Position numbers and translations under genes: made by a program. The notes below the pieces were generated by a model. It searched no databases. It was not told the DNA's origin and saw only the letters and a list, made by a program, of their open reading frames with translations. This document shows positions 1 to 64,000 of a stretch of DNA of 64,000 bases, in pieces. The stretch spans positions 5,312,001 to 5,376,000 of the forward strand of contig OZ245365.1 of the NCBI GenBank assembly GCA_965226495.1, given 5' to 3'. How positions within the stretch are numbered: position 1 is the stretch's first letter; every line of letters starts with the position of its first letter. The DNA comes from Candidatus Marinacidobacterales bacterium (GTDB taxonomy: Bacteria; Acidobacteriota; Vicinamibacteria; Marinacidobacterales; DATDRI01).

Positions 1-106
1 CCTTAAGACCTTTAGATTGTAGCACAAAGAGGAGTTACCCCCAAGACGCCCCAGGGGCACAACACGGTTTGTTCGCCCCGGCAGTTTTGGCTAAACTTCG
101 AGACAT

Positions 107-502
107 ATGGATAGACGGTTCTTCACGGTGCTGGAAGCCAACGAGTTGATCCCTTTCCTTACCGAGCGATTGCGTCAGCTCCGCTCGATCTATCAGGGCC
201 TGGAGAGCAACGCGATAAGCTGCACTCCCAGCCTCCAAGACGTCATCGTTCGCGGCGGCATCCCGGTGGATACCGCCTATCTGCACTTAGTCGGACGAAT
301 CCAAGGAATTACGTCGGAGATCTGTTCTCAGGGATGTCAGCTCAAGGATCTAGAGAGTGGTCTCATCGATTTCCCCACGGTTTGGGAAGGTCGCGAGGTC
401 TTTCTCTGCTGGAAGCTTGGCGAGCAAGAAGTGAGCTTTTGGCACGAAGTAGACGCCGGTTTTACCGGCCGGCAACCGTTGAAGAGCGACCTTCCTGCTT
501 AG
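107..502 (+). CDS. DUF2203 family protein
   Basis: F-T-x-x-EAN start and KDLESGLIDFP...VFLCWKLGE...FWHEVDAGFTGRQP motifs typical of DUF2203. Confidence 0.85.
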   Translation: MDRRFFTVLEANELIPFLTERLRQLRSIYQGLESNAISCTPSLQDVIVRGGIPVDTAYLHLVGRIQGITSEICSQGCQLKDLESGLIDFPTVWEGREVFLCWKLGEQEVSFWHEVDAGFTGRQPLKSDLPA

Positions 503-505
503 TTC

Positions 506-1345
506 CTAAGACGGCTCCCGTTCGACATCCTCGGGTGGTGCTAGCTCCAGGTCGACCGTCGTCGTCGTACCCGCCTCGATGAGCACCTGCACTTCGGATT
601 CACCCAACCACTCGTGCCAGGTCCTGAGCCGATATTCTCCGGCAGGAATATCTCCGATAAGATACGCTCCCTGGGGAGTGGTCAATGCATAGTAGGGATG
701 TTCTTGCACTACGATGTAACCACTCATCCACGTGTGGCCGGCATCGCATTTCAAGCTCACCAATCCGGGATCGTCGAGCCTCCGTCGCATTCGGAATCCC
801 TGGACAGGCAGTGCTAGGTTGAAGATCGTAGCGCTGCCGTTCATGGTGGCGTGCACGTTGTGGAGGATCGGATCGCTGTTATGAATGTCGACGGACGTTC
901 CCGGAGGGACGATTTGAATGTGAGGGATGTACACGCATTGTTTCTGATCGAGCTTTGCCGAGTCGGATAGCTCCGGCATTTCCTTTCCCTGAGTTACACC
1001 CACCAAAGAAACCACCACGTTCGCGATGGTGTTCTCCTTTCCCAACTCTATAGATGGATCCGGAGTCTGTTCACCGCACGTGGCTTGATCTTTAAGCACC
1101 GGCCTCTCGGCCTGGGGTGGGAGAAAAGCAGAGAGGCGAACGGTGCCTGCGATCGCACCCCCGTCATCGACGGCAATGGTTTCATAGGCCGGAGCCCGGG
1201 CGCTTTCGCTTTCACGCGGTGAGCCAACATCACCGAACCCATCGTCACTAGATCCCGGGGTGGCTCGGCTTTCCCCGCCTGAGCACGCGAGCAGAGAGTA
1301 GAGCAAGAAAGTTAGCGTCGGAGCGCGATAGCTGTAGAATCTCAA
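506..1345 (-). CDS. Lipoprotein with cupredoxin-like and carboxypeptidase regulatory-like domains (paralog 1)
   Basis: Lipobox LLAC; LDQKQCVYIPH, HNVH, CDAGHTWM, HPYYA and WHE motifs; TTG start. Confidence 0.8.
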   Translation of the reverse strand: MRFYSYRAPTLTFLLYSLLACSGGESRATPGSSDDGFGDVGSPRESESARAPAYETIAVDDGGAIAGTVRLSAFLPPQAERPVLKDQATCGEQTPDPSIELGKENTIANVVVSLVGVTQGKEMPELSDSAKLDQKQCVYIPHIQIVPPGTSVDIHNSDPILHNVHATMNGSATIFNLALPVQGFRMRRRLDDPGLVSLKCDAGHTWMSGYIVVQEHPYYALTTPQGAYLIGDIPAGEYRLRTWHEWLGESEVQVLIEAGTTTTVDLELAPPEDVEREPS

Positions 1346-1458
1346 AACCTGGTCTCTTGTTCCTTTGTTGATTCCCTCTCGGCCTGTTGGTAGGCTGTCG
1401 AGAGGGTAGGATGAGGGTCGTTCACTGTCAACCGAGGTATACTCCCTGCAAGGTCAAC

Positions 1459-2025
1459 ATGCCTTTCGCCTACTACCGGAAGCTCAACGCGCGTCAGAAG
1501 ACCATCTACCGCGAGAGCGACCGCGTCGAACAAGTAAAGCTCCGGTTGACGAGTGACTTCGAGACGCTAGTTGACGCCCTCGCACGATCTCTCGAGGCGG
1601 AAGACCAACCCAACACCCAGCGGGCGGCGCAGTCACTGGTGTCACACCTTACCGAGTCGCTTGGCGTCTCGCCACTGAGGGTCAATGTGCTTCGGCGGCG
1701 GCCGTCCTGGGAGACCGGTGAGCTACATGGTCTCTACGAGCCGGGAGACAACGGCGTCAACCGAGTCTCGGTATGGATGCGGACCGCTCAGCGTGCCCAG
1801 GTTGTGAAGTTCAAGACGTTTCTTCGCACGCTTCTGCACGAGCTCTGCCACCACCTCGACTACGAGCAACTCGGGCTCGAGGAGTCCTTTCATACTGAAG
1901 GATTCTACAAGCGCGAGTCGAGCCTCTTGCGACAGCTCTACCCCGGGCAGCCGAGCGGAAATGAAAGCGGCAATCGCCCCTCGTCGAGGCCTTCCACTCC
2001 CAAGCAGCGCGCCGTGCACCCTTAG
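1459..2025 (+). CDS. Small HExxH zinc metallopeptidase-like protein (SprT/WLM-like)
   Basis: LLHELCHHLD...SFHTEGF motif; ATG at 1459 preferred over 1387. Confidence 0.65.
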   Translation: MPFAYYRKLNARQKTIYRESDRVEQVKLRLTSDFETLVDALARSLEAEDQPNTQRAAQSLVSHLTESLGVSPLRVNVLRRRPSWETGELHGLYEPGDNGVNRVSVWMRTAQRAQVVKFKTFLRTLLHELCHHLDYEQLGLEESFHTEGFYKRESSLLRQLYPGQPSGNESGNRPSSRPSTPKQRAVHP

Positions 2026-2177
2026 TTGCTTTGTCTCGAAGATCCTATATACTAATCGGTCGGCTGTTGAGGATGGGTTACCCCTGCAGCCACCCCCAGA
2101 ACCGGGCTTACCGCTCGGTCGATGTGGCGGCCCACAGCCCGTCAATTAGCATTTTGGCATTCTACTGGAGGATCTGA

Positions 2178-2948
2178 ATGATCAAGCAAGTTCTTGCTGT
2201 TCTTTTCACGTTGGCACTCGTCGGTTGCGGCGGAGGCGAAGAAGCCACGACTTCGAGTCCCGCAAAGAGCTCGACGCCCGCTCCGCCGCCGGTAGATTCG
2301 GCCACCGCAGGTTCCATCATCGGAACCGCCGTCCTGGAAGGCGATGCCCCAGAGCAAAAAACCGTCCAGATGAGCGCCGACCCCGTTTGCGCGAAAATGC
2401 ACACTTCGCCGGTGCAGACTGAGTTCGTCGTCGTTAACGCGGACGGCACACTAGCAAATGTGTTTGTTTATGTGAAGGACGGGCTCGGTGGACGCAAGTT
2501 CCCCACACCCAGTGAGGCGGTAGTGCTCGACCAAAACGGTTGCACCTACCACCCGCATGTTTTCGGAATCATGGTTGGCCAAGAATTGAGCGTGGTGAAT
2601 AGCGATGATACGCTTCATAACATCCACGCCATGCCGGAAAAAAACCCACAGTTCAACATCGGACAACCGATTAAGGGACTCACCACCAAGAAGACTTTCG
2701 AGCTCCCCGAGGTCATGGTGCCGTTCAAGTGCGACGTCCACAAATGGATGAACTCGTACGCCGGCGTGTTGGACCATCCCTACTTTGGCGTCACCGGCAC
2801 GACCGGCTCGTTCGAGATTGGGAATCTTCCTCCCGGCGACTATGTTGTCGAAGCATGGCACGAGAGACTGGGCGCTCAGACTCAAAACGTGACGGTCGGT
2901 GAGAAAGAAGCCAAGGAAATCTCCTTTTCCTTCAAAGCCTCCGAGTAA
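2178..2948 (+). CDS. Lipoprotein with cupredoxin-like and carboxypeptidase regulatory-like domains (paralog 2)
   Basis: GGAGG RBS; lipobox LVGC; LDQNGCTYHPH, HNIH, CDVHKWM, HPYF and WHE motifs. Confidence 0.85.
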   Translation: MIKQVLAVLFTLALVGCGGGEEATTSSPAKSSTPAPPPVDSATAGSIIGTAVLEGDAPEQKTVQMSADPVCAKMHTSPVQTEFVVVNADGTLANVFVYVKDGLGGRKFPTPSEAVVLDQNGCTYHPHVFGIMVGQELSVVNSDDTLHNIHAMPEKNPQFNIGQPIKGLTTKKTFELPEVMVPFKCDVHKWMNSYAGVLDHPYFGVTGTTGSFEIGNLPPGDYVVEAWHERLGAQTQNVTVGEKEAKEISFSFKASE

Positions 2949-2969
2949 TATCGGACGCGCCTTTCTAAA

Positions 2970-3008
2970 CTAGAAGAGACGCGGCGGTGCTCGCCGCGTC
3001 TCTTCTAG
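2970..3008. terminator. 17-bp perfect hairpin (terminator or mRNA-stabilising stem)
   Basis: ctagaagagacgcggcg-gtgct-cgccgcgtctcttctag between the lipoprotein gene and ctaA. Confidence 0.65.
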
Positions 3009-3029
3009 ATTCTCCTCTTCTGATTTCTA

Positions 3030-4028
3030 ATGGCCAGGTCAAAAAGCACCATACAAGCTCAACAGGCCAACCAAGCCTACCAAAAACGTTGGCTGCATCG
3101 CTTCGCGGTAGTAACCGCCGCATGCACGTGGGTGCTCATCTGGGCAGGCGGATTGGTAACTAGCACCGGCTCGGGGCTTGCCGTCCCTGACTGGCCGCTT
3201 TCCTACGGTATGCTCATGCCCCCGATGGTGGGCGGGATCCTCTACGAGCATGGCCATCGCATGGTGGCTACGTCGGTCGGCATGTTGACGACGGTTCTGG
3301 CGATCTGGCTTTGGCATTCCGAGCCACGCCAGTGGGTGCGCCGGCTAGGAGTAGCGGCATTGGCAATGGTCATCACTCAGGGAGTATTGGGCGGGATTAC
3401 GGTCATTTTTCTTCTGCCTACGCCGATCTCGGTCACGCATGCGACGTTGGCGCAGACCTTCTTCTGTGTCGTCGTCCTTCTCGCCTTCGCGACGTCTAGG
3501 GAATGGAAAACCGCGGTGAGGATGACGGATCGAGCCCATCCTTCGCTTCGAACGGTTGCGTTGATCGCAACGGGCGGTATCTATCTCCAGCTCATCCTGG
3601 GCGCGACGGTGCGGCACACCGGAGCCGCTCTTGCGATTCCGGACTTCCCACTAGCCTTTGGAGGCTTGGTTCCACCGCTCGAGACCGCACCGGTGGCCAT
3701 TCATTTTGCTCACCGGATGTTTGCTCTGGTCGTCCTGGGAGCCTTGGGATGGCTCGTGAGTCGTATCTGGCGTGAGCATTCGGGCGACACCCGGTTCACT
3801 CGACCGGCGATCGTGCTCTCTTGCCTCGTCGTCGTGCAGGTGCTCCTCGGGGGGACGATCGTCTGGACCTCTCGAGCGGTCTTCCCGGCGACGGCTCACG
3901 TGGCGATGGGCGCGCTACTCTTGGCCACCTCGTGGCTCTTGACGCTCCGGGCGTTCATACATCTCACCCCGGAGGCGGCACCCTCGATGAGCTCGATGTC
4001 CGTCGCCGAGAACCGGGGTTTGTCATAG
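3030..4028 (+). CDS. ctaA: Heme A synthase (COX15/CtaA)
   Basis: GSGLAVPDWP, EHGHRMVA and HFAHRMFA motifs; 8-TM pattern; next to the cox operon. Confidence 0.9.
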   Translation: MARSKSTIQAQQANQAYQKRWLHRFAVVTAACTWVLIWAGGLVTSTGSGLAVPDWPLSYGMLMPPMVGGILYEHGHRMVATSVGMLTTVLAIWLWHSEPRQWVRRLGVAALAMVITQGVLGGITVIFLLPTPISVTHATLAQTFFCVVVLLAFATSREWKTAVRMTDRAHPSLRTVALIATGGIYLQLILGATVRHTGAALAIPDFPLAFGGLVPPLETAPVAIHFAHRMFALVVLGALGWLVSRIWREHSGDTRFTRPAIVLSCLVVVQVLLGGTIVWTSRAVFPATAHVAMGALLLATSWLLTLRAFIHLTPEAAPSMSSMSVAENRGLS

Positions 4029-4438
4029 ACGCTTCGATCCTCCCCAACGTCAATGCGGCCCTGAACGCGGCCGCCGCCTGCTTCCTAACAGCCGGTTATT
4101 TTTTCATCCGCCGAAAGCACATCCGCGCGCACCGGATGTCTATGGTCGCAGCCTTCCTTACCTCGAGCCTCTTCCTGGCTTCCTACGTCTATTACCACTA
4201 CCAAGTAGGCTCCGTTGCCTTCACCGGACAGGGTTGGGTGCGTCCGGTTTATTTTGCCCTTCTGATCTCGCACATCGTGCTGGCTGCCCTCATCCTTCCC
4301 CTGGCCCTGGTGACCCTTTACCGAGCGCTGAAAGGTAACTTCGAGCTCCATCGACGGATCGCTCGATGGACACTTCCCATTTGGCTGTACGTGTCGGTGA
4401 CCGGCGTGACGATCTATTGGATGCTTTACTGGCTCTGA
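4025..4438 (+). CDS. DUF420 (CtaM/YozB-like) oxidase assembly membrane protein; start uncertain
   Basis: LPNVNAALN, AHRMSM, FLASYVYYH, ISHIVLA and HRRIARWTLPIWLYVSVTG motifs; apparent ATA start overlapping the ctaA stop. Confidence 0.85.
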   Translation: MDASILPNVNAALNAAAACFLTAGYFFIRRKHIRAHRMSMVAAFLTSSLFLASYVYYHYQVGSVAFTGQGWVRPVYFALLISHIVLAALILPLALVTLYRALKGNFELHRRIARWTLPIWLYVSVTGVTIYWMLYWL

Positions 4439-4683
4439 GTTTCCGTTTGGGATTTTTTTCTGGAAAGCCAGATCGCTGCGGCCAGCGTTCCGAAGACGAG
4501 ATAAGGGAATGGAAGAAGGAAGAGAATGGCGTTGTTGAACCCTCCCTGCAACCGCTGGCCCTCGATGGATCCGGCAAGGGCAGTGCGGCACATGGAGCAC
4601 TGAGCAAATAGCTGTTCTGCGCCAAGGACCGCAACGACGCAAACGACCGCCAGCGCGACGGAGACTCGCTTCGGAGAAAACAT
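4426..4683 (-). CDS. Small membrane protein with AQCSMC motif
   Basis: Signal-like N-terminus, AQCSMC, C-terminal TM; last gene of the cox operon. Confidence 0.65.
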   Translation of the reverse strand: MFSPKRVSVALAVVCVVAVLGAEQLFAQCSMCRTALAGSIEGQRLQGGFNNAILFLLPFPYLVFGTLAAAIWLSRKKSQTETQSQ

Positions 4684-4688
4684 CGTGC

Positions 4689-4997
4689 CTATTTCAGCGG
4701 AAACGTGAGGTGTTGGAAGACGTTCGACCCGTCATAGGCCGGCAACACGAACATCAGCGCGCCGACGAGGAACATGCCGACGAGGACGGTCATGGCGAGA
4801 GTCGGCTTCTCCGAGCGCATGTGCATGAAATAGAAGATGATCAGGTACGCCTTGGCCGCGGCTCCAAGCAGTAGCAAAGTGGCCTTGGGCACGTAGCCCA
4901 GGTTCGCTTCGCCGATGAAGATCATTACGAAGGTGAGGACCAGCAAGACCCCCCAGATCATCCAATAGAGGCCGTAACCATGTGACTCGCTCGACAT
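4689..4997 (-). CDS. Cytochrome c oxidase subunit IV family protein
   Basis: 3 TM helices, KAYLIIFYFMHMR motif; operon position. Confidence 0.85.
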   Translation of the reverse strand: MSSESHGYGLYWMIWGVLLVLTFVMIFIGEANLGYVPKATLLLLGAAAKAYLIIFYFMHMRSEKPTLAMTVLVGMFLVGALMFVLPAYDGSNVFQHLTFPLK

Positions 4998-5016
4998 TTG
5001 TTTCTCCCCTCCCTCG

Positions 5017-5631
5017 TCAAATGAGATAGAAAAAGGCGAAGATGAAAACCCAAACCAAATCGACGAAGTGCCAATACAAACCTGCGATTTCGACTCCCTC
5101 GGCGGAGTAACGACCGAGGGCAGATCGGATAGCCACCACCAAAAGAATAGTTACCCCGGTGATGACGTGCATTCCGTGGAAGCCAGTAATGACGAAGAAG
5201 CAAGCACCGAACTGAGGGATCCCCCAGGGATTGGTGGTCAGCCGCGCTCCCTCTCCGATGATGGTGGACCATTCGTAGACTTGCATGCCCAGGAAGCTCA
5301 AGCCCCCTAGAATGGTCAGCCAAACATACATGGTCACGTGAGGCTTTCTCCCCACCTTGGCCGCACCCACCGCGGATGCCATGAAGAGACTGCTGGTGAT
5401 AAGGGTGAACGTCATCAGGGCGATGAAATTCATGTGAAATACTTCGCTCTGATCGGGCCAACTGCCGTTCGCCACCCGCATGACCCCGTATCCCACGAGG
5501 AGCCCCCCAAAGAGCAAGGCATCGGTCACGATGAAGATCCACATCATCAGCTTCTGCCAGCTGGTGTCGAATGGAGAGACGCCACCCGACCAGACCGATT
5601 CCGTGGCCTGGCTGGCTGCGCTTTGATTCAT
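5017..5631 (-). CDS. Cytochrome c oxidase subunit III (second gene)
   Basis: KLMMWIFIVTD, ITGFHGMHV and GLYWHFVDLVW motifs; ATG at 5631 with GGAGG RBS. Confidence 0.9.
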   Translation of the reverse strand: MNQSAASQATESVWSGGVSPFDTSWQKLMMWIFIVTDALLFGGLLVGYGVMRVANGSWPDQSEVFHMNFIALMTFTLITSSLFMASAVGAAKVGRKPHVTMYVWLTILGGLSFLGMQVYEWSTIIGEGARLTTNPWGIPQFGACFFVITGFHGMHVITGVTILLVVAIRSALGRYSAEGVEIAGLYWHFVDLVWVFIFAFFYLI

Positions 5632-5656
5632 CTTGCCTCCTTGACCGTTCCCGGTC

Positions 5657-6298
5657 CTAGATGACGAACAGAACCACGAAGAGATAGATCCAAACTGCAT
5701 CCACGAAATGCCAGTACGTCGCGCATAAAGCGGGTGCGCTCGACACCCCCGGCGTCAGCTTGTAACGCCAGGATTGAACCAGCACATAAAGGAGAGCCAC
5801 CATCCCTCCCACTACGTGTAGTGCATGGACCGCTGTGAACACATAAAAAAACGAGCTGTGCGGGTGACTCTGGAGAAAGACTCCCTGCTCGGCGAGTTGT
5901 TGCCACGCCAATAGCTGACCACAGATAAACAACACTCCGAGGACGAATGTCGCCGACATCCACTTTCGGAAGGCGAGCGGTTTCCAGTTCTGGAAGGAAC
6001 GACGCGACAGTTCCATCGTGACGCTGCTGGCGAGCAGCACCGCGGTGCTCATCCACAAAACCGACGGTATTTGAAGCGGAGCCCAATCCGATCCTGCACG
6101 CCGTACGAGATAGGCACTCGTGAAGGCCGCAAAGAGCATCGTGACCGAGCCCAAGAAGACCCAGAGTCCAAGACGCGCGCTGTCGAACGGATGCGAGCTT
6201 TCGCGCCCTCCGCCGCCGCCAAAATCACCAGCGTCTGCACCGAAGCCTCCGCCACCCGTATCTGCCGCCGGTTTGGTCAATACGTCGGGCATGTTCAA
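5657..6298 (-). CDS. Cytochrome c oxidase subunit III (first gene)
   Basis: GLWVFLGS, FTAVHALHV and YWHFVDAVW motifs. Confidence 0.9.
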   Translation of the reverse strand: MNMPDVLTKPAADTGGGGFGADAGDFGGGGGRESSHPFDSARLGLWVFLGSVTMLFAAFTSAYLVRRAGSDWAPLQIPSVLWMSTAVLLASSVTMELSRRSFQNWKPLAFRKWMSATFVLGVLFICGQLLAWQQLAEQGVFLQSHPHSSFFYVFTAVHALHVVGGMVALLYVLVQSWRYKLTPGVSSAPALCATYWHFVDAVWIYLFVVLFVI

Positions 6299-7221
6299 AA
6301 GCTCCGCTTGTCGAGAACCAGCAACGTCAGCAGCACGGGCATGTAGACGAGAGTAGCTGCCATCAGTTGGATAGCCAATCTACGTGAGCGCCCCGCGCCA
6401 AACCGAACACCATAAGCAAGTAGCACAACTCCCATGATGAGCGCACCGACCAAGTAGGCCGAACCGGCCACCCCGGTGACGGCGGGCAAGGCGCTGACCA
6501 CTATCAAAGCCAGACAGAAAAAGATCATTTGCGCCCGGGTACTGATGCCTCTAGCATCGACCAAAGGCAGTACCCGATATCCGACCCGCCTGTAGTCTTC
6601 CACATAGGTCGACGCGATGGCCCAGGTATGGGGGAATTGCCAAAGAAAGAGGATCCCGAAAAGGATCCACGCCTGCTGCCCGAGTCCATTCGTCACCGCA
6701 CTCCAACCCATCAACGTGGGGATGGCACCGGCGAGGGCTCCCGCAAACGTCGACCAGTGGGTCACACGCTTGAGGGGCGTATAGACGAAGACGTATACGA
6801 CCAATGCTAGCGCCGCCAGCACAGCAGTGAGGACGTTGGTGGACCACAAAAGAGTCCCCAGCCCCACAGCCGACATCAAACTGGCCGCCACCATGGCCTC
6901 CCGGACGCTCATCCGACCGGCGGGCAACGGTCGACGCGCGGTCCGTTCCATGAGTCGATCTTGATCGCGCTCGGCGACTTCGTTGTATGCATTCGCTCCG
7001 GCAATAACGAGAAGCGCACCCACCCCGAAGAGACTCAGTTTCGCGAGGTCGGGTGAGGCCCCCGAAGCAAGCCAAAATCCGACCAGGCCCGAGGAAAGCA
7101 CCAACAGGGACAGCCTCGCCTTAGATAGGACGAAATAGTCGCCGAGCTTCTGTCCTATGGCACCGAGGACGCCCGGCTGGGAAGTGCGTTCTGTCGCCTC
7201 GAGCTCGACTGCTTCTCTCAC
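6295..7221 (-). CDS. ctaB: Protoheme IX farnesyltransferase (heme O synthase)
   Basis: D-x-D-x-x-M-x-RTARRPLP, YTPLKR and LWQFPH motifs. Confidence 0.93.
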   Translation of the reverse strand: MREAVELEATERTSQPGVLGAIGQKLGDYFVLSKARLSLLVLSSGLVGFWLASGASPDLAKLSLFGVGALLVIAGANAYNEVAERDQDRLMERTARRPLPAGRMSVREAMVAASLMSAVGLGTLLWSTNVLTAVLAALALVVYVFVYTPLKRVTHWSTFAGALAGAIPTLMGWSAVTNGLGQQAWILFGILFLWQFPHTWAIASTYVEDYRRVGYRVLPLVDARGISTRAQMIFFCLALIVVSALPAVTGVAGSAYLVGALIMGVVLLAYGVRFGAGRSRRLAIQLMAATLVYMPVLLTLLVLDKRSF

Positions 7222-7224
7222 ACG

Positions 7225-8985
7225 CTAACCCTTGGTCTCGGCCTTGACCGGAGCCGCCCATTGCGTCACATGGTCGCCTGGTGCCCCGGGCACGTTGTAC
7301 TCATAGGGGCCGCGATGGACCTCGGGAAGATCGCCTTCCCAGTTCCCGTGCCCCGGTGGTACCGGCGTCGACCACTCGACGGTGTTGGATTCCCATGGAT
7401 TGGCCTCGGCCTTCTTCCCTTTGAAGATGCTCACGAAAAAGTTAGCCAGAAATATGAGCTGCGCGGTCCCGAGGATGAAGGCACTGATAGTGATAAAAGT
7501 GTTTATCGGTTGAAGTGGTTGCAGGTATTCATAAACATTTGGATCATAGATGCGCCGTATCATCCCCGAGATTCCCAGGTAATGCATGGGGAAAAACGTC
7601 CCGTAGTACGTGACGAACGTCAGCCAGAAGTGTACCTTCCCCCACTTTTCGCTCATATGCCGGCCGTACATCTTCGGGTACCAAAAATACGTCGCGGCGA
7701 GCGCTCCGAAGAGCCCGGCACCAGCCATAATGAAGTGGAAGTGGGCCACCACGAAGTAAGTATCGTGTAGCTGAATGTCGACGGCGTTCGTGCCCAGAAA
7801 GATTCCTGTGAGGCCTCCGGTTACGAAGAGTGAAACAATGGCCAGTGCGAAGAGCATCGGGGTGATGAAACGTATCCTCGCCTTCCATAACGTAGCCAGC
7901 CAATTGAAGACCTTGACCGCCGATGGGATCGCGACCGCCAGCGTGGTCGTCACGAACACACTTCCAAGGAACGGGCTCATGCCGCTCAAGAACATGTGAT
8001 GCCCCCATACCAAGAAGCTCAATGTTGCGATGGCGATCATGGCGTAGACCATCGATCGATAGCCGAAGATGGGGCGTCGTGCGCCAGCGGCCAGAATGTC
8101 CGAGGTGAATCCTAAAGCCGGGAGCATGATGATGTACACCTCGGGATGGCCTAGAAACCAGAAAAGGTGCTGCCAGAGCAACGGTGTCCCTCCCTGGTTG
8201 GGCAACAGTTGATCGGCCACGTACATGCCGGCGGGAAGGAAAAAGCTCGTGCCCGCGTGGCGATCGAAGAGAAGCAGTATCCCACCCGCCGCCAATGCGG
8301 GAAAGGATAGCAATCCCAAAACGCCTACGAGAAACTGAGCCCATGTCGTCAATGGAAGCCGCAACATCGACAGACCCTTGGTCCTCAAATTCAGGATCGT
8401 GACCACGAAGTTGAGCCCACCCATAGTGAACGCAGCGATAAAGAACACCATGCCGATGATCCAAAGGGTTTGACCGAGTTGAGAGCCAGGTATGGCTGTC
8501 TGCACAGCGCTCAGGGGCGGGTAGGCTGTCCACCCGGAGGCCGCCGCGCCGCCGGTCACAAAGAAGGAAATAATGATGATGATGGCCCCTGGCACCACGG
8601 TCCAGAACGAAAGCATATTCAGAAAGGGGAAGGCCATGTCACGGGCGCCGATCTGGAGTGGGATGAGAAGGTTGCCGAATCCACTCACTGGAGCCAGCGA
8701 CAGGACGAAAAAGACCATGATGGTGCCGTGCATCGTGAAGAGCGAGACATAGAACTCGGGAGTCATCACACCACTCGCCATCCCGACGGGCATGAGCGAC
8801 CCGAGGATCGGCCATTGCGTTCCCGGCCAACCGAGCTGGAGTCGGATGAGCATGGCGAGTAAGCCCCCGATCACCGCCATCGACATGGCGAGGATCAAGT
8901 ACTGCTTGCCGATCATCTTGTGATCGAAGCTGAAGATGTACCTACTTATGAAGCTCTGGGGCTCATGGTCATGAGCGTCGCTCAT
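7225..8985 (-). CDS. ctaD: Cytochrome c oxidase subunit I, A1 type
   Basis: DHKMIG, TMHGTIM, GWTAYPPL, WFLGHPEVY, VWGHHM and VVAHFH motifs. Confidence 0.97.
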   Translation of the reverse strand: MSDAHDHEPQSFISRYIFSFDHKMIGKQYLILAMSMAVIGGLLAMLIRLQLGWPGTQWPILGSLMPVGMASGVMTPEFYVSLFTMHGTIMVFFVLSLAPVSGFGNLLIPLQIGARDMAFPFLNMLSFWTVVPGAIIIIISFFVTGGAAASGWTAYPPLSAVQTAIPGSQLGQTLWIIGMVFFIAAFTMGGLNFVVTILNLRTKGLSMLRLPLTTWAQFLVGVLGLLSFPALAAGGILLLFDRHAGTSFFLPAGMYVADQLLPNQGGTPLLWQHLFWFLGHPEVYIIMLPALGFTSDILAAGARRPIFGYRSMVYAMIAIATLSFLVWGHHMFLSGMSPFLGSVFVTTTLAVAIPSAVKVFNWLATLWKARIRFITPMLFALAIVSLFVTGGLTGIFLGTNAVDIQLHDTYFVVAHFHFIMAGAGLFGALAATYFWYPKMYGRHMSEKWGKVHFWLTFVTYYGTFFPMHYLGISGMIRRIYDPNVYEYLQPLQPINTFITISAFILGTAQLIFLANFFVSIFKGKKAEANPWESNTVEWSTPVPPGHGNWEGDLPEVHRGPYEYNVPGAPGDHVTQWAAPVKAETKG

Positions 8986-9141
8986 GTTGGGTCTCCTTTA
9001 TTAATGCTCGCTCACTCACTCACTCTTCGCTCGGGCCTAAAACCACGACCGGGTTCCCTTGCCGCGCATTCCGTTCGCAATTCCTCCCGCCCGGCGACCC
9101 TATCGGGTCGCATAACTGGCTCGCATATTCTTTCATCCATC

Positions 9142-9237
9142 AATTGCCTGGGGCCCCACCCCCAGGCCAGTCGCTCCGGCGACTCCGCGCCTGCACGACA
9201 GCTGAAGGCTCTCCGGCCGGCCGGCGCTAACGTGCCG
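9142..9237. repeat. Intergenic GC-rich palindromic repeat, copy 1
   Basis: gcctggggccccacccccaggc...gacagctgaaggctctccggccgg; near-identical to 18651-18746. Confidence 0.8.
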
Positions 9238-9263
9238 GTTGTTAGTCTCGCTCGCTCCTGACA

Positions 9264-10079
9264 TCAAGTACAAGGCCCTATCTCAGGCTGCGCGGTCAGC
9301 CATTCCTCGTAGTCGCCTTGCTCCATCACCGTCAGGAACCCGCGCATACGGTAGTGGCCCAGGCCGCAAAGTTCGGCACAGGCGATCTCGTAGTCACCCA
9401 CCTTGGTGGGGACGAACCAAGTGATGATGCTCATCCCCGGCTGCAGGTCTTGCTTGACTCGGTGTTGGGGCAAAAAGAAGCTGTGCTGCATGTCCTTGGA
9501 TCGCAGGCGTATCGCGGCTGGCCGATCGACGGGAAGCGCAAGTTGGTTCGTTAAACAGAAGTCGTCGGCGGAAGCGGGGTCGTCGGGGTCGACGCCGAGG
9601 AGATTCTCGATCGAAATCAGCTCATGATTAACCCGTCCGAAAACGCCGTCGGGCCCTGGGTAGCGCATATCCCATTGAAACTGAGCGCCCACAACTTCGA
9701 CCTGGATCGCATCTTCGGGGGGTGGGGAATAGACTCTGTTCCACAACCGGAGCCCCACCAAAGCGATCGGGATGAGGATGACGGCGGTTCCGATGGTCCA
9801 ACCGATCTCCATCTTGTGGCTTTCTTGCCAATCGCTTCCCTCCGCGCCGGGTCGATCGGAGTATTTCCAAATGTAGTATCCGAGTAAGCTCTGGACGACA
9901 ATGTACGCCACTCCCGTAATGCCGAGAATCACGTAGTAAAGGTTGTCCAGCCCCACTCGGTCGGAGGCCAGCTCGGGCATGCCCCACTTGAAGAAGAATG
10001 CCACCGACACGCCGACGATGAGCCAGATGACACTCGCCATCACCAGCCCTACGGTTGATTGATTGGAATTAGATGCCAT
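9264..10079 (-). CDS. ctaC: Cytochrome c oxidase subunit II (CuA, no fused cytochrome c)
   Basis: EIGWT, QFQW, HSFF and CAELCGLGHYRM motifs; no CxxCH. Confidence 0.95.
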   Translation of the reverse strand: MASNSNQSTVGLVMASVIWLIVGVSVAFFFKWGMPELASDRVGLDNLYYVILGITGVAYIVVQSLLGYYIWKYSDRPGAEGSDWQESHKMEIGWTIGTAVILIPIALVGLRLWNRVYSPPPEDAIQVEVVGAQFQWDMRYPGPDGVFGRVNHELISIENLLGVDPDDPASADDFCLTNQLALPVDRPAAIRLRSKDMQHSFFLPQHRVKQDLQPGMSIITWFVPTKVGDYEIACAELCGLGHYRMRGFLTVMEQGDYEEWLTAQPEIGPCT

Positions 10080-10128
10080 GCGATGACCTCGTCTGTTAGG
10101 ACACCAAAGTTAGCGGCGTTCGGCGCTT

Positions 10129-12927
10129 CTACCGGCCATACCGCGACAGGTAGATGGCAACCGCTTCCATCTGCTTCATTGCGTCGCCGTCCAGATACTC
10201 AGGTACCGGAGTGATAATGTTGCCTTCGTCATCCACGGGCCAGAACTGCGGCATTTGCGTTCCGGGCGCTATCGACTGCGGATCGGAAAGCCATCTGACG
10301 ACCCACTCCGGCCTCAGCCTCTCCGGTCCCAATCGGAAGCTGGGTGCCAACTGAGACGCGGACATCGTCCCTGCAGCCGAGGGAACATGACATTGCTCGC
10401 AGCGGAGGCGAGCCAGTAGATCTCGGCCAGCCGAGAACATAGCCGGGTCGACCGGCTGATCGGTGGTCTCGTAGGGCTGCGCGTCGTCCATCGCCAAGAA
10501 ACCACGCACCAGCGTATTCGCCTGCTCATCGGTGAACCCGAACGTCGGCATGCGGACGTTGAGCCAGAACCGTACCGTGGAAGGCTCCTTCAGAAAATGG
10601 AACAGCCAGTTCCCCTGCGTTTTGAGCCCCTGCGTGTTTAGGTTCGGAGGGCGCATTCCGGAGTCCTCGATGGTGTCGTAGATCGCACCCCCCTCGCCGT
10701 CGATGAGGTGGCACCCCGTGCAGTTATATTCATGAATAGTGCGTCGACCTAGCTCCGCGACCGCTTCGTTCGCATCGAGTCTCTTCATTGCTTCGAGCGG
10801 AAACTCGTCGCGCACCTGCGCGAGCACGTTCATCGCGATGTCTCTCACCTGCTCGTCGCTAAAACCGAAGTCACCCATGCGCAGTTTTTCTTGTGGAGCC
10901 TTGACCCTTCCTTGATCATAGCTGCGCGGGGCTTTCAGTTTTTGCTCCAGCCACGCACGTCGGGTATGGTCGATGTCGATGTATCCAAAGTCTAGCCGGG
11001 TCACCATCTTGGAGCCCCAGTCGGACAAATCGACGCCTAACTTCTGGGCGTTCTCGAACCCGCTGATGTCGTGGCATCCGAAGCAGCCGTAACGACGAAT
11101 GAGGCTTTCGCCCGAAAAAATGAGCTTGTCTTCCTTGGACATGCCGTCCAGTCGCTCCTGGGCCACCCGGTCCGGAAGTTTGGTACGCAAAAACTCCAGA
11201 GTAACCTCGTCGAGAGCGGTCGCTTCCGGAGCCGGAACGGGCAATTGCTCGAAGTCGAGATTCTTGAGAGATAGCAAGTATGCGGTAATGTCTCCGGCTT
11301 CCTCATCCGTCAGTCGGAGATTGGGCATAAAGGTATCCGGCCAGTAATGTTTAGGGTTCTTGAGCCAATTGAACAAGAACTTCTCATTGACCTTGCTTCC
11401 CAGCCCGGCCAGGCTCGGCCCGTGACGACGCAGCAGTGAAACACTTGCCGCGTCTGACTCATCCGTGATGTGACAACCAAGACAACCGACGGACTCGACG
11501 AGTTGTTTTCCGCGATCCGCGCTTCCCCTGGGTACGGATTGCGGGTAGTCGATCGGCTCCGCCTTGTCGAAGACGTAGGCAACGATAGCGGCCACTTCGG
11601 TGTTATTGCGCGCGCCAACATCGGCGTCCAGATTGTTGTCGAGATTCCAAAAACGAGGCATGAACGTCGACGACTTGAAGCTTTTAGGGTTCTTGACCCA
11701 ACGAGCCGCCCACTCGGGTGTCGTCTTGGAAACCACATGCGCGAGGTTAGGACCTACCTTCCGGCGATCCTCGAACCCACGGGTGTTGTGACAACCCCAG
11801 CAGCCCGCCTTCTCGTAGAGATCGCGACCTTGATTGAACGCGTCGGCCTTGGGAACGTGGGCGGTATTCGAATGGCACTTGAGGCAACCCGACTCGGAAA
11901 AATCTGCCGGATACATCGGCTTGTCCCAGTGATGGTCCGCCTCCCAGCCGTACTTTTCCTCCCACTCGACCTTCTGAACATCGTCGCGCGGCGTATGGGT
12001 TACCCTGCCAAACGTCGTCGCGCGCCCACGACCGTTGTGGCACCCCGTACAACCGAAATCATCGAGCGAGTGAGGCGATTCCCGGTTCACATAAAGATCC
12101 AGTTTGGGATGAGTGCGGTAGGGTTGTGGGGCGTCCGCATAGTCCGGATTATCGATCCCCAGGTGGCAGGTCATGCACCGATCCACCCTCGGCACTTGGA
12201 TAAAGTTCAGATCTTCGGTTACGTTCTTGACCAAGACCTGCTTGATCTCGATCGAGGGGTCGATGAAGTCGACGAGGGGAAGGTTCCGGAAGACGTTGGG
12301 GAAGCTGACTCGGATGGTATCCATCTTCCGATTGAGGAGATCGATACGCTCGGTGAGCGATTTGCGCTCCCCTTCTATACGAGTCCGTTCGGCTCGAATT
12401 TCCCGAAGCTCTTTCTCTGCGAGCTCGAGCTCGTAGTCCAAGGCGATCCGCACTTTGCGGGCGTCCAAAAAATTCCCTTCCAGCTCGTCGAACTCTTCCT
12501 GCCCCACACCCTTTCCTGGCGGGGCGTGCTCGCCCTCCTCGTAGTAAAACTTCTTGGAGTCGTAGACGGACTTGAGCTCTCGTTCCTTGACATCGACTAG
12601 GTACCTCTCGTCCGCCATCTCTTTGCGTTTTGCCTCGAGCTCGTCGATACCCTGTTTGTTCTGAAAAAGCGCATCGTTGGCAGCCTGTAGCTCTTGCTCG
12701 AGCTCTTGCTGCTTGTCCTCATCTAAAGCGGCCTGCGCTTCGTCGAACTGAGTACGGGTCGTCTCGCGCTCCAGCTTCGAAAACGTGCGTTGGTAGCCCT
12801 TCCACTCCCGCGAATAATCGTGCCAGATCATCCACACCGTAGTGATGAAGAGCGCAATACTGGTGATGGCGAAGACGACGTTCAGTCCACTGATATCGTG
12901 CGCGTGTCCGGGAGCTTCTTTACCCAC
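10129..12927 (-). CDS. Membrane-anchored multiheme cytochrome c (8 CxxCH) of the Rieske/cytochrome b complex
   Basis: N-terminal TM, coiled coil, then CMTCH, CTGCH, CLKCH, CWGCH, CLGCH, CFGCH, CTGCH, CEQCH. Confidence 0.9.
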   Translation of the reverse strand: MGKEAPGHAHDISGLNVVFAITSIALFITTVWMIWHDYSREWKGYQRTFSKLERETTRTQFDEAQAALDEDKQQELEQELQAANDALFQNKQGIDELEAKRKEMADERYLVDVKERELKSVYDSKKFYYEEGEHAPPGKGVGQEEFDELEGNFLDARKVRIALDYELELAEKELREIRAERTRIEGERKSLTERIDLLNRKMDTIRVSFPNVFRNLPLVDFIDPSIEIKQVLVKNVTEDLNFIQVPRVDRCMTCHLGIDNPDYADAPQPYRTHPKLDLYVNRESPHSLDDFGCTGCHNGRGRATTFGRVTHTPRDDVQKVEWEEKYGWEADHHWDKPMYPADFSESGCLKCHSNTAHVPKADAFNQGRDLYEKAGCWGCHNTRGFEDRRKVGPNLAHVVSKTTPEWAARWVKNPKSFKSSTFMPRFWNLDNNLDADVGARNNTEVAAIVAYVFDKAEPIDYPQSVPRGSADRGKQLVESVGCLGCHITDESDAASVSLLRRHGPSLAGLGSKVNEKFLFNWLKNPKHYWPDTFMPNLRLTDEEAGDITAYLLSLKNLDFEQLPVPAPEATALDEVTLEFLRTKLPDRVAQERLDGMSKEDKLIFSGESLIRRYGCFGCHDISGFENAQKLGVDLSDWGSKMVTRLDFGYIDIDHTRRAWLEQKLKAPRSYDQGRVKAPQEKLRMGDFGFSDEQVRDIAMNVLAQVRDEFPLEAMKRLDANEAVAELGRRTIHEYNCTGCHLIDGEGGAIYDTIEDSGMRPPNLNTQGLKTQGNWLFHFLKEPSTVRFWLNVRMPTFGFTDEQANTLVRGFLAMDDAQPYETTDQPVDPAMFSAGRDLLARLRCEQCHVPSAAGTMSASQLAPSFRLGPERLRPEWVVRWLSDPQSIAPGTQMPQFWPVDDEGNIITPVPEYLDGDAMKQMEAVAIYLSRYGR

Positions 12928-12955
12928 GATTCTCCTACTCTTCCCCTAAATGGTC

Positions 12956-14062
12956 CTAGATGTTGAAGAAAATTTCGGGGAAAGCGACGATGTACTTCAG
13001 ATTGAACGCCCACCGCAGATACATCTTGATGGGCAAACTGAACATCATGAGGAACAGTAACACTCCCACGTAATAGCGAGCCGGCCCCATCTTCTCGTAA
13101 TACTTATTGAGGCTTATCCAGCGCAACCAACGCGGCAGTTTGTCGCTCGGCTGGGCCAACAGCACCGGGAGCACGAAAATGTAGAAGATGGTGACCAGAA
13201 CCCCCCAGATCTCGCGGATGAAGGGGTTTCCTGGCAGCGGCCGGCTTAGCAACTTGACCCAGAAAAAGTCGGAGACGTTGACGTTCAACAGCGGCTCGAC
13301 TCGATGGAGATCCCAATATTCATAGGGACCGAAAAAATTCCAGTTGGGCCCCCTGAGGAACGTGCCCGAGACGACCATCAGAATCCAAAGGACTATGAAG
13401 CCAAACAAAAAGAGCGTGATCTCGGCTTTCCGCTCGCTCCATGTGAAGTAGCCATTGCCTTTCGGGTTGGTATCGATAAAAGGGATCGCCATCAATCCGA
13501 TGATGATCAAAGTTGGGTAGACGACACCCGCCAACCACGGATCGAAGTAAACGAGCATCTCCTGGAGACCCAAGAAGTACCAGGGTGCTTTCGATGGGTT
13601 CGGGGAGTCAGCGGGGTTCGCCGGCTGCTCGATGGGAGCCAAGAGGAAGATGGACCACACCACGAGGACAATGCTGACGACGACCAGGCAGATGAGCTCA
13701 GTATAGACCAGGTCTGGCCATACCCAGACCTTCTCCGCCTCCTCTTTTTCGAGAGGCTCCCCGCCACCAGCGATGCGCTTATCGTTCTCGACCCCCTGGT
13801 ACATCGCATACCAGGTGAAGAAACCCACGAGGAACAACATCCCGGAGATTGGAACGTTGTCGGGCTTGGCGACGATGAGCCAGAAGTTTGGATCGAGGAG
13901 GCTGAGGGCGAAGAACACCACCGACACGACGAGGGCGATGAGACCCGCCTTCTTGCTCCACACTTTCGTGTAGTACAAGGAAAGTCCGAAGCCGATGGTC
14001 GCGAGCGTGAAGAGTACGGTCGGCCCAGAGATGTAATTGATGAAACCCTTAATTAGTTCCAT
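12956..14062 (-). CDS. Cytochrome b C-terminal / subunit IV-like protein with extra TM helices
   Basis: VWPDL, PANP..SPNPSKAPWYFLG (PEWY-equivalent) and PFID motifs; follows cytochrome b6. Confidence 0.85.
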   Translation of the reverse strand: MELIKGFINYISGPTVLFTLATIGFGLSLYYTKVWSKKAGLIALVVSVVFFALSLLDPNFWLIVAKPDNVPISGMLFLVGFFTWYAMYQGVENDKRIAGGGEPLEKEEAEKVWVWPDLVYTELICLVVVSIVLVVWSIFLLAPIEQPANPADSPNPSKAPWYFLGLQEMLVYFDPWLAGVVYPTLIIIGLMAIPFIDTNPKGNGYFTWSERKAEITLFLFGFIVLWILMVVSGTFLRGPNWNFFGPYEYWDLHRVEPLLNVNVSDFFWVKLLSRPLPGNPFIREIWGVLVTIFYIFVLPVLLAQPSDKLPRWLRWISLNKYYEKMGPARYYVGVLLFLMMFSLPIKMYLRWAFNLKYIVAFPEIFFNI

Positions 14063-14126
14063 GAGTTCAGCCTAAGGGCTCCCGCGAAGCCTCGTCGGTT
14101 GAGCGAGGTCCCGAGACCCACATGAC

Positions 14127-14924
14127 CTACATAGGTCCGGAGATGCCTCCGTCCTTGCGGACCCGCCAAAAATGAACCGCCATCAAGAAAGCCGCCGCCA
14201 GCGGCAAACCAACACAGTGAAGGACGTAGAAACGCAGCAGGGTGCTATCCCCCACCACTCGACTGCCTAAGAGGGCGAAACGTGCGTCATTTCCAGCATG
14301 CACCAAACTTATTTCCCCTAGCTTCAATTGCGCCGCTAAGGGTCCTTCAGACCCGAGCAAAGGAGTCGCGCGTGCCATGTTGGAGCCCACGGTGATCGCC
14401 CAGATGGCCAGCTGATCCCAAGGAAGGAGGTAGCCGGTGAAGGAGAGCAGCAAGGTGAGAACCAGCAATACGACCCCGATTCCCCAGTTGAACTCGCGGG
14501 GTGGCTTGTAGGAGCCGGTCATGAAGACGCGGAACATGTGGAGCCAAACGGTGATCACCATGGCGTGCGCCCCCCACCGATGGATCTCTCGCATGATACC
14601 GAGAGGCACATGCTCGCGGAGGTCGACGATGTCGGCGTAGGCGTACTCGACGGTCGGCCGGTAGTAGAACATCAGCAATAATCCGGTGAAGGTGAGTACT
14701 AGGAACAGGAAGAACGTAATCCCACCCATGCACCAAGTATAGCGAAGCTTGATTCCGGCCTTGCGGGACTTAACGGGATGGAGGTGCAGGAAAACGTTGC
14801 TCATCACCACCAGGACACGGTTACGGTTGCTAGTGGGAGCCCCGTGTCGAAAGATGGATTTCCAAATCTGAGAGTCGGTCGTCGTCTCCCAAAGGTCCGC
14901 AACGAAGGTTTTTACTTTCTGCAC
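14127..14924 (-). CDS. petB: Cytochrome b6-type N-terminal subunit
   Basis: YTWCMGG (heme ci-type Cys), [27 protein letters not shown] and RFYVLH motifs; GTG start. Confidence 0.92.
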
Positions 14925-15038
14925 TAGAAACCCCTCTTAGAGTCCGCGTTCATCCGCCTGCAACCGATGCAAGGGGGACGAAGTGTGTGAACACCGCGTA
15001 GGCCAGGTAAGCCTCGCGTCAGCAGCATGTAGGTGCAT

Positions 15039-15596
15039 CTACGCAAGTGTAAGGAACGACTCGGGATCTTCCCACTGTCCGGCCTCGAACTTGAAAGTGC
15101 GACTCTTGTCGACGAGAACTTGACCATCGTCTGCTAGGCCAACCTTAACCCTCTCGAGAGGACGCGGCGCAGGCCCTTCGAAGTTGATGCCGCTCGAGTA
15201 GAAGCCACTCCCGTGGCATGGGCACTTGAACTTGTTCTCCGCCTCGAGCCAGTTCGGTGTGCATCCAAGGTGGGTGCAAATAGCCTGAATGGCGTAGATA
15301 CCGTCCTCGTTTCGAACGATCCAGACCCGATACTTTTCCTTGAACCGCAAATCGACTGCCCCGATGGCGAAGTCAGCCGGAAAACCGATTTTGAAGGAAG
15401 AAGGTTCCTCGGTCAGCACGTTCGGGAAGAAGAAACGCCCCATCGCGAGTCCGCCGGTCGCGGCCGCGGCGGCGAAAAAGGTCCACGCCATCGCGAGCCA
15501 GTTGACGATGAAGCCGCGCCGGCTTATCTCCTTGGACTTTGCCGGCGCTTTGGATTCCTCCGACTTACTATCCTTTTGTTCGTCTGCCATGATCAA
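15039..15596 (-). CDS. Rieske 2Fe-2S subunit
   Basis: Tat motif SRRGFI; CTHLGC, CPCHGS and GPAPRPL motifs. Confidence 0.95.
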   Translation of the reverse strand: MIMADEQKDSKSEESKAPAKSKEISRRGFIVNWLAMAWTFFAAAAATGGLAMGRFFFPNVLTEEPSSFKIGFPADFAIGAVDLRFKEKYRVWIVRNEDGIYAIQAICTHLGCTPNWLEAENKFKCPCHGSGFYSSGINFEGPAPRPLERVKVGLADDGQVLVDKSRTFKFEAGQWEDPESFLTLA

Positions 15597-15789
15597 CCCT
15601 ACTCGTGTGCCACTGCCTTACTTGCTTCTGGAAGAGAGGTGAGGCCGCTCGGCCGCTCGCCCTCGGTATCCGTGCACCGTTGCTCAGCACAAGACAAGGG
15701 CGCGGAAGCTCCGCGCCAATGCCAATTGTATTCGCCTCACGAGAAAGCTGTCAAGGCTTCTCGTCTCTACTCAGGGCCGGGCAGAACCC

Positions 15790-16689
15790 CTACTTTTCAA
15801 GTAGTTTATCCAGCTGGGCCAAGGCTTCGAAGGCAGCTTGCCGAACCTTCAGATCTGGGTCTTGCGCCGAAATCTCCTCTAGGCTCGGGCGGAATGACGG
15901 GTCCTGCAGGAGCACCGCTCCCTTCATGGCATTCATCATCGTCTCGCTACGCTGCTCCTCACTCATGACGGCTACCGAGCTCAGAAACTCCCGATCGAGC
16001 ATCTGAAAAATCCGATCTCGACCCGAGTCGTCACCGATTTTCGCTAGAGCGATAGCGGCATTCCAAGCCACATCCATTTCGTAATCTCCGAGAGCGGCCT
16101 CGAGCGTGGTGCGTGCCTCCCCGGAGCCGAGCGTTCCCAAACTGTAGACCGCCATCTTTCGGATCCCGGCATCATCGTTTTGCGCAAGCTCCAGGAGCGC
16201 CTCCACCGCGCGCTCATCACCGAGGGAGCCCAAAGCCCACATCGCGTAGATCCGCGTTTCCGGATCGTCATCGGAGAGTGCTTCCAGAAGCACCGGGACC
16301 GCTTGCGGATCTCCCACGTGACCCAGGGCGAGAGCCAGGTAGCGTCGGACTCGTGGATCATCACGCTCCGCCTCGCGAAAGGTGTCGATCATCTCGGGGA
16401 CAAGCCGATCGATGTCCTCCTGATCCTGTCGATCGATGTGGTTGAGCTGCTTCGCCAGCTCGAAGGCTGCTTGCCAGCGGCGTGTCGCGCTCCCCGACTT
16501 GATATCGCGAAGATGATCCACGCTAGATTTTTCTTCGGCAACTAACCAGCCGAAAAACAGGAAGAGCCCGACGCACGCAAAGACAACCAGCGCCGGGATC
16601 AGAAAGAACTGGAGAACGGAGTTGCCGAAGCTTATGTCCTCAGCCGATTCTTCAGGTGATTTATTGCTTGTGCTCTGGTCGTCTGTCAT
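15790..16689 (-). CDS. HEAT-repeat membrane protein
   Basis: N-terminal TM and repeated VRRxxALALG/LLEALxDDD units. Confidence 0.85.
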   Translation of the reverse strand: MTDDQSTSNKSPEESAEDISFGNSVLQFFLIPALVVFACVGLFLFFGWLVAEEKSSVDHLRDIKSGSATRRWQAAFELAKQLNHIDRQDQEDIDRLVPEMIDTFREAERDDPRVRRYLALALGHVGDPQAVPVLLEALSDDDPETRIYAMWALGSLGDERAVEALLELAQNDDAGIRKMAVYSLGTLGSGEARTTLEAALGDYEMDVAWNAAIALAKIGDDSGRDRIFQMLDREFLSSVAVMSEEQRSETMMNAMKGAVLLQDPSFRPSLEEISAQDPDLKVRQAAFEALAQLDKLLEK

Positions 16690-16782
16690 TAAAGGGTCCG
16701 CTGCGCCGTGTCAGCCCAGTTGGGGCGAACCATCCTAGTTCCTTTTGGACAGCCGATCAAAAACCGGGCGTGCCGACCCAGC

Positions 16783-18612
16783 TCATGGATGAGAGTCCGC
16801 CGATTCCGTGGGATTGATCGTATTCGTAGAAACTGCGACTTCTTGGTCCTGGTACTGAAGCTGATAAAGACGATAGTAGATGCCGCGCTCGGCCAACAGA
16901 GCCTGGTGGGTCCCCACTTCACGGATCCGCCCCTTGTGCAGCACCACGATCCGGTCCGCCTTCTGCACTGTCGAAAGACGATGCGCGATGACGATGCTCG
17001 TGCGACCGATCATCAGGCGCTCGAGCGCTTCGCGAATCAAGATCTCGGTCTCAGTGTCTACACTGGAGGTCGCTTCGTCCAAGATCAGGACCCGCGGATC
17101 GTGAGCCAAGGCGCGAGCGAAAGAAATAAGCTGCTTCTGACCCGCGGAAAGAGATGCCCCTCTCTCGCCTACTGGTTCATCGAAGCCCTTTGGTAGCCGC
17201 GCGACGAACCGATCGAGGTGGACGTTGGCCGCCGCTTCGGCGACCTGCTCATCGGAAATCTCACGGCTCCCTAGGCGGATGTTCGAGGCGATCGTCCCAG
17301 AAAACAGATGCACGTCTTGCAGGACGATGCCGAACTGTTGGCGGAGCTCCTTGAGGTTCCACTCGCGTAGGTCGATACCATCGAGCAGGATGCGCCCCTC
17401 CTTCACGTCGTAGAAGCGAAGAAGGAGACTTGTCAGCGACGTCTTGCCCGCCCCGGTGTGTCCCACGATGGCGACGCGCTCACCCGGCTCGATATGGAGG
17501 TCGACGTCCCTCAATACCCAATCCTGGTCTTGATAAGCGAACTGCACGTTTTCGAAATCGATGCGACCCTCCGGGTGGGCCGGCCGCTGCGGCTGGGTTG
17601 GGTCTACGATGGTGGGCTCGGTATCGAGCAGCTTGAAGATTCGTTCCGATGAGGCCATGGCCGATTGCAGGATATTGAACTTCTCCGTTAGATCGGCGAT
17701 GGGTTTGTAGAACTTTTCCGAGTATTGGATGAAAGCAACCAGAGCACCCAGGGTCAGTCCGCCGATCAGCATCTGGCCGCCGCCGTACCAGATGATCAGC
17801 CCGATGGCCGTAGCACCGAGGATCTCGACGATAGGATAAAAAAGGGAGTAATAGAGGATGGACTCGAGATTGGCGTCCATGTGTGCGTGGTTGAGCTCTT
17901 TGAACTCTGCGTACTTTCTCGGCTCCTGCCGGAACAGCTGAACCACTTCCATCCCCGAAATGTTTTCTTGATTGAAAGCGTTGATGCGCGCGATGCGCGT
18001 TCGTACCTTGCGGTAGGTGTTACGAACCCTTCGCTTGAAGATGATGGAGACCGCGAAGAGCGGTGGCAAGACCGCAAAGCTTACCAGCGCGAGCTTCCAG
18101 TTGAGTGAGATCAGTACCACCATGATGCCGAGCAGCATGAAGATGTCGCCGAACACGGTGACCACGCCGGAAGTGAAAAGCTCGTTCAACGCATCGACAT
18201 CCGTCGTCACTCGCGTTACCAGACGCCCCACTGGATTGCGGTCGAAGAATGACGGGTTGAGCTTCTGCAAGTGGCCAAAGATCTGCCGCCGCATGTCGAA
18301 CATGATGCGCTGGCCAGTCAGGTTCATCACGTAGATTTGGAGATACGACAAGCCGAACTGGGCGAGGAGAGCCAGCACGTAGAGCCCGGCGACGACTTTC
18401 AAGCCGGATAGATCTCCGGCGGCGATGTAGTCATCGATCGCCACTTTGGTCAGGTAGGGTCCGACGAGCTTGAGGGCAGAGATCACCAGAATCAGGAAGA
18501 ACGCCACCACCACCGCGAGGCGGTAGGGCTTTAGGTACGTCAGCAACCGCGCCATGAGCCGGCTGTCGTAGGCCTTACCTAAGAGTTCTTCTTCGTGGTA
18601 GTCAGCTGGCAT
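16783..18612 (-). CDS. ABC exporter permease/ATPase (heterodimer subunit B, YheH/MdlB-like)
   Basis: GHTGAGKT, LSAGQKQ and ILDEATSSVD motifs; TM domain. Confidence 0.93.
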   Translation of the reverse strand: MPADYHEEELLGKAYDSRLMARLLTYLKPYRLAVVVAFFLILVISALKLVGPYLTKVAIDDYIAAGDLSGLKVVAGLYVLALLAQFGLSYLQIYVMNLTGQRIMFDMRRQIFGHLQKLNPSFFDRNPVGRLVTRVTTDVDALNELFTSGVVTVFGDIFMLLGIMVVLISLNWKLALVSFAVLPPLFAVSIIFKRRVRNTYRKVRTRIARINAFNQENISGMEVVQLFRQEPRKYAEFKELNHAHMDANLESILYYSLFYPIVEILGATAIGLIIWYGGGQMLIGGLTLGALVAFIQYSEKFYKPIADLTEKFNILQSAMASSERIFKLLDTEPTIVDPTQPQRPAHPEGRIDFENVQFAYQDQDWVLRDVDLHIEPGERVAIVGHTGAGKTSLTSLLLRFYDVKEGRILLDGIDLREWNLKELRQQFGIVLQDVHLFSGTIASNIRLGSREISDEQVAEAAANVHLDRFVARLPKGFDEPVGERGASLSAGQKQLISFARALAHDPRVLILDEATSSVDTETEILIREALERLMIGRTSIVIAHRLSTVQKADRIVVLHKGRIREVGTHQALLAERGIYYRLYQLQYQDQEVAVSTNTINPTESADSHP

Positions 18613-18650
18613 GGCTAATCTCGGGCGTCGTCTAGTTCTCGAAATCTATT

Positions 18651-18746
18651 AATGGCCTGGGGCCCCACCCCCCAGGCCGGTCGCTCCGGTGACTTCGCAC
18701 CTGCGCGACAGCTGATGGCTCCCCGGCCGGCGGCCCTGACGGGCCG
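18651..18746. repeat. Intergenic GC-rich palindromic repeat, copy 2
   Basis: 7 substitutions and 1 indel versus copy 1 over the ~75-nt core. Confidence 0.8.
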
Positions 18747-18749
18747 TCT

Positions 18750-20486
18750 TCATATCCGTTCCAGTTCATCCTCCAATAGCTGCTTGCGATAAAGGCTCGC
18801 ATAAATTCCGTCGAGCGCCACGAGACTCTGGTGCGTGCCGCGCTCGGCGATCCGTCCCTCGTCCAACACGACGATGAGGTCCGCGTCCTTAATAGTGCTG
18901 ATGCGATGGGAAACGAGGAGCGTGGTGCGGTTCCTGATGACGCCTCGCAGCTGCGTCAGAATCCGTTCCTCTGTCTCAGTATCTACGCTCGAGAGCGCGT
19001 CATCCAAGACGAGTACCCGCGGGTCGGTGAGAAGCGCCCGCGCGATGGTCGAGCGCTGCCTCTGTCCGCCGGAAAGCGTGATCCCACGCTCGCCCACCAT
19101 CGTATCGTAGCGTTTGGGGAAGTCGGCAATATCGCCTGCCAAACCGGCAACCTCAGTCACTCTTTTCACTTCTTCGAGCGACGCCTCGTCCTCCCCGAAA
19201 CTGATGTTGGCTCGCAGGCTCTCCGAGAACAGAAAACCCTCTTGGGGAACGAAACCGATGGCCCCCCGAAGGCGAGCGAGCGGGAGCTTGCGCACGTCCA
19301 CACCATCTACCAAAACCTGCCCCTCGTTCACGTCATAAAGACGAGGCACCAGGCTCACTAAGGTGCTCTTGCCCGATCCGGTGCGCCCGACCACGGCAAC
19401 CGTTTTTCCCGGCTCGATCACGAGGTTGATGTCGCTCAGAACGGGCGTGCCATTGTACTGGAAGTGAACGCCGCGAAACTCGATTCCCCCCGTTAGATCC
19501 ACATCGGTGCGAGCATCGGGGGCGTCGGTCAGCTCGGGACTCTCGTCGAGAATGACCGCCAACCGCTTCATCGACGCCGCCCCGCGCTGATAGATGTTGA
19601 CAACCCAACCGAAGGCGATCATCGGCCAGGTCAGCATCGAGAGATAAGCGAAGAACGCTACCAACTGTCCCAGGGTGATCTCTTGACTGATTACCATTCG
19701 GCCGCCCCACCAAAGGACGAGAGCCGAACCAATACCGATGAGGACCGCCAGCAACGGATAAAAAGCACCCCAGATCTTCGCGAGTCCCACGTTGTGACGA
19801 AAGTAGTGTTGGTTTTCCTCCTCGAACTTCTCTTGCTCGGAGGCTTCCTGTGTGTAGGCCTTGACGACCCTCACCCCAGAGAGATTCTCCTGCACCAGCG
19901 CGGTGATGTCGCTCATCTTGGCCTGGATGGCCTCGAAACGCTTGTGAATCACTGCACCGAACTTTTTCACCGCTATCGAAACGAACGGCATGATCCCGAG
20001 CGACACTAGCGTCAGCTCGACGTTGATGGCCAGCATGAATCCAAGCGCGGCGATGGTAATCACTACGGTCTCGACGGGATACATGACCCCGGGCCCCAGC
20101 ACCATGCGCACGGCGGCGATGTCGTTCGTGGCGCGCGACATGAGATCCCCGGTACGCCAACGATGAAAGAAAGGCAAACTCATGCGCTGAAGGTGCGCGA
20201 AGAAGTCATTGCGCAGGTCGGCCTCGACATAGCGGGACACCCCAATGATGAGGCGGCGCATCCAGAATCGGAAAAATCCGTCGACCAAAGCGATCCCGAT
20301 GATGAGGGCGCAGTAAAAGACTAGCTTCTCTTTCGTCACCGACACGGTCAGATCATCGACCGTCATGCGGAGCACCTGGGGTGCGAGGACCGACGCCATT
20401 TTGCCGAAGAGCAGGCAGACCATTCCCACACCCAGTCGCTTCTTATAGCGACCCAGATAAGGAATGAGACGCCGTAGTTCTAACAT
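18750..20486 (-). CDS. ABC exporter permease/ATPase (heterodimer subunit A, YheI/MdlA-like)
   Basis: GRTGSGKS, LSGGQRQR and degenerate Walker B LDDALSSVD. Confidence 0.93.
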   Translation of the reverse strand: MLELRRLIPYLGRYKKRLGVGMVCLLFGKMASVLAPQVLRMTVDDLTVSVTKEKLVFYCALIIGIALVDGFFRFWMRRLIIGVSRYVEADLRNDFFAHLQRMSLPFFHRWRTGDLMSRATNDIAAVRMVLGPGVMYPVETVVITIAALGFMLAINVELTLVSLGIMPFVSIAVKKFGAVIHKRFEAIQAKMSDITALVQENLSGVRVVKAYTQEASEQEKFEEENQHYFRHNVGLAKIWGAFYPLLAVLIGIGSALVLWWGGRMVISQEITLGQLVAFFAYLSMLTWPMIAFGWVVNIYQRGAASMKRLAVILDESPELTDAPDARTDVDLTGGIEFRGVHFQYNGTPVLSDINLVIEPGKTVAVVGRTGSGKSTLVSLVPRLYDVNEGQVLVDGVDVRKLPLARLRGAIGFVPQEGFLFSESLRANISFGEDEASLEEVKRVTEVAGLAGDIADFPKRYDTMVGERGITLSGGQRQRSTIARALLTDPRVLVLDDALSSVDTETEERILTQLRGVIRNRTTLLVSHRISTIKDADLIVVLDEGRIAERGTHQSLVALDGIYASLYRKQLLEDELERI

Positions 20487-20568
20487 TGTGTAGACTCGTC
20501 CTCAGTCAATTCTTCTAAGAGTTAGCCTGATTTGCAAAAGGAGTCGGACGGTATGTCCTGACAGCGCT

Positions 20569-20814
20569 TTACGCCTGGAGCCCGAGCGCCTCCGCCAATT
20601 TGTGACGGTTGAACGGGCTTGTGGTCAGGATACGACCGTCTATGTCGAATGTCGGGACCTGACGCTTACCCCCGGTGGCCTTCATGACGGTCTCGGCGGC
20701 CGCCGGATCGCCGTCGATGTTGATCTCCTCATAGGCAACGCTGTGTTCATCGAGGAATCGCTTCGCCAACCGGCAGTCGGGACACCACGTCGTGGTGTAC
20801 ATCTTAATGTGCAT
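20569..20814 (-). CDS. Glutaredoxin/mycoredoxin-like protein
   Basis: YTTTWCPDC and VPTF motifs; GAGGAG upstream of the ATG. Confidence 0.85.
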   Translation of the reverse strand: MHIKMYTTTWCPDCRLAKRFLDEHSVAYEEINIDGDPAAAETVMKATGGKRQVPTFDIDGRILTTSPFNRHKLAEALGLQA

Positions 20815-20877
20815 CCGTTTTCGAACTCCTCGGATAGTATAGCACCCGCCCACGCGACGGGCCGCTAACTGCCATCG

Positions 20878-21828
20878 CTATTGGGTTTCTCGGAGATCGA
20901 CGAGAACCTTGAAGAACTTGGGGTTGGCACTGTCTTCGAAACCCCGGGCGAACTCTCGGAAGGGATAGATCCTCGAGACCAATCGCTCGACCGGGATGGC
21001 TTTATCGACCAGAGCCGCGATGGCTGGCTCGAAATCCCCGCAGCGGGAGCCCACGAGCCGCAGTTCGTCGACGACGATCCTTGAAACGTTCACGCGTGGC
21101 ATCTGTTCACTGGTGGATTTGAGGATGATCGTTCCTTTTGGCCTCGTCCACGCCCTCGCCCTCTCGATGCCTTGCGGCGATCCGGTCGCCTCCACAACCC
21201 ACGGATAGATCGAACGCGCCTGTCCTTTGACGACGGACAGCCCTATCGAGCGAAGCAGGGACAACTTGTGCTCGTGTTTGCCTGCTACTTCAACTTCCGC
21301 GCCGCGCATTTGAAGCCCAAGTGCGATCAGTGTTCCCAACCGTCCATCGCCGACAACCAACACCCTCTCCCCGGGCGAAATCCCAACTTCCCCGACCGCG
21401 AGTGCCGCGGCCAAGGGCTCGACCCAAACCGCCTCTTCGTCGCTAACGCTGTCTGGAACCCGATGCAGGTTTCCGATCGGTGTGGTCAGGTATTCGGCGA
21501 AGGCACCGTCTCTCCCCTCGATGCCCAAGACCTTTCGATTCTCACAATGTCGAACAATACCTTGACCGCAGAGCGAGCACGCCCCACAGCCGATGTTGAT
21601 CTCGGAGACAACCCTGCTGCCAACCCAACTAGAATCGGAAGCCCTCTCGACGACACCGACCATCTCGTGGCCCGGCACACCGCGAAAGTCGCGGTAACCG
21701 CCAAGAAGCGCATGATCGGTCCCGCAGATCCCCGCCATTCGAACCCGAACCAGTGCATCTCCGGGTTCCGGAACGGGAGTGGGGATCTCCTTCAGGCCGG
21801 GCGAGTCATCAACAACGAAGGCCAGCAT
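20878..21828 (-). CDS. Zn-dependent alcohol dehydrogenase (MDR family)
   Basis: GICGTD, GHE, CGACSLC...C and GDGRLG motifs. Confidence 0.9.
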   Translation of the reverse strand: MLAFVVDDSPGLKEIPTPVPEPGDALVRVRMAGICGTDHALLGGYRDFRGVPGHEMVGVVERASDSSWVGSRVVSEINIGCGACSLCGQGIVRHCENRKVLGIEGRDGAFAEYLTTPIGNLHRVPDSVSDEEAVWVEPLAAALAVGEVGISPGERVLVVGDGRLGTLIALGLQMRGAEVEVAGKHEHKLSLLRSIGLSVVKGQARSIYPWVVEATGSPQGIERARAWTRPKGTIILKSTSEQMPRVNVSRIVVDELRLVGSRCGDFEPAIAALVDKAIPVERLVSRIYPFREFARGFEDSANPKFFKVLVDLRETQ

Positions 21829-21831
21829 CTT

Positions 21832-21966
21832 GGCGGAGAGCCCTCAGCCGCCGCGCAGCCGCCCGTCGGCGAAGCGGAAAGCGCCCGAACGCAGCCCTGA
21901 GCCAATGCGCAGTCGCGAAGTCGACGAAGCATGTGGCGTGGGGGTGGGGCCCCGCGCCTGTAATTG
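21832..21966. repeat. Diverged, inverted and longer copy 3 of the intergenic repeat
   Basis: Reverse complement reads caatt..gcggggccccacccccacgcc...gacttcgcgactgcg...gctgagggctctccgcc. Confidence 0.55.
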
Positions 21967-21992
21967 AAGAGTGAGGGCGCACTGATACATTT

Positions 21993-24011
21993 TCATCTAC
22001 GAGTGGCAACTTCGAGCTCGCCGATTTTCTCGTCGACCAGAGATTCGTAGGCCGCGTCACCGATCGACTCCATGAGCTCGAGTGCCCGGGGGCGCTGACC
22101 TAGCGCTTCGTAACACCGAGCGATGTTGTAGCGGAGGTCGACTTCGTCATACGGAGCTATCGGATCGATGTTCTTGGATGCCAGCTGGAAGGCGGAAAGA
22201 GCCTGCCGGTAGCTCCCTTCTTCAAATAGTCGTTTGCCTCGCTCGAGAGGACTTTCGGGCGCGATGAGCTCAGAACCTTCGATCTTCCCACGGCGGTAGA
22301 AGAGAGGCGCTTGCCCGGACAGTACTTCGTCGAGCAGAACCTCTCTCACTTCGACGATGTCCTCACCCTCGAGTCGGGCCGGGCATCCTTTATATAAGGG
22401 GCCGCCTTTACCTCCGAGATCCACGAGCCGAAGACCCTGGCAGTCTTCCCCAGCGAAGAAGTACACCGCGCCTGCCGAGATCGCCCGGGTTCCCTGAGGC
22501 TCATCCGGCTCTGAGCCCACCCAGACTACCGAAGGTTTTCCTCCCTCGAACCTCAGGATGAAATCGAAATTCTGTGGCAAGAGCCTTCCGAAGAAGGTTC
22601 GCTGAAGCAATATCGTCTGTTGTCCCCCGCTGTCGGTGAGGTGGAGATAAAAAACACCTTGCTCCGGGGTAGCCTGGACGTCGATCTCCGGTGCGATCTC
22701 TTTCACCGCCGCCAACAACACTTTGGGCAATTCCCTGTCCAGAGCAAGAAAGGCGCGGGATTTCGCGGCGCCCGCTCCACGAAGCTGCGCGAGCTCCATA
22801 AGCGCGTTCAAAACCTGGGTCTCGTTGGTCGCGTCTCTGAGAATCTTTCTTAGAGCAAGGTCGATTTGCCGATATCGGTCCGGAATCGGGACCGGCCCGG
22901 CCTCGAGCGCAGCCGCTTCATCCACGAGCGTGGAGAAGGACTTCTCAACTCGACTCGTCCGGCGGGTCGTCGTTCCGGTCTCTTTCTCCGCCGGTGGTCC
23001 GAGAAGCTGCAACACAGCGGTCACTTGCTCCCGGATGCGGCTACCCGGAGGATCTCCGGCAAGCGGGATTCTTATTTGCATCAAGCCGCGGCGGGATACG
23101 ATCCAAATCTCTCCATCGTCAGCCGGTTCGATGCCAGCCGGCAACCGGTCGGCGCGCCCCACCTCGACTCGCAGGCTCAGTAGGCGAACGATACGTCGCA
23201 CCGACGCTAGGTCACGCTCTTCGACGAAAGCGCCCACTGCAAACTCGTGCCCCAGCTTACTCGGCTCGATGAGTGCCAACCCAATGGCGTCCAACTCCTC
23301 GCTGCAACGAGGACACGCATCTATGGGGAAATACAAAACGACCGTCATTCCTTCGTCCAGGTACTCAGATGAAACAAACGTGCTGCCGGTCGCCGCAATC
23401 CGGATATCCGGAAGCGGCGCCACCGCGACTTCGATCTCTGGGAACTCTACCGCCAGCTCGAGAGCGAAGCGCTCTTGATCAATGACCGCATGAAGCACGT
23501 TTCTATCCGCGAAAGCTCCGGTTTCCAGCAAGCTCCGCTCGATGGCCGCCTGATCGACCTCTGGAGCGAAGTAAGCCTCCAGCAAGAGTTCCATGCGTTG
23601 CGCCACGTCGAGGTCGGGGTGAGAGGCCATCTGCAAAAGAGTCTCCGGCGACGGTACGAGGTTCACGGAGCGCCGCAGGGCTTTCCGTCCCTCCACCCAT
23701 CGCTCTTGTTCGACGAGCGCGTTTCCGAACGTTTCAAAATACCGGGCACGGCGTTCCCGATAGGCGGTGCGTGCCTTTTCGATCATGTCCTCGAAAAGCA
23801 ATCCTTTTTCCGGAGTCTCCTGGATCTCTTTCTCGGGTTCGAAGTACGAGGACTTCGAGAGAGCGCGACCGGCGGCGGCCTCGGCACCCTGGGCGTCGCT
23901 TTCGCCGAGGAGCCGCACAGCCTCGGAATGTGCCCTTTCGGCCGGACCGATCCCTCCCGACTGAACGAGAGCGATGGCGAGAACGAAAGGAGATAGCAGT
24001 CGGACTAGCAA
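21993..24011 (-). CDS. Exported TPR protein with thioredoxin-like (CPRC) segment
   Basis: TTG start with GAGG RBS; signal peptide; TPR-like ends (YNIARCYEALG); VVLYFPIDACPRCSEEL. Confidence 0.6.
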   Translation of the reverse strand: MLVRLLSPFVLAIALVQSGGIGPAERAHSEAVRLLGESDAQGAEAAAGRALSKSSYFEPEKEIQETPEKGLLFEDMIEKARTAYRERRARYFETFGNALVEQERWVEGRKALRRSVNLVPSPETLLQMASHPDLDVAQRMELLLEAYFAPEVDQAAIERSLLETGAFADRNVLHAVIDQERFALELAVEFPEIEVAVAPLPDIRIAATGSTFVSSEYLDEGMTVVLYFPIDACPRCSEELDAIGLALIEPSKLGHEFAVGAFVEERDLASVRRIVRLLSLRVEVGRADRLPAGIEPADDGEIWIVSRRGLMQIRIPLAGDPPGSRIREQVTAVLQLLGPPAEKETGTTTRRTSRVEKSFSTLVDEAAALEAGPVPIPDRYRQIDLALRKILRDATNETQVLNALMELAQLRGAGAAKSRAFLALDRELPKVLLAAVKEIAPEIDVQATPEQGVFYLHLTDSGGQQTILLQRTFFGRLLPQNFDFILRFEGGKPSVVWVGSEPDEPQGTRAISAGAVYFFAGEDCQGLRLVDLGGKGGPLYKGCPARLEGEDIVEVREVLLDEVLSGQAPLFYRRGKIEGSELIAPESPLERGKRLFEEGSYRQALSAFQLASKNIDPIAPYDEVDLRYNIARCYEALGQRPRALELMESIGDAAYESLVDEKIGELEVATRR

Positions 24012-24019
24012 GGCATACC

Positions 24020-25204
24020 TCAGGAAGGTTTGAGTGCCGCGAGCTTGTCTGCGGCAGCGCGGAGAGTCTCTTCTCGCTTGCAAAAAGTGAAACGAACCTT
24101 TTGGGCACCGCCTTCGGGGCGGTGGTAGAAGCTCGAGCCCGGAACCACAGCCACGCCTATTTTCTCGATCAGATGCCGTGAAAAACTCACGTCGTCGGGA
24201 AAGCCGAAGCGTGAGATGTCGGTCATGACGTAATACGCTCCGTTCGGCTTATAACAGGAGAAACCCGCTTCTTCCAGGGCCGGCAGCAGAATGTCACGTC
24301 GAGTTCGATAGTCGACCGACAGTTGCCGGTAGTAGTCGTCCGGAAGCCCCAAAGCGACGACACCCGCCTCCTGTAAGGGGGCCGCCGCACCGACGGTCAG
24401 GAAGTCGTGCACCTTGCGGATTGCATCACTTAACACCGGAGGAGCCAACGCCCACCCGACTCTCCACCCGGTCAGGGAATACGTCTTGGACAGGCTGTTG
24501 ATGGTGACGGTACGTTCCCGCATGCCGTCCAGGGACGCGAGCGGTATGTGTTCGCCTTCGTAAAGGATGTGCTCGTAGATCTCGTCGGTGATGGCCACCA
24601 CGCCCCATTTCTGACAAAGGGCGGCGATCTGGGACAGCTCCTCCCGGGTGAACACCTTACCGGTCGGATTGTTGGGGGTATTGATGATGATGGCCCGCGT
24701 CCGATCGTTGAAAGCGGCGGCCAGCTCGTCTGGATCGAGTCGCCAGTCCGGCTCGTGGAGCGTCACGTAGCGCGGCACCGCGCCCGAAAGAATGGCATCG
24801 GGCCCATAGTTTTCGTAGTAAGGCTCGAAGAGCACGACTTCGTCTCCCGGATCCACCACACCCAACATGGCGGACATCATCGCCTCCGTGGAGCCACAGC
24901 ACACGACGAGCTCTTTCTCGGGATCGACGTCCATTCCATACACACGGCTGTAGTTCTCGGCTATCGCATTCCGAAACGACTTCGCTCCCCAGGTGATGGC
25001 ATATTGGTTGACGTCGGCCCGGATGGCGGCAACCGCCGCTTCCTTGATCTTATCGGGAGCCGGAAAGTCCGGGAATCCCTGCGCTAGGTTGGTTCCGCCG
25101 TGAATTTGGCAGAGGCGCGTCATCTCACGAATGACGGATTCGGTGAAAGACTCCGCCTTCTTGGATCCGGAGATCGATCTCGGTGTAGATGGATGGGATG
25201 ACAT
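24020..25204 (-). CDS. PLP-dependent aminotransferase class I/II
   Basis: NLAQGFPDF, NTPNNPTG, DEIY and SLSKTYSLTGWRVG motifs. Confidence 0.93.
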   Translation of the reverse strand: MSSHPSTPRSISGSKKAESFTESVIREMTRLCQIHGGTNLAQGFPDFPAPDKIKEAAVAAIRADVNQYAITWGAKSFRNAIAENYSRVYGMDVDPEKELVVCCGSTEAMMSAMLGVVDPGDEVVLFEPYYENYGPDAILSGAVPRYVTLHEPDWRLDPDELAAAFNDRTRAIIINTPNNPTGKVFTREELSQIAALCQKWGVVAITDEIYEHILYEGEHIPLASLDGMRERTVTINSLSKTYSLTGWRVGWALAPPVLSDAIRKVHDFLTVGAAAPLQEAGVVALGLPDDYYRQLSVDYRTRRDILLPALEEAGFSCYKPNGAYYVMTDISRFGFPDDVSFSRHLIEKIGVAVVPGSSFYHRPEGGAQKVRFTFCKREETLRAAADKLAALKPS

Positions 25205-25248
25205 GAAACGATGGCCCTCGCGAACTCAACTAAATAACCCTTGGTGGG

Positions 25249-27522
25249 TTACTCTGCAACCGCCTCAGGGGCGTAATAAACACGTCGATAGATCATTTCG
25301 TTACGAAGAACCAACTTGACGTAGTTGCGGGTCTCGGTAAACGGGATCTCTTCGATGAATTCTTCTGGATCTAGCTCGAGATCCATTCCCGTCCAAGCCC
25401 GGACCCGATGCGGCCCCGCATTGTAACTTGCCAGCGCGTAGTCCACCCTCCCCCCGAAGCGATTCAGCATTGACCGGAAGTAGTGAGTACCGAATCGGAT
25501 ATTCACCTCTGGATCGTACAGGTCCGCGCTCCGGTAACGCTGCCGCTGCTCGCGTGCGATGCTCTTGCCGGTAGCCGGCATGATCTGCATCAGCCCTCGG
25601 GCGCCAGCTCGGGAACGAATCTTCGGGTTGAACGTAGACTCTTGGCGGATGAGCGCCGCTACCAGATAAGGATCCAGTTTTGCTTCTTCCGAGTAACGCT
25701 CCACCACGTCCCAGAATCTCAGGGGGTAGATGATCTGCCAGATTTCCCGCGGCAGCAGATCCCCGGTGGCGGAAGTGTGAAAGGGAAACGCGCGCCGCAT
25801 CGTGAAGATCGCTTGCCCGGTGCGACCTTGCTGGAGGCGGATCCATGCCACGGTAGCCAGGAAGGCAGGATCGCCGTCACCCTCTTGACTACGCTCCGCT
25901 TCGAGCGTCGCCTGTTCGTAGAGCCCCATCGCCAGTAGCTGAGAAATGCGGGCCTGGCGATCGGTCCGGTAGACTCCCAGGGCGTCCTTCAGATCGATGC
26001 CGACGCGAGCCTGCTCGAGGGCAGCGATGGGCGCCAGAACGCCGCCGAGAAGCGTCAAGTGTTCCTCGGCTCGTCGGCCATAGTACGTGTTCTTGAAACC
26101 CACCAGGACTTGCCGATAGAGAGCAACGGCACGATCGACTTGACCCGAGCTCTCGTAGGCGCGCGCGCCCCAATAAAGGAATTGAGAAAACTCGTCCGCG
26201 GCCGGGTTCTCCCTTGCCACCTTGTCGAATCCGACCGCCGCCTCCTCATACATCCTCTGCCGATATTGGTCCCATAGGAGGCGCCACTGGGCAGGAGCGT
26301 AGTTCTTCCCACCCGGAAACTCCTTGACGAGCCTGCGACAGTAGTCAAGAGCGATTGCCTTCTCGTCGTGGTCCTCGTGATCCGTGGCGAGACTCCATAA
26401 AGCTTCTTCCACCCAAGGACCCTTGGGATCCATGCTGACGACTTCCGAAAGTTTGGTCCTGAAGGATTCGCGTCTTCGTCGCCGCCGATCGGCCAGCGCG
26501 CGATAGTAAGTCGCCTCCGGCTTGAGGTCCGGCCGTTTCACTTGCAGAAGGATTTGATCCGCGGTGCTACTTTGACGGCGTTCGTACTGGCAGATTCCAC
26601 GGCGCAAATGAACAAGGTCTTCGTCGACGTGTTTCTTGAAACGACTGAGTAGCGAGGTGTACGCATTGTAGGCGTCGCCATATCGCTCACTCTCGTAGAG
26701 AGTCTCGGCGCGCTCGAAAGCCAGCCGGTAGAGCTCACTCGTGTCTCGCGGCGAGGCTTTCTTACGGAGAGCGGTGAGCTTGCTTCCCGCGCCCTTAGCG
26801 AACGGGCTTGTCGGTATCTCATAGTAGAGCTCCTCGAGCAGTTCGGCCGCCTCCCGTTCTCGGCCAAGACTGATGAGCACATTGGCCAGCTCGAAGAGTC
26901 CCTCGTCCCTGACATCTTCTTGCCCATCCGCCAAAATGGCGCTGAACCGCCCTACCGCCTCTTCACGTTTTCCCTGCCGGACGAGGAGTCGACCGCTCCG
27001 AAGCCGGGCTTCATTAATAAGAGCGAAATCTGGATATTGAGTGGTGAGTTTGTCTAGGAGCTCAATGGCATCTGCCGGCTTCCTGTCATCGATCACCCCG
27101 CTGGCAAAGAAGAGAGCGTGCGCAGACAGCTCCGTCGAGTCTATCCAAGGGGAGAGGAAGTGCTCCACCGCCTCGTTTGGTCGCTTCGCGTCGAGCAACA
27201 CCAGCCCAGTCGCGAACTGGGCCAGACCTCGACTAAGTGGAGGCTCATCTTCGGAAGCGAGCACGGAAAGCCGGTCTAGCTTGTCACCCGTGGTAGACGA
27301 CGGAGCCTGGAGGACGTTGGAAAGTTGAACGAGCTCGTCTCCCGGGTGGCGAAAGGGCTCCCAGGGCAGGCTGGGGAACTCAGGTTGTGTCTCAGCGCGC
27401 GACGGTTTCGGAAACGAGAAAGGTCCAGGAACAACCGGGGACGCCGCCAGGAGTCCCAGCAACACGCCCAGTCCAACCAAAACAGACAGAGCCACGAGGG
27501 TTTTCCGATCGGTCCGGTTCAT
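25249..27522 (-). CDS. Soluble lytic murein transglycosylase with TPR repeats
   Basis: IRQES, GARGLMQIMP, ASYNAG and IPFTETRNYV motifs. Confidence 0.92.
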   Translation of the reverse strand: MNRTDRKTLVALSVLVGLGVLLGLLAASPVVPGPFSFPKPSRAETQPEFPSLPWEPFRHPGDELVQLSNVLQAPSSTTGDKLDRLSVLASEDEPPLSRGLAQFATGLVLLDAKRPNEAVEHFLSPWIDSTELSAHALFFASGVIDDRKPADAIELLDKLTTQYPDFALINEARLRSGRLLVRQGKREEAVGRFSAILADGQEDVRDEGLFELANVLISLGREREAAELLEELYYEIPTSPFAKGAGSKLTALRKKASPRDTSELYRLAFERAETLYESERYGDAYNAYTSLLSRFKKHVDEDLVHLRRGICQYERRQSSTADQILLQVKRPDLKPEATYYRALADRRRRRRESFRTKLSEVVSMDPKGPWVEEALWSLATDHEDHDEKAIALDYCRRLVKEFPGGKNYAPAQWRLLWDQYRQRMYEEAAVGFDKVARENPAADEFSQFLYWGARAYESSGQVDRAVALYRQVLVGFKNTYYGRRAEEHLTLLGGVLAPIAALEQARVGIDLKDALGVYRTDRQARISQLLAMGLYEQATLEAERSQEGDGDPAFLATVAWIRLQQGRTGQAIFTMRRAFPFHTSATGDLLPREIWQIIYPLRFWDVVERYSEEAKLDPYLVAALIRQESTFNPKIRSRAGARGLMQIMPATGKSIAREQRQRYRSADLYDPEVNIRFGTHYFRSMLNRFGGRVDYALASYNAGPHRVRAWTGMDLELDPEEFIEEIPFTETRNYVKLVLRNEMIYRRVYYAPEAVAE

Positions 27523-27621
27523 AGCATAGGGCTTCCGATATCAATATTATAGGCAGCTCTTTCCGAGCCTGCCGTGAGCCAGGGTATTAGATGTATATGG
27601 ATGTATAGGAATATATAAGGA

Positions 27622-28901
27622 CTAGTTGGGGTGCTGCCCCAGAGCTCCGGCATCTCCATCGGCAAGGATGCGTATCAGCTCTTCATCAAAGTAGCCCGTT
27701 GCGCCGCGAATATCGGAAGACACGCGCTCGGAATAAAGCTGCCTGCTCCGCTCGATGTCATCCCTCAACAGGTTGTAGATGCCTCGTTTCTGGCGACCCT
27801 GCTGAACCTTGGCTTCGTTATAAAGCTTGATCTCAGAAATAAGTTATAAAGCTTGAGACGCGCGAAACGCTTAGCGTCTTCGTGCTGCTTGCGCGTATCC
27901 GGGTCCATCGAGTCGAGAGAAGCGGGCGAGGAGGGAGGTGGAGCTGATGCGGGGGCACTCGGTGCGGCCCCTTGGGATAAGGCGTGCGCCTCGATGTCCT
28001 TGACGTTCAGCATCACGGTCCCCGAGTCCTCACCCGAAGTCGGTGCCGCCGGGGGAGCAGGAGGAGCAGGAGGAGCAAGAGGAGCAAGAGGCCCAGGAGG
28101 CGGGGTGACCGGCTCTTTGAGAGCCGCCATTCGATCCGATTGAAAGTCGCCGGAGGCTCTCCCCGCGGATTTGGCCGCGTTCATCAAGTCGAGTAACCGA
28201 CTGGCATAGAGGACGAGGATTTCGATCGCTTCGACATCGCCGAGCGGGTCGCGTGAGTCACCGCTGTCCGCATAAATGACTGCCCCCACTTTGTCCCTAA
28301 GGATGAGAGGCATGGCGAAGATGTTAGTGGGAAGGACGGTGCCGATTCTAGACAGCAGGTGCGCATTATCACGGTGCGCGCTGCTCTCACCGAAGAACCG
28401 CTGACGGGATTGCATGACGGCGCGAAAAACCGTGTCGGCGTTCGCGGGAACGGAGATCCGTTTGAGGGCGTCGTTACTAAAACCGGGGCTTTGGTCGAAT
28501 CCCAAGCCGTTCCAACCGATGCAGTTTCCGCCCTTGATCACGAAGAGAGCGATCCGAGGAGCGAACTGCGAGATCTCCTGAACGAGAGTGTTGAGCACTT
28601 CTTGGAGTGTGTTTCCGATTTCCAGTTGCGCCATGGCCGCGCGTACTTGAGGTAGCCGGCTCTCGGCGCCCCCACCACCGCCGCCGACCGACACCTCCCC
28701 GAGCTCCTGAACGAACGCGAGGATCTTCCCCTCGTCGATGTTCTCCTCGTACTTGGCCATTCGCGACTGGACGGAGTCCAGCTGACTGATGAGGCCATCC
28801 TGGATCCCGGACACCTCCCCGCGAAGCTCATTGGCCCAAGTGGAAAGCAGAGAATGAAATAAGGCCAGAGTTTTAGCTCGAAGCTGCTCCTCGTTACTCA
28901 T
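27622..28901 (-). pseudogene. GAF-domain protein frameshifted near its C-terminus
   Basis: GAF-like PLILRDKVGAVIYAD. HEDAKRFARL continues as LISEIKLYNEAKVQQGR...ILADGDAGALG in another frame after an 11-nt insertion. Confidence 0.75.
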
Positions 28902-29082
28902 CCTTTAATGCCCTGCGCCCGGTCACTAGAAAGAAAGACAAGCGCGCCTTAAAACCTCGAAGTCCTGCCAGTCGATAGGGTTACGAACGATTAGATGAGC
29001 CATTATCATACACGGTCCGGGGTAAGTCAAGATGTTTAAAGGCGTTTGGGGAGCTCGCGCCCCCCTCATGGCCCCGTCAGAG

Positions 29083-29111
29083 TTGCTACACACCCTAGTT
29101 AAATGTACAAT
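29083..29111 (+). promoter_or_regulatory. Putative sigma70 promoter of ssrA
   Basis: TTGCTA-17 nt-TACAAT upstream of the tmRNA 5' end. Confidence 0.5.
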
Positions 29112-29134
29112 TTTGGGCAGGAAAGTTCCAACTT

Positions 29135-29482
29135 GGGGGCGCAATGGGTTCGACGGGGATAATTGATCCCGCTGCAGCATGCCGAGAGCCATCTACTCGT
29201 AAAAAAGGTGGGACAAAAACACAACTGCTGACCACAAGTTAGCATTAGCCGCTTAAGGCTACGTCCTCCCAGGCCTCGCCTGCGTGGTTTGGAAAGGGCG
29301 TCATTAGAGCAGGCTGGCCGCATTGCCACTCCCCGGGCAATCGGCGAGATTTAGGGGATAGCTTTCGTCGGGTCCTTGCCGGTTCCTAACCGGAGAAAGC
29401 GAAAAAATCGGAATCGGACAAGCATGTAGAAGCATCGGGTGAAGGTCTTCGGACGCGGGTTCGATTCCCGCCGCCTCCACCA
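29135..29482 (+). ncRNA. ssrA: tmRNA, tag (A)ADHKLALAA*
   Basis: 5' GGGGGCG pairs with 3' CGCCTCC-ACCA with G3-U wobble; T-arm GGTTCGATTCC; tag ORF 29227-29256. Confidence 0.96.
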
Positions 29483-29650
29483 ATGCAAAGAATTCGAACC
29501 GTCCTCCGGAGCGTCGCGAACTATCGAGTTATCGAGAAGCGCGGTCGTGTCGATGGAGCTCTTCGCCACATAGTAGGCCTTCCCGATATCCGGCCGCGTC
29601 CGGCTCCAATCGAATGGGACCGAGAAGACGGCGCAAGATCAAACCAAGAC
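29471..29650 (-). pseudogene. C-terminal relic of a putative large serine integrase reading through attL
   Basis: LILRRLLGPIRLEP/(+1 frameshift)/TRPDIGKAYYVAKSSIDT...GSNSLHWWRR runs into the att core; catalytic domain absent, so family assignment is by position and recollection. Confidence 0.55.
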
Positions 29651-29774
29651 TTCCAGGAAAGAGAACCAGACAAAGTCCTTAAGTGGTGTGGTGAATCTCT
29701 TGAGCAAGACTAACCTCCGGCAAACGAAGGCGACCGGCCGGATGGCGGAGCCCAGCCAGTGCCAGGCCTTCACA

Positions 29775-29960
29775 TCACAGAGGCCAGCCTCTGAGGTACT
29801 TCACCACCTGGGCTAGCTTGTCGTTCAGTTCCTTCGGGACCTCTAGATTTCCCTTGCCGCTTTCAGCAAGTGCCGCAGAGTCGCCGACGTACTTTTCCAA
29901 CACATCCAGGTGGCCGTCTCTCGAGTCAAGGGTCCCGAGAATCTCTTCTTCTTCCGTCAT
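29775..29960 (-). CDS. Small hypothetical protein
   Basis: ATG with AAGGAGGG RBS; no recognisable motif. Confidence 0.35.
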   Translation of the reverse strand: MTEEEEILGTLDSRDGHLDVLEKYVGDSAALAESGKGNLEVPKELNDKLAQVVKYLRGWPL

Positions 29961-30035
29961 TGGTCCCTCCTTGCAGCCTGACCCCATCTGGAAGCGGGGA
30001 GGGAGAGAGAGCTCATCTTCGTCAACTACCGCGGC

Positions 30036-30190
30036 ACATTTATATTGGCAACTGCCCTTACGATGTCACCGAGGAGCAACTCCGTGAGCTCTTCGCCGCG
30101 TATGGCGAGGTGGATAGCGTTAAGCTCATCACGGACCGCGATACCGCCCGCCCCCGCGGCTTCGCTTTCGTCGAGATGCCCGACGCGTCA
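30036..30190 (+). pseudogene. RRM RNA-binding protein fragment
   Basis: RNP2 IYIGN and RNP1 RGFAFVEM; no start codon, truncated C-terminus. Confidence 0.75.
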
Positions 30191-30433
30191 GAGGACTTTG
30201 GCGAAACTCCACGATCCAGTACGGCTAAGGCGATTGGTTTCAAGGCCTCAAGTGAAGATCGGATTCGGTATGGTACGTGGGACGTGCACAAGTCAAGCGG
30301 AGAGTTGATGTAGGGCTCTTGCGCGGGAGTGCGCCGTTTTTGCTGGAAGATGACACGGGCGAGAGGCCCGGGCCTATCCTCACTACCTTGTAGTTCCCGG
30401 TAACCAACCGGCCCCCAGGTTGGCCGCAGGAGT

Positions 30434-30999
30434 CTACTCCAGCCGGACGAGCGTGTAGCGGGTTTCGTTCTCCGGCGCCCACGGTAGAGTGAGAGTTAGC
30501 CGGAGGGTGTCGCCCTCGATCTCATACGTGTACGTCACGGAGCCGCCCGACATGAAGTTGGGGTTCTTGGCGACGTTGGGTCGAGTCGTGAGCGTCGATC
30601 CCGACACTTCGTACGTACCTGAGTTCGCAATGAACGAGTCATAAGCCGCTAGCTTCTCGGCATCTGTCGGCTCAGATGAGCCTACTACGGCTCATCCCCG
30701 GAGAAAAGCTCGCGGGGCTGGCTGCTGCCGTCTGGCGCGGACGGGACGTACATGATGCTGTAGTCTTGCTTCGCGAAAATGTAGAGACTCGGCTGTGGAT
30801 TTGCGTCGGTCCAACTGGTGTCGGGCGATTCGAACGAGACCTCAATGACTTTCCACGCACCCTCCAGGGCCCCCTGCATAGGCGCCTCTGTCTCCTCCGT
30901 GGTGGCCGCCTCTTCGCTGGGAAGCTCCTCTCCGGCTGGCGCGCAAGCGGTGAGGGGAACCACGAGGGCAGCAAGAATAAGAGCCGGGATTCGACTCAA
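30434..30999 (-). pseudogene. Lipocalin-like lipoprotein disrupted by a 20-nt insertion
   Basis: GGAGG-TTG start, lipobox LTAC, LEGAWK, then FIANSGTYEVSG...YTLVRLE in another frame; removing 20 nt restores a 182-codon ORF. Confidence 0.75.
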
Positions 31000-31259
31000 C
31001 AGATCTCCACCTCCATTTCCTCCGCCTACTTCACACTTGGGCTTCCAGTGTCGCGTTTCACAAAGCTCTAGCCATGGAAGCAGCTCGAATGGATGAACGG
31101 CTCGCACACGGGTACCGCTTTGGGGGCAGCCGCGAGAGAAAGAGAACCGCGAAAGAGCCACGGCGGCTGAGAGCGGTTCGGCGCGACAACATCCGGCAGA
31201 AACAAACCAGCGGCTGCTCGTGATTACCGTCAAACTGCACCGGTTGCGATATCTCCTCC

Positions 31260-32630
31260 CTACCGTGTGCCCCAGCTCTTCTTCCGAAGCGTGACGACCG
31301 CCCAAGGTAGCATGACCAACGAGGCAACGATCCACATTGGGAGCATCGGCATCAAGGAAAAGAACCCCACCTTCCTTGCCGGAGGTAGCTGGAACGCCCA
31401 GTAGAAGGTCTGGTGCAGCAGGACAACAAGGGACAGACCGATCAGGTAACCGATCGGATTGATTGCCCCGGAAAGTGGCCCCACAAGAAGGAAATAGGTC
31501 ACAATGACCGGAGACATTAACGTTACAAGGAGAACAGCATAGAATGCCACCGCTGCGCCCCAGGGTCTTCTCCACATGTGTTTGGCGCCGATAATTGATT
31601 CCAGAACGAACGATCGCCGCCATCGTGTCTGTTGTTTGACGTACTTGGACAAATTTTCAGGTACAATCGTCTCTGCTCTGGCAATGGGCACGTACGTTGT
31701 CTCAAACCCATCACGCAGAATGAGATTTGTCAGACCTCGATCGTCGCCATAGGTCCGCTTAAGCCCCAAGAATCTCTGATTGAGCCATTCATCCATCAGT
31801 TTTCTTAGGATGTCTGTCCGGTATACGCTAAAGGCTCCCGAGCAGCAGACGACGCTCCTGAAGTAACCTTCAAGGGCCCGAAATGTTCTGAAGGCAATGA
31901 AGTATTGTTGTGTCTGCATTCTGGTTAACCAATTCGCATCGGCATTACGAACATCCGTGTGACCGCACACAGCGGCAACTCGCGAAGAATAAAATCCTCT
32001 GACGATTTGACTAAGCGCATCGCGTCGCAGAAAAACATCGCTGTCGATCAATGCCGTGATTTCGGCATTGTGAAGCCTCATTCCTGCCGCTATTGCGCTC
32101 CTTTTTCCTTCGTTCTCCGGTAGGTGGACGCCCTTGTGGCCGAAGGCCTTGGTTGCCTGATCCATCCAGTAGCCGGTGTCATCACCGCTCCCGTCATTGA
32201 CGAGGATCACCGTCAGCTTCTCTTTCGGATAATCCTGAGCAGCAAGAGACCGCGCCGTTGAGTATATTCCCCTCGATTCATTCCTAGCGGGAATAATCAC
32301 GGCTACATGAGGCTGATAAGACATCAGGGGAAGAAGTTCAGGATTATACAATGCAAAGAAAACATAGCGCGCTATGATTAGAGCTCCCACCAATGCCGCA
32401 TATGCGGAGAACACAGGATGGTAGTTGAATACATTTGATACGCGAATCAGGATTATGACGGAGGCCAACCCAGCAAAAAGAATCCAGAAAGCCATTTGAG
32501 ATGGGTGTTTTATTCGGAGAAGCTTGGAAAGCCCCCCGAAACATGTTGGGGCATCTAACCAGAATGGGCTCCCCCTATTTCTGCGTACCGCCGAGGCATC
32601 GAGCTTGGAGTCGATCACGCGGTCGCTCAC
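31260..32630 (-). CDS. GT2 processive glycosyltransferase, hyaluronan synthase/NodC-like
   Basis: DGS, DSD, CCSGAFSVYR, GDDRGLTN and QQTRW motifs; TM helices; visibly lower GC. Confidence 0.88.
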   Translation of the reverse strand: MSDRVIDSKLDASAVRRNRGSPFWLDAPTCFGGLSKLLRIKHPSQMAFWILFAGLASVIILIRVSNVFNYHPVFSAYAALVGALIIARYVFFALYNPELLPLMSYQPHVAVIIPARNESRGIYSTARSLAAQDYPKEKLTVILVNDGSGDDTGYWMDQATKAFGHKGVHLPENEGKRSAIAAGMRLHNAEITALIDSDVFLRRDALSQIVRGFYSSRVAAVCGHTDVRNADANWLTRMQTQQYFIAFRTFRALEGYFRSVVCCSGAFSVYRTDILRKLMDEWLNQRFLGLKRTYGDDRGLTNLILRDGFETTYVPIARAETIVPENLSKYVKQQTRWRRSFVLESIIGAKHMWRRPWGAAVAFYAVLLVTLMSPVIVTYFLLVGPLSGAINPIGYLIGLSLVVLLHQTFYWAFQLPPARKVGFFSLMPMLPMWIVASLVMLPWAVVTLRKKSWGTR

Positions 32631-32822
32631 GACAACCTTGGTGTTCTGCTCGACAAGTTTGGAGAGCCAAAAGAAGCAGAGCGTGAATTAAACAGGGCGT
32701 TTAGCCGCGACCCAAGTCTCAGGTCACGCCTCAAGGGGAGGGTTCCAATAGCTAGGTGTGTCATGCATTCCATCCTGCGCTCTAGCAAGGTCTCGTTGTG
32801 ACGGAGCGATATCCACTCGACT

Positions 32823-33030
32823 GTGCCAGTGGGAACGGCGGCAGTGCTCTTGCTCGGCGCTCTGGCACTGTGGCCCTACGGCTATCACACTTTTCTTCGA
32901 TGGGTCGTGTGCATGACTGCGTTGATGGTGGCTTTCCGTGCGCACGACAGCGAGCGTTTTGGGACGGTTTGGACTCTTGGCCTTCTTGCTCTCCTTTTCA
33001 ACCCTCTAATTCCAATACACCTAACCCGTG
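32823..33030 (+). pseudogene. DUF6804-like membrane protein fragment
   Basis: WPYGYHTFLRWVVC and LLFNPLIPIHLTR motifs, truncated where it meets the pal 3' end. Confidence 0.6.
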
Positions 33031-33043
33031 TTCGAATCGCGGT

Positions 33044-33598
33044 TTACTTGGACGCGATCCGAAGATGGGCTCGGCGGTTCTTTTGCCAGCACGCCTCGTT
33101 ATGGTCGCTGCAGGCCGGCCGATCCTTCCCGTAGCTGATCGTGCGGAGTCGGTTGGCCGGCACACCAAGTGAGACGAGGTAGTCCATCGCGGACTTGGCT
33201 CTACGTTCCCCGAGCGCCAAGTTGTACTCCACCGTCCCGCGTTCATCGCAGTGTCCTTCGACCTCGATGACCGCGGTGTTGTAGCTCAGCTTCAACCAGT
33301 CGGCGCTTTTGGCCATGGCATCCCTCGCCTCGGGCTGCAGATCCGACCGGTCATAGTCGAAATGGGCGTCGGACAGGTTCTTTTGGAGCTCGATGGCCGT
33401 CGCCTCAACAAAGAGATCCTCCGCCGTCGGTTGCTTCCGCGGTGGTGGTGGCGGTGGTGGCGGCGGCGGTGGTGGTGGCTCCTCCTTTGGTGGAGGCGGT
33501 GGCGGCGGGGGTGGATTCTTTCCGCAACCCACAAGATCGGTCGCTAGGACGACGACAAATACGAACAGTCCTAGCGAGGCTATCCATCGTTTCTTCAC
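33044..33598 (-). CDS. pal: Pal/OmpA-family peptidoglycan-associated lipoprotein with polyproline linker
   Basis: Lipobox LVGC; FDYD, EGHCDERGTVEYNLALGERRA, ISYGK and NRRA motifs. Confidence 0.88.
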   Translation of the reverse strand: MKKRWIASLGLFVFVVVLATDLVGCGKNPPPPPPPPPKEEPPPPPPPPPPPPPRKQPTAEDLFVEATAIELQKNLSDAHFDYDRSDLQPEARDAMAKSADWLKLSYNTAVIEVEGHCDERGTVEYNLALGERRAKSAMDYLVSLGVPANRLRTISYGKDRPACSDHNEACWQKNRRAHLRIASK

Positions 33599-33775
33599 GA
33601 AGTCACCTCCTACGCGTTATGATAGGTAGAATTGAGATGGTTCCTCATGACACCACAGTCGGTTCGCGTGCTGGGGCTCTAGCCCAGGGCTGTTTTCCAT
33701 ATGGAGTCACGAAACTGGTAGAGTACCCGAAATCGGCGGTTAGTTTAAACGCCAGAGCGTGAATTTGTCAAGGTC

Positions 33776-34069
33776 ATGGCAAAAAAACAGCCAAAAGAAA
33801 TCAAGAAGAAGATACTAACCAAGGAAGTCCTTGCCTTCGTGGTGGTCGTTTTGGCGGTCACCGGGTACCTGCTTTGTCAGGGGGCCACCAAACCTTCCGC
33901 TACCGCAGAAGGGCCTACCGCCGCACCGGCGGCGCCGAATCAAACCCTCGCCGCCGGGAACGCCCTTCCGGTGGTTCGTCTCATCTCGCTCAACGGGAAT
34001 AGCCTTCTGCGCTCGAAGTGGACCGAGAAGAGCATCCGATACACGGGTGGCCAATGGGTTACGGTCTGA
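33776..34069 (+). CDS. Hypothetical membrane-anchored protein, possibly truncated
   Basis: Basic N-terminus plus TM helix; no known motif. Confidence 0.35.
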   Translation: MAKKQPKEIKKKILTKEVLAFVVVVLAVTGYLLCQGATKPSATAEGPTAAPAAPNQTLAAGNALPVVRLISLNGNSLLRSKWTEKSIRYTGGQWVTV

Positions 34070-34115
34070 CGATTGACTGAAGACAGGGATTTGCGAAACG
34101 AACCCAATTCTCTAG

Positions 34116-34325
34116 CTACGAGCTTGTGTGCTTCCGCCGCCACCTGATAGCCTTGGCAACCGTCTTGTCCGTCACGCCCAGACTTTTGGCAATGCGGGAG
34201 AAGCTAAGACCTAGCTGGCGCAGCCGCTCAGCTTGGGCGGCGACCCTCTGGTACGCTGGGGGGTCTACGGTCTCGAGAAGGAAGGCCTCGAACGGGGTCT
34301 CACCTGCGGTTCGAATTCTTTGCGA
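34116..34325 (-). other. Start-less 69-codon HTH-encoding segment adjoining attR
   Basis: SQRIRTAGETPFEAFLLETVDPPAYQRVAAQAERLRQLGLSFSRIAKSLGVTDKTVAKAIRWRRKHTSS*; upstream in-frame TGA with no start codon in between. Confidence 0.7.
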
Positions 34326-34334
34326 CCGCCTCCA

Positions 34335-34365
34335 CCAATTTTCCCGACTCCGTCGCGAAAATTGG
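34335..34365. terminator. Hairpin overlapping the attR core (possible pre-integration tmRNA 3' flank)
   Basis: ccaattttc-ccgac-tcc-gtcgc-gaaaattgg. Confidence 0.4.
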
Positions 34366-34428
34366 CCGCCGTAACTACATCAACTGTTTGAGCGAAGGCG
34401 GGCTACCCTGCGGGCCCAACATCGGAAA

Positions 34429-34725
34429 TCAACTCGCCCTTAGAACAGGCTTGGGTAGTTTCTCGACCCGCCTAGCCGCGAGGTAAAGGTCAACTGCCTT
34501 CTGAGCGTTTAGCCAAAACTCGGGCGTTGTTCTGAACGTCGCACCGAGCTTGAGAGCCATCTCCGCAGTCACGGAGGTCCGACCGTTCACAAGCCTATTA
34601 ACGACTTTGACATCGCAACCGAGATGGTCGGCCAGTCGTTTTTGTGTCATACCGAGCGGAACCAGGAATTCTTCTTTGAGAATCTCCCCGGGGCTCGTGG
34701 GTTTGCGCCTTCTTCTTTCATTCAT
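34429..34725 (-). CDS. higA: HigA antitoxin (Xre HTH)
   Basis: PTSPGEILKEEFL, TAEMALKL and TTPEFWLNAQ motifs. Confidence 0.93.
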   Translation of the reverse strand: MNERRRRKPTSPGEILKEEFLVPLGMTQKRLADHLGCDVKVVNRLVNGRTSVTAEMALKLGATFRTTPEFWLNAQKAVDLYLAARRVEKLPKPVLRAS

Positions 34726-34735
34726 GACAGTTCTC

Positions 34736-35026
34736 TTAATGGTAATCTCGAATATCGACCTCTCCGGGACCAGCGCCCGTCCAGCGGAACACGACTCGCC
34801 ACTGATCGTTGATCCTGATGCTGTGAAAGCCCTTGAGGTCTCCCCTCAAAGCCTCCAGCCGGTTTCCGGGCGGGGAGGCAAGATCACTCAGCTTCTCAGA
34901 ATAATCCAGCATATCGAGCTTCCTGATAGCCATTTTCGCGACACGGGCCCACCCTACCCGCTTGTTGATTCGACCCTCCCGGAAGAACCTTTCGACGTTC
35001 CGACTGGCGAAACTCTGTATCGCCAC
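34736..35026 (-). CDS. higB: HigB toxin (RelE/ParE family)
   Basis: PPGNRLEALRGD, HSIRINDQWRVVFRW and DYH motifs; GTG start. Confidence 0.93.
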   Translation of the reverse strand: MAIQSFASRNVERFFREGRINKRVGWARVAKMAIRKLDMLDYSEKLSDLASPPGNRLEALRGDLKGFHSIRINDQWRVVFRWTGAGPGEVDIRDYH

Positions 35027-35032
35027 GGCGTT

Positions 35033-35061
35033 ATTATACCACAGTTAGGTATACCCAGCAA
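35033..35061 (-). promoter_or_regulatory. higBA promoter, extended -10, leaderless
   Basis: TTGCTG-17 nt-TATAAT preceded by TGn; GTG start 7 nt downstream; no SD. Confidence 0.65.
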
Positions 35062-35195
35062 AGGTAAGGTGGGCTTAACTAGGTGGCGACATCTCCAGGT
35101 GGACTTTGTAACGGCAACTCCGGAAATTAGGACCCCGCCTCCTGTCCAACATCCCGCTGCCGGGGGAGAGGTCGCCGTGGGGAAGGTATCTTCCT

Positions 35196-35224
35196 GGTTC
35201 GAATTCTTTGCGACCGCGTCACCA
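35196..35224. mobile_element. Second, decayed attR-like site
   Basis: ggttcgaattctttgcgaccgc is identical over 22 nt to 34308-34329, followed by gtcacca instead of ctccacca. Confidence 0.7.
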
Positions 35225-35230
35225 CGACAG

Positions 35231-35590
35231 GTGTACATCCTACGAAGTCTCATCGATCCGGACCGCCACTACGTCGGCTTGACCGCCGACGTGCATCAAC
35301 GCTTGGCTTGGCACAATGTCGGTCAATCGGCGCACATGCCGAAGGAGGAGCAGATACTTTTCCAAATGATCCAGCAGGCTCAAGGTTCGATGGCAGAGGG
35401 TCCCAACTCAGTGATGGAAGGCGAGCACGAGGATACGGCCACGGCACTGCGTCGGTTGCGGTCGTTGACAGACGACTACACCTTACCGGAGGAAGCCTGT
35501 CAACACCTGGCGAGCGCTGTGGCATCACCTCGCGGCGCTCGGTCTCTTCACCGTCACATTCATTTGGAGAACAACATTTTTTCCCCGGTG
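35231..35590 (+). pseudogene. Fused relics: GIY-YIG nuclease N-terminus and RIC/YtfE hemerythrin C-terminus
   Basis: VYILRS...HYVGLTADVHQRLAWHN joined to HMPKEEQILF...EHE...LTDDYTLPEEAC...HIHLENNI. Confidence 0.7.
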
Positions 35591-35684
35591 CGCTCGCAAG
35601 TTAGTACCGAACTTGCGCTTCGCATCGAGGAACGCGAAAGGACTCGTAGATCTCGCGGCATGCCGGTAGCAGCTGCCCTCGATC

Positions 35685-36239
35685 TCAGCTCTGAGGCGTG
35701 GGCTTCGATTCGCCAGCGTCCTCTTCCGTCGTGAGAAACTCGGCGGTTTCCTCCGCCGAGACAGCGACAGGGCCAGTCACCAGGACGGGAGAAGCGTCGA
35801 TCTCCTGGGCGTGCATCATCTCCGCGACCCTCTGAAGCGTTGAGAGGATGAGCGTCTGCTCCCAGTCCGCGAGCTTCCGGAGTTCCGTGACGAAGCGCTC
35901 TTGAAGCAAGGGAGGGGCCTGCTTGATGGCCTCTCGACCCGCGGCAGTCAGCTCGTTCACGACGCGGCGCTTGTCCGGTGTTCTCCGCTGCCTCTCGATG
36001 AGCTTTCTCTTTTCGAGTCGTTCCAGAATTTCGGATAGGGTCGCCTGTCCCAGCGAGACACTCTCGGCAAGTTGACCCGTCGTTTGTGACCCACGCAACC
36101 CCAAGGAATGCAACACCACGAGCTGGGGTCCCGTTAGACCGTAGCGCTGGGCGAGGTATTTCGAATGCAGGTCCACGGCCCGGATGATCCGTCGCAGAGC
36201 AGCGAGGATCTCACCGTGTGTATCGAAGTCGTTCTTCAT
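35685..36239 (-). CDS. MarR family regulator, EctR-like
   Basis: LRRIIRAVDLHSK, GLTGPQL, DKRR, APPLLQERF and EQTLILSTLQRVAEMM...IDASPVL motifs. Confidence 0.85.
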   Translation of the reverse strand: MKNDFDTHGEILAALRRIIRAVDLHSKYLAQRYGLTGPQLVVLHSLGLRGSQTTGQLAESVSLGQATLSEILERLEKRKLIERQRRTPDKRRVVNELTAAGREAIKQAPPLLQERFVTELRKLADWEQTLILSTLQRVAEMMHAQEIDASPVLVTGPVAVSAEETAEFLTTEEDAGESKPTPQS

Positions 36240-36291
36240 GATCACTGCCGAGCTCGACCTTCCAACGCCACGCCAGTGGTACCTTCCGGGC

Positions 36292-37797
36292 TCATAATCG
36301 GCTACTCTCATCGGCCCATCGGCGTACGTGGCCCGCAAGCAAGTGCGGGTTCGAGAACTGGCGCACGAAGATGTCGAGGTAGACCTGTTCCTCGCTGTTG
36401 CGGGCCGGAGCGGCGGGCTCCACGTCAGCGATGAATCCGCGCAAGATCGCGCCCATTCTCTCGACGATGCCGGTGCCCTCGTCGAACTGGGCCTTCCGGC
36501 GCCAGAGAATATCGGCGGGCAGGAGGTCCTCACAAGCCTTTCTCAGAATCCACTTCTCTGTTGCCTTCGGAGATGGCGCTGGGTAGAGCTTGAGCTCGGC
36601 GGGAATGCGGAAGGCCAGGTCGATCATGGAAAGATCTAGAAAGGGGACACGGCCCTCGACACAATGCGCCATGGTCATCCGATCCACCCGCTGCAGATTG
36701 ATGTTGTGCATGGAGCCGACGGAACGACGCAGCTCGTCCTGTAGTGTCTTCGCCCGGTTAGTGTAGTCCTTGTAGTACGCATAACCTGCAAAAAGCTCAT
36801 CTGCTCCCTCACCGGTTAGGATCACTTTGACGTAGTCCGACGCCAGGCGTGCAGTGAAGTAGCAGGGAATGGCGGAGCGTACCAGGTCCAGATCGAACGA
36901 CTCCAGGTGATAGAGGATCTCCGGGAGCTTGGCGCGGACCTCATTCTCGTTCAGGACGTACTCGTGGTGAACGGTATCGAGAATACGAGAGAGATACCGC
37001 GCCGCTTCGAGATCATCGCTTCCCGCGAAGCCGACGCTGAACGTGTGGAGCTCGGAGACGTGCTGGCGAGCGATCGCAGTTACGATGCCGCTGTCGAGAC
37101 CCCCGGAAAGGAACGCGCCGACGGGAACATCACTCATCAGACGCTTTTGGACGGCGTCTTCGATGGTGGCTCTCACCGCTAAGGCCAAGGCGTCTGGGTC
37201 GGCCTGACTTTGCGGGTTCGGTTCATGCTCTGGGAGCTCGTAGTAAGGTTGGAAGCCCGTCTCTGAGTGAAACCACGTGCCCGCCGGAAACTCCTGTGCC
37301 CGAGAAACTCTCGAAGGAAAGGCCTTGAGCTCGGAAGCAAACAGCAGTCGGCCATCGTCCTTTGCTACATAGAGAGGCTTGATGCCCACTGGATCGCGCG
37401 CCGCGTACAAGTGCTTGCCGTCAGCAATGACAAAGGCGAACATCCCATCAAGGCTTGTCGGTAGAGTGACCCCCTCCGCGTCGTACAGGTGAAGGGCAGC
37501 TTCGGTGTCGCTTCCGGTGTGGAAGCAGTAGCGCCCGGCTAAACTGCGCCGAATCTCCGGCAAGTTGTAGATCTCGCCATTGCCGACGATAGCTCTCCCA
37601 GTGTCCGATCGGATCGGTTGATCACCCCCCGCGGGATCCATGATGGAAAGGCGACGGTGCCCCAAGGTGCCGTGCTCGTTCGCGAATTTGCCGGCCGCAT
37701 CCGGGCCCCGGTGAGCGAGGCTCGCCATCATGCGATCGACGAGCTTCGCATCTTCTGCCGTCGCGGGGGTTCCCCATACTCCAGCGATGCCACACAT
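36292..37797 (-). CDS. asnB: Asparagine synthase (glutamine-hydrolysing) family amidotransferase
   Basis: MCGIAG Ntn start; HRGPD, NGEIYN, LSGGLDS and TGEGADELFAGY motifs. Confidence 0.9.
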   Translation of the reverse strand: MCGIAGVWGTPATAEDAKLVDRMMASLAHRGPDAAGKFANEHGTLGHRRLSIMDPAGGDQPIRSDTGRAIVGNGEIYNLPEIRRSLAGRYCFHTGSDTEAALHLYDAEGVTLPTSLDGMFAFVIADGKHLYAARDPVGIKPLYVAKDDGRLLFASELKAFPSRVSRAQEFPAGTWFHSETGFQPYYELPEHEPNPQSQADPDALALAVRATIEDAVQKRLMSDVPVGAFLSGGLDSGIVTAIARQHVSELHTFSVGFAGSDDLEAARYLSRILDTVHHEYVLNENEVRAKLPEILYHLESFDLDLVRSAIPCYFTARLASDYVKVILTGEGADELFAGYAYYKDYTNRAKTLQDELRRSVGSMHNINLQRVDRMTMAHCVEGRVPFLDLSMIDLAFRIPAELKLYPAPSPKATEKWILRKACEDLLPADILWRRKAQFDEGTGIVERMGAILRGFIADVEPAAPARNSEEQVYLDIFVRQFSNPHLLAGHVRRWADESSRL

Positions 37798-39356
37798 TAC
37801 CGCACGAGTCCTTGTTGTCGGAGAAACTCGCTGGCTACGGACTCAAGGCGGCGCTTGTTCTCGTCCACCTCGGCATTCAGTCGGCGCATCGTGGTGTCGT
37901 CGATACGACCACCCAAATCTGCCAGCTCCCGACGGAGCTCGGGCCAGCGTTCGAGGACCTCGCGTCGCGCCACTGGTGCAGCTTGGTACGGCGGAAAGTA
38001 CGAAGCATCGTCCATCAAAGTCTGGAGCTCGTAGGCATCAATCCGCCCGTCGGTGGCGAAGGCCGCGATGGCGTCGACTTGCTTTCCGGCGAGAGCGGCG
38101 TACATCAACGCCGGGTCGAAATCGCGCACCTCGGCGAACTCGAAACCGTACTGGCGGCTCAAACCTGGGTAGCCGTCCGCTCGCTCGGCAAACTCGGAGG
38201 TGAATCCCGCACGCAGGCGTGGCGCGTCTCGAGCGAGATCGGAAATGGTAGCCCATTTGCGCCGCTGAGCATCGTCGCGCCGTACCGCGATCGTGTAGCT
38301 ATTGTTGAAACCCAGTGGTTCCAGCCACTCCAAATCGAAGCGCTCACGATACTCTTTGGTAACAATAGCCCACACATCGTCAGAGGATTCCGGCATCTCC
38401 AGATTCAAGACAGCCGCGAGCGCCGTGCCTGAATACTCCACGTAGAGATCGAGCTCACCCGATACGAGCGCCTCGTGGCAGATCATCGTCCCGCCGAGGT
38501 TCGGGTATCGATCCACTCCAAGGTCGGTGCGCGCTTCCACGAGCTGCGCGATAATTTCCGCCAAGAGGAGCTGCTCCGTGAAATTCTTGCTCCCGATACG
38601 GACCACGCCCTTCCGGGGCGCTGCCGTAGGTGGGCCTGCCGAGTCACCGAGACCGAGGGAAAGCGCTGCGAGCAGGACCAGCAGCAGTGGTGAGCATGCG
38701 GCGACAGGTTTGAGACGCGCTTTCCAAGCGCCTCGTTCCCCCCGCCGGGGGGCTCGAAATCCCCAAGCGGCCGCTCCCAAGCTGAAGTCCACCGCGAGTG
38801 CAAGGATGGCCGCCGGAATGGCACCGAGAAGGATGAGATCGTAGCGCGCGAGTGCCAAGCCGCGGTTGATGAACTGTCCCAGTCCACCAGCCCCGATGAA
38901 GGCCGAAAGCGTCGCGATGCCGACACCCACCACCGCGGCGGTCCGTATCCCAGCAACGATGATCGGCGCCGCCAACGGAAGTTCTACAATGACGAGACGT
39001 TGGCGCGAGCTCATCCCCACACCGTCGGCGGCCTCGGCGATCGACGGCGAGATGTTCTCGAAGCCCGCGAGCGTGTTGCGCACGATCGGCAACAATGCGT
39101 AGAGGGATAGGGCCGTGACGGCCGGGAAAGCCCCGATCTGCCGGAACAGGACGAGAAGAAGCGCCAGCATGGCGAGACTCGGAATCGTCTGAAAAATGCT
39201 GACGGTGCTCACCACCACGCCCCGCAGAGCACGGTGCCGTGCGGCGAGAATACCCAGGGGGATCCCCACGACGATAGCGAACAAAGTCGATGCGCCGGTG
39301 AGCACCAGGTGCTCGCCTGTCCTCAGCCATAGCTCAGCCCAGCGTGAGGCGTCCAT
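37797..39356 (-). CDS. Osmoprotectant ABC transporter permease fused to substrate-binding domain (Opu/OsmF type)
   Basis: QTIPSLAML, GAGGLG, IGSKNFTEQ, EYSGT and FPPY motifs. Confidence 0.92.
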   Translation of the reverse strand: MDASRWAELWLRTGEHLVLTGASTLFAIVVGIPLGILAARHRALRGVVVSTVSIFQTIPSLAMLALLLVLFRQIGAFPAVTALSLYALLPIVRNTLAGFENISPSIAEAADGVGMSSRQRLVIVELPLAAPIIVAGIRTAAVVGVGIATLSAFIGAGGLGQFINRGLALARYDLILLGAIPAAILALAVDFSLGAAAWGFRAPRRGERGAWKARLKPVAACSPLLLVLLAALSLGLGDSAGPPTAAPRKGVVRIGSKNFTEQLLLAEIIAQLVEARTDLGVDRYPNLGGTMICHEALVSGELDLYVEYSGTALAAVLNLEMPESSDDVWAIVTKEYRERFDLEWLEPLGFNNSYTIAVRRDDAQRRKWATISDLARDAPRLRAGFTSEFAERADGYPGLSRQYGFEFAEVRDFDPALMYAALAGKQVDAIAAFATDGRIDAYELQTLMDDASYFPPYQAAPVARREVLERWPELRRELADLGGRIDDTTMRRLNAEVDENKRRLESVASEFLRQQGLVR

Positions 39357-40117
39357 CAGGTGAGCACGTTGGCGATCACGTGCTGCTGCTCTCGGATTCG
39401 TCCGACGAGTTGCTCGACGTACGCGGTCGCGGGCCGTCGAAGAACCTCCTGCGGAGCGCCCACTTGTTCGAGCCGGCCCTCGTGCAGGACGGCGATACGA
39501 TCCCCAAGCCTGATGGCCTCGAAGACGTCATGGGTTACGAACAAGATCGTCTTGTGAAACCTTTTCTTGAGCGCCAGCAACTCTTGTTGAAGCTCGTCTC
39601 GGGTCACGGCGTCGAGGGCACCAAAGGGCTCGTCCATAAGCAGCTGCGCCGGATCGGCAGCGAGGGCGCGCGCAACACCGACTCTCTGCTGTTGACCTCC
39701 GGAGAGCTCCTCCGGAAAGCGCTCTCCGTAGACGGAAGGCGCAAGTCCCACGAGCTCCAGCATTTCATGCGCTCGATGTCGCTGGTCGGTCGAGTGGAAT
39801 CCCAGAAGCCTTGGAACGATGCCGACGTTTTGCTCCACTGTCAGGTGCGGAAAAAGGCCGATACCCTGGAAGACATACCCGAGGGAGCGGCGCAGAGCGA
39901 TGGGGTCCATTGTGGCCGTGTTGTGGTTGTTGACGACGACGGTGCCACTCGTTGGCTGGACGAGGCCATTCACCATCTTGAGGAGCGTGGTCTTTCCGGA
40001 CCCCGAAGACCCTAACAGCACGAGCGTTTCACCATCCGAAACCTCGAGGCTGAGAGCGTGGACGGCGAAGCTGCCCCCACCGTCGAAGGATTTGGAGACG
40101 TTCCGAAACGCGATCAC
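39356..40117 (-). CDS. Osmoprotectant ABC transporter ATP-binding protein
   Basis: GSSGSGKT, LSGGQQQRVG and MDEPFGALD motifs. Confidence 0.93.
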   Translation of the reverse strand: MIAFRNVSKSFDGGGSFAVHALSLEVSDGETLVLLGSSGSGKTTLLKMVNGLVQPTSGTVVVNNHNTATMDPIALRRSLGYVFQGIGLFPHLTVEQNVGIVPRLLGFHSTDQRHRAHEMLELVGLAPSVYGERFPEELSGGQQQRVGVARALAADPAQLLMDEPFGALDAVTRDELQQELLALKKRFHKTILFVTHDVFEAIRLGDRIAVLHEGRLEQVGAPQEVLRRPATAYVEQLVGRIREQQHVIANVLT

Positions 40118-40947
40118 TGCAGGCGCGGTGAATCCGCCCCTTTCAGTAAAGAAAGTGGAATCTGCTTCTGCTTGGTCGCGATCATGGCGACGTAGTAGAT
40201 GGGCCGGCCATCGATCGCCAGCCGATGCCGGTACCGTCGATATGCCTCGATCCGAATCAACTCGCTGCGGCGGAGCTCCCGGACGAGGCGTGCGAAACCA
40301 GATTCATCCCGCTCATAGAGGAAGTCCTCCTTGATGTTGAAGGCGAGCCAACCCGGGGTGGAGATAAGAGAAAGTGCAGTAGCGAAGGCCTTGGGAGGGA
40401 TGTCGCCAAAGCCCAGCGTCGCCACCGTGGACAAGCAATTGAGCTCCTTGGAGACTAGCCGCCGGGCCGTGTCTTCCGACAAATCCGTCATGTCGGTGAC
40501 GAAGTACTCTTGATAGACTCCTTTTCGGTCGCGCAACGCCGCCGACCGGGCTTCCGGGATGATGTCGACGCCTACGAGGGTCTTCACACCGAGGGTATGG
40601 AGCTCGTCGCCGACCATTCCGTTGCCAGCCCCCAAATCGAGCACCCTCAAATCCTCCTGCCTCTGACCGTGTTCTCGTATGACATCTGCAAGGAGTCGGC
40701 TCACCCGGAACGGAGAGCTGCACTTGAGACGGTCGTAGAAGAGTTGTTCGTAGAGTCCCGGGATTTCGTAGATCGAGGCGTAATCATGAAAGCGGATTTT
40801 CTTGAGGCTACCTTCCACGCTTACGACGCACCACTCCTCGTCCTGCGAAAGACGCCCATCGCTCTTCGTCGGGAGCTGGATCGCCTCGATGCTCGTTTCC
40901 ATCGTCGAAAGCCGTTCCTTCCACACTGTCTCCGAGGTCGTGGTCAT
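40114..40947 (-). CDS. Class I SAM-dependent methyltransferase
   Basis: VLDLGAGNG and VGVDI motifs; 4-nt overlap with the ATPase gene. Confidence 0.85.
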   Translation of the reverse strand: MTTTSETVWKERLSTMETSIEAIQLPTKSDGRLSQDEEWCVVSVEGSLKKIRFHDYASIYEIPGLYEQLFYDRLKCSSPFRVSRLLADVIREHGQRQEDLRVLDLGAGNGMVGDELHTLGVKTLVGVDIIPEARSAALRDRKGVYQEYFVTDMTDLSEDTARRLVSKELNCLSTVATLGFGDIPPKAFATALSLISTPGWLAFNIKEDFLYERDESGFARLVRELRRSELIRIEAYRRYRHRLAIDGRPIYYVAMIATKQKQIPLSLLKGADSPRLQ

Positions 40948-41249
40948 GAAAGTTCGCCTTCCTTTCCGGTGGGTCGAGCAAGAAGTAGTTGAGGTTACTT
41001 ACAGCTGAGCGGCGATGATACATCGACCACGTAAGGATTGGCAACCCCTTTCTGTGTCCCCCTTGATTAGCATCGACATAAACAACCACACCACAGTTAC
41101 TTACGACTAGTTCGACGAGTCGGGGAACTCTGTTATAGTTTCGACTACGATGGGTTTCAGGGGGCAGCTCATCGTTTTTTGGGGCACCTGAAGCGACTGC
41201 TGTTTCGACCGCCCAGCCCCTTTTCGACCAGGCAACGGCACACGGTGTT

Positions 41250-41459
41250 ATGAAGCCCGGCAGTGACCTTGGCGACTACGAGCGGATCGGTGTGCTCGTG
41301 GCTCGAAAGAGCAACCTGCTGGCCGTCGTCGCTGACCTCAAGTACGTGCCCTTGTTCAACGACATCCGGTCCGAGCCCCGCTTTCAGGCACTCATCGAAC
41401 GATTCGACTTCCCCGAGCAACGTTCTCCCGCAAGCGCGGGTGCTTCCTTTTCCAGGTAG
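41250..41459 (+). pseudogene. C-terminal relic of a TPR-containing kinase/adenylate-cyclase-type protein
   Basis: LKYVPLFNDIRSEPRFQALIERFDFP matches the common DPxFDxLRSDPRFxxL terminus. Confidence 0.5.
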
Positions 41460-41621
41460 CGCCTCGGAATCGTCCGGGTTGCCCCAAACCTTCGATTCCT
41501 GCCGCCTCAGCAACCTTCGCTCATATGACGCCATCGGCTGCCCCGCGGATTTTCGCTATCCTTGGCTTCATGGGACAATCTCGTCCGGACGAGGTTTTCC
41601 GTCTCGAGATGCAAGGCATAC

Positions 41622-42179
41622 GTGGTTGAAATCGTTCACACCATCGAGCCCGCGGCGAGCGGCCGGGCAAGCTGTCGCGGCTGCGGTGAGAAGATCGCCA
41701 AGGGCGAGCTAAGGCTCGGCGCCCGCCTGCCGAACCCATATGCCGATGGTGAGCTCACGCTCTGGTTTCATCTCGCCTGCGGCGCGTACAAACGGCCCGA
41801 GCCCTATCTGGAAGCGGCGCGGAGCACCACCGAAACCATCGACAACCCCGAGCGGCTCGAGACCGAAGCAAAGCGAAGCTTGGAGTACAGGCGCCTCCCC
41901 CGTCTCAACGGAGCCGACCACGCCCCCTCCGGCCGGGCGCGCTGTCGAAGTTGCCGGGAGCCGATCGAAAAAAACACCTGGCGCATCTCGGTCGTGTACT
42001 ACGACGAGGAAGTGGGCCGTTTCGAGCCGTCCGGGTTCATCCACGCGAAGTGCGCCAAAGACTATTTCGGCACCAACGACGTCATCGACCGCCTGAAGCA
42101 TTTTTCTCCGACACTCGGAGAGAGCGACGTGGATGAAATTCGAAGCGAGTTGAAAGATTCGGCCGAATCTACATCGTAG
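41622..42179 (+). CDS. Protein with two PARP-type zinc fingers; start uncertain
   Basis: IEPAASGRASCRGC..KIAKGELRLG..WFHLAC and APSGRARCRSC..IEK..RI..FIHAKC. Confidence 0.82.
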   Translation: MVEIVHTIEPAASGRASCRGCGEKIAKGELRLGARLPNPYADGELTLWFHLACGAYKRPEPYLEAARSTTETIDNPERLETEAKRSLEYRRLPRLNGADHAPSGRARCRSCREPIEKNTWRISVVYYDEEVGRFEPSGFIHAKCAKDYFGTNDVIDRLKHFSPTLGESDVDEIRSELKDSAESTS

Positions 42180-43577
42180 CTAATTTTTTTGCTCGAAGCT
42201 GTACAACGCGTCGTAGGTTCGGATGTAGAGTTTTCCGTCGACGATGGCGGGCGTAGACTTGGAACCCTCATCCATTGCGTTGACGGCTAGGAGCTCCCAC
42301 TGCGCTCCCGCGCGGATGACGGCCACTTTGCCTTCTTCGCTGACCGCATAAATTTTTCCATCGGAGGCCACTGGCGACGCGTAGTAGGCTCCAAGGGCAC
42401 CGCTAAGCCGTGCTCGTTTCAAGATCTCCCCGGTCTCAGGATCGAAAGACGTCAGGATGCCGCCTTCCTTCAAGGTATATAGGACACCGCGATAGAGAAG
42501 CGGCGAGGGAACGTTGGGAAGCGAGCTCGAGTCCTTCCACATGAAGTTCCGCTCCGTCATGTCGCCTTCGCCACCGAGACGGTACGCCCAGAGCGCGTTC
42601 ATACCCTCACGACGCATGCGGAACTGGTTCCAGTCGCGCTCTTCGAGAAATCCCGAGTCGTCCAAGTCCAGGTACTCGTCGAAGCGGCCTATCGCTTTCT
42701 CGTCGATGATCTCCTCTTTGGAAAGTTTTCCGTCGCCGTTGTCGTCCAGCTGCTCGAGGGCCCGCGGGAAAGGTGGGACGATCTCCTGCTCACCGGGATC
42801 CGACTCGCCCGCGCGCGTCACGACGTAGACCGCATCGGCCGTCAAAACCGGCGTCGGCTTGATCTGCCATGGAAACCCGCGGATCCACCACACCAGCTTC
42901 CCGGTCGCGACGTCGTAGACATTCAACTGGTAGGAGCCAATCACGAGCACCTGAAGCCCCCCCTCGGGAGGCCGGTAGAGTACAGGTGTGGCGTAGCCTC
43001 GCTGCGCGTGGGGGCGCGCGGTCCTCCAAACAACCCGACCGGTCGCTTTGTCGACGGCGATGAAAAACGACCCCTCGTCCTGGTCGCAGACCTGGAGCAC
43101 CAAATCCCCCACGAGGATCGGGGAGGAACCGTGGCCGAAAGGATTGTTGAACGGCCCGAGAGGCAGCCGCCACAGCTCGTCGCCGTCGGGCCCATACGAG
43201 AGCAATCCGAAGTCGGCAAAGAAAACGTAAACGCTCTTCCCATCCGTGGCCGGCGTTGGAGAAGCGGGATGGTTGCTTTCCTGGAGCTCCTGCCGGCGCG
43301 GGCGCGGCGCTTGGCGCCGCCACAAAACGCGACCTGTCTCCCGGTCGAGAGCAAAGGTAAAGAGTTTCTCGTCCTCGACGCCGGTCAGGAAAATGCGGTT
43401 GCCCCCGATCGATGGTGAGGACAGCCCCTTGGGGATCGCTGTCTTCCAGACGACGTTCGAGCTCGGACCGAATTGCACCGCAAGGCTCGTCTCTTCCGCC
43501 ACGCCGGCCGCGTTCACTCCGCGAAACTGCGGCCAATCTTGTGCAACTCCCAGGACGATCACCAGCAAAGTCCACAT
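42180..43577 (-). CDS. PQQ-binding-like beta-propeller protein with EF-hand-like insert
   Basis: DWPQFRG, repeated TG..VW blades, DDNGDGKLSKEE and DLDDSGFLEERD. Confidence 0.85.
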   Translation of the reverse strand: MWTLLVIVLGVAQDWPQFRGVNAAGVAEETSLAVQFGPSSNVVWKTAIPKGLSSPSIGGNRIFLTGVEDEKLFTFALDRETGRVLWRRQAPRPRRQELQESNHPASPTPATDGKSVYVFFADFGLLSYGPDGDELWRLPLGPFNNPFGHGSSPILVGDLVLQVCDQDEGSFFIAVDKATGRVVWRTARPHAQRGYATPVLYRPPEGGLQVLVIGSYQLNVYDVATGKLVWWIRGFPWQIKPTPVLTADAVYVVTRAGESDPGEQEIVPPFPRALEQLDDNGDGKLSKEEIIDEKAIGRFDEYLDLDDSGFLEERDWNQFRMRREGMNALWAYRLGGEGDMTERNFMWKDSSSLPNVPSPLLYRGVLYTLKEGGILTSFDPETGEILKRARLSGALGAYYASPVASDGKIYAVSEEGKVAVIRAGAQWELLAVNAMDEGSKSTPAIVDGKLYIRTYDALYSFEQKN

Positions 43578-43661
43578 CGCCCCGCGACTCTATCGCGAGT
43601 GATATCATCCCGCCATCGTGATGTTACTGAATTCGTCTCAGGCTACCGTCGCGGTCCCGTC

Positions 43662-44348
43662 ATGCGCTATGACACCCTGCTCTTCGATCTAGACCACACC
43701 TTGTTCGACTCCGAGACCTGCGAGATCGAGGCATTCGAGGAAACGCTCCGAGCCATAGGGGTCGATGATCCCCTCCGACATCACGAGACCTACGTTCGAA
43801 TCAACAAGCCGCTGTGGTCCTCCGTGGAGCGCGGTGAAATCACTCCGGACGATGTGCGGGTGACTCGGTTCGAACGCCTAATCGCCGAAATCGGACTCGA
43901 TGCGAACCCCGAGTGTCTGGCCGAGGGCTTTGAACTCGGGCTCGGCGCCAAAGGTGATCTTTACCCCGGCGCCCGCGAAATACTCGAGCAGCTCGATCAG
44001 CGAGCCACGCTGGCCTTGATTACCAACGGGCTAAGCGGCGTGCAGCGAGCCCGAATCGAGCGTCTGGACATCGGAAAGTACTTCGATGCGATCGCGATCT
44101 CGGCCGAGGTCGGAGCCTCGAAACCGGGCACCGAGATTTTCGACGCGACGTTTCGAGCCCTCGGCTCCCCTCCAAAGGAAACAGCGCTCATGGTCGGCGA
44201 CAGCCTCACCTCAGATATCCGTGGGGGAGCGAGCTACGGAATCGCAACTTGCTGGTATAACCCCAAAGGGAAGACCGCCGACCCCGATGCCGGGGTGAAC
44301 CATGAGATTACCCGGCTCGATCAGCTCCCACCGATTGCCACCAGTTAG
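43662..44348 (+). CDS. HAD hydrolase, YjjG-like nucleotidase
   Basis: FDLDHTL, ITNG, KP and MVGDSLTSDI motifs. Confidence 0.88.
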   Translation: MRYDTLLFDLDHTLFDSETCEIEAFEETLRAIGVDDPLRHHETYVRINKPLWSSVERGEITPDDVRVTRFERLIAEIGLDANPECLAEGFELGLGAKGDLYPGAREILEQLDQRATLALITNGLSGVQRARIERLDIGKYFDAIAISAEVGASKPGTEIFDATFRALGSPPKETALMVGDSLTSDIRGGASYGIATCWYNPKGKTADPDAGVNHEITRLDQLPPIATS

Positions 44349-45326
44349 CTAAGCGCCGGACCATGGCGGCAATGATTCGAGATCCACATTACCTCCCGAT
44401 AAGATAACTCCTATTTTCCCGGCACCGGTGGGGATCTTATTCTCGAGAAGCGCAGCAACTGGCACCGCGGCGCTCGGTTCGATGACGATCTTCATCGTCT
44501 CCCAAACGCGCCGCATGGCGTGCAGGATCTCAGCCTCGGAGACCGTGACGATGTCCGTCACGTGACGGGCAATGATCGGAAACGTGTGCTCACCGAGGGA
44601 CGTGCGCAGACCGTCGGCGATGGTTTGGGGGTTGGTTTGCGGCACGATGACACCCTGTCTAAGAGATTGTTGCGCATCATCGGCGCCCTCCGGTTCGCAA
44701 CCGATGACCTTGGTTTTCGATCCCCGTGTCGCAGCGGCCAGGCAGGTTCCGCTCAAGAGTCCTCCTCCTCCCACTGGTGAGAGAAGCAGGTCGAGGTCAG
44801 AAACCTCTTCCAGTAGCTCGACCGCACACGTCGCTTGGCCCGCGATCGTCCTGAGATCGTTGTAGGGGTGCACCAGGTTGGCACCGGTTCGCTCTTGGAT
44901 GGCGTCGGTGGTCGCGTCGTATTCCTCGGAGGTCGGAATCCGATCCTTCGATTCGACCCATACGATATTGCCACCGTAGCGCTCGACCGCGGCAACTTTC
45001 GACTTGACCGCTACTTTCGGCATGGCGATGTAGGCCTTGACGCCCCGCGAACGAGCCGCCAATGAAACCGCGGCCGCCTGATTACCCGAAGAGCTGGTGA
45101 CGATCCCCCGTTTCGCGTCTTCAGCGGATAGCGACAACACGGCGTTGAATGCGCCTCGTACCTTGAAGGCACCGCTTTTCTGGAAGTTCTCGCACTTGAA
45201 GAAAAGCAGCGCGCCGACGTCATCGCCGAGCGTCTGGCTCGTCAATACCGGCGTCCGATGGATGTACGGTGCAATCCGCTCGTGCGCCGACGTAATCTCG
45301 TTGAGACCGATGGTATTGTCAGACAT
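44349..45326 (-). CDS. PLP-dependent serine racemase / threonine-serine dehydratase
   Basis: KCENFQKSGAFKVRG, SSGN, VGGGGL and ILSGGNVD motifs. Confidence 0.92.
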   Translation of the reverse strand: MSDNTIGLNEITSAHERIAPYIHRTPVLTSQTLGDDVGALLFFKCENFQKSGAFKVRGAFNAVLSLSAEDAKRGIVTSSSGNQAAAVSLAARSRGVKAYIAMPKVAVKSKVAAVERYGGNIVWVESKDRIPTSEEYDATTDAIQERTGANLVHPYNDLRTIAGQATCAVELLEEVSDLDLLLSPVGGGGLLSGTCLAAATRGSKTKVIGCEPEGADDAQQSLRQGVIVPQTNPQTIADGLRTSLGEHTFPIIARHVTDIVTVSEAEILHAMRRVWETMKIVIEPSAAVPVAALLENKIPTGAGKIGVILSGGNVDLESLPPWSGA

Positions 45327-45427
45327 ATCGGGTCCTCGTAATAAATGCTGACTACTGTCGCCGCTCGCTTGACCGGCGGGTGGGTGCCTCGTAGGATATC
45401 GCAGGCCTCACTAAAAAGGAGTTTCTG

Positions 45428-46940
45428 ATGAGCATTCTGTCGATGGCTCTTCCATTGTTTGCACTTCTAGGCACCCATGCCCAAGCGGAATCCAAACCTG
45501 GCCTCCTGGGTGGCTGCATTCTGACCTCACCCATCGGCGAGCTTCCAGTGGATCTCTATCAAGAAAGCGACGTCGTGGCGACCGACGAGTATGGGCCGTT
45601 CACGAAGAAGCTTTCCGTCTACGGGATAACACTCATTGCCCGCGATGATGCTTCCGATGCTTTTATGAAGAGAGTGGCCAAAACCATCAAGGAGATCTTC
45701 CCGCAGGACGAGAGGATGGATCATCATGGAATTGGGCAGTGAGCCCGGGCAGGTGATGGAAGTCGTAGAACACATCTTGCACTTCGTGAGCGATGTCGGA
45801 CTCCACTATACGTTCCCGAACGAATGGGGCATCTCGAAGAAATCGAAGCTCTGGGAAGCGATGCAGGAAGCCGTTGAGAAGGGTTATTACGATATCTCCT
45901 CCTATGCTGACATCGACGAGGAGAATGTCCGAGACCGAGTGACCCTTTCAGGAATTCGCGTATTGGGTCATCTCCACCGCCTGGAACCTTCAGGAACCAT
46001 ACGGCCCACAGGGTGAGGAAGAGTGGACAATCAAGAACGCCTCCGACCTCCAGGCCAAGCTCCCGGACTTTTATGAGGTGGGCGAGCAAACGGTCGGCAG
46101 GACCATGGTCGCACCGAGTTTGTCGACCTTGGAGAAGTTTGGTCCGAAAACAACTGACGCTGAAGCTCCAAAGTACAACATCGTCTACGCCGGACATAGC
46201 CAAAGACGCGACCGAGCTCTTCAGTTTCAACACTTCTGACGAGAAGACCTGACAACTGACTTCGTCGGTCGGTTTCGCGGGCTTTCCGGTCTGGTCACCG
46301 GTGGGCGACCGCATCGCCTTCCTGGCAGAAAAAGACGGCGCATGGATCTCGTCGCGATGGAAGTGAGCACTGGAGATATTTCGATTCTCATCGCGAACGT
46401 CAGCAATCCCGCCGACTGGGGACCCGAAGGTAAGCAGATGCTCATCACCAAAGATCTCGATGGAGACGGCCGTGGGCTTTTCATCGTTGACCTGACGAAC
46501 GGCAGCGAGAAACGCGTACAAACCGGAAGCTCGAAGGACGCCTATGCGCGGTGGTCGGAGTCCGGAGGAGCGATCACCTACGAATCGAGCCGCGACGGTA
46601 ATCCCGAGATCTACCGAACCGATCTCGAGACCGGAAAGACCACGCGGCTAACCCGAAACACGCACCTAGACGAGTGGCCTTCGTTCTCACCGAACGGAAG
46701 ACGCATCGCCTGGGCCTCGGGCAGTGAAGAGGAAAAAGACCTTTGGATCATGCAGGCCGACGGCTCGGAGAAGAAGCAGATCGGCCAGGGAATGCTTTTC
46801 GGCGACGCGTTTCCCGCATGGTCGCCCAGCGGTCGACAGATCGTCCTCACCGTGAGAGAGGACGACGTGTTCGTCCTGAAGCTGATTGACATAGAAACCG
46901 GGCACGTCACCCACCTCGGCGAGGGCGCCCAGCTCCTCCT
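45428..46940 (+). pseudogene. Fragmented exported protein with C-terminal TolB/PD40 repeats
   Basis: Signal peptide ORF followed by successive frame-shifted pieces (VVEHILH, QEFAYW, PVWSP, PSFSPNG, PAWSPSG). Confidence 0.6.
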
Positions 46941-46990
46941 GGCGCTGACTCCTCGATCATTCACACCCTGCAAACGATGGGTTAACGGCC

Positions 46991-47150
46991 ATGAAATCGA
47001 GAATCAACGAAATTCTCCGGTCGTTCCGAGAATTCGTAACCACGCACGACTACCGGAACACGCCAATCTTGACCGCCTGTATCGATGTCGATCCGACCAA
47101 CCCCGATAAGCAGAGGGAGCGGCCGGCCTGGCTGATCGAGCTCAAGGATC
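46991..47150 (+). pseudogene. N-terminal relic of a baeRF-type release-factor-like protein
   Basis: ILTACIDVDPTNPDKQ..PAWLIELKD, then loses similarity. Confidence 0.4.
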
Positions 47151-47238
47151 GAGTTCGTCTATGGCGAAGGCGCCGACAAACTGAACGGTTTCGGGGGTAT
47201 CGGCGCCGCGCTCTACTACTCTGGAAGTTAGAGCGAGC

Positions 47239-48519
47239 ATGATCTCAACCCTGATCGAGCTACGCGGTCCGCTCGAAGCCTGGATCCGCACGCGCTTGTG
47301 GGCGCAGGTTGTTGCGGGTCTCGCGCTCGGCATTCTCGCCGGTTATTTCCTCGGGCCGGACTTGAATTGGGTCGAGCGCGACACTTCGGAGTCGGTGGCA
47401 CGCTGGCTTGCGCTCCCAGGGAACGTTTTTCTCGGCCTGATCTCCATGGTGCTCATCCCGCTCGTGATCGGCTCGATCGTCCAGGGTCTAACGGGATCTC
47501 AAAGCGCCTCCGAGCTCAAGACTGTCGGCGGGCGATTCTTGCTTTACGTCCTTTTGACGACGACTTTCGCGGCAACACTTGGCATCGTGCTCGCGAACCG
47601 AATCGAACCGGGCGGCATGATTCAAGTAGACACCTCGGCAAAAGAAGCGCCGCCTCCGCCCCCGGCCGGCGATGTGAACGTCCCGGAAGCCCTGGTGAGC
47701 ATGCTTCCCACCAATCCGCTCGTCGCCTTCGCAGAACTGGACATGCTAGCCATCGTGCTCTTCGCGGTCATCTTCGGTCTGGCCTGTCGTGCTTCCGACC
47801 AACGTCGTGTTGACGTGCTCCTGTCTTGGATCAGCGGAATGGTCGAAGTCTCGATGCGCGTTGTCAAGTGGGCGATGTTTATGACGCCTTGGGCTGTGTT
47901 CGGGCTCATGGCTCAGCTCATTGCCAATGTCGGAATCGGGACGGTCCTCGGCATGACCGCTTACGTTTTGACGGTACTCGCCGGCCTTCTTGTGCTTCTC
48001 GGCTTATATCTCCTCCTGGTCGCTGTTCTCGGAAAGCGAAATCCCCTGCGATTCTTCTCCGACATACGCGATCCCGTCATCCTCGCTTTCTCCACCTCGA
48101 GCTCGACGGCCGTCATGCCGCTTTCAATCGACACCGCGGTCAAGAAGCTCGCCGTTCCCGAGAGCACCGCGAGCCTCGTTATCCCTCTCGGGGCGACCAT
48201 CAATATGGCAGGTACCGCACTCTACCAGTCAGTCGCCATCACCCTTCTTGCCCAGGTCGCGGGAGTGGAGCTTTCGGTTCCGCAGCAGATCATGATGGTG
48301 GTGACGCTGGTCGCTTCTTCGATTGGCGCTCCGGGGACACCGGGTGTCGGCATCGTGATCTTGGGTAACATCGCGGGCGATTTCGGCATCCCTCTGACCG
48401 CCCTTCCGCTCGTATTGGGCGTCGACCGCGTGCTCGACATGGCCCGCACCGCCGTCAACCTCACCGGTGATCTGACGGCCTGCGTCCTGTTGGGTGGGAG
48501 CAGAGCCCGCAGGAGTTGA
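47239..48519 (+). CDS. Dicarboxylate/amino acid:cation symporter (DAACS)
   Basis: AFSTSSS, PLGATINMAGTA and DRVLDMARTAVN motifs. Confidence 0.93.
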   Translation: MISTLIELRGPLEAWIRTRLWAQVVAGLALGILAGYFLGPDLNWVERDTSESVARWLALPGNVFLGLISMVLIPLVIGSIVQGLTGSQSASELKTVGGRFLLYVLLTTTFAATLGIVLANRIEPGGMIQVDTSAKEAPPPPPAGDVNVPEALVSMLPTNPLVAFAELDMLAIVLFAVIFGLACRASDQRRVDVLLSWISGMVEVSMRVVKWAMFMTPWAVFGLMAQLIANVGIGTVLGMTAYVLTVLAGLLVLLGLYLLLVAVLGKRNPLRFFSDIRDPVILAFSTSSSTAVMPLSIDTAVKKLAVPESTASLVIPLGATINMAGTALYQSVAITLLAQVAGVELSVPQQIMMVVTLVASSIGAPGTPGVGIVILGNIAGDFGIPLTALPLVLGVDRVLDMARTAVNLTGDLTACVLLGGSRARRS

Positions 48520-48560
48520 AACGCGACATCCGTCTGACCGATCGTGATACTTCTGTGACT

Positions 48561-49982
48561 ATGAGAGTAAGTGATTTGAAGCTGCTCCTGACCTTAGCCG
48601 CCGTCTTTTGCGCGGCGAACGCTTGGACTCAGCCCGAAGGCGTCTGCCCGTGCGGGAACTTGCCCCGTGAGCCCGGCGTGCTTTGGACCGGTTCGGAGCC
48701 CATCGGCGTGAACGAGATCGCCCGGCTCGCCGCACCCATTCTTTGGTTCACCCGCGATGAGCCCTTACTCGACGAGGAGGGGGTTGTCCCACAAGCACAC
48801 CCTTGTGATGACCCGTCGGACCACCCGATCGTCTACTACCAGGTCACGGAGATCGCCAACCGCGGCGATTCTGTCACTTTGCCACCAGAAGACGACCCCG
48901 ATTTTTTCGAAAAGGTCGACTCCATGATCCTGAAGTTCTTTTTCTACTACCCGCAGGATTTTGGACTGGGTGGACACGTCCACGACCTGGAAGCCACCGA
49001 GTTCGAGATGGTCTTAGAGGAAGACTCCGGCTGCTACCGAGTGCGGGTCCGAAGAGTGAAGGCACTCGCCCACGGTAATAACTGGTACTCGAACATTCTG
49101 ACAATCGAGCGCGACACAATGTTCCCCCTCACGCTCTTCGTCGAGGAAGGAAAACATGCCAGCGCTCCGGATCGAAACGCCGACGGGCAGTTCACGCGCG
49201 GCTACGATGTGAACGAGCGAATCAACGATGCCTGGGGCGTGCGGGATGTGATGGGCTCCGGAGTTCTTCTCACATCCGCGTACAACGGCGAGATGACTAA
49301 GCCGAGAAGCTACGAGTACCGACTCTTCCCCCCGGAGGCGCCTTTGAGTTGCGTGGTCGATCGGCGGAACTCTCGCCTAATCAGTGACGCTTCTCTCGGC
49401 AGTTACCGGCTACGGCCGGGCGACCGCGTTTCCAAATGTGAGCTCGCGGAGGCTCAAGACCACCTCGAGTCGATGATGCGGTTCCATGGGTACGGGGCGG
49501 ACGAAGAACCTAAACAGTATAGTGGGTTAACCAAAGGCCTAAAGGATGTGGGCCGGCCGGATCGTTGGCTATCGATCAGCTTACGAGTCACAGACAATAT
49601 TGGCGGCGCGCTTGTCTTCCGTGGCATCGACCTCACTCAGGGGTGGATCCTCCCCAAATTCAACATCAGCGATGTCGACACCAGCCTCGGTGTCATGTTC
49701 ACACCCTCCGCCTCGCGATTCGCCGATTACTACATCGCCGGTGGTCCCCATTGGCGCTACAAAGACACAAGCGTGAAGCGGACCCTCGACACGGAGCAGG
49801 GCCGTCGGGAGATCGAGATCATCATTCCTGCAGAATGGAACCTCTACACCGAGGTCGGGGTGAAACTGAGGGCTCGAATCAAAGGCACCTTCATCGGGGC
49901 TCGCCTTGGGGTCCAAGCCTTGGGGTTCGGAAGCCTCGACGATATCCGGCTCATCTTCGAGGTTGGAGCCGGGGCCTGGTGA
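48561..49982 (+). CDS. Exported hypothetical protein, possible C-terminal beta-barrel
   Basis: Signal peptide; amphipathic C-terminal strands ending GAGAW. Confidence 0.65.
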   Translation: MRVSDLKLLLTLAAVFCAANAWTQPEGVCPCGNLPREPGVLWTGSEPIGVNEIARLAAPILWFTRDEPLLDEEGVVPQAHPCDDPSDHPIVYYQVTEIANRGDSVTLPPEDDPDFFEKVDSMILKFFFYYPQDFGLGGHVHDLEATEFEMVLEEDSGCYRVRVRRVKALAHGNNWYSNILTIERDTMFPLTLFVEEGKHASAPDRNADGQFTRGYDVNERINDAWGVRDVMGSGVLLTSAYNGEMTKPRSYEYRLFPPEAPLSCVVDRRNSRLISDASLGSYRLRPGDRVSKCELAEAQDHLESMMRFHGYGADEEPKQYSGLTKGLKDVGRPDRWLSISLRVTDNIGGALVFRGIDLTQGWILPKFNISDVDTSLGVMFTPSASRFADYYIAGGPHWRYKDTSVKRTLDTEQGRREIEIIIPAEWNLYTEVGVKLRARIKGTFIGARLGVQALGFGSLDDIRLIFEVGAGAW

Positions 49983-49990
49983 GGGTGGGA

Positions 49991-50300
49991 TTAGAAACGC
50001 AGGATCAGACCCACGCCTAGCTCGAATTGGTTGAGCGTGCTCTGACAGAAACCGAACGGATCACAAAAATCTCCTGATGACTCATCATCCAATCGGGTGG
50101 GATTGTACTTCCCTTGAATTTTGATCCCGATCCACTGGTCGAAATAGACCTTCACGCCGCCACCGAGTCCCCAGGAGAATTTCGTCTCGCTCTCCAGGCT
50201 ATCGGAGCGAAAAAACGTCGCGCCCGCACCCGCCAGCACGTAGGGGCGGACTTCTGCGCATCGGCGCCGCATTGATAGATAAGGCTACCGTGAATTTGAA
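49991..50300 (-). pseudogene. Outer-membrane beta-barrel protein C-terminal relic
   Basis: RPYVLAGAG, FSWGLGGGVK and terminal LILRF; N-terminus missing. Confidence 0.65.
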
Positions 50301-50311
50301 GCGCTAACGGG

Positions 50312-50917
50312 TCAAGGCGACCAACCGTGAACACCTAACCCTTCCAAGACCAGCTGAACGGAAAGCGCCGCCAGTATCATCCCCATGACCCGGACCAAGA
50401 TGGAGGCTCCGTTCTTCCCAATCACTTTCACGATGGGGCCGGCTAGCAACATGAGCACGTAGGCAACAGCGAGGATGGCGGCGAGGACTAGGGCCGTTCC
50501 CAGCTGAATCGAAACGGTGTGGATGTCGTTGTCGGTGAGGATGATGACCGCCAGGATCGACCCCGGGTTTGCAATCGACGGAACCGCCAGCGGAAAGACC
50601 GCGATGTCATGACCTGGCTCTGGGGCAAAGGTAGAGTCGCTTCCGAAAATCATCTGAAGCCCGAAAATGAAGAGGATAATGCCACCCGCAACTTGAAGCG
50701 ATAGCAGATCGAGTTCCATTCCCGCCAAGACGAGCTGGCCGATCACGAGAGAAACGAAGAGGATGACAGCAGAATAGAGTATGGCCCGCGCGGCGGTCCG
50801 ACGACGCTTGTCGGGGGAGAGACCCACCGTCAATGCGGCGAAAATCAACATGGTTGTAATGGGGTCGATGGTCGCCCACAGCATGAGCGCGTCACGAATA
50901 AGTTTCTCGACAAGCAC
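50312..50917 (-). CDS. MarC family membrane protein
   Basis: IDPI, AGGIILF, AVFPLAVPSIANPG and RVMGMILAALSVQ motifs. Confidence 0.9.
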   Translation of the reverse strand: MLVEKLIRDALMLWATIDPITTMLIFAALTVGLSPDKRRRTAARAILYSAVILFVSLVIGQLVLAGMELDLLSLQVAGGIILFIFGLQMIFGSDSTFAPEPGHDIAVFPLAVPSIANPGSILAVIILTDNDIHTVSIQLGTALVLAAILAVAYVLMLLAGPIVKVIGKNGASILVRVMGMILAALSVQLVLEGLGVHGWSP

Positions 50918-50926
50918 GCGGCGCGC

Positions 50927-51415
50927 CTACTTTCGCTCTTGATAAACCAGACCCCGGCTCAAAAAAGAAATGCCCTGTGTGCCCGCGGTCGCAAGCATGA
51001 CCGCCTCGACCACCGGTTCATAAACCTCCTCGCTCGCTTCCCATCGAACGATGAAGTTCGCACCGGAGCCCCCTCTCGTATCGCGGTCGCCGATGAAGTA
51101 GTCAGCAGGCGCCATGGGCGTGAGTGACCGAGGCTCACTCACGTAGCTTTCTACGAGGGACCCGTCCGAGTCGTAGTAGCTCACGTCAACCAACGAGATG
51201 GCGTGCTCGGGATCTGTATTCCGTATGCTTAGGGAGATCGCGAGTGGAAGATGCTTCGTCTCGGTCCAATACACGTGTGAGTACACCGGCACATAAACTG
51301 TCTGACCGTCGGTGATCTCGATGTCGTCCGGAGGAGAGTGCTGCGCTTCGGGCTCGCTGAGGTCTTCCGCCCACTTGGGCGGCGGGGCCTGACAAGCCGC
51401 GAGCGAGCTATCCCG
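50927..51415 (-). pseudogene. DUF3124 lipoprotein lacking its start/signal peptide
   Basis: GQTVYVPVYSH, LSIRNTD and GGSGANFIV motifs; in-frame lipobox LAAC is preceded by a TAG four codons upstream. Confidence 0.7.
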
Positions 51416-51473
51416 CTACATCCGGACCGGGATTTGCAGTATGATGAGGAAGCCCCCCCGGGAGAAAAGCACG

Positions 51474-52676
51474 ATGTCCCGCCAGCTCTTCACAATTGCG
51501 GCACTATTGATCGCTAGCCTCGTCGCGAGTCCTCTGGTTTGGGCAAGCGAGAAAGAGTCGAACCTGGTCCAGGCCCATGCGGCCCCTCCCGAGGCGAGTC
51601 TCCTCGATGTCGGAATCCTGGTTTTTGATACGGGGCTTCCCGACAACGCCAAAGACCTCCGCAAGCTGGAAGCAATGGGGATCTTCGAGGAGGTCAGAAG
51701 GTCGGAGGCCATCTATATCCCCGTCCACCTGAAGCGAACGCTGCAGAAAGCGGGTTTTTGGGGCACGGTGCGGCTCGTACCGAGCGCCAGTAACCTGGAC
51801 GTTACCGTGTCGGGCTCTATCTCGTCGTCGAGCAGCGGCGAGCTGCAGCTCAAGATTCTTGCCGTGGACTCGCGTGGCGAAGTCTGGCTCGACAAACGAT
51901 ACAAGGGGAAGGTGGACGCCAGCGTCTATCTCCGAAAAGAAAACACCGACGAGCCTTTTCAACAGCTCTACAACCAGATCGCGAACGACTTACTGAAGAA
52001 ACGCAAGAAATTCGATGAGGAAACCGTTCAAGCGATCCATACGACTTCACAGCTCCGGTTCGCATCGGATCTGGCGCCAGTCGCATTTTCGGACTATCTC
52101 GAGACGAACAAGAAGAATCGCCACTCAGTGGTACGACTGCCCGCCCGGGACGATCCGATGATGGCTCGCGTCGAGCTGCTTCGCCAACGCGATCGCATGT
52201 TCATCGACGTGGTGGATTCTTACTACGCCGATTTCTACGGGCAGATGCAGGAGCCCTATAGCGGCTGGCGATCCCAGAGTTACTGGGAGGTTCAAGCGCT
52301 AAAGAACTCGGCGACGGGCTCGTCGAGCGGGTCGACCGGTATCCTTTCGACCCGTGACGTCCTGCCATGGGAGGGAGCGGGCGCCGTCTGCGGCACCCCT
52401 GGGGTCTTCGGCGAGTTTGAACCGAGGAGACGGTCTGAGCAAGCGCAGAGAAAAGCGGAAGCAAAGAAGAAATCACACATCGAAGAACTGAGGGAGCTCG
52501 GAGCGTCGCTGGCCTCCGACATGTCGCCACGACTCGTCGAGGTGGAAGGAAAAGTCCTCGAGCTGACTGGCTCGGTGGAGACCCAATACGCGAGCTGGCG
52601 CGAGCTCTTACGGAAGATCTTCGCTGCCGAGAGTGAACTGCCCGTCCTCTCGAACGTCGAAACGACCGATTCCTAA
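51474..52676 (+). CDS. Exported hypothetical protein
   Basis: Long ORF with signal peptide; LLDVGILVFD and QYASWRELLRKIFAAE. Confidence 0.75.
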   Translation: MSRQLFTIAALLIASLVASPLVWASEKESNLVQAHAAPPEASLLDVGILVFDTGLPDNAKDLRKLEAMGIFEEVRRSEAIYIPVHLKRTLQKAGFWGTVRLVPSASNLDVTVSGSISSSSSGELQLKILAVDSRGEVWLDKRYKGKVDASVYLRKENTDEPFQQLYNQIANDLLKKRKKFDEETVQAIHTTSQLRFASDLAPVAFSDYLETNKKNRHSVVRLPARDDPMMARVELLRQRDRMFIDVVDSYYADFYGQMQEPYSGWRSQSYWEVQALKNSATGSSSGSTGILSTRDVLPWEGAGAVCGTPGVFGEFEPRRRSEQAQRKAEAKKKSHIEELRELGASLASDMSPRLVEVEGKVLELTGSVETQYASWRELLRKIFAAESELPVLSNVETTDS

Positions 52677-52754
52677 CTCAACTTCCTGTTCTGGAAGATC
52701 GGCCCTACCCGAGCTATAGTGTGGTCGCGAAAGAAATGGGTAGAGGAGGTTCTC

Positions 52755-53321
52755 ATGAAGGCTGACGCGCTCGTACGATTATCGTTCTCGGGTTTTCTGC
52801 TGGTTGGGGCGGTATCGGGCTTTAGCACGGTGGCCTCCGCCGAAGAGATCTATACAGCGTTGTTGGTGGAGTCACGCGGGCTGCGCGAGGACAAAACGGC
52901 CCAACTCACGCTGACCATCGAGCAATTTAGCACTGAAGAGGACACCGCTCGGCTCCAGCAAATCTTCGACGAGAAAGGCTCCGATGGGCTCATCGAGGCG
53001 CTACACCAGATGGACCGAGGCGTTGCACAGATCAAGGGTGGACCGACGACTCGCGTCAATCACGTGCGCGTGCACGAGGGAGAAACCGGCAACCAGGTCA
53101 TCATCGTCACCGACCGGCCGCTCTACTTTCCGGGCGATCGGCCCGATATGCAGTCCATAGGCGCACTCGGTATCGTCCAGCTCCAGACCAACAAGCGGGG
53201 AATGGGACGCGGTATGATCGCTGCGATCATCCACGTTGGCGTCAAAAAAGATGGGTCGCTGGAGATTCAGACTCACAACACTGCGACCATCTCACTCGAG
53301 GATGTCCAGCGGCTGAAGTAA
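52755..53321 (+). CDS. Exported hypothetical protein
   Basis: GAGGAGG RBS; signal peptide ending ASA. Confidence 0.7.
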   Translation: MKADALVRLSFSGFLLVGAVSGFSTVASAEEIYTALLVESRGLREDKTAQLTLTIEQFSTEEDTARLQQIFDEKGSDGLIEALHQMDRGVAQIKGGPTTRVNHVRVHEGETGNQVIIVTDRPLYFPGDRPDMQSIGALGIVQLQTNKRGMGRGMIAAIIHVGVKKDGSLEIQTHNTATISLEDVQRLK

Positions 53322-53464
53322 AACCTGCACCCGAAGTCTCAATTCCATCGCCCGTAGTCACCCCTACCTTGCCTTTCCCTCGGGTTCGGGTTAAGAACCA
53401 GCTGATGCGTACGGGAGTTGTGAAGTGACCAAGAAAGCGAACCGAGCGCGGTAGGAGAATAGAC

Positions 53465-54988
53465 ATGTCGAAATCGTCATCTTTCGGAATCACACTCATT
53501 TTGTCGTGGGGAATGTTAGCTTGCGGGCAAGCCCAAGACGCCCCGACGGGCGAATCGAGCGAACAGACCTTGGCCACCACGGAGAGCGCTACTTCTGCGC
53601 CGGCCGACGAAGAACAGCTCCTCCGCCGAGCTAGCGCGTCCTACAAAGATCTCGGTCTCGATCGCGTCGAGATGGGTGACCTCGATGAAATGATCGCGCG
53701 ACGGGTAATCCGCGCTCTCGTCACGTACAGCGAGACTTTTTACTTCCTCGACGGCCCGAACCAGAGAGGCGTGTCCTACGAGTCCTTCAAGATGTTCGAG
53801 GACGAGCTCAACAAAGAGCTCGACACCGGGAACTTGAAGGTCTACGTAGTGCTGGTCCCAGTGTCGAGAGATCAGCTTCTGCCCGCCTTGGCCGAGGGTC
53901 TGGGAGACATCGCCGCCGCCGGCTTGACGATCACACCCGAGCGGCAACGGCAAGTCGATTTTTCGGATCCTTTCATGACAGATGTCAATGAAATCGTCGT
54001 GACCGGTCCCAGCGCCCCTCCGCTGGAGTCCCTCGACGATCTCGCGGGCCAGCAGATCTATGTCCGGCAATCGAGCAGCTACTATGACAGCCTGCAAGGG
54101 CTCAATCGCACGTTCGAGGACGCGGGCAAGCCACTCATGATCCTCAAGGCGGCCGAAGAGTACCTAGAGGACGAAGACCTATTGGAAATGGTGGATGCCA
54201 GCCTCATTCCGATCATCGTGGTCGACGAGTACAAAGCCGAGTTCTGGGATCAGATCTTCGAGAACATTACCCTTCACCCCACCCTTGCGGTGCGTGACCG
54301 TGGCGCCATCGCATGGGCGTTTCGCAAGAATAGCCCCCAGCTTGCCGAGGTCGTGAATCGCTTTGTCGCCCGAAACAAGAAGGGGACGTTGATGGGTAAT
54401 ATTCTCTTGAAGCGTTACCTCAAAGACACGAAATATGTAACCAACGCGCTCGCCGGCGAAGACCGAGTGCGATTCGACAAAACGGTGGACCTCTTCGAGA
54501 AACACTCCGACCAATACGGTTTCGACTACCTGATGATGGTGGCGCAGGGCTATCAAGAATCGCGGCTGGACCAGAGCCTCGTCAGCCATCGAGGCGCGGT
54601 TGGCATTATGCAGTTACTGCCGAGTACGGCGGCTGACAAATCGGTGGGGATTCCAGACATTCATAACGCCGACAACAACGTCCAGGCGGGAATCAAGTAT
54701 ATGCGCTGGATTCGCGAAACCTACTTCAACGACGATGCGATCGATGAGAGAAACAAGACACTGCTCTCATTTGCGTCTTACAACGCAGGCCCCAACCGTA
54801 TCCGACGGATTCGGGCGAAGGCTTCCGAGCGGGGGCTCGATCCCAACGAATGGTTCCGAAACGTTGAAGTCGTCGCCGCCGAGGAGATAGGACGCGAGAC
54901 GGTTCAGTACGTGAGCAACATTTATAAGTATTACGCTGCATACCGGCTTGTCATGGATGAGCTCGACCGGAAACAGCGTAAGACGTGA
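53465..54988 (+). CDS. MltF-like lytic transglycosylase (SBP domain + SLT domain) lipoprotein
   Basis: Lipobox LAC; LTITPER, YQES, GIMQL, SYNAG and ETVQYV motifs. Confidence 0.9.
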   Translation: MSKSSSFGITLILSWGMLACGQAQDAPTGESSEQTLATTESATSAPADEEQLLRRASASYKDLGLDRVEMGDLDEMIARRVIRALVTYSETFYFLDGPNQRGVSYESFKMFEDELNKELDTGNLKVYVVLVPVSRDQLLPALAEGLGDIAAAGLTITPERQRQVDFSDPFMTDVNEIVVTGPSAPPLESLDDLAGQQIYVRQSSSYYDSLQGLNRTFEDAGKPLMILKAAEEYLEDEDLLEMVDASLIPIIVVDEYKAEFWDQIFENITLHPTLAVRDRGAIAWAFRKNSPQLAEVVNRFVARNKKGTLMGNILLKRYLKDTKYVTNALAGEDRVRFDKTVDLFEKHSDQYGFDYLMMVAQGYQESRLDQSLVSHRGAVGIMQLLPSTAADKSVGIPDIHNADNNVQAGIKYMRWIRETYFNDDAIDERNKTLLSFASYNAGPNRIRRIRAKASERGLDPNEWFRNVEVVAAEEIGRETVQYVSNIYKYYAAYRLVMDELDRKQRKT

Positions 54989-54998
54989 GACGTTCGAC

Positions 54999-55370
54999 TT
55001 ACTCCGACCGTATGGACTTGGCGTCGCCGAGTAAATCTAGCGTTCGCGCGTACCGAACGACGCGATCGAGTTGCGTGAGCTCACCCCGAAGCGCTTGGCG
55101 ACCGGTATCTGTAAGCGCGAAGTATCGCCGCCGCAATTTCTCCCTGCCCGACGTCGCCTTCCGCCGCGATCCCATGACTAGACCTTCTCTTTCCAGACGC
55201 TGGATGGCGACATAAAGAGTACCCGAGCCGAGGCGGATGCGACCGTCGGTGCGCCGCTCGACGTCGAGCTTGATGCCATAGCCGTGCCTGGCCTCCTCGG
55301 CCAAAGCCAGCAAGATGTGGAACTCGACAGGTGTGAGTTTCCCACCAGACGGCGCAGATATATCGACCAT
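54999..55370 (-). CDS. PadR family transcriptional regulator
   Basis: HGYGI, GSGTLY..IQRL and RRYFALT motifs; start chosen from promoter spacing. Confidence 0.88.
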   Translation of the reverse strand: MVDISAPSGGKLTPVEFHILLALAEEARHGYGIKLDVERRTDGRIRLGSGTLYVAIQRLEREGLVMGSRRKATSGREKLRRRYFALTDTGRQALRGELTQLDRVVRYARTLDLLGDAKSIRSE

Positions 55371-55454
55371 CGACATAACGATAGTCGACACTAGGTCGGA
55401 TTGTCAAATGAAGGACTCGGCAAACGCGCTATTATCCTTCCGGGAGAAGCTAAC

Positions 55455-57266
55455 TTGGAGACATTCGCGGATATCCGCAATCTAGCCATCATCGCCCATG
55501 TGGACCATGGGAAGACCACCCTGGTGGACGCCATGCTGCATCAAAGTGGCGTCTTTCGGGCCAATCAAGAAATCCAGGAACGGGTCCTCGACTCCAACGA
55601 ACTCGAGCGGGAGCGCGGCATCACCATTCTGGCCAAGAACACGGCCGTCTCCTTTCACGGCACGAAGATCAATATCGTCGACACACCCGGACACGCCGAC
55701 TTTGGGGGAGAGGTAGAGAGGGCCCTCAGTATGGTCGACGGAGCGATGCTTCTCGTCGACGCCAGCGAGGGCCCGCTGCCGCAGACTCGCTACGTCTTAG
55801 GAAAGGCGCTGACCGCCAAGCTGCCTCTGATCCTGGTGGTGAACAAGATCGATCGACAAGACGCCCGTATCCAGGAAGTCGTGAACGAGGTATTCGATTT
55901 GTTCATAGACCTCGATGCCAACGAAGCCCAGCTGGAGTTCCCGATCCTCTATACGAATGCCCGCGCCGGTTTGGCTCGCACCGAACCCGACGAAAAGGAC
56001 TCCGACCTTGGTCCGCTCTTCGAGGCGATTCTCGAGCACTTGCCGGCGCCCTCGGGTGATGCCACATCACCACTACAGCTCATGGTCTCGAACCTCGATT
56101 ACAGCGACTACCTCGGGCGGCTGGCCATTGGCCGCATCACGCAGGGGACGCTGCGGGTCGGAGACGATGTGACCATCGCGAAGGGAGAGGATGTTTACAA
56201 ACCGACGAGGATCGTAAAGATGTTCCAGTTCACCGGACTCGAACGCGTTCCGTGCGAGGAGGCGCGTTTCGGAGACATCATCTGCCTTGCTGGCGTCGAG
56301 GGCATTGCGATCGGTGATACCGTCACTGAGCTGGAACGCCCGCTACCGCTGCCGCGCCTGAGAATCGATGAGCCCACGTTGTCGATGGTCTTCTCCATCA
56401 ACTCGTCGCCGTTCGTAGGTCGGGAAGGCGAGTCGGTGACCTCGCGAAAGCTAGGGGAACGACTCGATAGGGAGCTTCTCTCGAACGTGTCGCTTCAAGT
56501 CGAAGAGACCGACGTACCGGACTCCTTCAAGGTCTTCGGTCGCGGTGAGCTTCAACTCGCCATATTGGTGGAGACGATGCGCCGAGAAGGTTTCGAGCTT
56601 TCGCTCTCCAATCCCGAGGTCATCACAAAGGAAGTCGGCGGTGTCAAGAAAGAACCCTTCGAGATCTTGCTGGTCGACGTGGCCGAGGCCTTCCAGGGAG
56701 TGGTCGTCGAAAAGCTGGGAATTCGAAAGGGAGTGCTCACCCACATGGTGAACCACGGCTCGGGACGCGTTCGGTTGGAATTTCGCGTGCCCTCCCGAGG
56801 GCTCATCGGGATCCGGAGCGAGCTTCTTGCCGATACGCGAGGCACCGCGGTCATGAACACGCTCTTCGACGCGTACGACGATTGGCAGGGGAATCTGCCG
56901 ACGCGACTAACGGGTGCTTTGGTCGCGGACCGAAGGGGAAAGGCCACTGCTTACGCACTTCACAATCTCGAAGATCGCGGTGAGCTATTCATTGGTCCGG
57001 GTATCGAGGTCTATGAAGGTATGGTGGTGGGTGAGAATGCTCGGCCGGCAGACCTGGACGTCAACATTACGAAAGAGAAGAAGCTCACCAACATACGGCA
57101 GTCCACGTCCGACATTGCGGTCCGTCTCACCCCCCACCGACAGCTCAACCTCGAGCAAGCCATCGAGTTCATCCAGACCGATGAGCTCGTGGAAGCGACA
57201 CCGCGCTCTGTTCGATTAAGGAAAAAAATCCTCGCCGCCAACCAGCGACCCAAGCGCCGACCCTAA
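55455..57266 (+). CDS. typA: Translational GTPase TypA/BipA
   Basis: [33 protein letters not shown] and GRGELQL motifs. Confidence 0.97.
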
Positions 57267-57277
57267 AGAGGACTGGT

Positions 57278-57607
57278 TTACTTCGCCGGTAGGGATTTGG
57301 CGTAGTCCACTCCCTGGGCGACCCAGCGACGGAGCGCGGCCTCGGTCCGGTAACCGGCGGGACCGATGTACACCATGCTTTTGAGAGCCTTGCCCGTGAA
57401 ATCCATTTCGCGAGCGTAGGGCTTATCGAGTGCCTTGCTTACTCCGTCTTTCCCTAACCGCAACACAAGGTCCTTCTTGATCACGCCACAGCACATATTT
57501 CCATTGTGCAGAAAAGCGAGACCTCCGAACATCTTCTTCTCGGTAATACCCTGTCGTCTCTTGAGAACCGACCGGATGCGGTCGGCGAGCTTGTCATCGT
57601 AGGCCAT
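57278..57607 (-). CDS. TfoX/Sxy N-terminal domain protein
   Basis: MAYDDKLADRIR, EKKMFGG and SLPAK motifs. Confidence 0.88.
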   Translation of the reverse strand: MAYDDKLADRIRSVLKRRQGITEKKMFGGLAFLHNGNMCCGVIKKDLVLRLGKDGVSKALDKPYAREMDFTGKALKSMVYIGPAGYRTEAALRRWVAQGVDYAKSLPAK

Positions 57608-57639
57608 GATCGGCTCCCTGAGTGGATGCAATCGGAAGT

Positions 57640-57719
57640 GACGGGTGCCAAACAACCGCGAGCGGAAAAGTCATTAGTAAATAGGCTAGTGCTCCCAGTA
57701 GAAATGTCTTCCTTTTCAT
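57640..57719 (-). pseudogene. Truncated membrane protein N-terminus
   Basis: ATGA-coupled start; MKRKTFLLGALAYLLMTFPLAVVWH then abrupt loss of coding character. Confidence 0.4.
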
Positions 57720-58189
57720 TGAATGACTCGCTCCGATTCTGGTCCGTTCAGTAACTTCGCAAGACGGTCGAAGGTACCCTGCCAACCGAGGTCGTGGCGG
57801 GCTCGCGTCTCCTCGTTGGGGAAGCGGTCGTGAGTGACGACAACCTCGGTCTCATCGTCGTGCTCGATGAACTCCACCGTGACCAGGGTCTCTATCCCCG
57901 CGTGCGGATCGGGCTCCGCCCACGTCCAGGTAAAGATGAGCCTCGCGGGAGAAGAGACCTCCTCGAACGTTCCGAGAACATAATCCACGCTCCCATCGGG
58001 AAGATGAAAACCGAAGCGGTAGGCTCCGCCCGCCCGTAGATCCAATTCGATCACATCGGTGGCAATCTCTTCGCTCGGAGAAAACCAGCGCGCCAGCTCC
58101 GTCGGGTCGGTGAAGGCCCGAAAGATTCTTTCCCTCGACACGCCATAACGACGTTTGGCAACTACCTTCACTGTCGAGCCTTCGGTCAT
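57716..58189 (-). CDS. SRPBCC/AHSA1 domain protein
   Basis: RIFRAFTDP..LARWF, RLIFTW and GWQGTFDRL motifs. Confidence 0.88.
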   Translation of the reverse strand: MTEGSTVKVVAKRRYGVSRERIFRAFTDPTELARWFSPSEEIATDVIELDLRAGGAYRFGFHLPDGSVDYVLGTFEEVSSPARLIFTWTWAEPDPHAGIETLVTVEFIEHDDETEVVVTHDRFPNEETRARHDLGWQGTFDRLAKLLNGPESERVIQ

Positions 58190-58524
58190 CGTGCGCCCCC
58201 GTCTCTCAGTAGATCACCTAGCCTCTCGAGAGTCCCTTCCCAGAATTCCCGATGCCGGGATATCCAATGCTGGGCTTCGTCGAGACGCTTCGGCATCAAA
58301 CGAAAACGATGCGTTCGACCTTCGACTTTCCTGGACAAGAGACCGGCACGCTCGAGCACCCGGAGGTGTTTCGATGCCGTGGGCTGGGTAATGTCGAACG
58401 GCTCCCCCAGCTCGCCTGCGGTGCACGCGCCTCGCCGGGCCAGCATTGCCAACATGGCTCGCCGGGTTCCATCTCCCAGTGCGTGGAACGTGCGGTCGAG
58501 CACATGATCGTAATGTATAGCCAT
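58186..58524 (-). CDS. ArsR/SmtB family regulator
   Basis: FHALGDGTRR and SKHLRVLERAGL motifs. Confidence 0.92.
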   Translation of the reverse strand: MAIHYDHVLDRTFHALGDGTRRAMLAMLARRGACTAGELGEPFDITQPTASKHLRVLERAGLLSRKVEGRTHRFRLMPKRLDEAQHWISRHREFWEGTLERLGDLLRDGGAR

Positions 58525-58559
58525 ATGACTATACTATGATTAGGGAGCAATCCTGTCAA
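58515..58559 (-). promoter_or_regulatory. Leaderless arsR promoter with overlapping operator palindrome
   Basis: TTGACA-17 nt-TAGTAT with ATG 7 nt downstream; palindrome gtatagccatatgactatac at 58515-58534. Confidence 0.72.
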
Positions 58560-58786
58560 GAGACAAGCAGACCCCGTACTTTCTACGCGTCGAAACCCGT
58601 ACTCTTACGGATTTTCAGCAGCGATCATTCTGTTAGAAAGACAGGCTGGCGGAGCGTGAAATCAGTCCTTGCAAAGACTGACGTTTCGCAAGCTTCGCCC
58701 AGATCACGATGAACCCAAAGTCCGTTTCATGCGCAAGTGGGAGCAAACATGTGCTGGTTGATCGCCCAGGGTAAGATAGCGTCCCC

Positions 58787-59866
58787 ATGCAGATTCAGGA
58801 GTGGCTGAACGGCAACCTCTCGGGGCTCCTCCCGGTCGCGGTCGAGATCACGGTCGTCCTGGTGGCCCTGTTCGTCATCCGGCACTTGCTGGAAAAGCGC
58901 TACTCTCATGTCCCGGATCGTCATTTTCGATTCCAGCTCATCATGGTGGCATTCAGTCTGCTGGGCCTCCTAGTCATCATCATGTCACTGCCCATCGGGG
59001 ACGTCGCACGGGGCCAACTCCTGAGTCTTTTGGGAATTGTCCTCAGTGCCACGATCGCGCTCTCCTCGACGACCTTCGTCGGAAACGCCATGGCGGGCAT
59101 GATGTTGCGGGCCGTCCGGAGCTTTCGCGCCGGGGACTTCATTCGCGTGGGAGATCATTTCGGACGGGTCTCCGAGCGAGAGCTCTTCCACGTCGAGATC
59201 CAGACCGAGGACCGGGACCTCACAACCCTGCCCAACCTTTATCTCGTCACGAACCCGGTGACCGTCGTGCGCTCCTCGGGTACCATCGTCTCGACGACCC
59301 TGTCACTGGGATATGACGTCCCACACCCGAAGATCGAGGGGTGTCTGTTGAAGGCGGCAGAACGAGCCGAGCTTCAAGAACCCTTCGTGCACGTGAACGA
59401 TCTGGGTGATTTTTCGGTCACCTACCGCATTGCGGGCCTCCTTCCAAAAGTGAAGGAGCTTCTGTCTGCGCGTTCTCGACTCCGAACGATGGTTCTAGAA
59501 GAGCTCCACGCGGCGGGGATCGAGATCGTTTCCCCCACCTTCATGAATACGCGGGCAATCCGGGAAGGACATTCGTTCATTCCACCCCCTGAGGCTCGTC
59601 CGGTGAAGCAGGCATCCCGGAAGCCGGCACCCGAGTCCATTGCGTTTGACAAAGCGGATAAAGCCGAAAGTCTCGCCAACTTGCAGTCTCGCGTCGAGAG
59701 CCTCGAGAAAAAACTCAAAGAGCTCGAGGAGGAGGCGTCTCAAGCAGAGAAAGGCCCTGAACGGGATAGGGTCAAGGCCGAGATCGACCGCCTCGGGGAA
59801 CGAAAGGCGTGGCTAAAAGAAATGCTCGAGGCCAAGATGAAATCCTCGAAAGAGGAGACAGAATAG
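58787..59866 (+). CDS. MscS family mechanosensitive channel with coiled-coil tail
   Basis: 3 TM; FRAGDFIRVGDHFGRV, LPN and LGYD motifs. Confidence 0.88.
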   Translation: MQIQEWLNGNLSGLLPVAVEITVVLVALFVIRHLLEKRYSHVPDRHFRFQLIMVAFSLLGLLVIIMSLPIGDVARGQLLSLLGIVLSATIALSSTTFVGNAMAGMMLRAVRSFRAGDFIRVGDHFGRVSERELFHVEIQTEDRDLTTLPNLYLVTNPVTVVRSSGTIVSTTLSLGYDVPHPKIEGCLLKAAERAELQEPFVHVNDLGDFSVTYRIAGLLPKVKELLSARSRLRTMVLEELHAAGIEIVSPTFMNTRAIREGHSFIPPPEARPVKQASRKPAPESIAFDKADKAESLANLQSRVESLEKKLKELEEEASQAEKGPERDRVKAEIDRLGERKAWLKEMLEAKMKSSKEETE

Positions 59867-59917
59867 TAAAACCATTCCATTCCATTACGATCCCAAACTA
59901 TTAAAGGAGACCAACGA

Positions 59918-60736
59918 ATGAAGAAGTTGATGAAGTTTTTCATTGTACTTGTAACGATCCTCGCTGCGGTGACGGCTACGCTCTCCGTGGCTCAAGCTAC
60001 CGAAGCTCCGGTTCTGGAAAGAATCGTCAAGAGCGGAACCATGCGAGTAGGTCTATCCGGCGACCAACCGCCCTATAATGCAACCAGCCGGGGCGGCGAG
60101 CTCATCGGCTTAGAAGTCGATCTCGCCAACCTCTTGGCCGGTGCGTTCGGCGTGAAGGTCGAGTTCGTGAAGAAGCCGTTTCCAGAGCTCATGGCCGCAC
60201 TCAAGGCTTCTGAGGTCGACATCGTGATGTCGGGCATGGCGATCACTCCGGAACGGAGCATCGATGCGGCGTTCGTCGGTCCCTACTTGCTCTCGGGAAA
60301 ATCAATCCTGACCAACTCGAACACCCTCGCCGCGATCAAAGAGGCCGGTCAGATCAACCGCGCCAACCTGAAGCTGGCGGCCCTCGAAAATTCGACCAGC
60401 CAGCGTTTCGTAGAGATGAATCTCCCCGAGGCCACCTTCGTCCCCATCAAGGACTACGAAAGTGGAGTCAACATGGTGATCAGTGACGAAGTCGATGCCC
60501 TCGTTGCGGACATGCCGATCTGCCTCCTTTCGGTCATGCGTTATCCCGGCAAAGGTCTCGCCACACTCAATGAACCCCTGAACGTTGAGCCGATTGGCAT
60601 CGCACTGCCCGCGAACGACCCGCAACTGAAAGGCCTTCTCGAGAACTATATTACTGCCTTCGAAGGTACTGGAATTCTCCAGGGACTCAGGAAGAAGTGG
60701 CTCGAGGATAGCTCTTGGATAGCGGCCCTGCCGTAA
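59918..60736 (+). CDS. Amino-acid ABC substrate-binding protein (family 3)
   Basis: Signal peptide; PPY, GLEVDL and SGMAITPER motifs. Confidence 0.9.
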   Translation: MKKLMKFFIVLVTILAAVTATLSVAQATEAPVLERIVKSGTMRVGLSGDQPPYNATSRGGELIGLEVDLANLLAGAFGVKVEFVKKPFPELMAALKASEVDIVMSGMAITPERSIDAAFVGPYLLSGKSILTNSNTLAAIKEAGQINRANLKLAALENSTSQRFVEMNLPEATFVPIKDYESGVNMVISDEVDALVADMPICLLSVMRYPGKGLATLNEPLNVEPIGIALPANDPQLKGLLENYITAFEGTGILQGLRKKWLEDSSWIAALP

Positions 60737-60796
60737 ATGAATTTCCTAACGAGGGTGCACGACCAGCTCGTTGAATGAACCAGTAGGAGGTAGACC

Positions 60797-62764
60797 TTGG
60801 AGATGGCCGGCGCCGACGAAGAAACCAACCGACAAAGCTTTGGTGTCCACAGCCTAACTTGGCGGCTCGTCGCTTGGATTCTCGGGAGCGTCGGTCTCGT
60901 CTTCCTTGGGACCCTGCTATACTCCGATGCACTCTCACGTGACTTGATCGTCGCTGCCGCGGGAAGCGAAGCGGCCAACGTCACACGCGCGTACGTCAAG
61001 GACATCCAAAACGGGCTCCAATCGATCGAGGGCCGAACGGAGCTTCTCGCCGAAGTGGTCGGCACGGTGTCTCCACCGCAAGAGGAACTGGGCGAGATTC
61101 TTCGAACGTTTGTTTCCGGCAGCGAGGCCATTTACGGGTCCACCGTTGCCTTTACGCCTGGTGGTTTCCGGCAGGACGTGCAGCATTTCGCACCGTACTA
61201 TTACCAGGACGGCGAAGAAATAGCCTACAAGGATCTCGCCGATGACTCCTACCGTTATTGGGAGTGGGATTGGTACACCTCGGTCGCTTCGTCGAAGCAA
61301 CCCCGGTGGTCCGAACCCTACGTCGATGAGGGCGGGGGTAACGCGCGAATGGTGACCTACTCCGTGCCGTTCTTTCTGGGCGGTGATGAGACCCAAGAGC
61401 TCAGAGGCGTATTGACCGCCGATGTTTCCCTCGAATGGCTCCACCAGCGTATGAAAACTCTTCGCGTCGGCGAGACAGGCTATGGCGCCATCCTTTCCCA
61501 GCGTGGCTACGTGATATCCCACCCCGATGAAACGCTGCTGCGCCACCAAACCGTCGCCGAGTTGGAAGAGCGGGATCCGGCGCCCGAGGTCGTTGCGATC
61601 GTGGAGCGGATGATGAGAGGTGAGTCCGGCTTCGAGCCCATTCATGACCGCCATCTCGGCAAGCCGGCGCGTATGACCTACGCACCTATTGGACACGCCG
61701 GTTGGTCGCTGGCGGTGGTCTACCCGGAAGACGAGCTCATGGCGGACGTCAACTTCGTCAATCGGAGACAATCGGTTCTATTGATAGTAGGCCTGCTGGC
61801 TCTCGTCGCGGTCGTGATCGCGCTTTCTAGGCGTATGACCAAACCGATCAGAGCGCTCGCCGGAAGCGCTGGTCGTATCGCCACCGGCGATTTGGACCTC
61901 GAGCTGCCGACCTCGCAATCGGAGGATGAGATCGGGGCCTTGACGCGTGCCTTCGGCAACATGCGCGATTCGCTCAAGACCTACATCCGCAACCTGAAAG
62001 AGACCACCGCGGCCAAGGAACGTCTCGAAAGCGAGCTCAAGCTCGCACGGAAGATCCAGATGGATATGCTCCCCAAGGGCAAGCTCGGCGGCGATCAGGA
62101 GGGTTTCGAGCTCGCGGCGACGCTGATTTCGGCACGGGACGTCGGCGGTGACCTCTACTACCACTTTCAGGATGACGGCCGTGTCGCTTTTCTGGTGGGG
62201 GACGTTTCTGGAAAAGGCGTGCCCGCGGCTCTGTTCATGGCACGCACGAAAACGCTCTTCGAAACAATCGCGCGGAGTGCCGGTGAGGTCGGTGAGGCCC
62301 TCGCGATCGTCAACCAGAGCCTCTGCCGCGAGAACGAGGCGGGAATGTTCGTGACGGTGTTCGCCGGTGTTTTTGATCCCTCTACGGGAAAGCTACGGTG
62401 CGCAGCAGGAGGGCATGACCCCCCGGCGCTATTACCGGGGGATGGCACGGCGCCGCGTTTTCTCGATCTCGAGGGCGGTCCATTGCTGGGACTTTTGGAG
62501 GTGGCGGAGTTTCCGACTCACGAAGTCGAGCTTTCTTCGCAGGATTCCATCGTGATCTCCACCGATGGTGTCTCGGAAGCAAGAAACGCGGGGGGGGATT
62601 TCTTTGGCGAAGAGAGACTCCTCGCTACTCTCACTAACATGGGCGGCGCCAGCGCGTCCGAGATCTCCGAGAAACTGCTCATAGCGGTCCGCGACTATGC
62701 CGGCAACGCACCCCAGTCGGACGACATCACGATCATGACGCTGCGCTACGCCCCCGTCGGTTGA
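60797..62764 (+). CDS. Cache-HAMP-PP2C (SpoIIE/RsbU-like) sensor phosphatase
   Basis: WSEPYVD Cache, DEIGAL HAMP, VGGDLY, GDVSGKG, TDG and DDIT motifs. Confidence 0.93.
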   Translation: MEMAGADEETNRQSFGVHSLTWRLVAWILGSVGLVFLGTLLYSDALSRDLIVAAAGSEAANVTRAYVKDIQNGLQSIEGRTELLAEVVGTVSPPQEELGEILRTFVSGSEAIYGSTVAFTPGGFRQDVQHFAPYYYQDGEEIAYKDLADDSYRYWEWDWYTSVASSKQPRWSEPYVDEGGGNARMVTYSVPFFLGGDETQELRGVLTADVSLEWLHQRMKTLRVGETGYGAILSQRGYVISHPDETLLRHQTVAELEERDPAPEVVAIVERMMRGESGFEPIHDRHLGKPARMTYAPIGHAGWSLAVVYPEDELMADVNFVNRRQSVLLIVGLLALVAVVIALSRRMTKPIRALAGSAGRIATGDLDLELPTSQSEDEIGALTRAFGNMRDSLKTYIRNLKETTAAKERLESELKLARKIQMDMLPKGKLGGDQEGFELAATLISARDVGGDLYYHFQDDGRVAFLVGDVSGKGVPAALFMARTKTLFETIARSAGEVGEALAIVNQSLCRENEAGMFVTVFAGVFDPSTGKLRCAAGGHDPPALLPGDGTAPRFLDLEGGPLLGLLEVAEFPTHEVELSSQDSIVISTDGVSEARNAGGDFFGEERLLATLTNMGGASASEISEKLLIAVRDYAGNAPQSDDITIMTLRYAPVG

Positions 62765-62768
62765 AGCT

Positions 62769-63176
62769 GTGAAGCACCTCTTCGAGCTGACCCAACCCAG
62801 CGAACTGGCGTCGGTTCTGGACGCGCTTACGTCCGCGGTCTCGGAAGGGACGGAAAGCAAGGACCTCGCCGGTGAGATGCGACTCATCGCGGAAGAGGCC
62901 CTAACCAATGTCCTGAAATACGCCTATAGGGAGAGCGAGCCGCGGGGTGCAAGGGTCGTTTTGTCGGTGGATACTAAAGAAGTTGGTCTCGAGATCCGGG
63001 ACCAAGGGCGGCCCTTCGACCCCCTCGCGCAGCCACCGCCCGAGTTGGACGCACCCATCGAGGAGCGCGAGGAGGGTGGCCTCGGGATTCACTTGATCAA
63101 ATCGCTGGCGGACAGCGCGGCCTACGCCCGAGAGGGTGAAACGAACGTCCTACGAATCACGAAACGTCGGTTATAA
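62769..63176 (+). CDS. Anti-sigma factor / RsbW-like kinase
   Basis: EEALTNVLKYAY, DQGRPFDP and GGLGIHL motifs. Confidence 0.9.
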   Translation: MKHLFELTQPSELASVLDALTSAVSEGTESKDLAGEMRLIAEEALTNVLKYAYRESEPRGARVVLSVDTKEVGLEIRDQGRPFDPLAQPPPELDAPIEEREEGGLGIHLIKSLADSAAYAREGETNVLRITKRRL

Positions 63177-63205
63177 TAATCGCGGAGAGAGGAGTCGAGA
63201 CGCCA

Positions 63206-63580
63206 ATGTCGCTGAACATACGCACCGAGGACACAAGGTCCTTTACAAAAACGATCTATCTAAAGGGAAGTCTGGACACCGAAACCGTTTCGACTTTCGA
63301 CCAAGAGCTCGATGCAGTGCTGGGGTCGCCCCTCAAGGTGCTGGTACTCGACCTGAGCGAGCTCGACTACCTCAGCAGCACTGGCATTCGCTCCCTGTTC
63401 CGAGCCCAGAAGTCGATGAAGGCCCGAGCGGGAGAGGCCCTTATCGTAAACCCCCAGCCCTCGGTTCAGAAGGTGTTCGACATCGTGAAGGCCGTCGACC
63501 TAAAGGCCGTCTTCTCGAGTGTCCAAGAGCTGGATAAGTACCTCGACGCGATCCAGCACAAAATGAAGGAAGAAGAATAG
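63206..63580 (+). CDS. STAS anti-anti-sigma factor (RsbV-like)
   Basis: LKGSLD and LDLSELDYLSSTGIR motifs. Confidence 0.92.
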   Translation: MSLNIRTEDTRSFTKTIYLKGSLDTETVSTFDQELDAVLGSPLKVLVLDLSELDYLSSTGIRSLFRAQKSMKARAGEALIVNPQPSVQKVFDIVKAVDLKAVFSSVQELDKYLDAIQHKMKEEE

Positions 63581-63599
63581 GCTGTTCGTCGATCAAGAC

Positions 63600-64000
63600 T
63601 TACTGATTGACGTAACCTAGAGACTTCAGGGTTTCCTCCAGCTCGTCGTCTACTTCCACCTGAATAGCCTCGGGATTTTCTCTTACTTCACGTTCCTTGA
63701 ACTTCTGGAGCGCCGCCACCAACCTCGCCCCCGGAACGTCTCGATGGCGATGATACACGTTCCGCTTCTCGCCAGGATCGGACCGATGATCAAAGAGCTC
63801 CCGCTTCCCGTCCGGCTGCTCGATCAGCTTCCAATAGCGGTGCATCGCAGCCCAGAGCTCGGGTTGCGGCTCGCCGCCACCGACTCGATGTGCGAACAGT
63901 ATGCGACGCCGGAGCGCTTCGGCCAGCTCTTCGGAGCCGTCGTCGTTTTTCAACAAGGGGACTAGTGAAATTCCCTCTTCGTCACCCACCAGCTTGCCAC
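63600..64000 (-). CDS. Sulfatase-family protein, C-terminal part (runs off window)
   Basis: WKLI, ELFD..DPGEKRN and terminal LKSLGYV motifs. Confidence 0.75.
   Translation of the reverse strand, partial: GKLVGDEEGISLVPLLKNDDGSEELAEALRRRILFAHRVGGGEPQPELWAAMHRYWKLIEQPDGKRELFDHRSDPGEKRNVYHRHRDVPGARLVAALQKFKEREVRENPEAIQVEVDDELEETLKSLGYVNQ

Follow-up and report, generated by a model that had tools for sequence, protein, structure and literature searches.

A decayed mobile element, with an integrase (Int) frame that carries its own attachment site, is confirmed behind the tmRNA gene in the 64,000-nt stretch of Candidatus Marinacidobacterales DNA analysed here (the window). With fair confidence, it can be read as the remains of a small integrative element that had attP in frame inside the gene for its large serine recombinase (LSR), and that belongs to a family which would go through a state-dependent Int cycle with the participation of an RDF-like small protein.

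The insertion at the tmRNA gene

The tmRNA gene (29135..29482, plus strand, with the tag ADHKLALAA) was detected by ARAGORN and matches Rfam RF00023 with 174 bits. The insertion, of 4.84 kb (29485-34325), lies between the tmRNA 3' end and the native terminator of the gene, with the last tmRNA bases constituting the B' half of attB. A repeat search recovered the 14-nt core CCGCCTCCACCAAT as a direct repeat, with the attL copy at 29471..29484 and the attR copy at 34326..34339. Just inside each element end there are, in addition to what the initial annotation had described, inverted arms of 16 nt: the P arm of the former attP (GCAAAGAATTCGAACC on the plus strand, 29486..29501), whose minus strand codes for GSNSL(H), and the P' arm (GGTTCGAATTCTTTGC on the plus strand, 34308..34323), whose minus strand codes for QRIRT, so that the rejoined ends form a palindromic attP. 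Behind attR, the native flank of the tmRNA gene (34340..34382) contains a terminator-like hairpin (TTTTCCCGAC..GTCGCGAAAA) and, on the minus strand, an in-frame TGA (34380-34382). This hairpin is found directly 3' of the tmRNA in the empty sites of a genome of the same genus (G001) and of two genomes of the same order (G008 and G042), whereas in the window it stands after attR. Further out, a third and degenerate copy of the P' arm (35196..35225; VVTRSQRIRT on the minus strand), with no HTH behind it, is a relic of another attR, and HigBA (34432-35026, minus strand) is located between this copy and the attR of the insertion.

The initial annotation was right about the two frames that meet the ends of the insertion. 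At the left end, the minus-strand frame (...DIGKAYYVAKSSIDTTALLDNSIVRDAPEDGSNSLHWWRR) crosses the core and ends after 39 residues of antisense tmRNA (RESNPRP...AIP and a stop, 29351..29470). The C-terminal remnant of the integrase (29471..29642, minus strand) comprises about 57 codons over two frames and matches residues 346-390 of the relative P0001 with an E-value of 7.7e-7. Its upstream-frame part, LILRRLLGPIRLEP (29601-29642, minus strand), and its junction-frame part, PDIGKAYYVAKSS...GSNSLHWWRR (29471-29593, minus strand), are offset by a +1 shift near 29600, where there are 7 nt (29594-29600) versus 6 nt in an intact relative. At the right end, the same WWRR frame runs on into a start-less C-terminal piece of 69 codons with an HTH domain (SQRIRTAGE...LRQLGLSFSRIAKSLGVTDKTVAKAIRWRRKHTSS, 34119..34325, minus strand; stop at 34116-34118), with no ATG, GTG or TTG between the in-frame TGA and the piece, whose HTH_23 match (E 0.0011) is weaker than the Pfam cut-off.

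The catalytic domain and everything else upstream of the integrase remnant have been deleted, and the interior of the insertion (29643..34118) is devoid of any integrase module. Its contents include small ORFs, an RRM protein (30020-30310, plus strand), a GT2 glycosyltransferase with a GC content of about 0.51 (31263-32630, minus strand) and an OmpA-family lipoprotein (33047-33598, minus strand); in G001, the GT2 and OmpA block and the tmRNA are on different contigs. A search of the own genome for an intact copy of this LSR family returned none, the other matches being weak HTH ones and a different LSR with 32% identity. The window copy is a dead relic, as had been annotated from its lost catalytic domain and its frameshift, and it is incapable of any step of the cycle proposed below.

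Integrase identity and the point of the split

The assignment to a serine-integrase family, also made from the window, is supported by its relatives. The 571-aa Int of locus L041 combines Resolvase (PF00239, E 8.1e-29), Recombinase (PF07508) and Zn_ribbon_recom (PF13408) domains, and P0001 has the last two plus a contiguous junction and HTH, which supports that the left peptide of the window is the C-terminal region of an LSR. The features of the LSR class are found in the relatives, i.e., the Resolvase catalytic domain, DBD1 (Recombinase), DBD2 (zinc ribbon) and the inserted coiled coil. The best fold matches of the P0001 AF2 model are solved serine integrases (9y66, E 1.8e-8; 4kis, E 5e-5), and the model contains long helices at 220-267 and 273-301.

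The split point falls after DBD2 and the coiled coil, in a way that the catalytic, DBD1, DBD2 and coiled-coil parts remain at attL, and the part left at attR corresponds, in the P0001 model, to one beta-strand and a three-helix HTH. That strand (397-404) belongs to the C-terminal piece, all other strands being upstream of the junction, and the attP-encoded segment comes after a low-confidence linker (374-379). For the truncated form of the L041 Int, the AF2 model was too poor to be interpreted (pLDDT 55.7, below 50 in the tail), the tmRNA-encoded tail included.

A family with a split integrase

To judge from the sequences of the relatives, the split of int together with the start-less HTH piece is a trait of the family. 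Using P0001 as the query, 51 genome loci were collected, in 38 of which the LSR match ends at P0001 residues 386-390, that is, at the ...GSNSLxWW junction. After the arm, the frame enters antisense tmRNA in 33 of the 51 loci and tRNA-Ala in four, and the tmRNA-encoded tail that is thereby added to the truncated Int has mostly about 19 residues in these relatives. A frame that stays open over 500 aa or more is kept in 19 loci and not kept in the other 32. The HTH piece lies 2.7-40 kb upstream of int and was found there, on the same strand, in 12 of the 51 flanks; the HTH profile matched 13 of the 24 genomes searched, with matches placeable on the int contig 11-40 kb away.

In ten of the 16 attR pieces, the upstream stop is not followed by any ATG, GTG or TTG. 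For seven of these start-less ones (L044, L052, L062, L091, L093, L095 and L097), this stop lies 5-7 codons before a conserved Gln codon and 0-3 codons before the WTRT motif. Many phyla share the frame that crosses the core, and the HTH piece is conserved from Acidobacteriota to Actinomycetota. Purifying selection on the HTH piece is supported by sequence comparison, with pN lower than pS in all 105 pairs of 15 pieces and dN/dS of 0.12-0.6 in the less saturated pairs, bearing in mind that most pairs are close to dS saturation and that the 15 pieces are not independent. Homologues of the kind that the initial annotation had named as support (recombinases ending at tmRNA and start-less HTH pieces at attR, in a conserved frame and under purifying selection) were found.

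The attachment site, fused forms and mobility

The location of attP inside the int frame, which had been deduced from the relic, is seen directly in the relatives, where it occupies 48 bp within the int ORF, about 68 codons before the stop. Its arms are perfect 17-nt inverted sequences coding for GSNSLR and TQRIRT, separated by a centre of 14 nt that codes for WW, and the core common to attP and attB has 5-14 nt; an attP of about 50 bp with inverted arms around a short centre, and with little identity to attB, is typical of an LSR. The arm codons are frozen even at synonymous sites (GGT in 19/19, TCG in 19/19 and AAT in 16/16 Asn codons), and the Gly codon directly ahead of them is GGC in 12/13. 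The crossover takes place within the last ~7 nt of the tmRNA gene, whose half-site has the arm motif CGAACC 5 bp nearer the centre than attP; no conserved motif was found by eye in the downstream half of attB. The offset of CGAACC recalls, by analogy, how DBD2 is displaced by 5 bp from attB to attP. For canonical LSRs, a difference in DBD2 positioning between the two sites has been described, with no figure given (PMC12286644).

Intact attP sequences are present on 15 metagenome contigs, which represent fused forms in frame, as was predicted for the rejoined ends of the window copy. All the fused forms seen are N-truncated or on short contigs, and none is a complete Int with a catalytic domain. 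Among the best 150 of 697 HTH-profile matches (E <= 1e-10), 137 are no longer than 200 aa and a complete fused Int is absent, which fits a transient circle and also fits fused forms that are dead ends. A word-based protein search with P0001 residues 392-456 returned only P0001 and one 264-aa protein, and is too insensitive to count fused forms.

Tandem or fused junctions exist in chromosomes (L029, L096, L098 and P0004). For the 2.7-kb element of L044, a single Logan contig (run X2) shows a precise empty site; on the tRNA side, 9 of 79 letters of this contig do not match, and a different strain may be its origin. Precise empty sites, in this contig and in the relatives of the window genome, are indirect evidence that the LSR would catalyse attP x attB and, with an RDF, attL x attR. 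No circle junction was found in the contigs of four peat metagenome runs, which is uninformative since contigs drop rare variants, and an exact scan of viral contigs returned no intact attP. The elements resemble small islands rather than phages.

Accessory genes and a predicted RDF-like protein

Two conserved genes immediately precede int in live relatives: a MerR-like gene (21 of the 51 loci) and a small gene (22 loci), whose product has 63-78 aa and which is located 9-15 nt upstream of int. The conserved palindrome ATAGACnnnGTCTAT at the starts of both genes is a candidate operator; in the window, two matches at two mismatches versus 1.05 expected amount to its absence, as would be expected of a relic.

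When the small protein was modelled in complex with Int residues 315-545, a score of 0.75 (0.75, 0.62 and 0.75 in the separate runs) was obtained, versus 0.09 for the best of three controls, this score being a model output on alignments built in-house rather than a measurement. Of 80 solved complexes, 58 attained this mark, as did 2 of 110 mismatched pairs. At least 74% of the contacts are common to the runs, with a partner pLDDT of at least 60, and the contacts involve Int residues 379-404 and 461-503. The small protein is consequently predicted to bind the DBD2/coiled-coil junction of Int, which is where known RDFs bind (PMC12286644). The proposal of the initial annotation that direction could be set without a separate RDF lacks support; its interpretation is supported as regards the split serine Int, the start-less HTH piece under selection and the relic.

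Discussion

In the live element, which carries the MerR-like gene, the small gene and int, recombination with the tmRNA 3' end (or with tRNA-Ala, in some copies) splits int, as the comparison of sequences shows; the LSR of the element would catalyse this step. The integrated copy could then make truncated Int only, in which case truncated Int would have to perform the excision, probably assisted by the small protein, in an RDF-like manner, at the DBD2/coiled-coil junction. Excision would restore full-length Int+HTH, which may be responsible for integration and/or bind the palindromic candidate operator at the promoters of the element. The recombination product would, in this way, itself alter the enzyme. 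A self-rewriting recombinase can tentatively be imagined, whereby the integrated Int would be excision-competent and the extra module of the circle Int would work as a cis anti-RDF or as a repressor of the RDF-int operon, with the state of the DNA setting the direction despite the co-expression of Int and the RDF-like protein.

A different cycle, considered unlikely, would be a semi-suicidal integration, in which only full-length Int is active and the integrated element is locked until a complete int arrives in trans, either from a tandem neighbour whose HTH piece is downstream or from an incoming copy. This is the logic of the archaeal SSV-type "suicidal" tyrosine integrases (PMC8371274), and the tandem-neighbour idea was raised for dsiB by McMurdie et al. 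(PMC3146451); it also agrees with the tandem or fused junctions in chromosomes, with the decay of many copies (the 32 loci lacking a long frame) and with the modelled strand 397-404, which comes from the C-terminal piece, so that truncation may harm the fold. However, unlike in the archaeal case, the split spares the catalytic domain, both DNA-binding domains and the coiled coil, the family is found in many phyla and retains 19 long open frames, the selection on the HTH pieces needs a regular return to the circle, and a conserved RDF-like partner is predicted.

This selection, exerted on 57 codons past the arm in all 105 pairs, and the conservation of the piece from Acidobacteriota to Actinomycetota also make it improbable that attP just overlaps the 3' end of int, with a tail of little role, or of a role unrelated to direction (e.g., extra DNA affinity), and equivalent isoforms. 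Such a "trivial explanation" was offered for dsiB (PMC3146451), and the low-confidence linker that precedes the attP-encoded segment in the model would be compatible with it. Very improbable is that the HTH piece is a small regulator of the element or the host with its own start in the integrated state: gene callers do list hundreds of short ORFs with it (among them, the 137 short matches mentioned above), some starting one to three codons before W (e.g., P0105 and P0083), but 10 of 16 attR pieces lack a canonical start after the upstream stop, starts, where present, are at varying positions in unrelated host flank, and natural fused forms are in frame.

As to known systems with an attP inside a coding frame, that of the myxophage Mx8 (intP/intX) reportedly lies in a tyrosine integrase gene, the C-terminus of the protein changing upon integration, and in the integration-dependent immunity of mycobacteriophage BPs, also with a tyrosine integrase, the remodelled protein with attP inside its frame is said to be the repressor. 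The closest precedent is dsiB of Dehalococcoides, overlapping attL, for which part of the idea was already raised in 2011, when DsiB was proposed to be perhaps fully functional only on the circle or with a 3' fragment supplied by a neighbour (PMC3146451). The ssrA-specific islands of Dehalococcoides, tandem and with variable cargo, have an LSR gene that reads over attL into ssrA, as in 33 of the 51 loci and the window. They differ in the insertion point (the T-loop with a 20-bp repeat, versus 5-7 nt from the tmRNA 3' end with a core of 5-14 nt) and in the module (six genes, one of them for DsiA, a second and small serine recombinase, versus the MerR-like gene and the gene for 63-78 aa), and the available text of that account makes no mention of an HTH domain, of a 3' fragment that is conserved or of a palindromic attP within the ORF (PMC3146451). 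The SSV-type archaeal tyrosine integrases likewise have att inside the integrase gene, which is partitioned by integration; in a review, their complete gene is discussed as directionality-factor-like and the suicidal class is given as exclusive to archaea (PMC8371274). There the split breaks the enzyme, whereas the serine recombinase studied here, split after DBD2 and the coiled coil, loses only a C-terminal strand and the HTH, and falls outside that class. Canonical LSRs with a separate RDF (SPbeta SprA/SprB, PhiC31, Bxb1 and A118; PMC12286644) share the domain order and the attP of ~50 bp with inverted arms, and for the small partner binding is predicted at the DBD2/coiled-coil junction. In contrast to them (PMC12286644; PMC4068962 for SV1), attP is here within int, the enzyme is not the same in the two states, and the putative RDF gene is immediately upstream of int. 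Searches of the accessible literature turned up no account of a serine integrase from which an HTH module is split off, and one may be in print in subscription journals or supplements, which were out of reach.

The value of large serine integrases as tools comes from their inserting DNA one way, and the choice of direction is under active study. In this family, nature offers an example where the enzyme encoded by the integrated DNA is not the one encoded by the excised DNA, the difference being 68 residues. Its target is the tmRNA 3' end, among the most conserved bacterial sites, plus tRNA-Ala; the 2014 Islander paper gave tyrosine integrases as the only ones then known to target tRNA and tmRNA genes (PMC4383910). 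The hundreds of orphan short HTH "genes" in the databases are explained as integrase C-termini stranded at attR, and an int frame running into tmRNA, together with a start-less HTH piece, may be used in annotation to mark the two ends of an island.

Ends of the insertion in the window

A 14-nt string, CCGCCTCCACCAAT, made up of the last 12 bases of the tmRNA gene (29135-29482, plus strand; ARAGORN and Rfam) and two more, has a single second copy at 34326-34339. Just inside each of these cores there is a 16-nt arm (29486-29501 and 34308-34323). As one arm is the reverse complement of the other, joining the ends would give a palindromic site, the type used by serine integrases. On the minus strand, the left-end frame reads ...PDIGKAYYVAKSSIDTTALLDNSIVRDAPEDGSNSLHWWRR and then crosses 39 residues of antisense tmRNA before its stop; on the right, this same WWRR frame enters 69 codons ending in an HTH, with a TGA 14 codons upstream and no start codon in between. 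A second left frame contains LILRRLLGPIRLEP, the two being separated by a +1 shift at 29594-29600. The cores, the antisense-tmRNA frame, the start-less HTH frame and the frameshift had been described in the initial annotation, and every one of them was borne out. In addition, one same-genus genome (G001) and two same-order genomes (G008 and G042) have a terminator-like hairpin directly behind the tmRNA 3' end. In the window this hairpin is placed after the right-hand core, which implies that 29485-34325 is an insertion separating the tmRNA from its terminator.

The copy in the window is decayed: about 57 codons of int are left, frameshifted, the MerR-like and small genes that accompany int elsewhere are gone, and genes for an RRM protein, a low-GC GT2 glycosyltransferase and an OmpA-family protein occupy the interior. 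The GT2 gene (within the block 31263-33598) has a GC content of ~0.51 vs ~0.59 around it, and in G001 the GT2 and OmpA-family genes (95% and 87% identity) are located on a contig other than that of the tmRNA. Between attR, the far end with the HTH piece, and a third, degenerate copy of the P' arm (35196-35225; minus-strand VVTRSQRIRT, with no HTH after it), a HigA/HigB toxin-antitoxin pair is encoded on the minus strand (34432-34725 and 34739-35026). An older element appears to have had its right end at this third arm, but the native tmRNA terminator is situated to the left of the arm. Stacked remnants are found in a same-order genome (G016, locus L016, 1617-10400), where those of tyrosine-integrase islands accompany an HTH piece of the family at the tmRNA. 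Moreover, in the protein P0004 a tyrosine integrase frame continues straight into the HTH piece, making it a chimeric ORF at an island junction.

A family of serine integrases split at their target

The left peptide of the window represents the terminal part of a large serine recombinase. A search for longer proteins containing the HTH piece yielded P0001, a fused fragment of 456 aa with Recombinase and zinc-ribbon domains that reads, in one frame, ...LLRRILGPIRLEP..DIGRHYYISKT...GGSNSLRWWTRTQRIRTAAE...HTH. A longer relic (249 aa, running into antisense tmRNA and cut on its upstream side by an IS) stands beside the tmRNA of G034, from the same order. Used as a query, P0001 retrieved 51 loci, whose genomes are labelled as Acidobacteriota, Actinomycetota (many of them Solirubrobacterales), Gemmatimonadota, Myxococcota, Dormiibacterota, Verrucomicrobiia, Bacillota and others. 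The split of a serine-integrase family at the tmRNA is conserved among them, as had been anticipated: the match stops at residues 386-390, i.e., at the junction WW, in 38/51, and behind the arm GGTTCGAATTCTTTGCG comes the antisense tmRNA 3' end in 33/51. Another four loci have the same sequence, there adjoining a truncated gene or the end of a contig. Of the 51 loci, 19 retain a frame that stays open for 500 aa or more, and that of the intact element L041 (571 aa) comprises Resolvase, Recombinase and zinc-ribbon domains. Most tmRNA-integrated copies have a tail of ~19 residues past the junction (RRRESNPRP...LRA); from L025 to L042, the length and ends of the tmRNA-encoded tails are nearly constant (RRRESNPRP...LRA or ...LRV), because the tmRNA is itself conserved.

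At four loci (L035, L044, L046 and L055) the arm GGTTCGAATTCTTTGCG is followed by tRNA-Ala, not tmRNA, and in L044 the integrase stops one residue past WW (WWT, stop). In L029 (11135-11175) and L053 (11044-11085) the arm leads into TTGGTGGGGTTGTTGCAA... and not into tmRNA, whose gene is found ~5 kb and ~1 kb further on, respectively; these may be displaced junctions in a tandem array, or another target.

The HTH piece and the attachment site

Within the fetched flanks, 12 of the 51 loci have the HTH piece upstream of int and in the same orientation, and a profile built from ten pieces detected it in 13/24 further genomes. The elements thus delimited measure 2.7 kb (L044), 2.8 kb (L026), 4.2 kb (L041), 8.7 kb (L028), about 11 kb (L047), about 20 kb (L038), about 34 kb (L050) and about 40 kb (L045), the last four sizes assuming matching contig numbering between the two tools used, which identical overlaps confirmed for L047/L095 and L048/L100. 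Every attR junction with an HTH piece has the same order: host flank, (A)TGGTGGAC-CCGGA-CGCAAAGAATTCGAACC, HTH. The absence of a start codon extends beyond the window: family-wide, 10/16 pieces have no ATG, GTG or TTG separating them from the preceding in-frame stop, and in seven of the ten that stop precedes the WTRT motif by 0-3 codons. The purifying selection expected for the piece is reflected in pN < pS in 105/105 pairs (15 attR pieces, 57 codons past the arm; mean pS 0.68, mean pN 0.32) and in a dN/dS of 0.12-0.6 in the 45 least saturated pairs; as dS is near saturation and the pieces are related, these values support, but do not prove, that the attR piece is maintained as coding sequence.

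Rejoining the ends gives a 48-bp site, with 17-nt perfect inverted arms, 14 nt between them and GA at the centre, in which the codons for GSNSLR and TQRIRT lie in the arms and those for WW in the centre. The synonymous sites of the arm are frozen (Gly GGT 19/19, Ser TCG 19/19, Asn AAT 16/16), so that the DNA site constrains the peptide no less than the protein does; the Gly codon directly before the arm is GGC in 12/13. In serine integrases, the placement of DBD2 differs by 5 bp between attB and attP. Here, the tmRNA T-arm GGTTCGAATCC is similar to the arm motif and lies nearer the centre in attB than in attP, an offset that recalls the unequal DBD2 placement at the two sites, as outlined in excerpts of PMC12286644.

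An AF2 model of P0001 (pLDDT 77) contains a low-confidence linker (374-379), two short helices in the attP-encoded segment, a beta-strand (397-404) and a confident three-helix HTH (412-455). Given that all strands except the C-terminal one are upstream of the junction, the C-terminal piece probably completes a sheet formed by the N-terminal part.

Fused forms and mobility

An exact scan recovered intact attP in 15 metagenome contigs, and in none of the viral contigs. The frame is open through the site in 15/15, and the HTH is present, whole or with a decayed end, in nine; the other six stop soon past the junction or hit the contig end. The longest fused frames (L084, 553 aa; P0001, 456 aa; L080, 406 aa) all lack the start of the catalytic domain. 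Another fused fragment, P0016 (288 aa), carries two HTH modules in tandem past the junction. With the HTH profile as query, a full HMMER search over 1.84 billion representatives returned 2037 matches at E <= 0.001, of which 697 reached E <= 1e-10; no complete fused integrase appears among the best 150 of these 697, of which 137 are at most 200 aa long and four long ones are unrelated repeat proteins. Databases contain the HTH piece almost only as short orphan ORFs, which is expected if the fused gene is restricted to a transient circle.

As for the empty site, in X2, a peat metagenome run, there is one Logan contig in which the host flank of the intact L044 element meets the tRNA, skipping exactly the 2763 nt of the element, with nine letters common at the joint, and other X2 contigs cover the element itself. 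Since 9/79 letters differ on the tRNA side, the empty site may belong to another strain.

Accessory genes and directionality

Directly upstream of int there is a MerR-like gene (~190 aa; Pfam matches weak, below cut-off) in 21/51 loci, and a second, 63-78-aa gene featuring a single conserved helix (LLDHIAxELAxEYVRLME) in 22/51, several of the remaining loci having no upstream sequence. Both genes begin at a conserved, promoter-like TTGACA-N17-GATAGACnnnGTCTATCATG. The MerR-like gene and the small gene each have the conserved palindrome ATAGACnnnGTCTAT running up to the ATG, with TTGACA 17 nt upstream; this palindrome is present in 15/112 loci (L041, 8688-8702 and 9289-9303; L044, 7780-7794), and it is likely an operator on leaderless promoters.

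The initial annotation had proposed that direction could be set without a separate RDF (recombination directionality factor), which now seems unlikely. Folded together with Int residues 315-545, the small protein scored 0.75 vs 0.09 for the best control, a mark reached by 58/80 solved complexes and 2/110 mismatched pairs; at least 74% of contacts are shared between runs, with a partner pLDDT of at least 60. The predicted contacts (Int 379-404 and 461-503) correspond to the DBD2/coiled-coil junction, where known RDFs bind according to excerpts of PMC12286644. The model supports, but does not show, binding of Int by the small protein.

Known systems and proposed mechanism

In Dehalococcoides, the CcrB-like serine recombinase gene dsiB, at ssrA, always overlaps attL, and McMurdie et al. 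(2011, PMC3146451) speculated that dsiB is whole only on the circle or next to a neighbour. In clostridia there are ssrA islands with large serine recombinases (2023, PMC10061031). Islander (2014, PMC4383910) describes tDNA targeting as known only for tyrosine integrases, and the SV1 paper (PMC4068962) places attP normally beside int, not inside. Among the main texts of freely accessible articles searched, none was found that describes a serine integrase from which an HTH module at the C-terminus is split off.

The main rival explanation is a locked-in, semi-suicidal design; archaeal 'suicidal' tyrosine integrases have att within int as well (PMC8371274, excerpts). What the sequence comparisons show is the anatomy and its conservation, the frozen codons of att, the signal of selection on the HTH piece, and that the DNA occurs in both states. 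The reading preferred here is a reversible split. The integrated copy can produce only the truncated Int, which would therefore have to carry out excision, probably assisted by the small RDF-like protein. Excision would restore Int+HTH, which would in turn integrate, and which may also bind the operator or counter the RDF.
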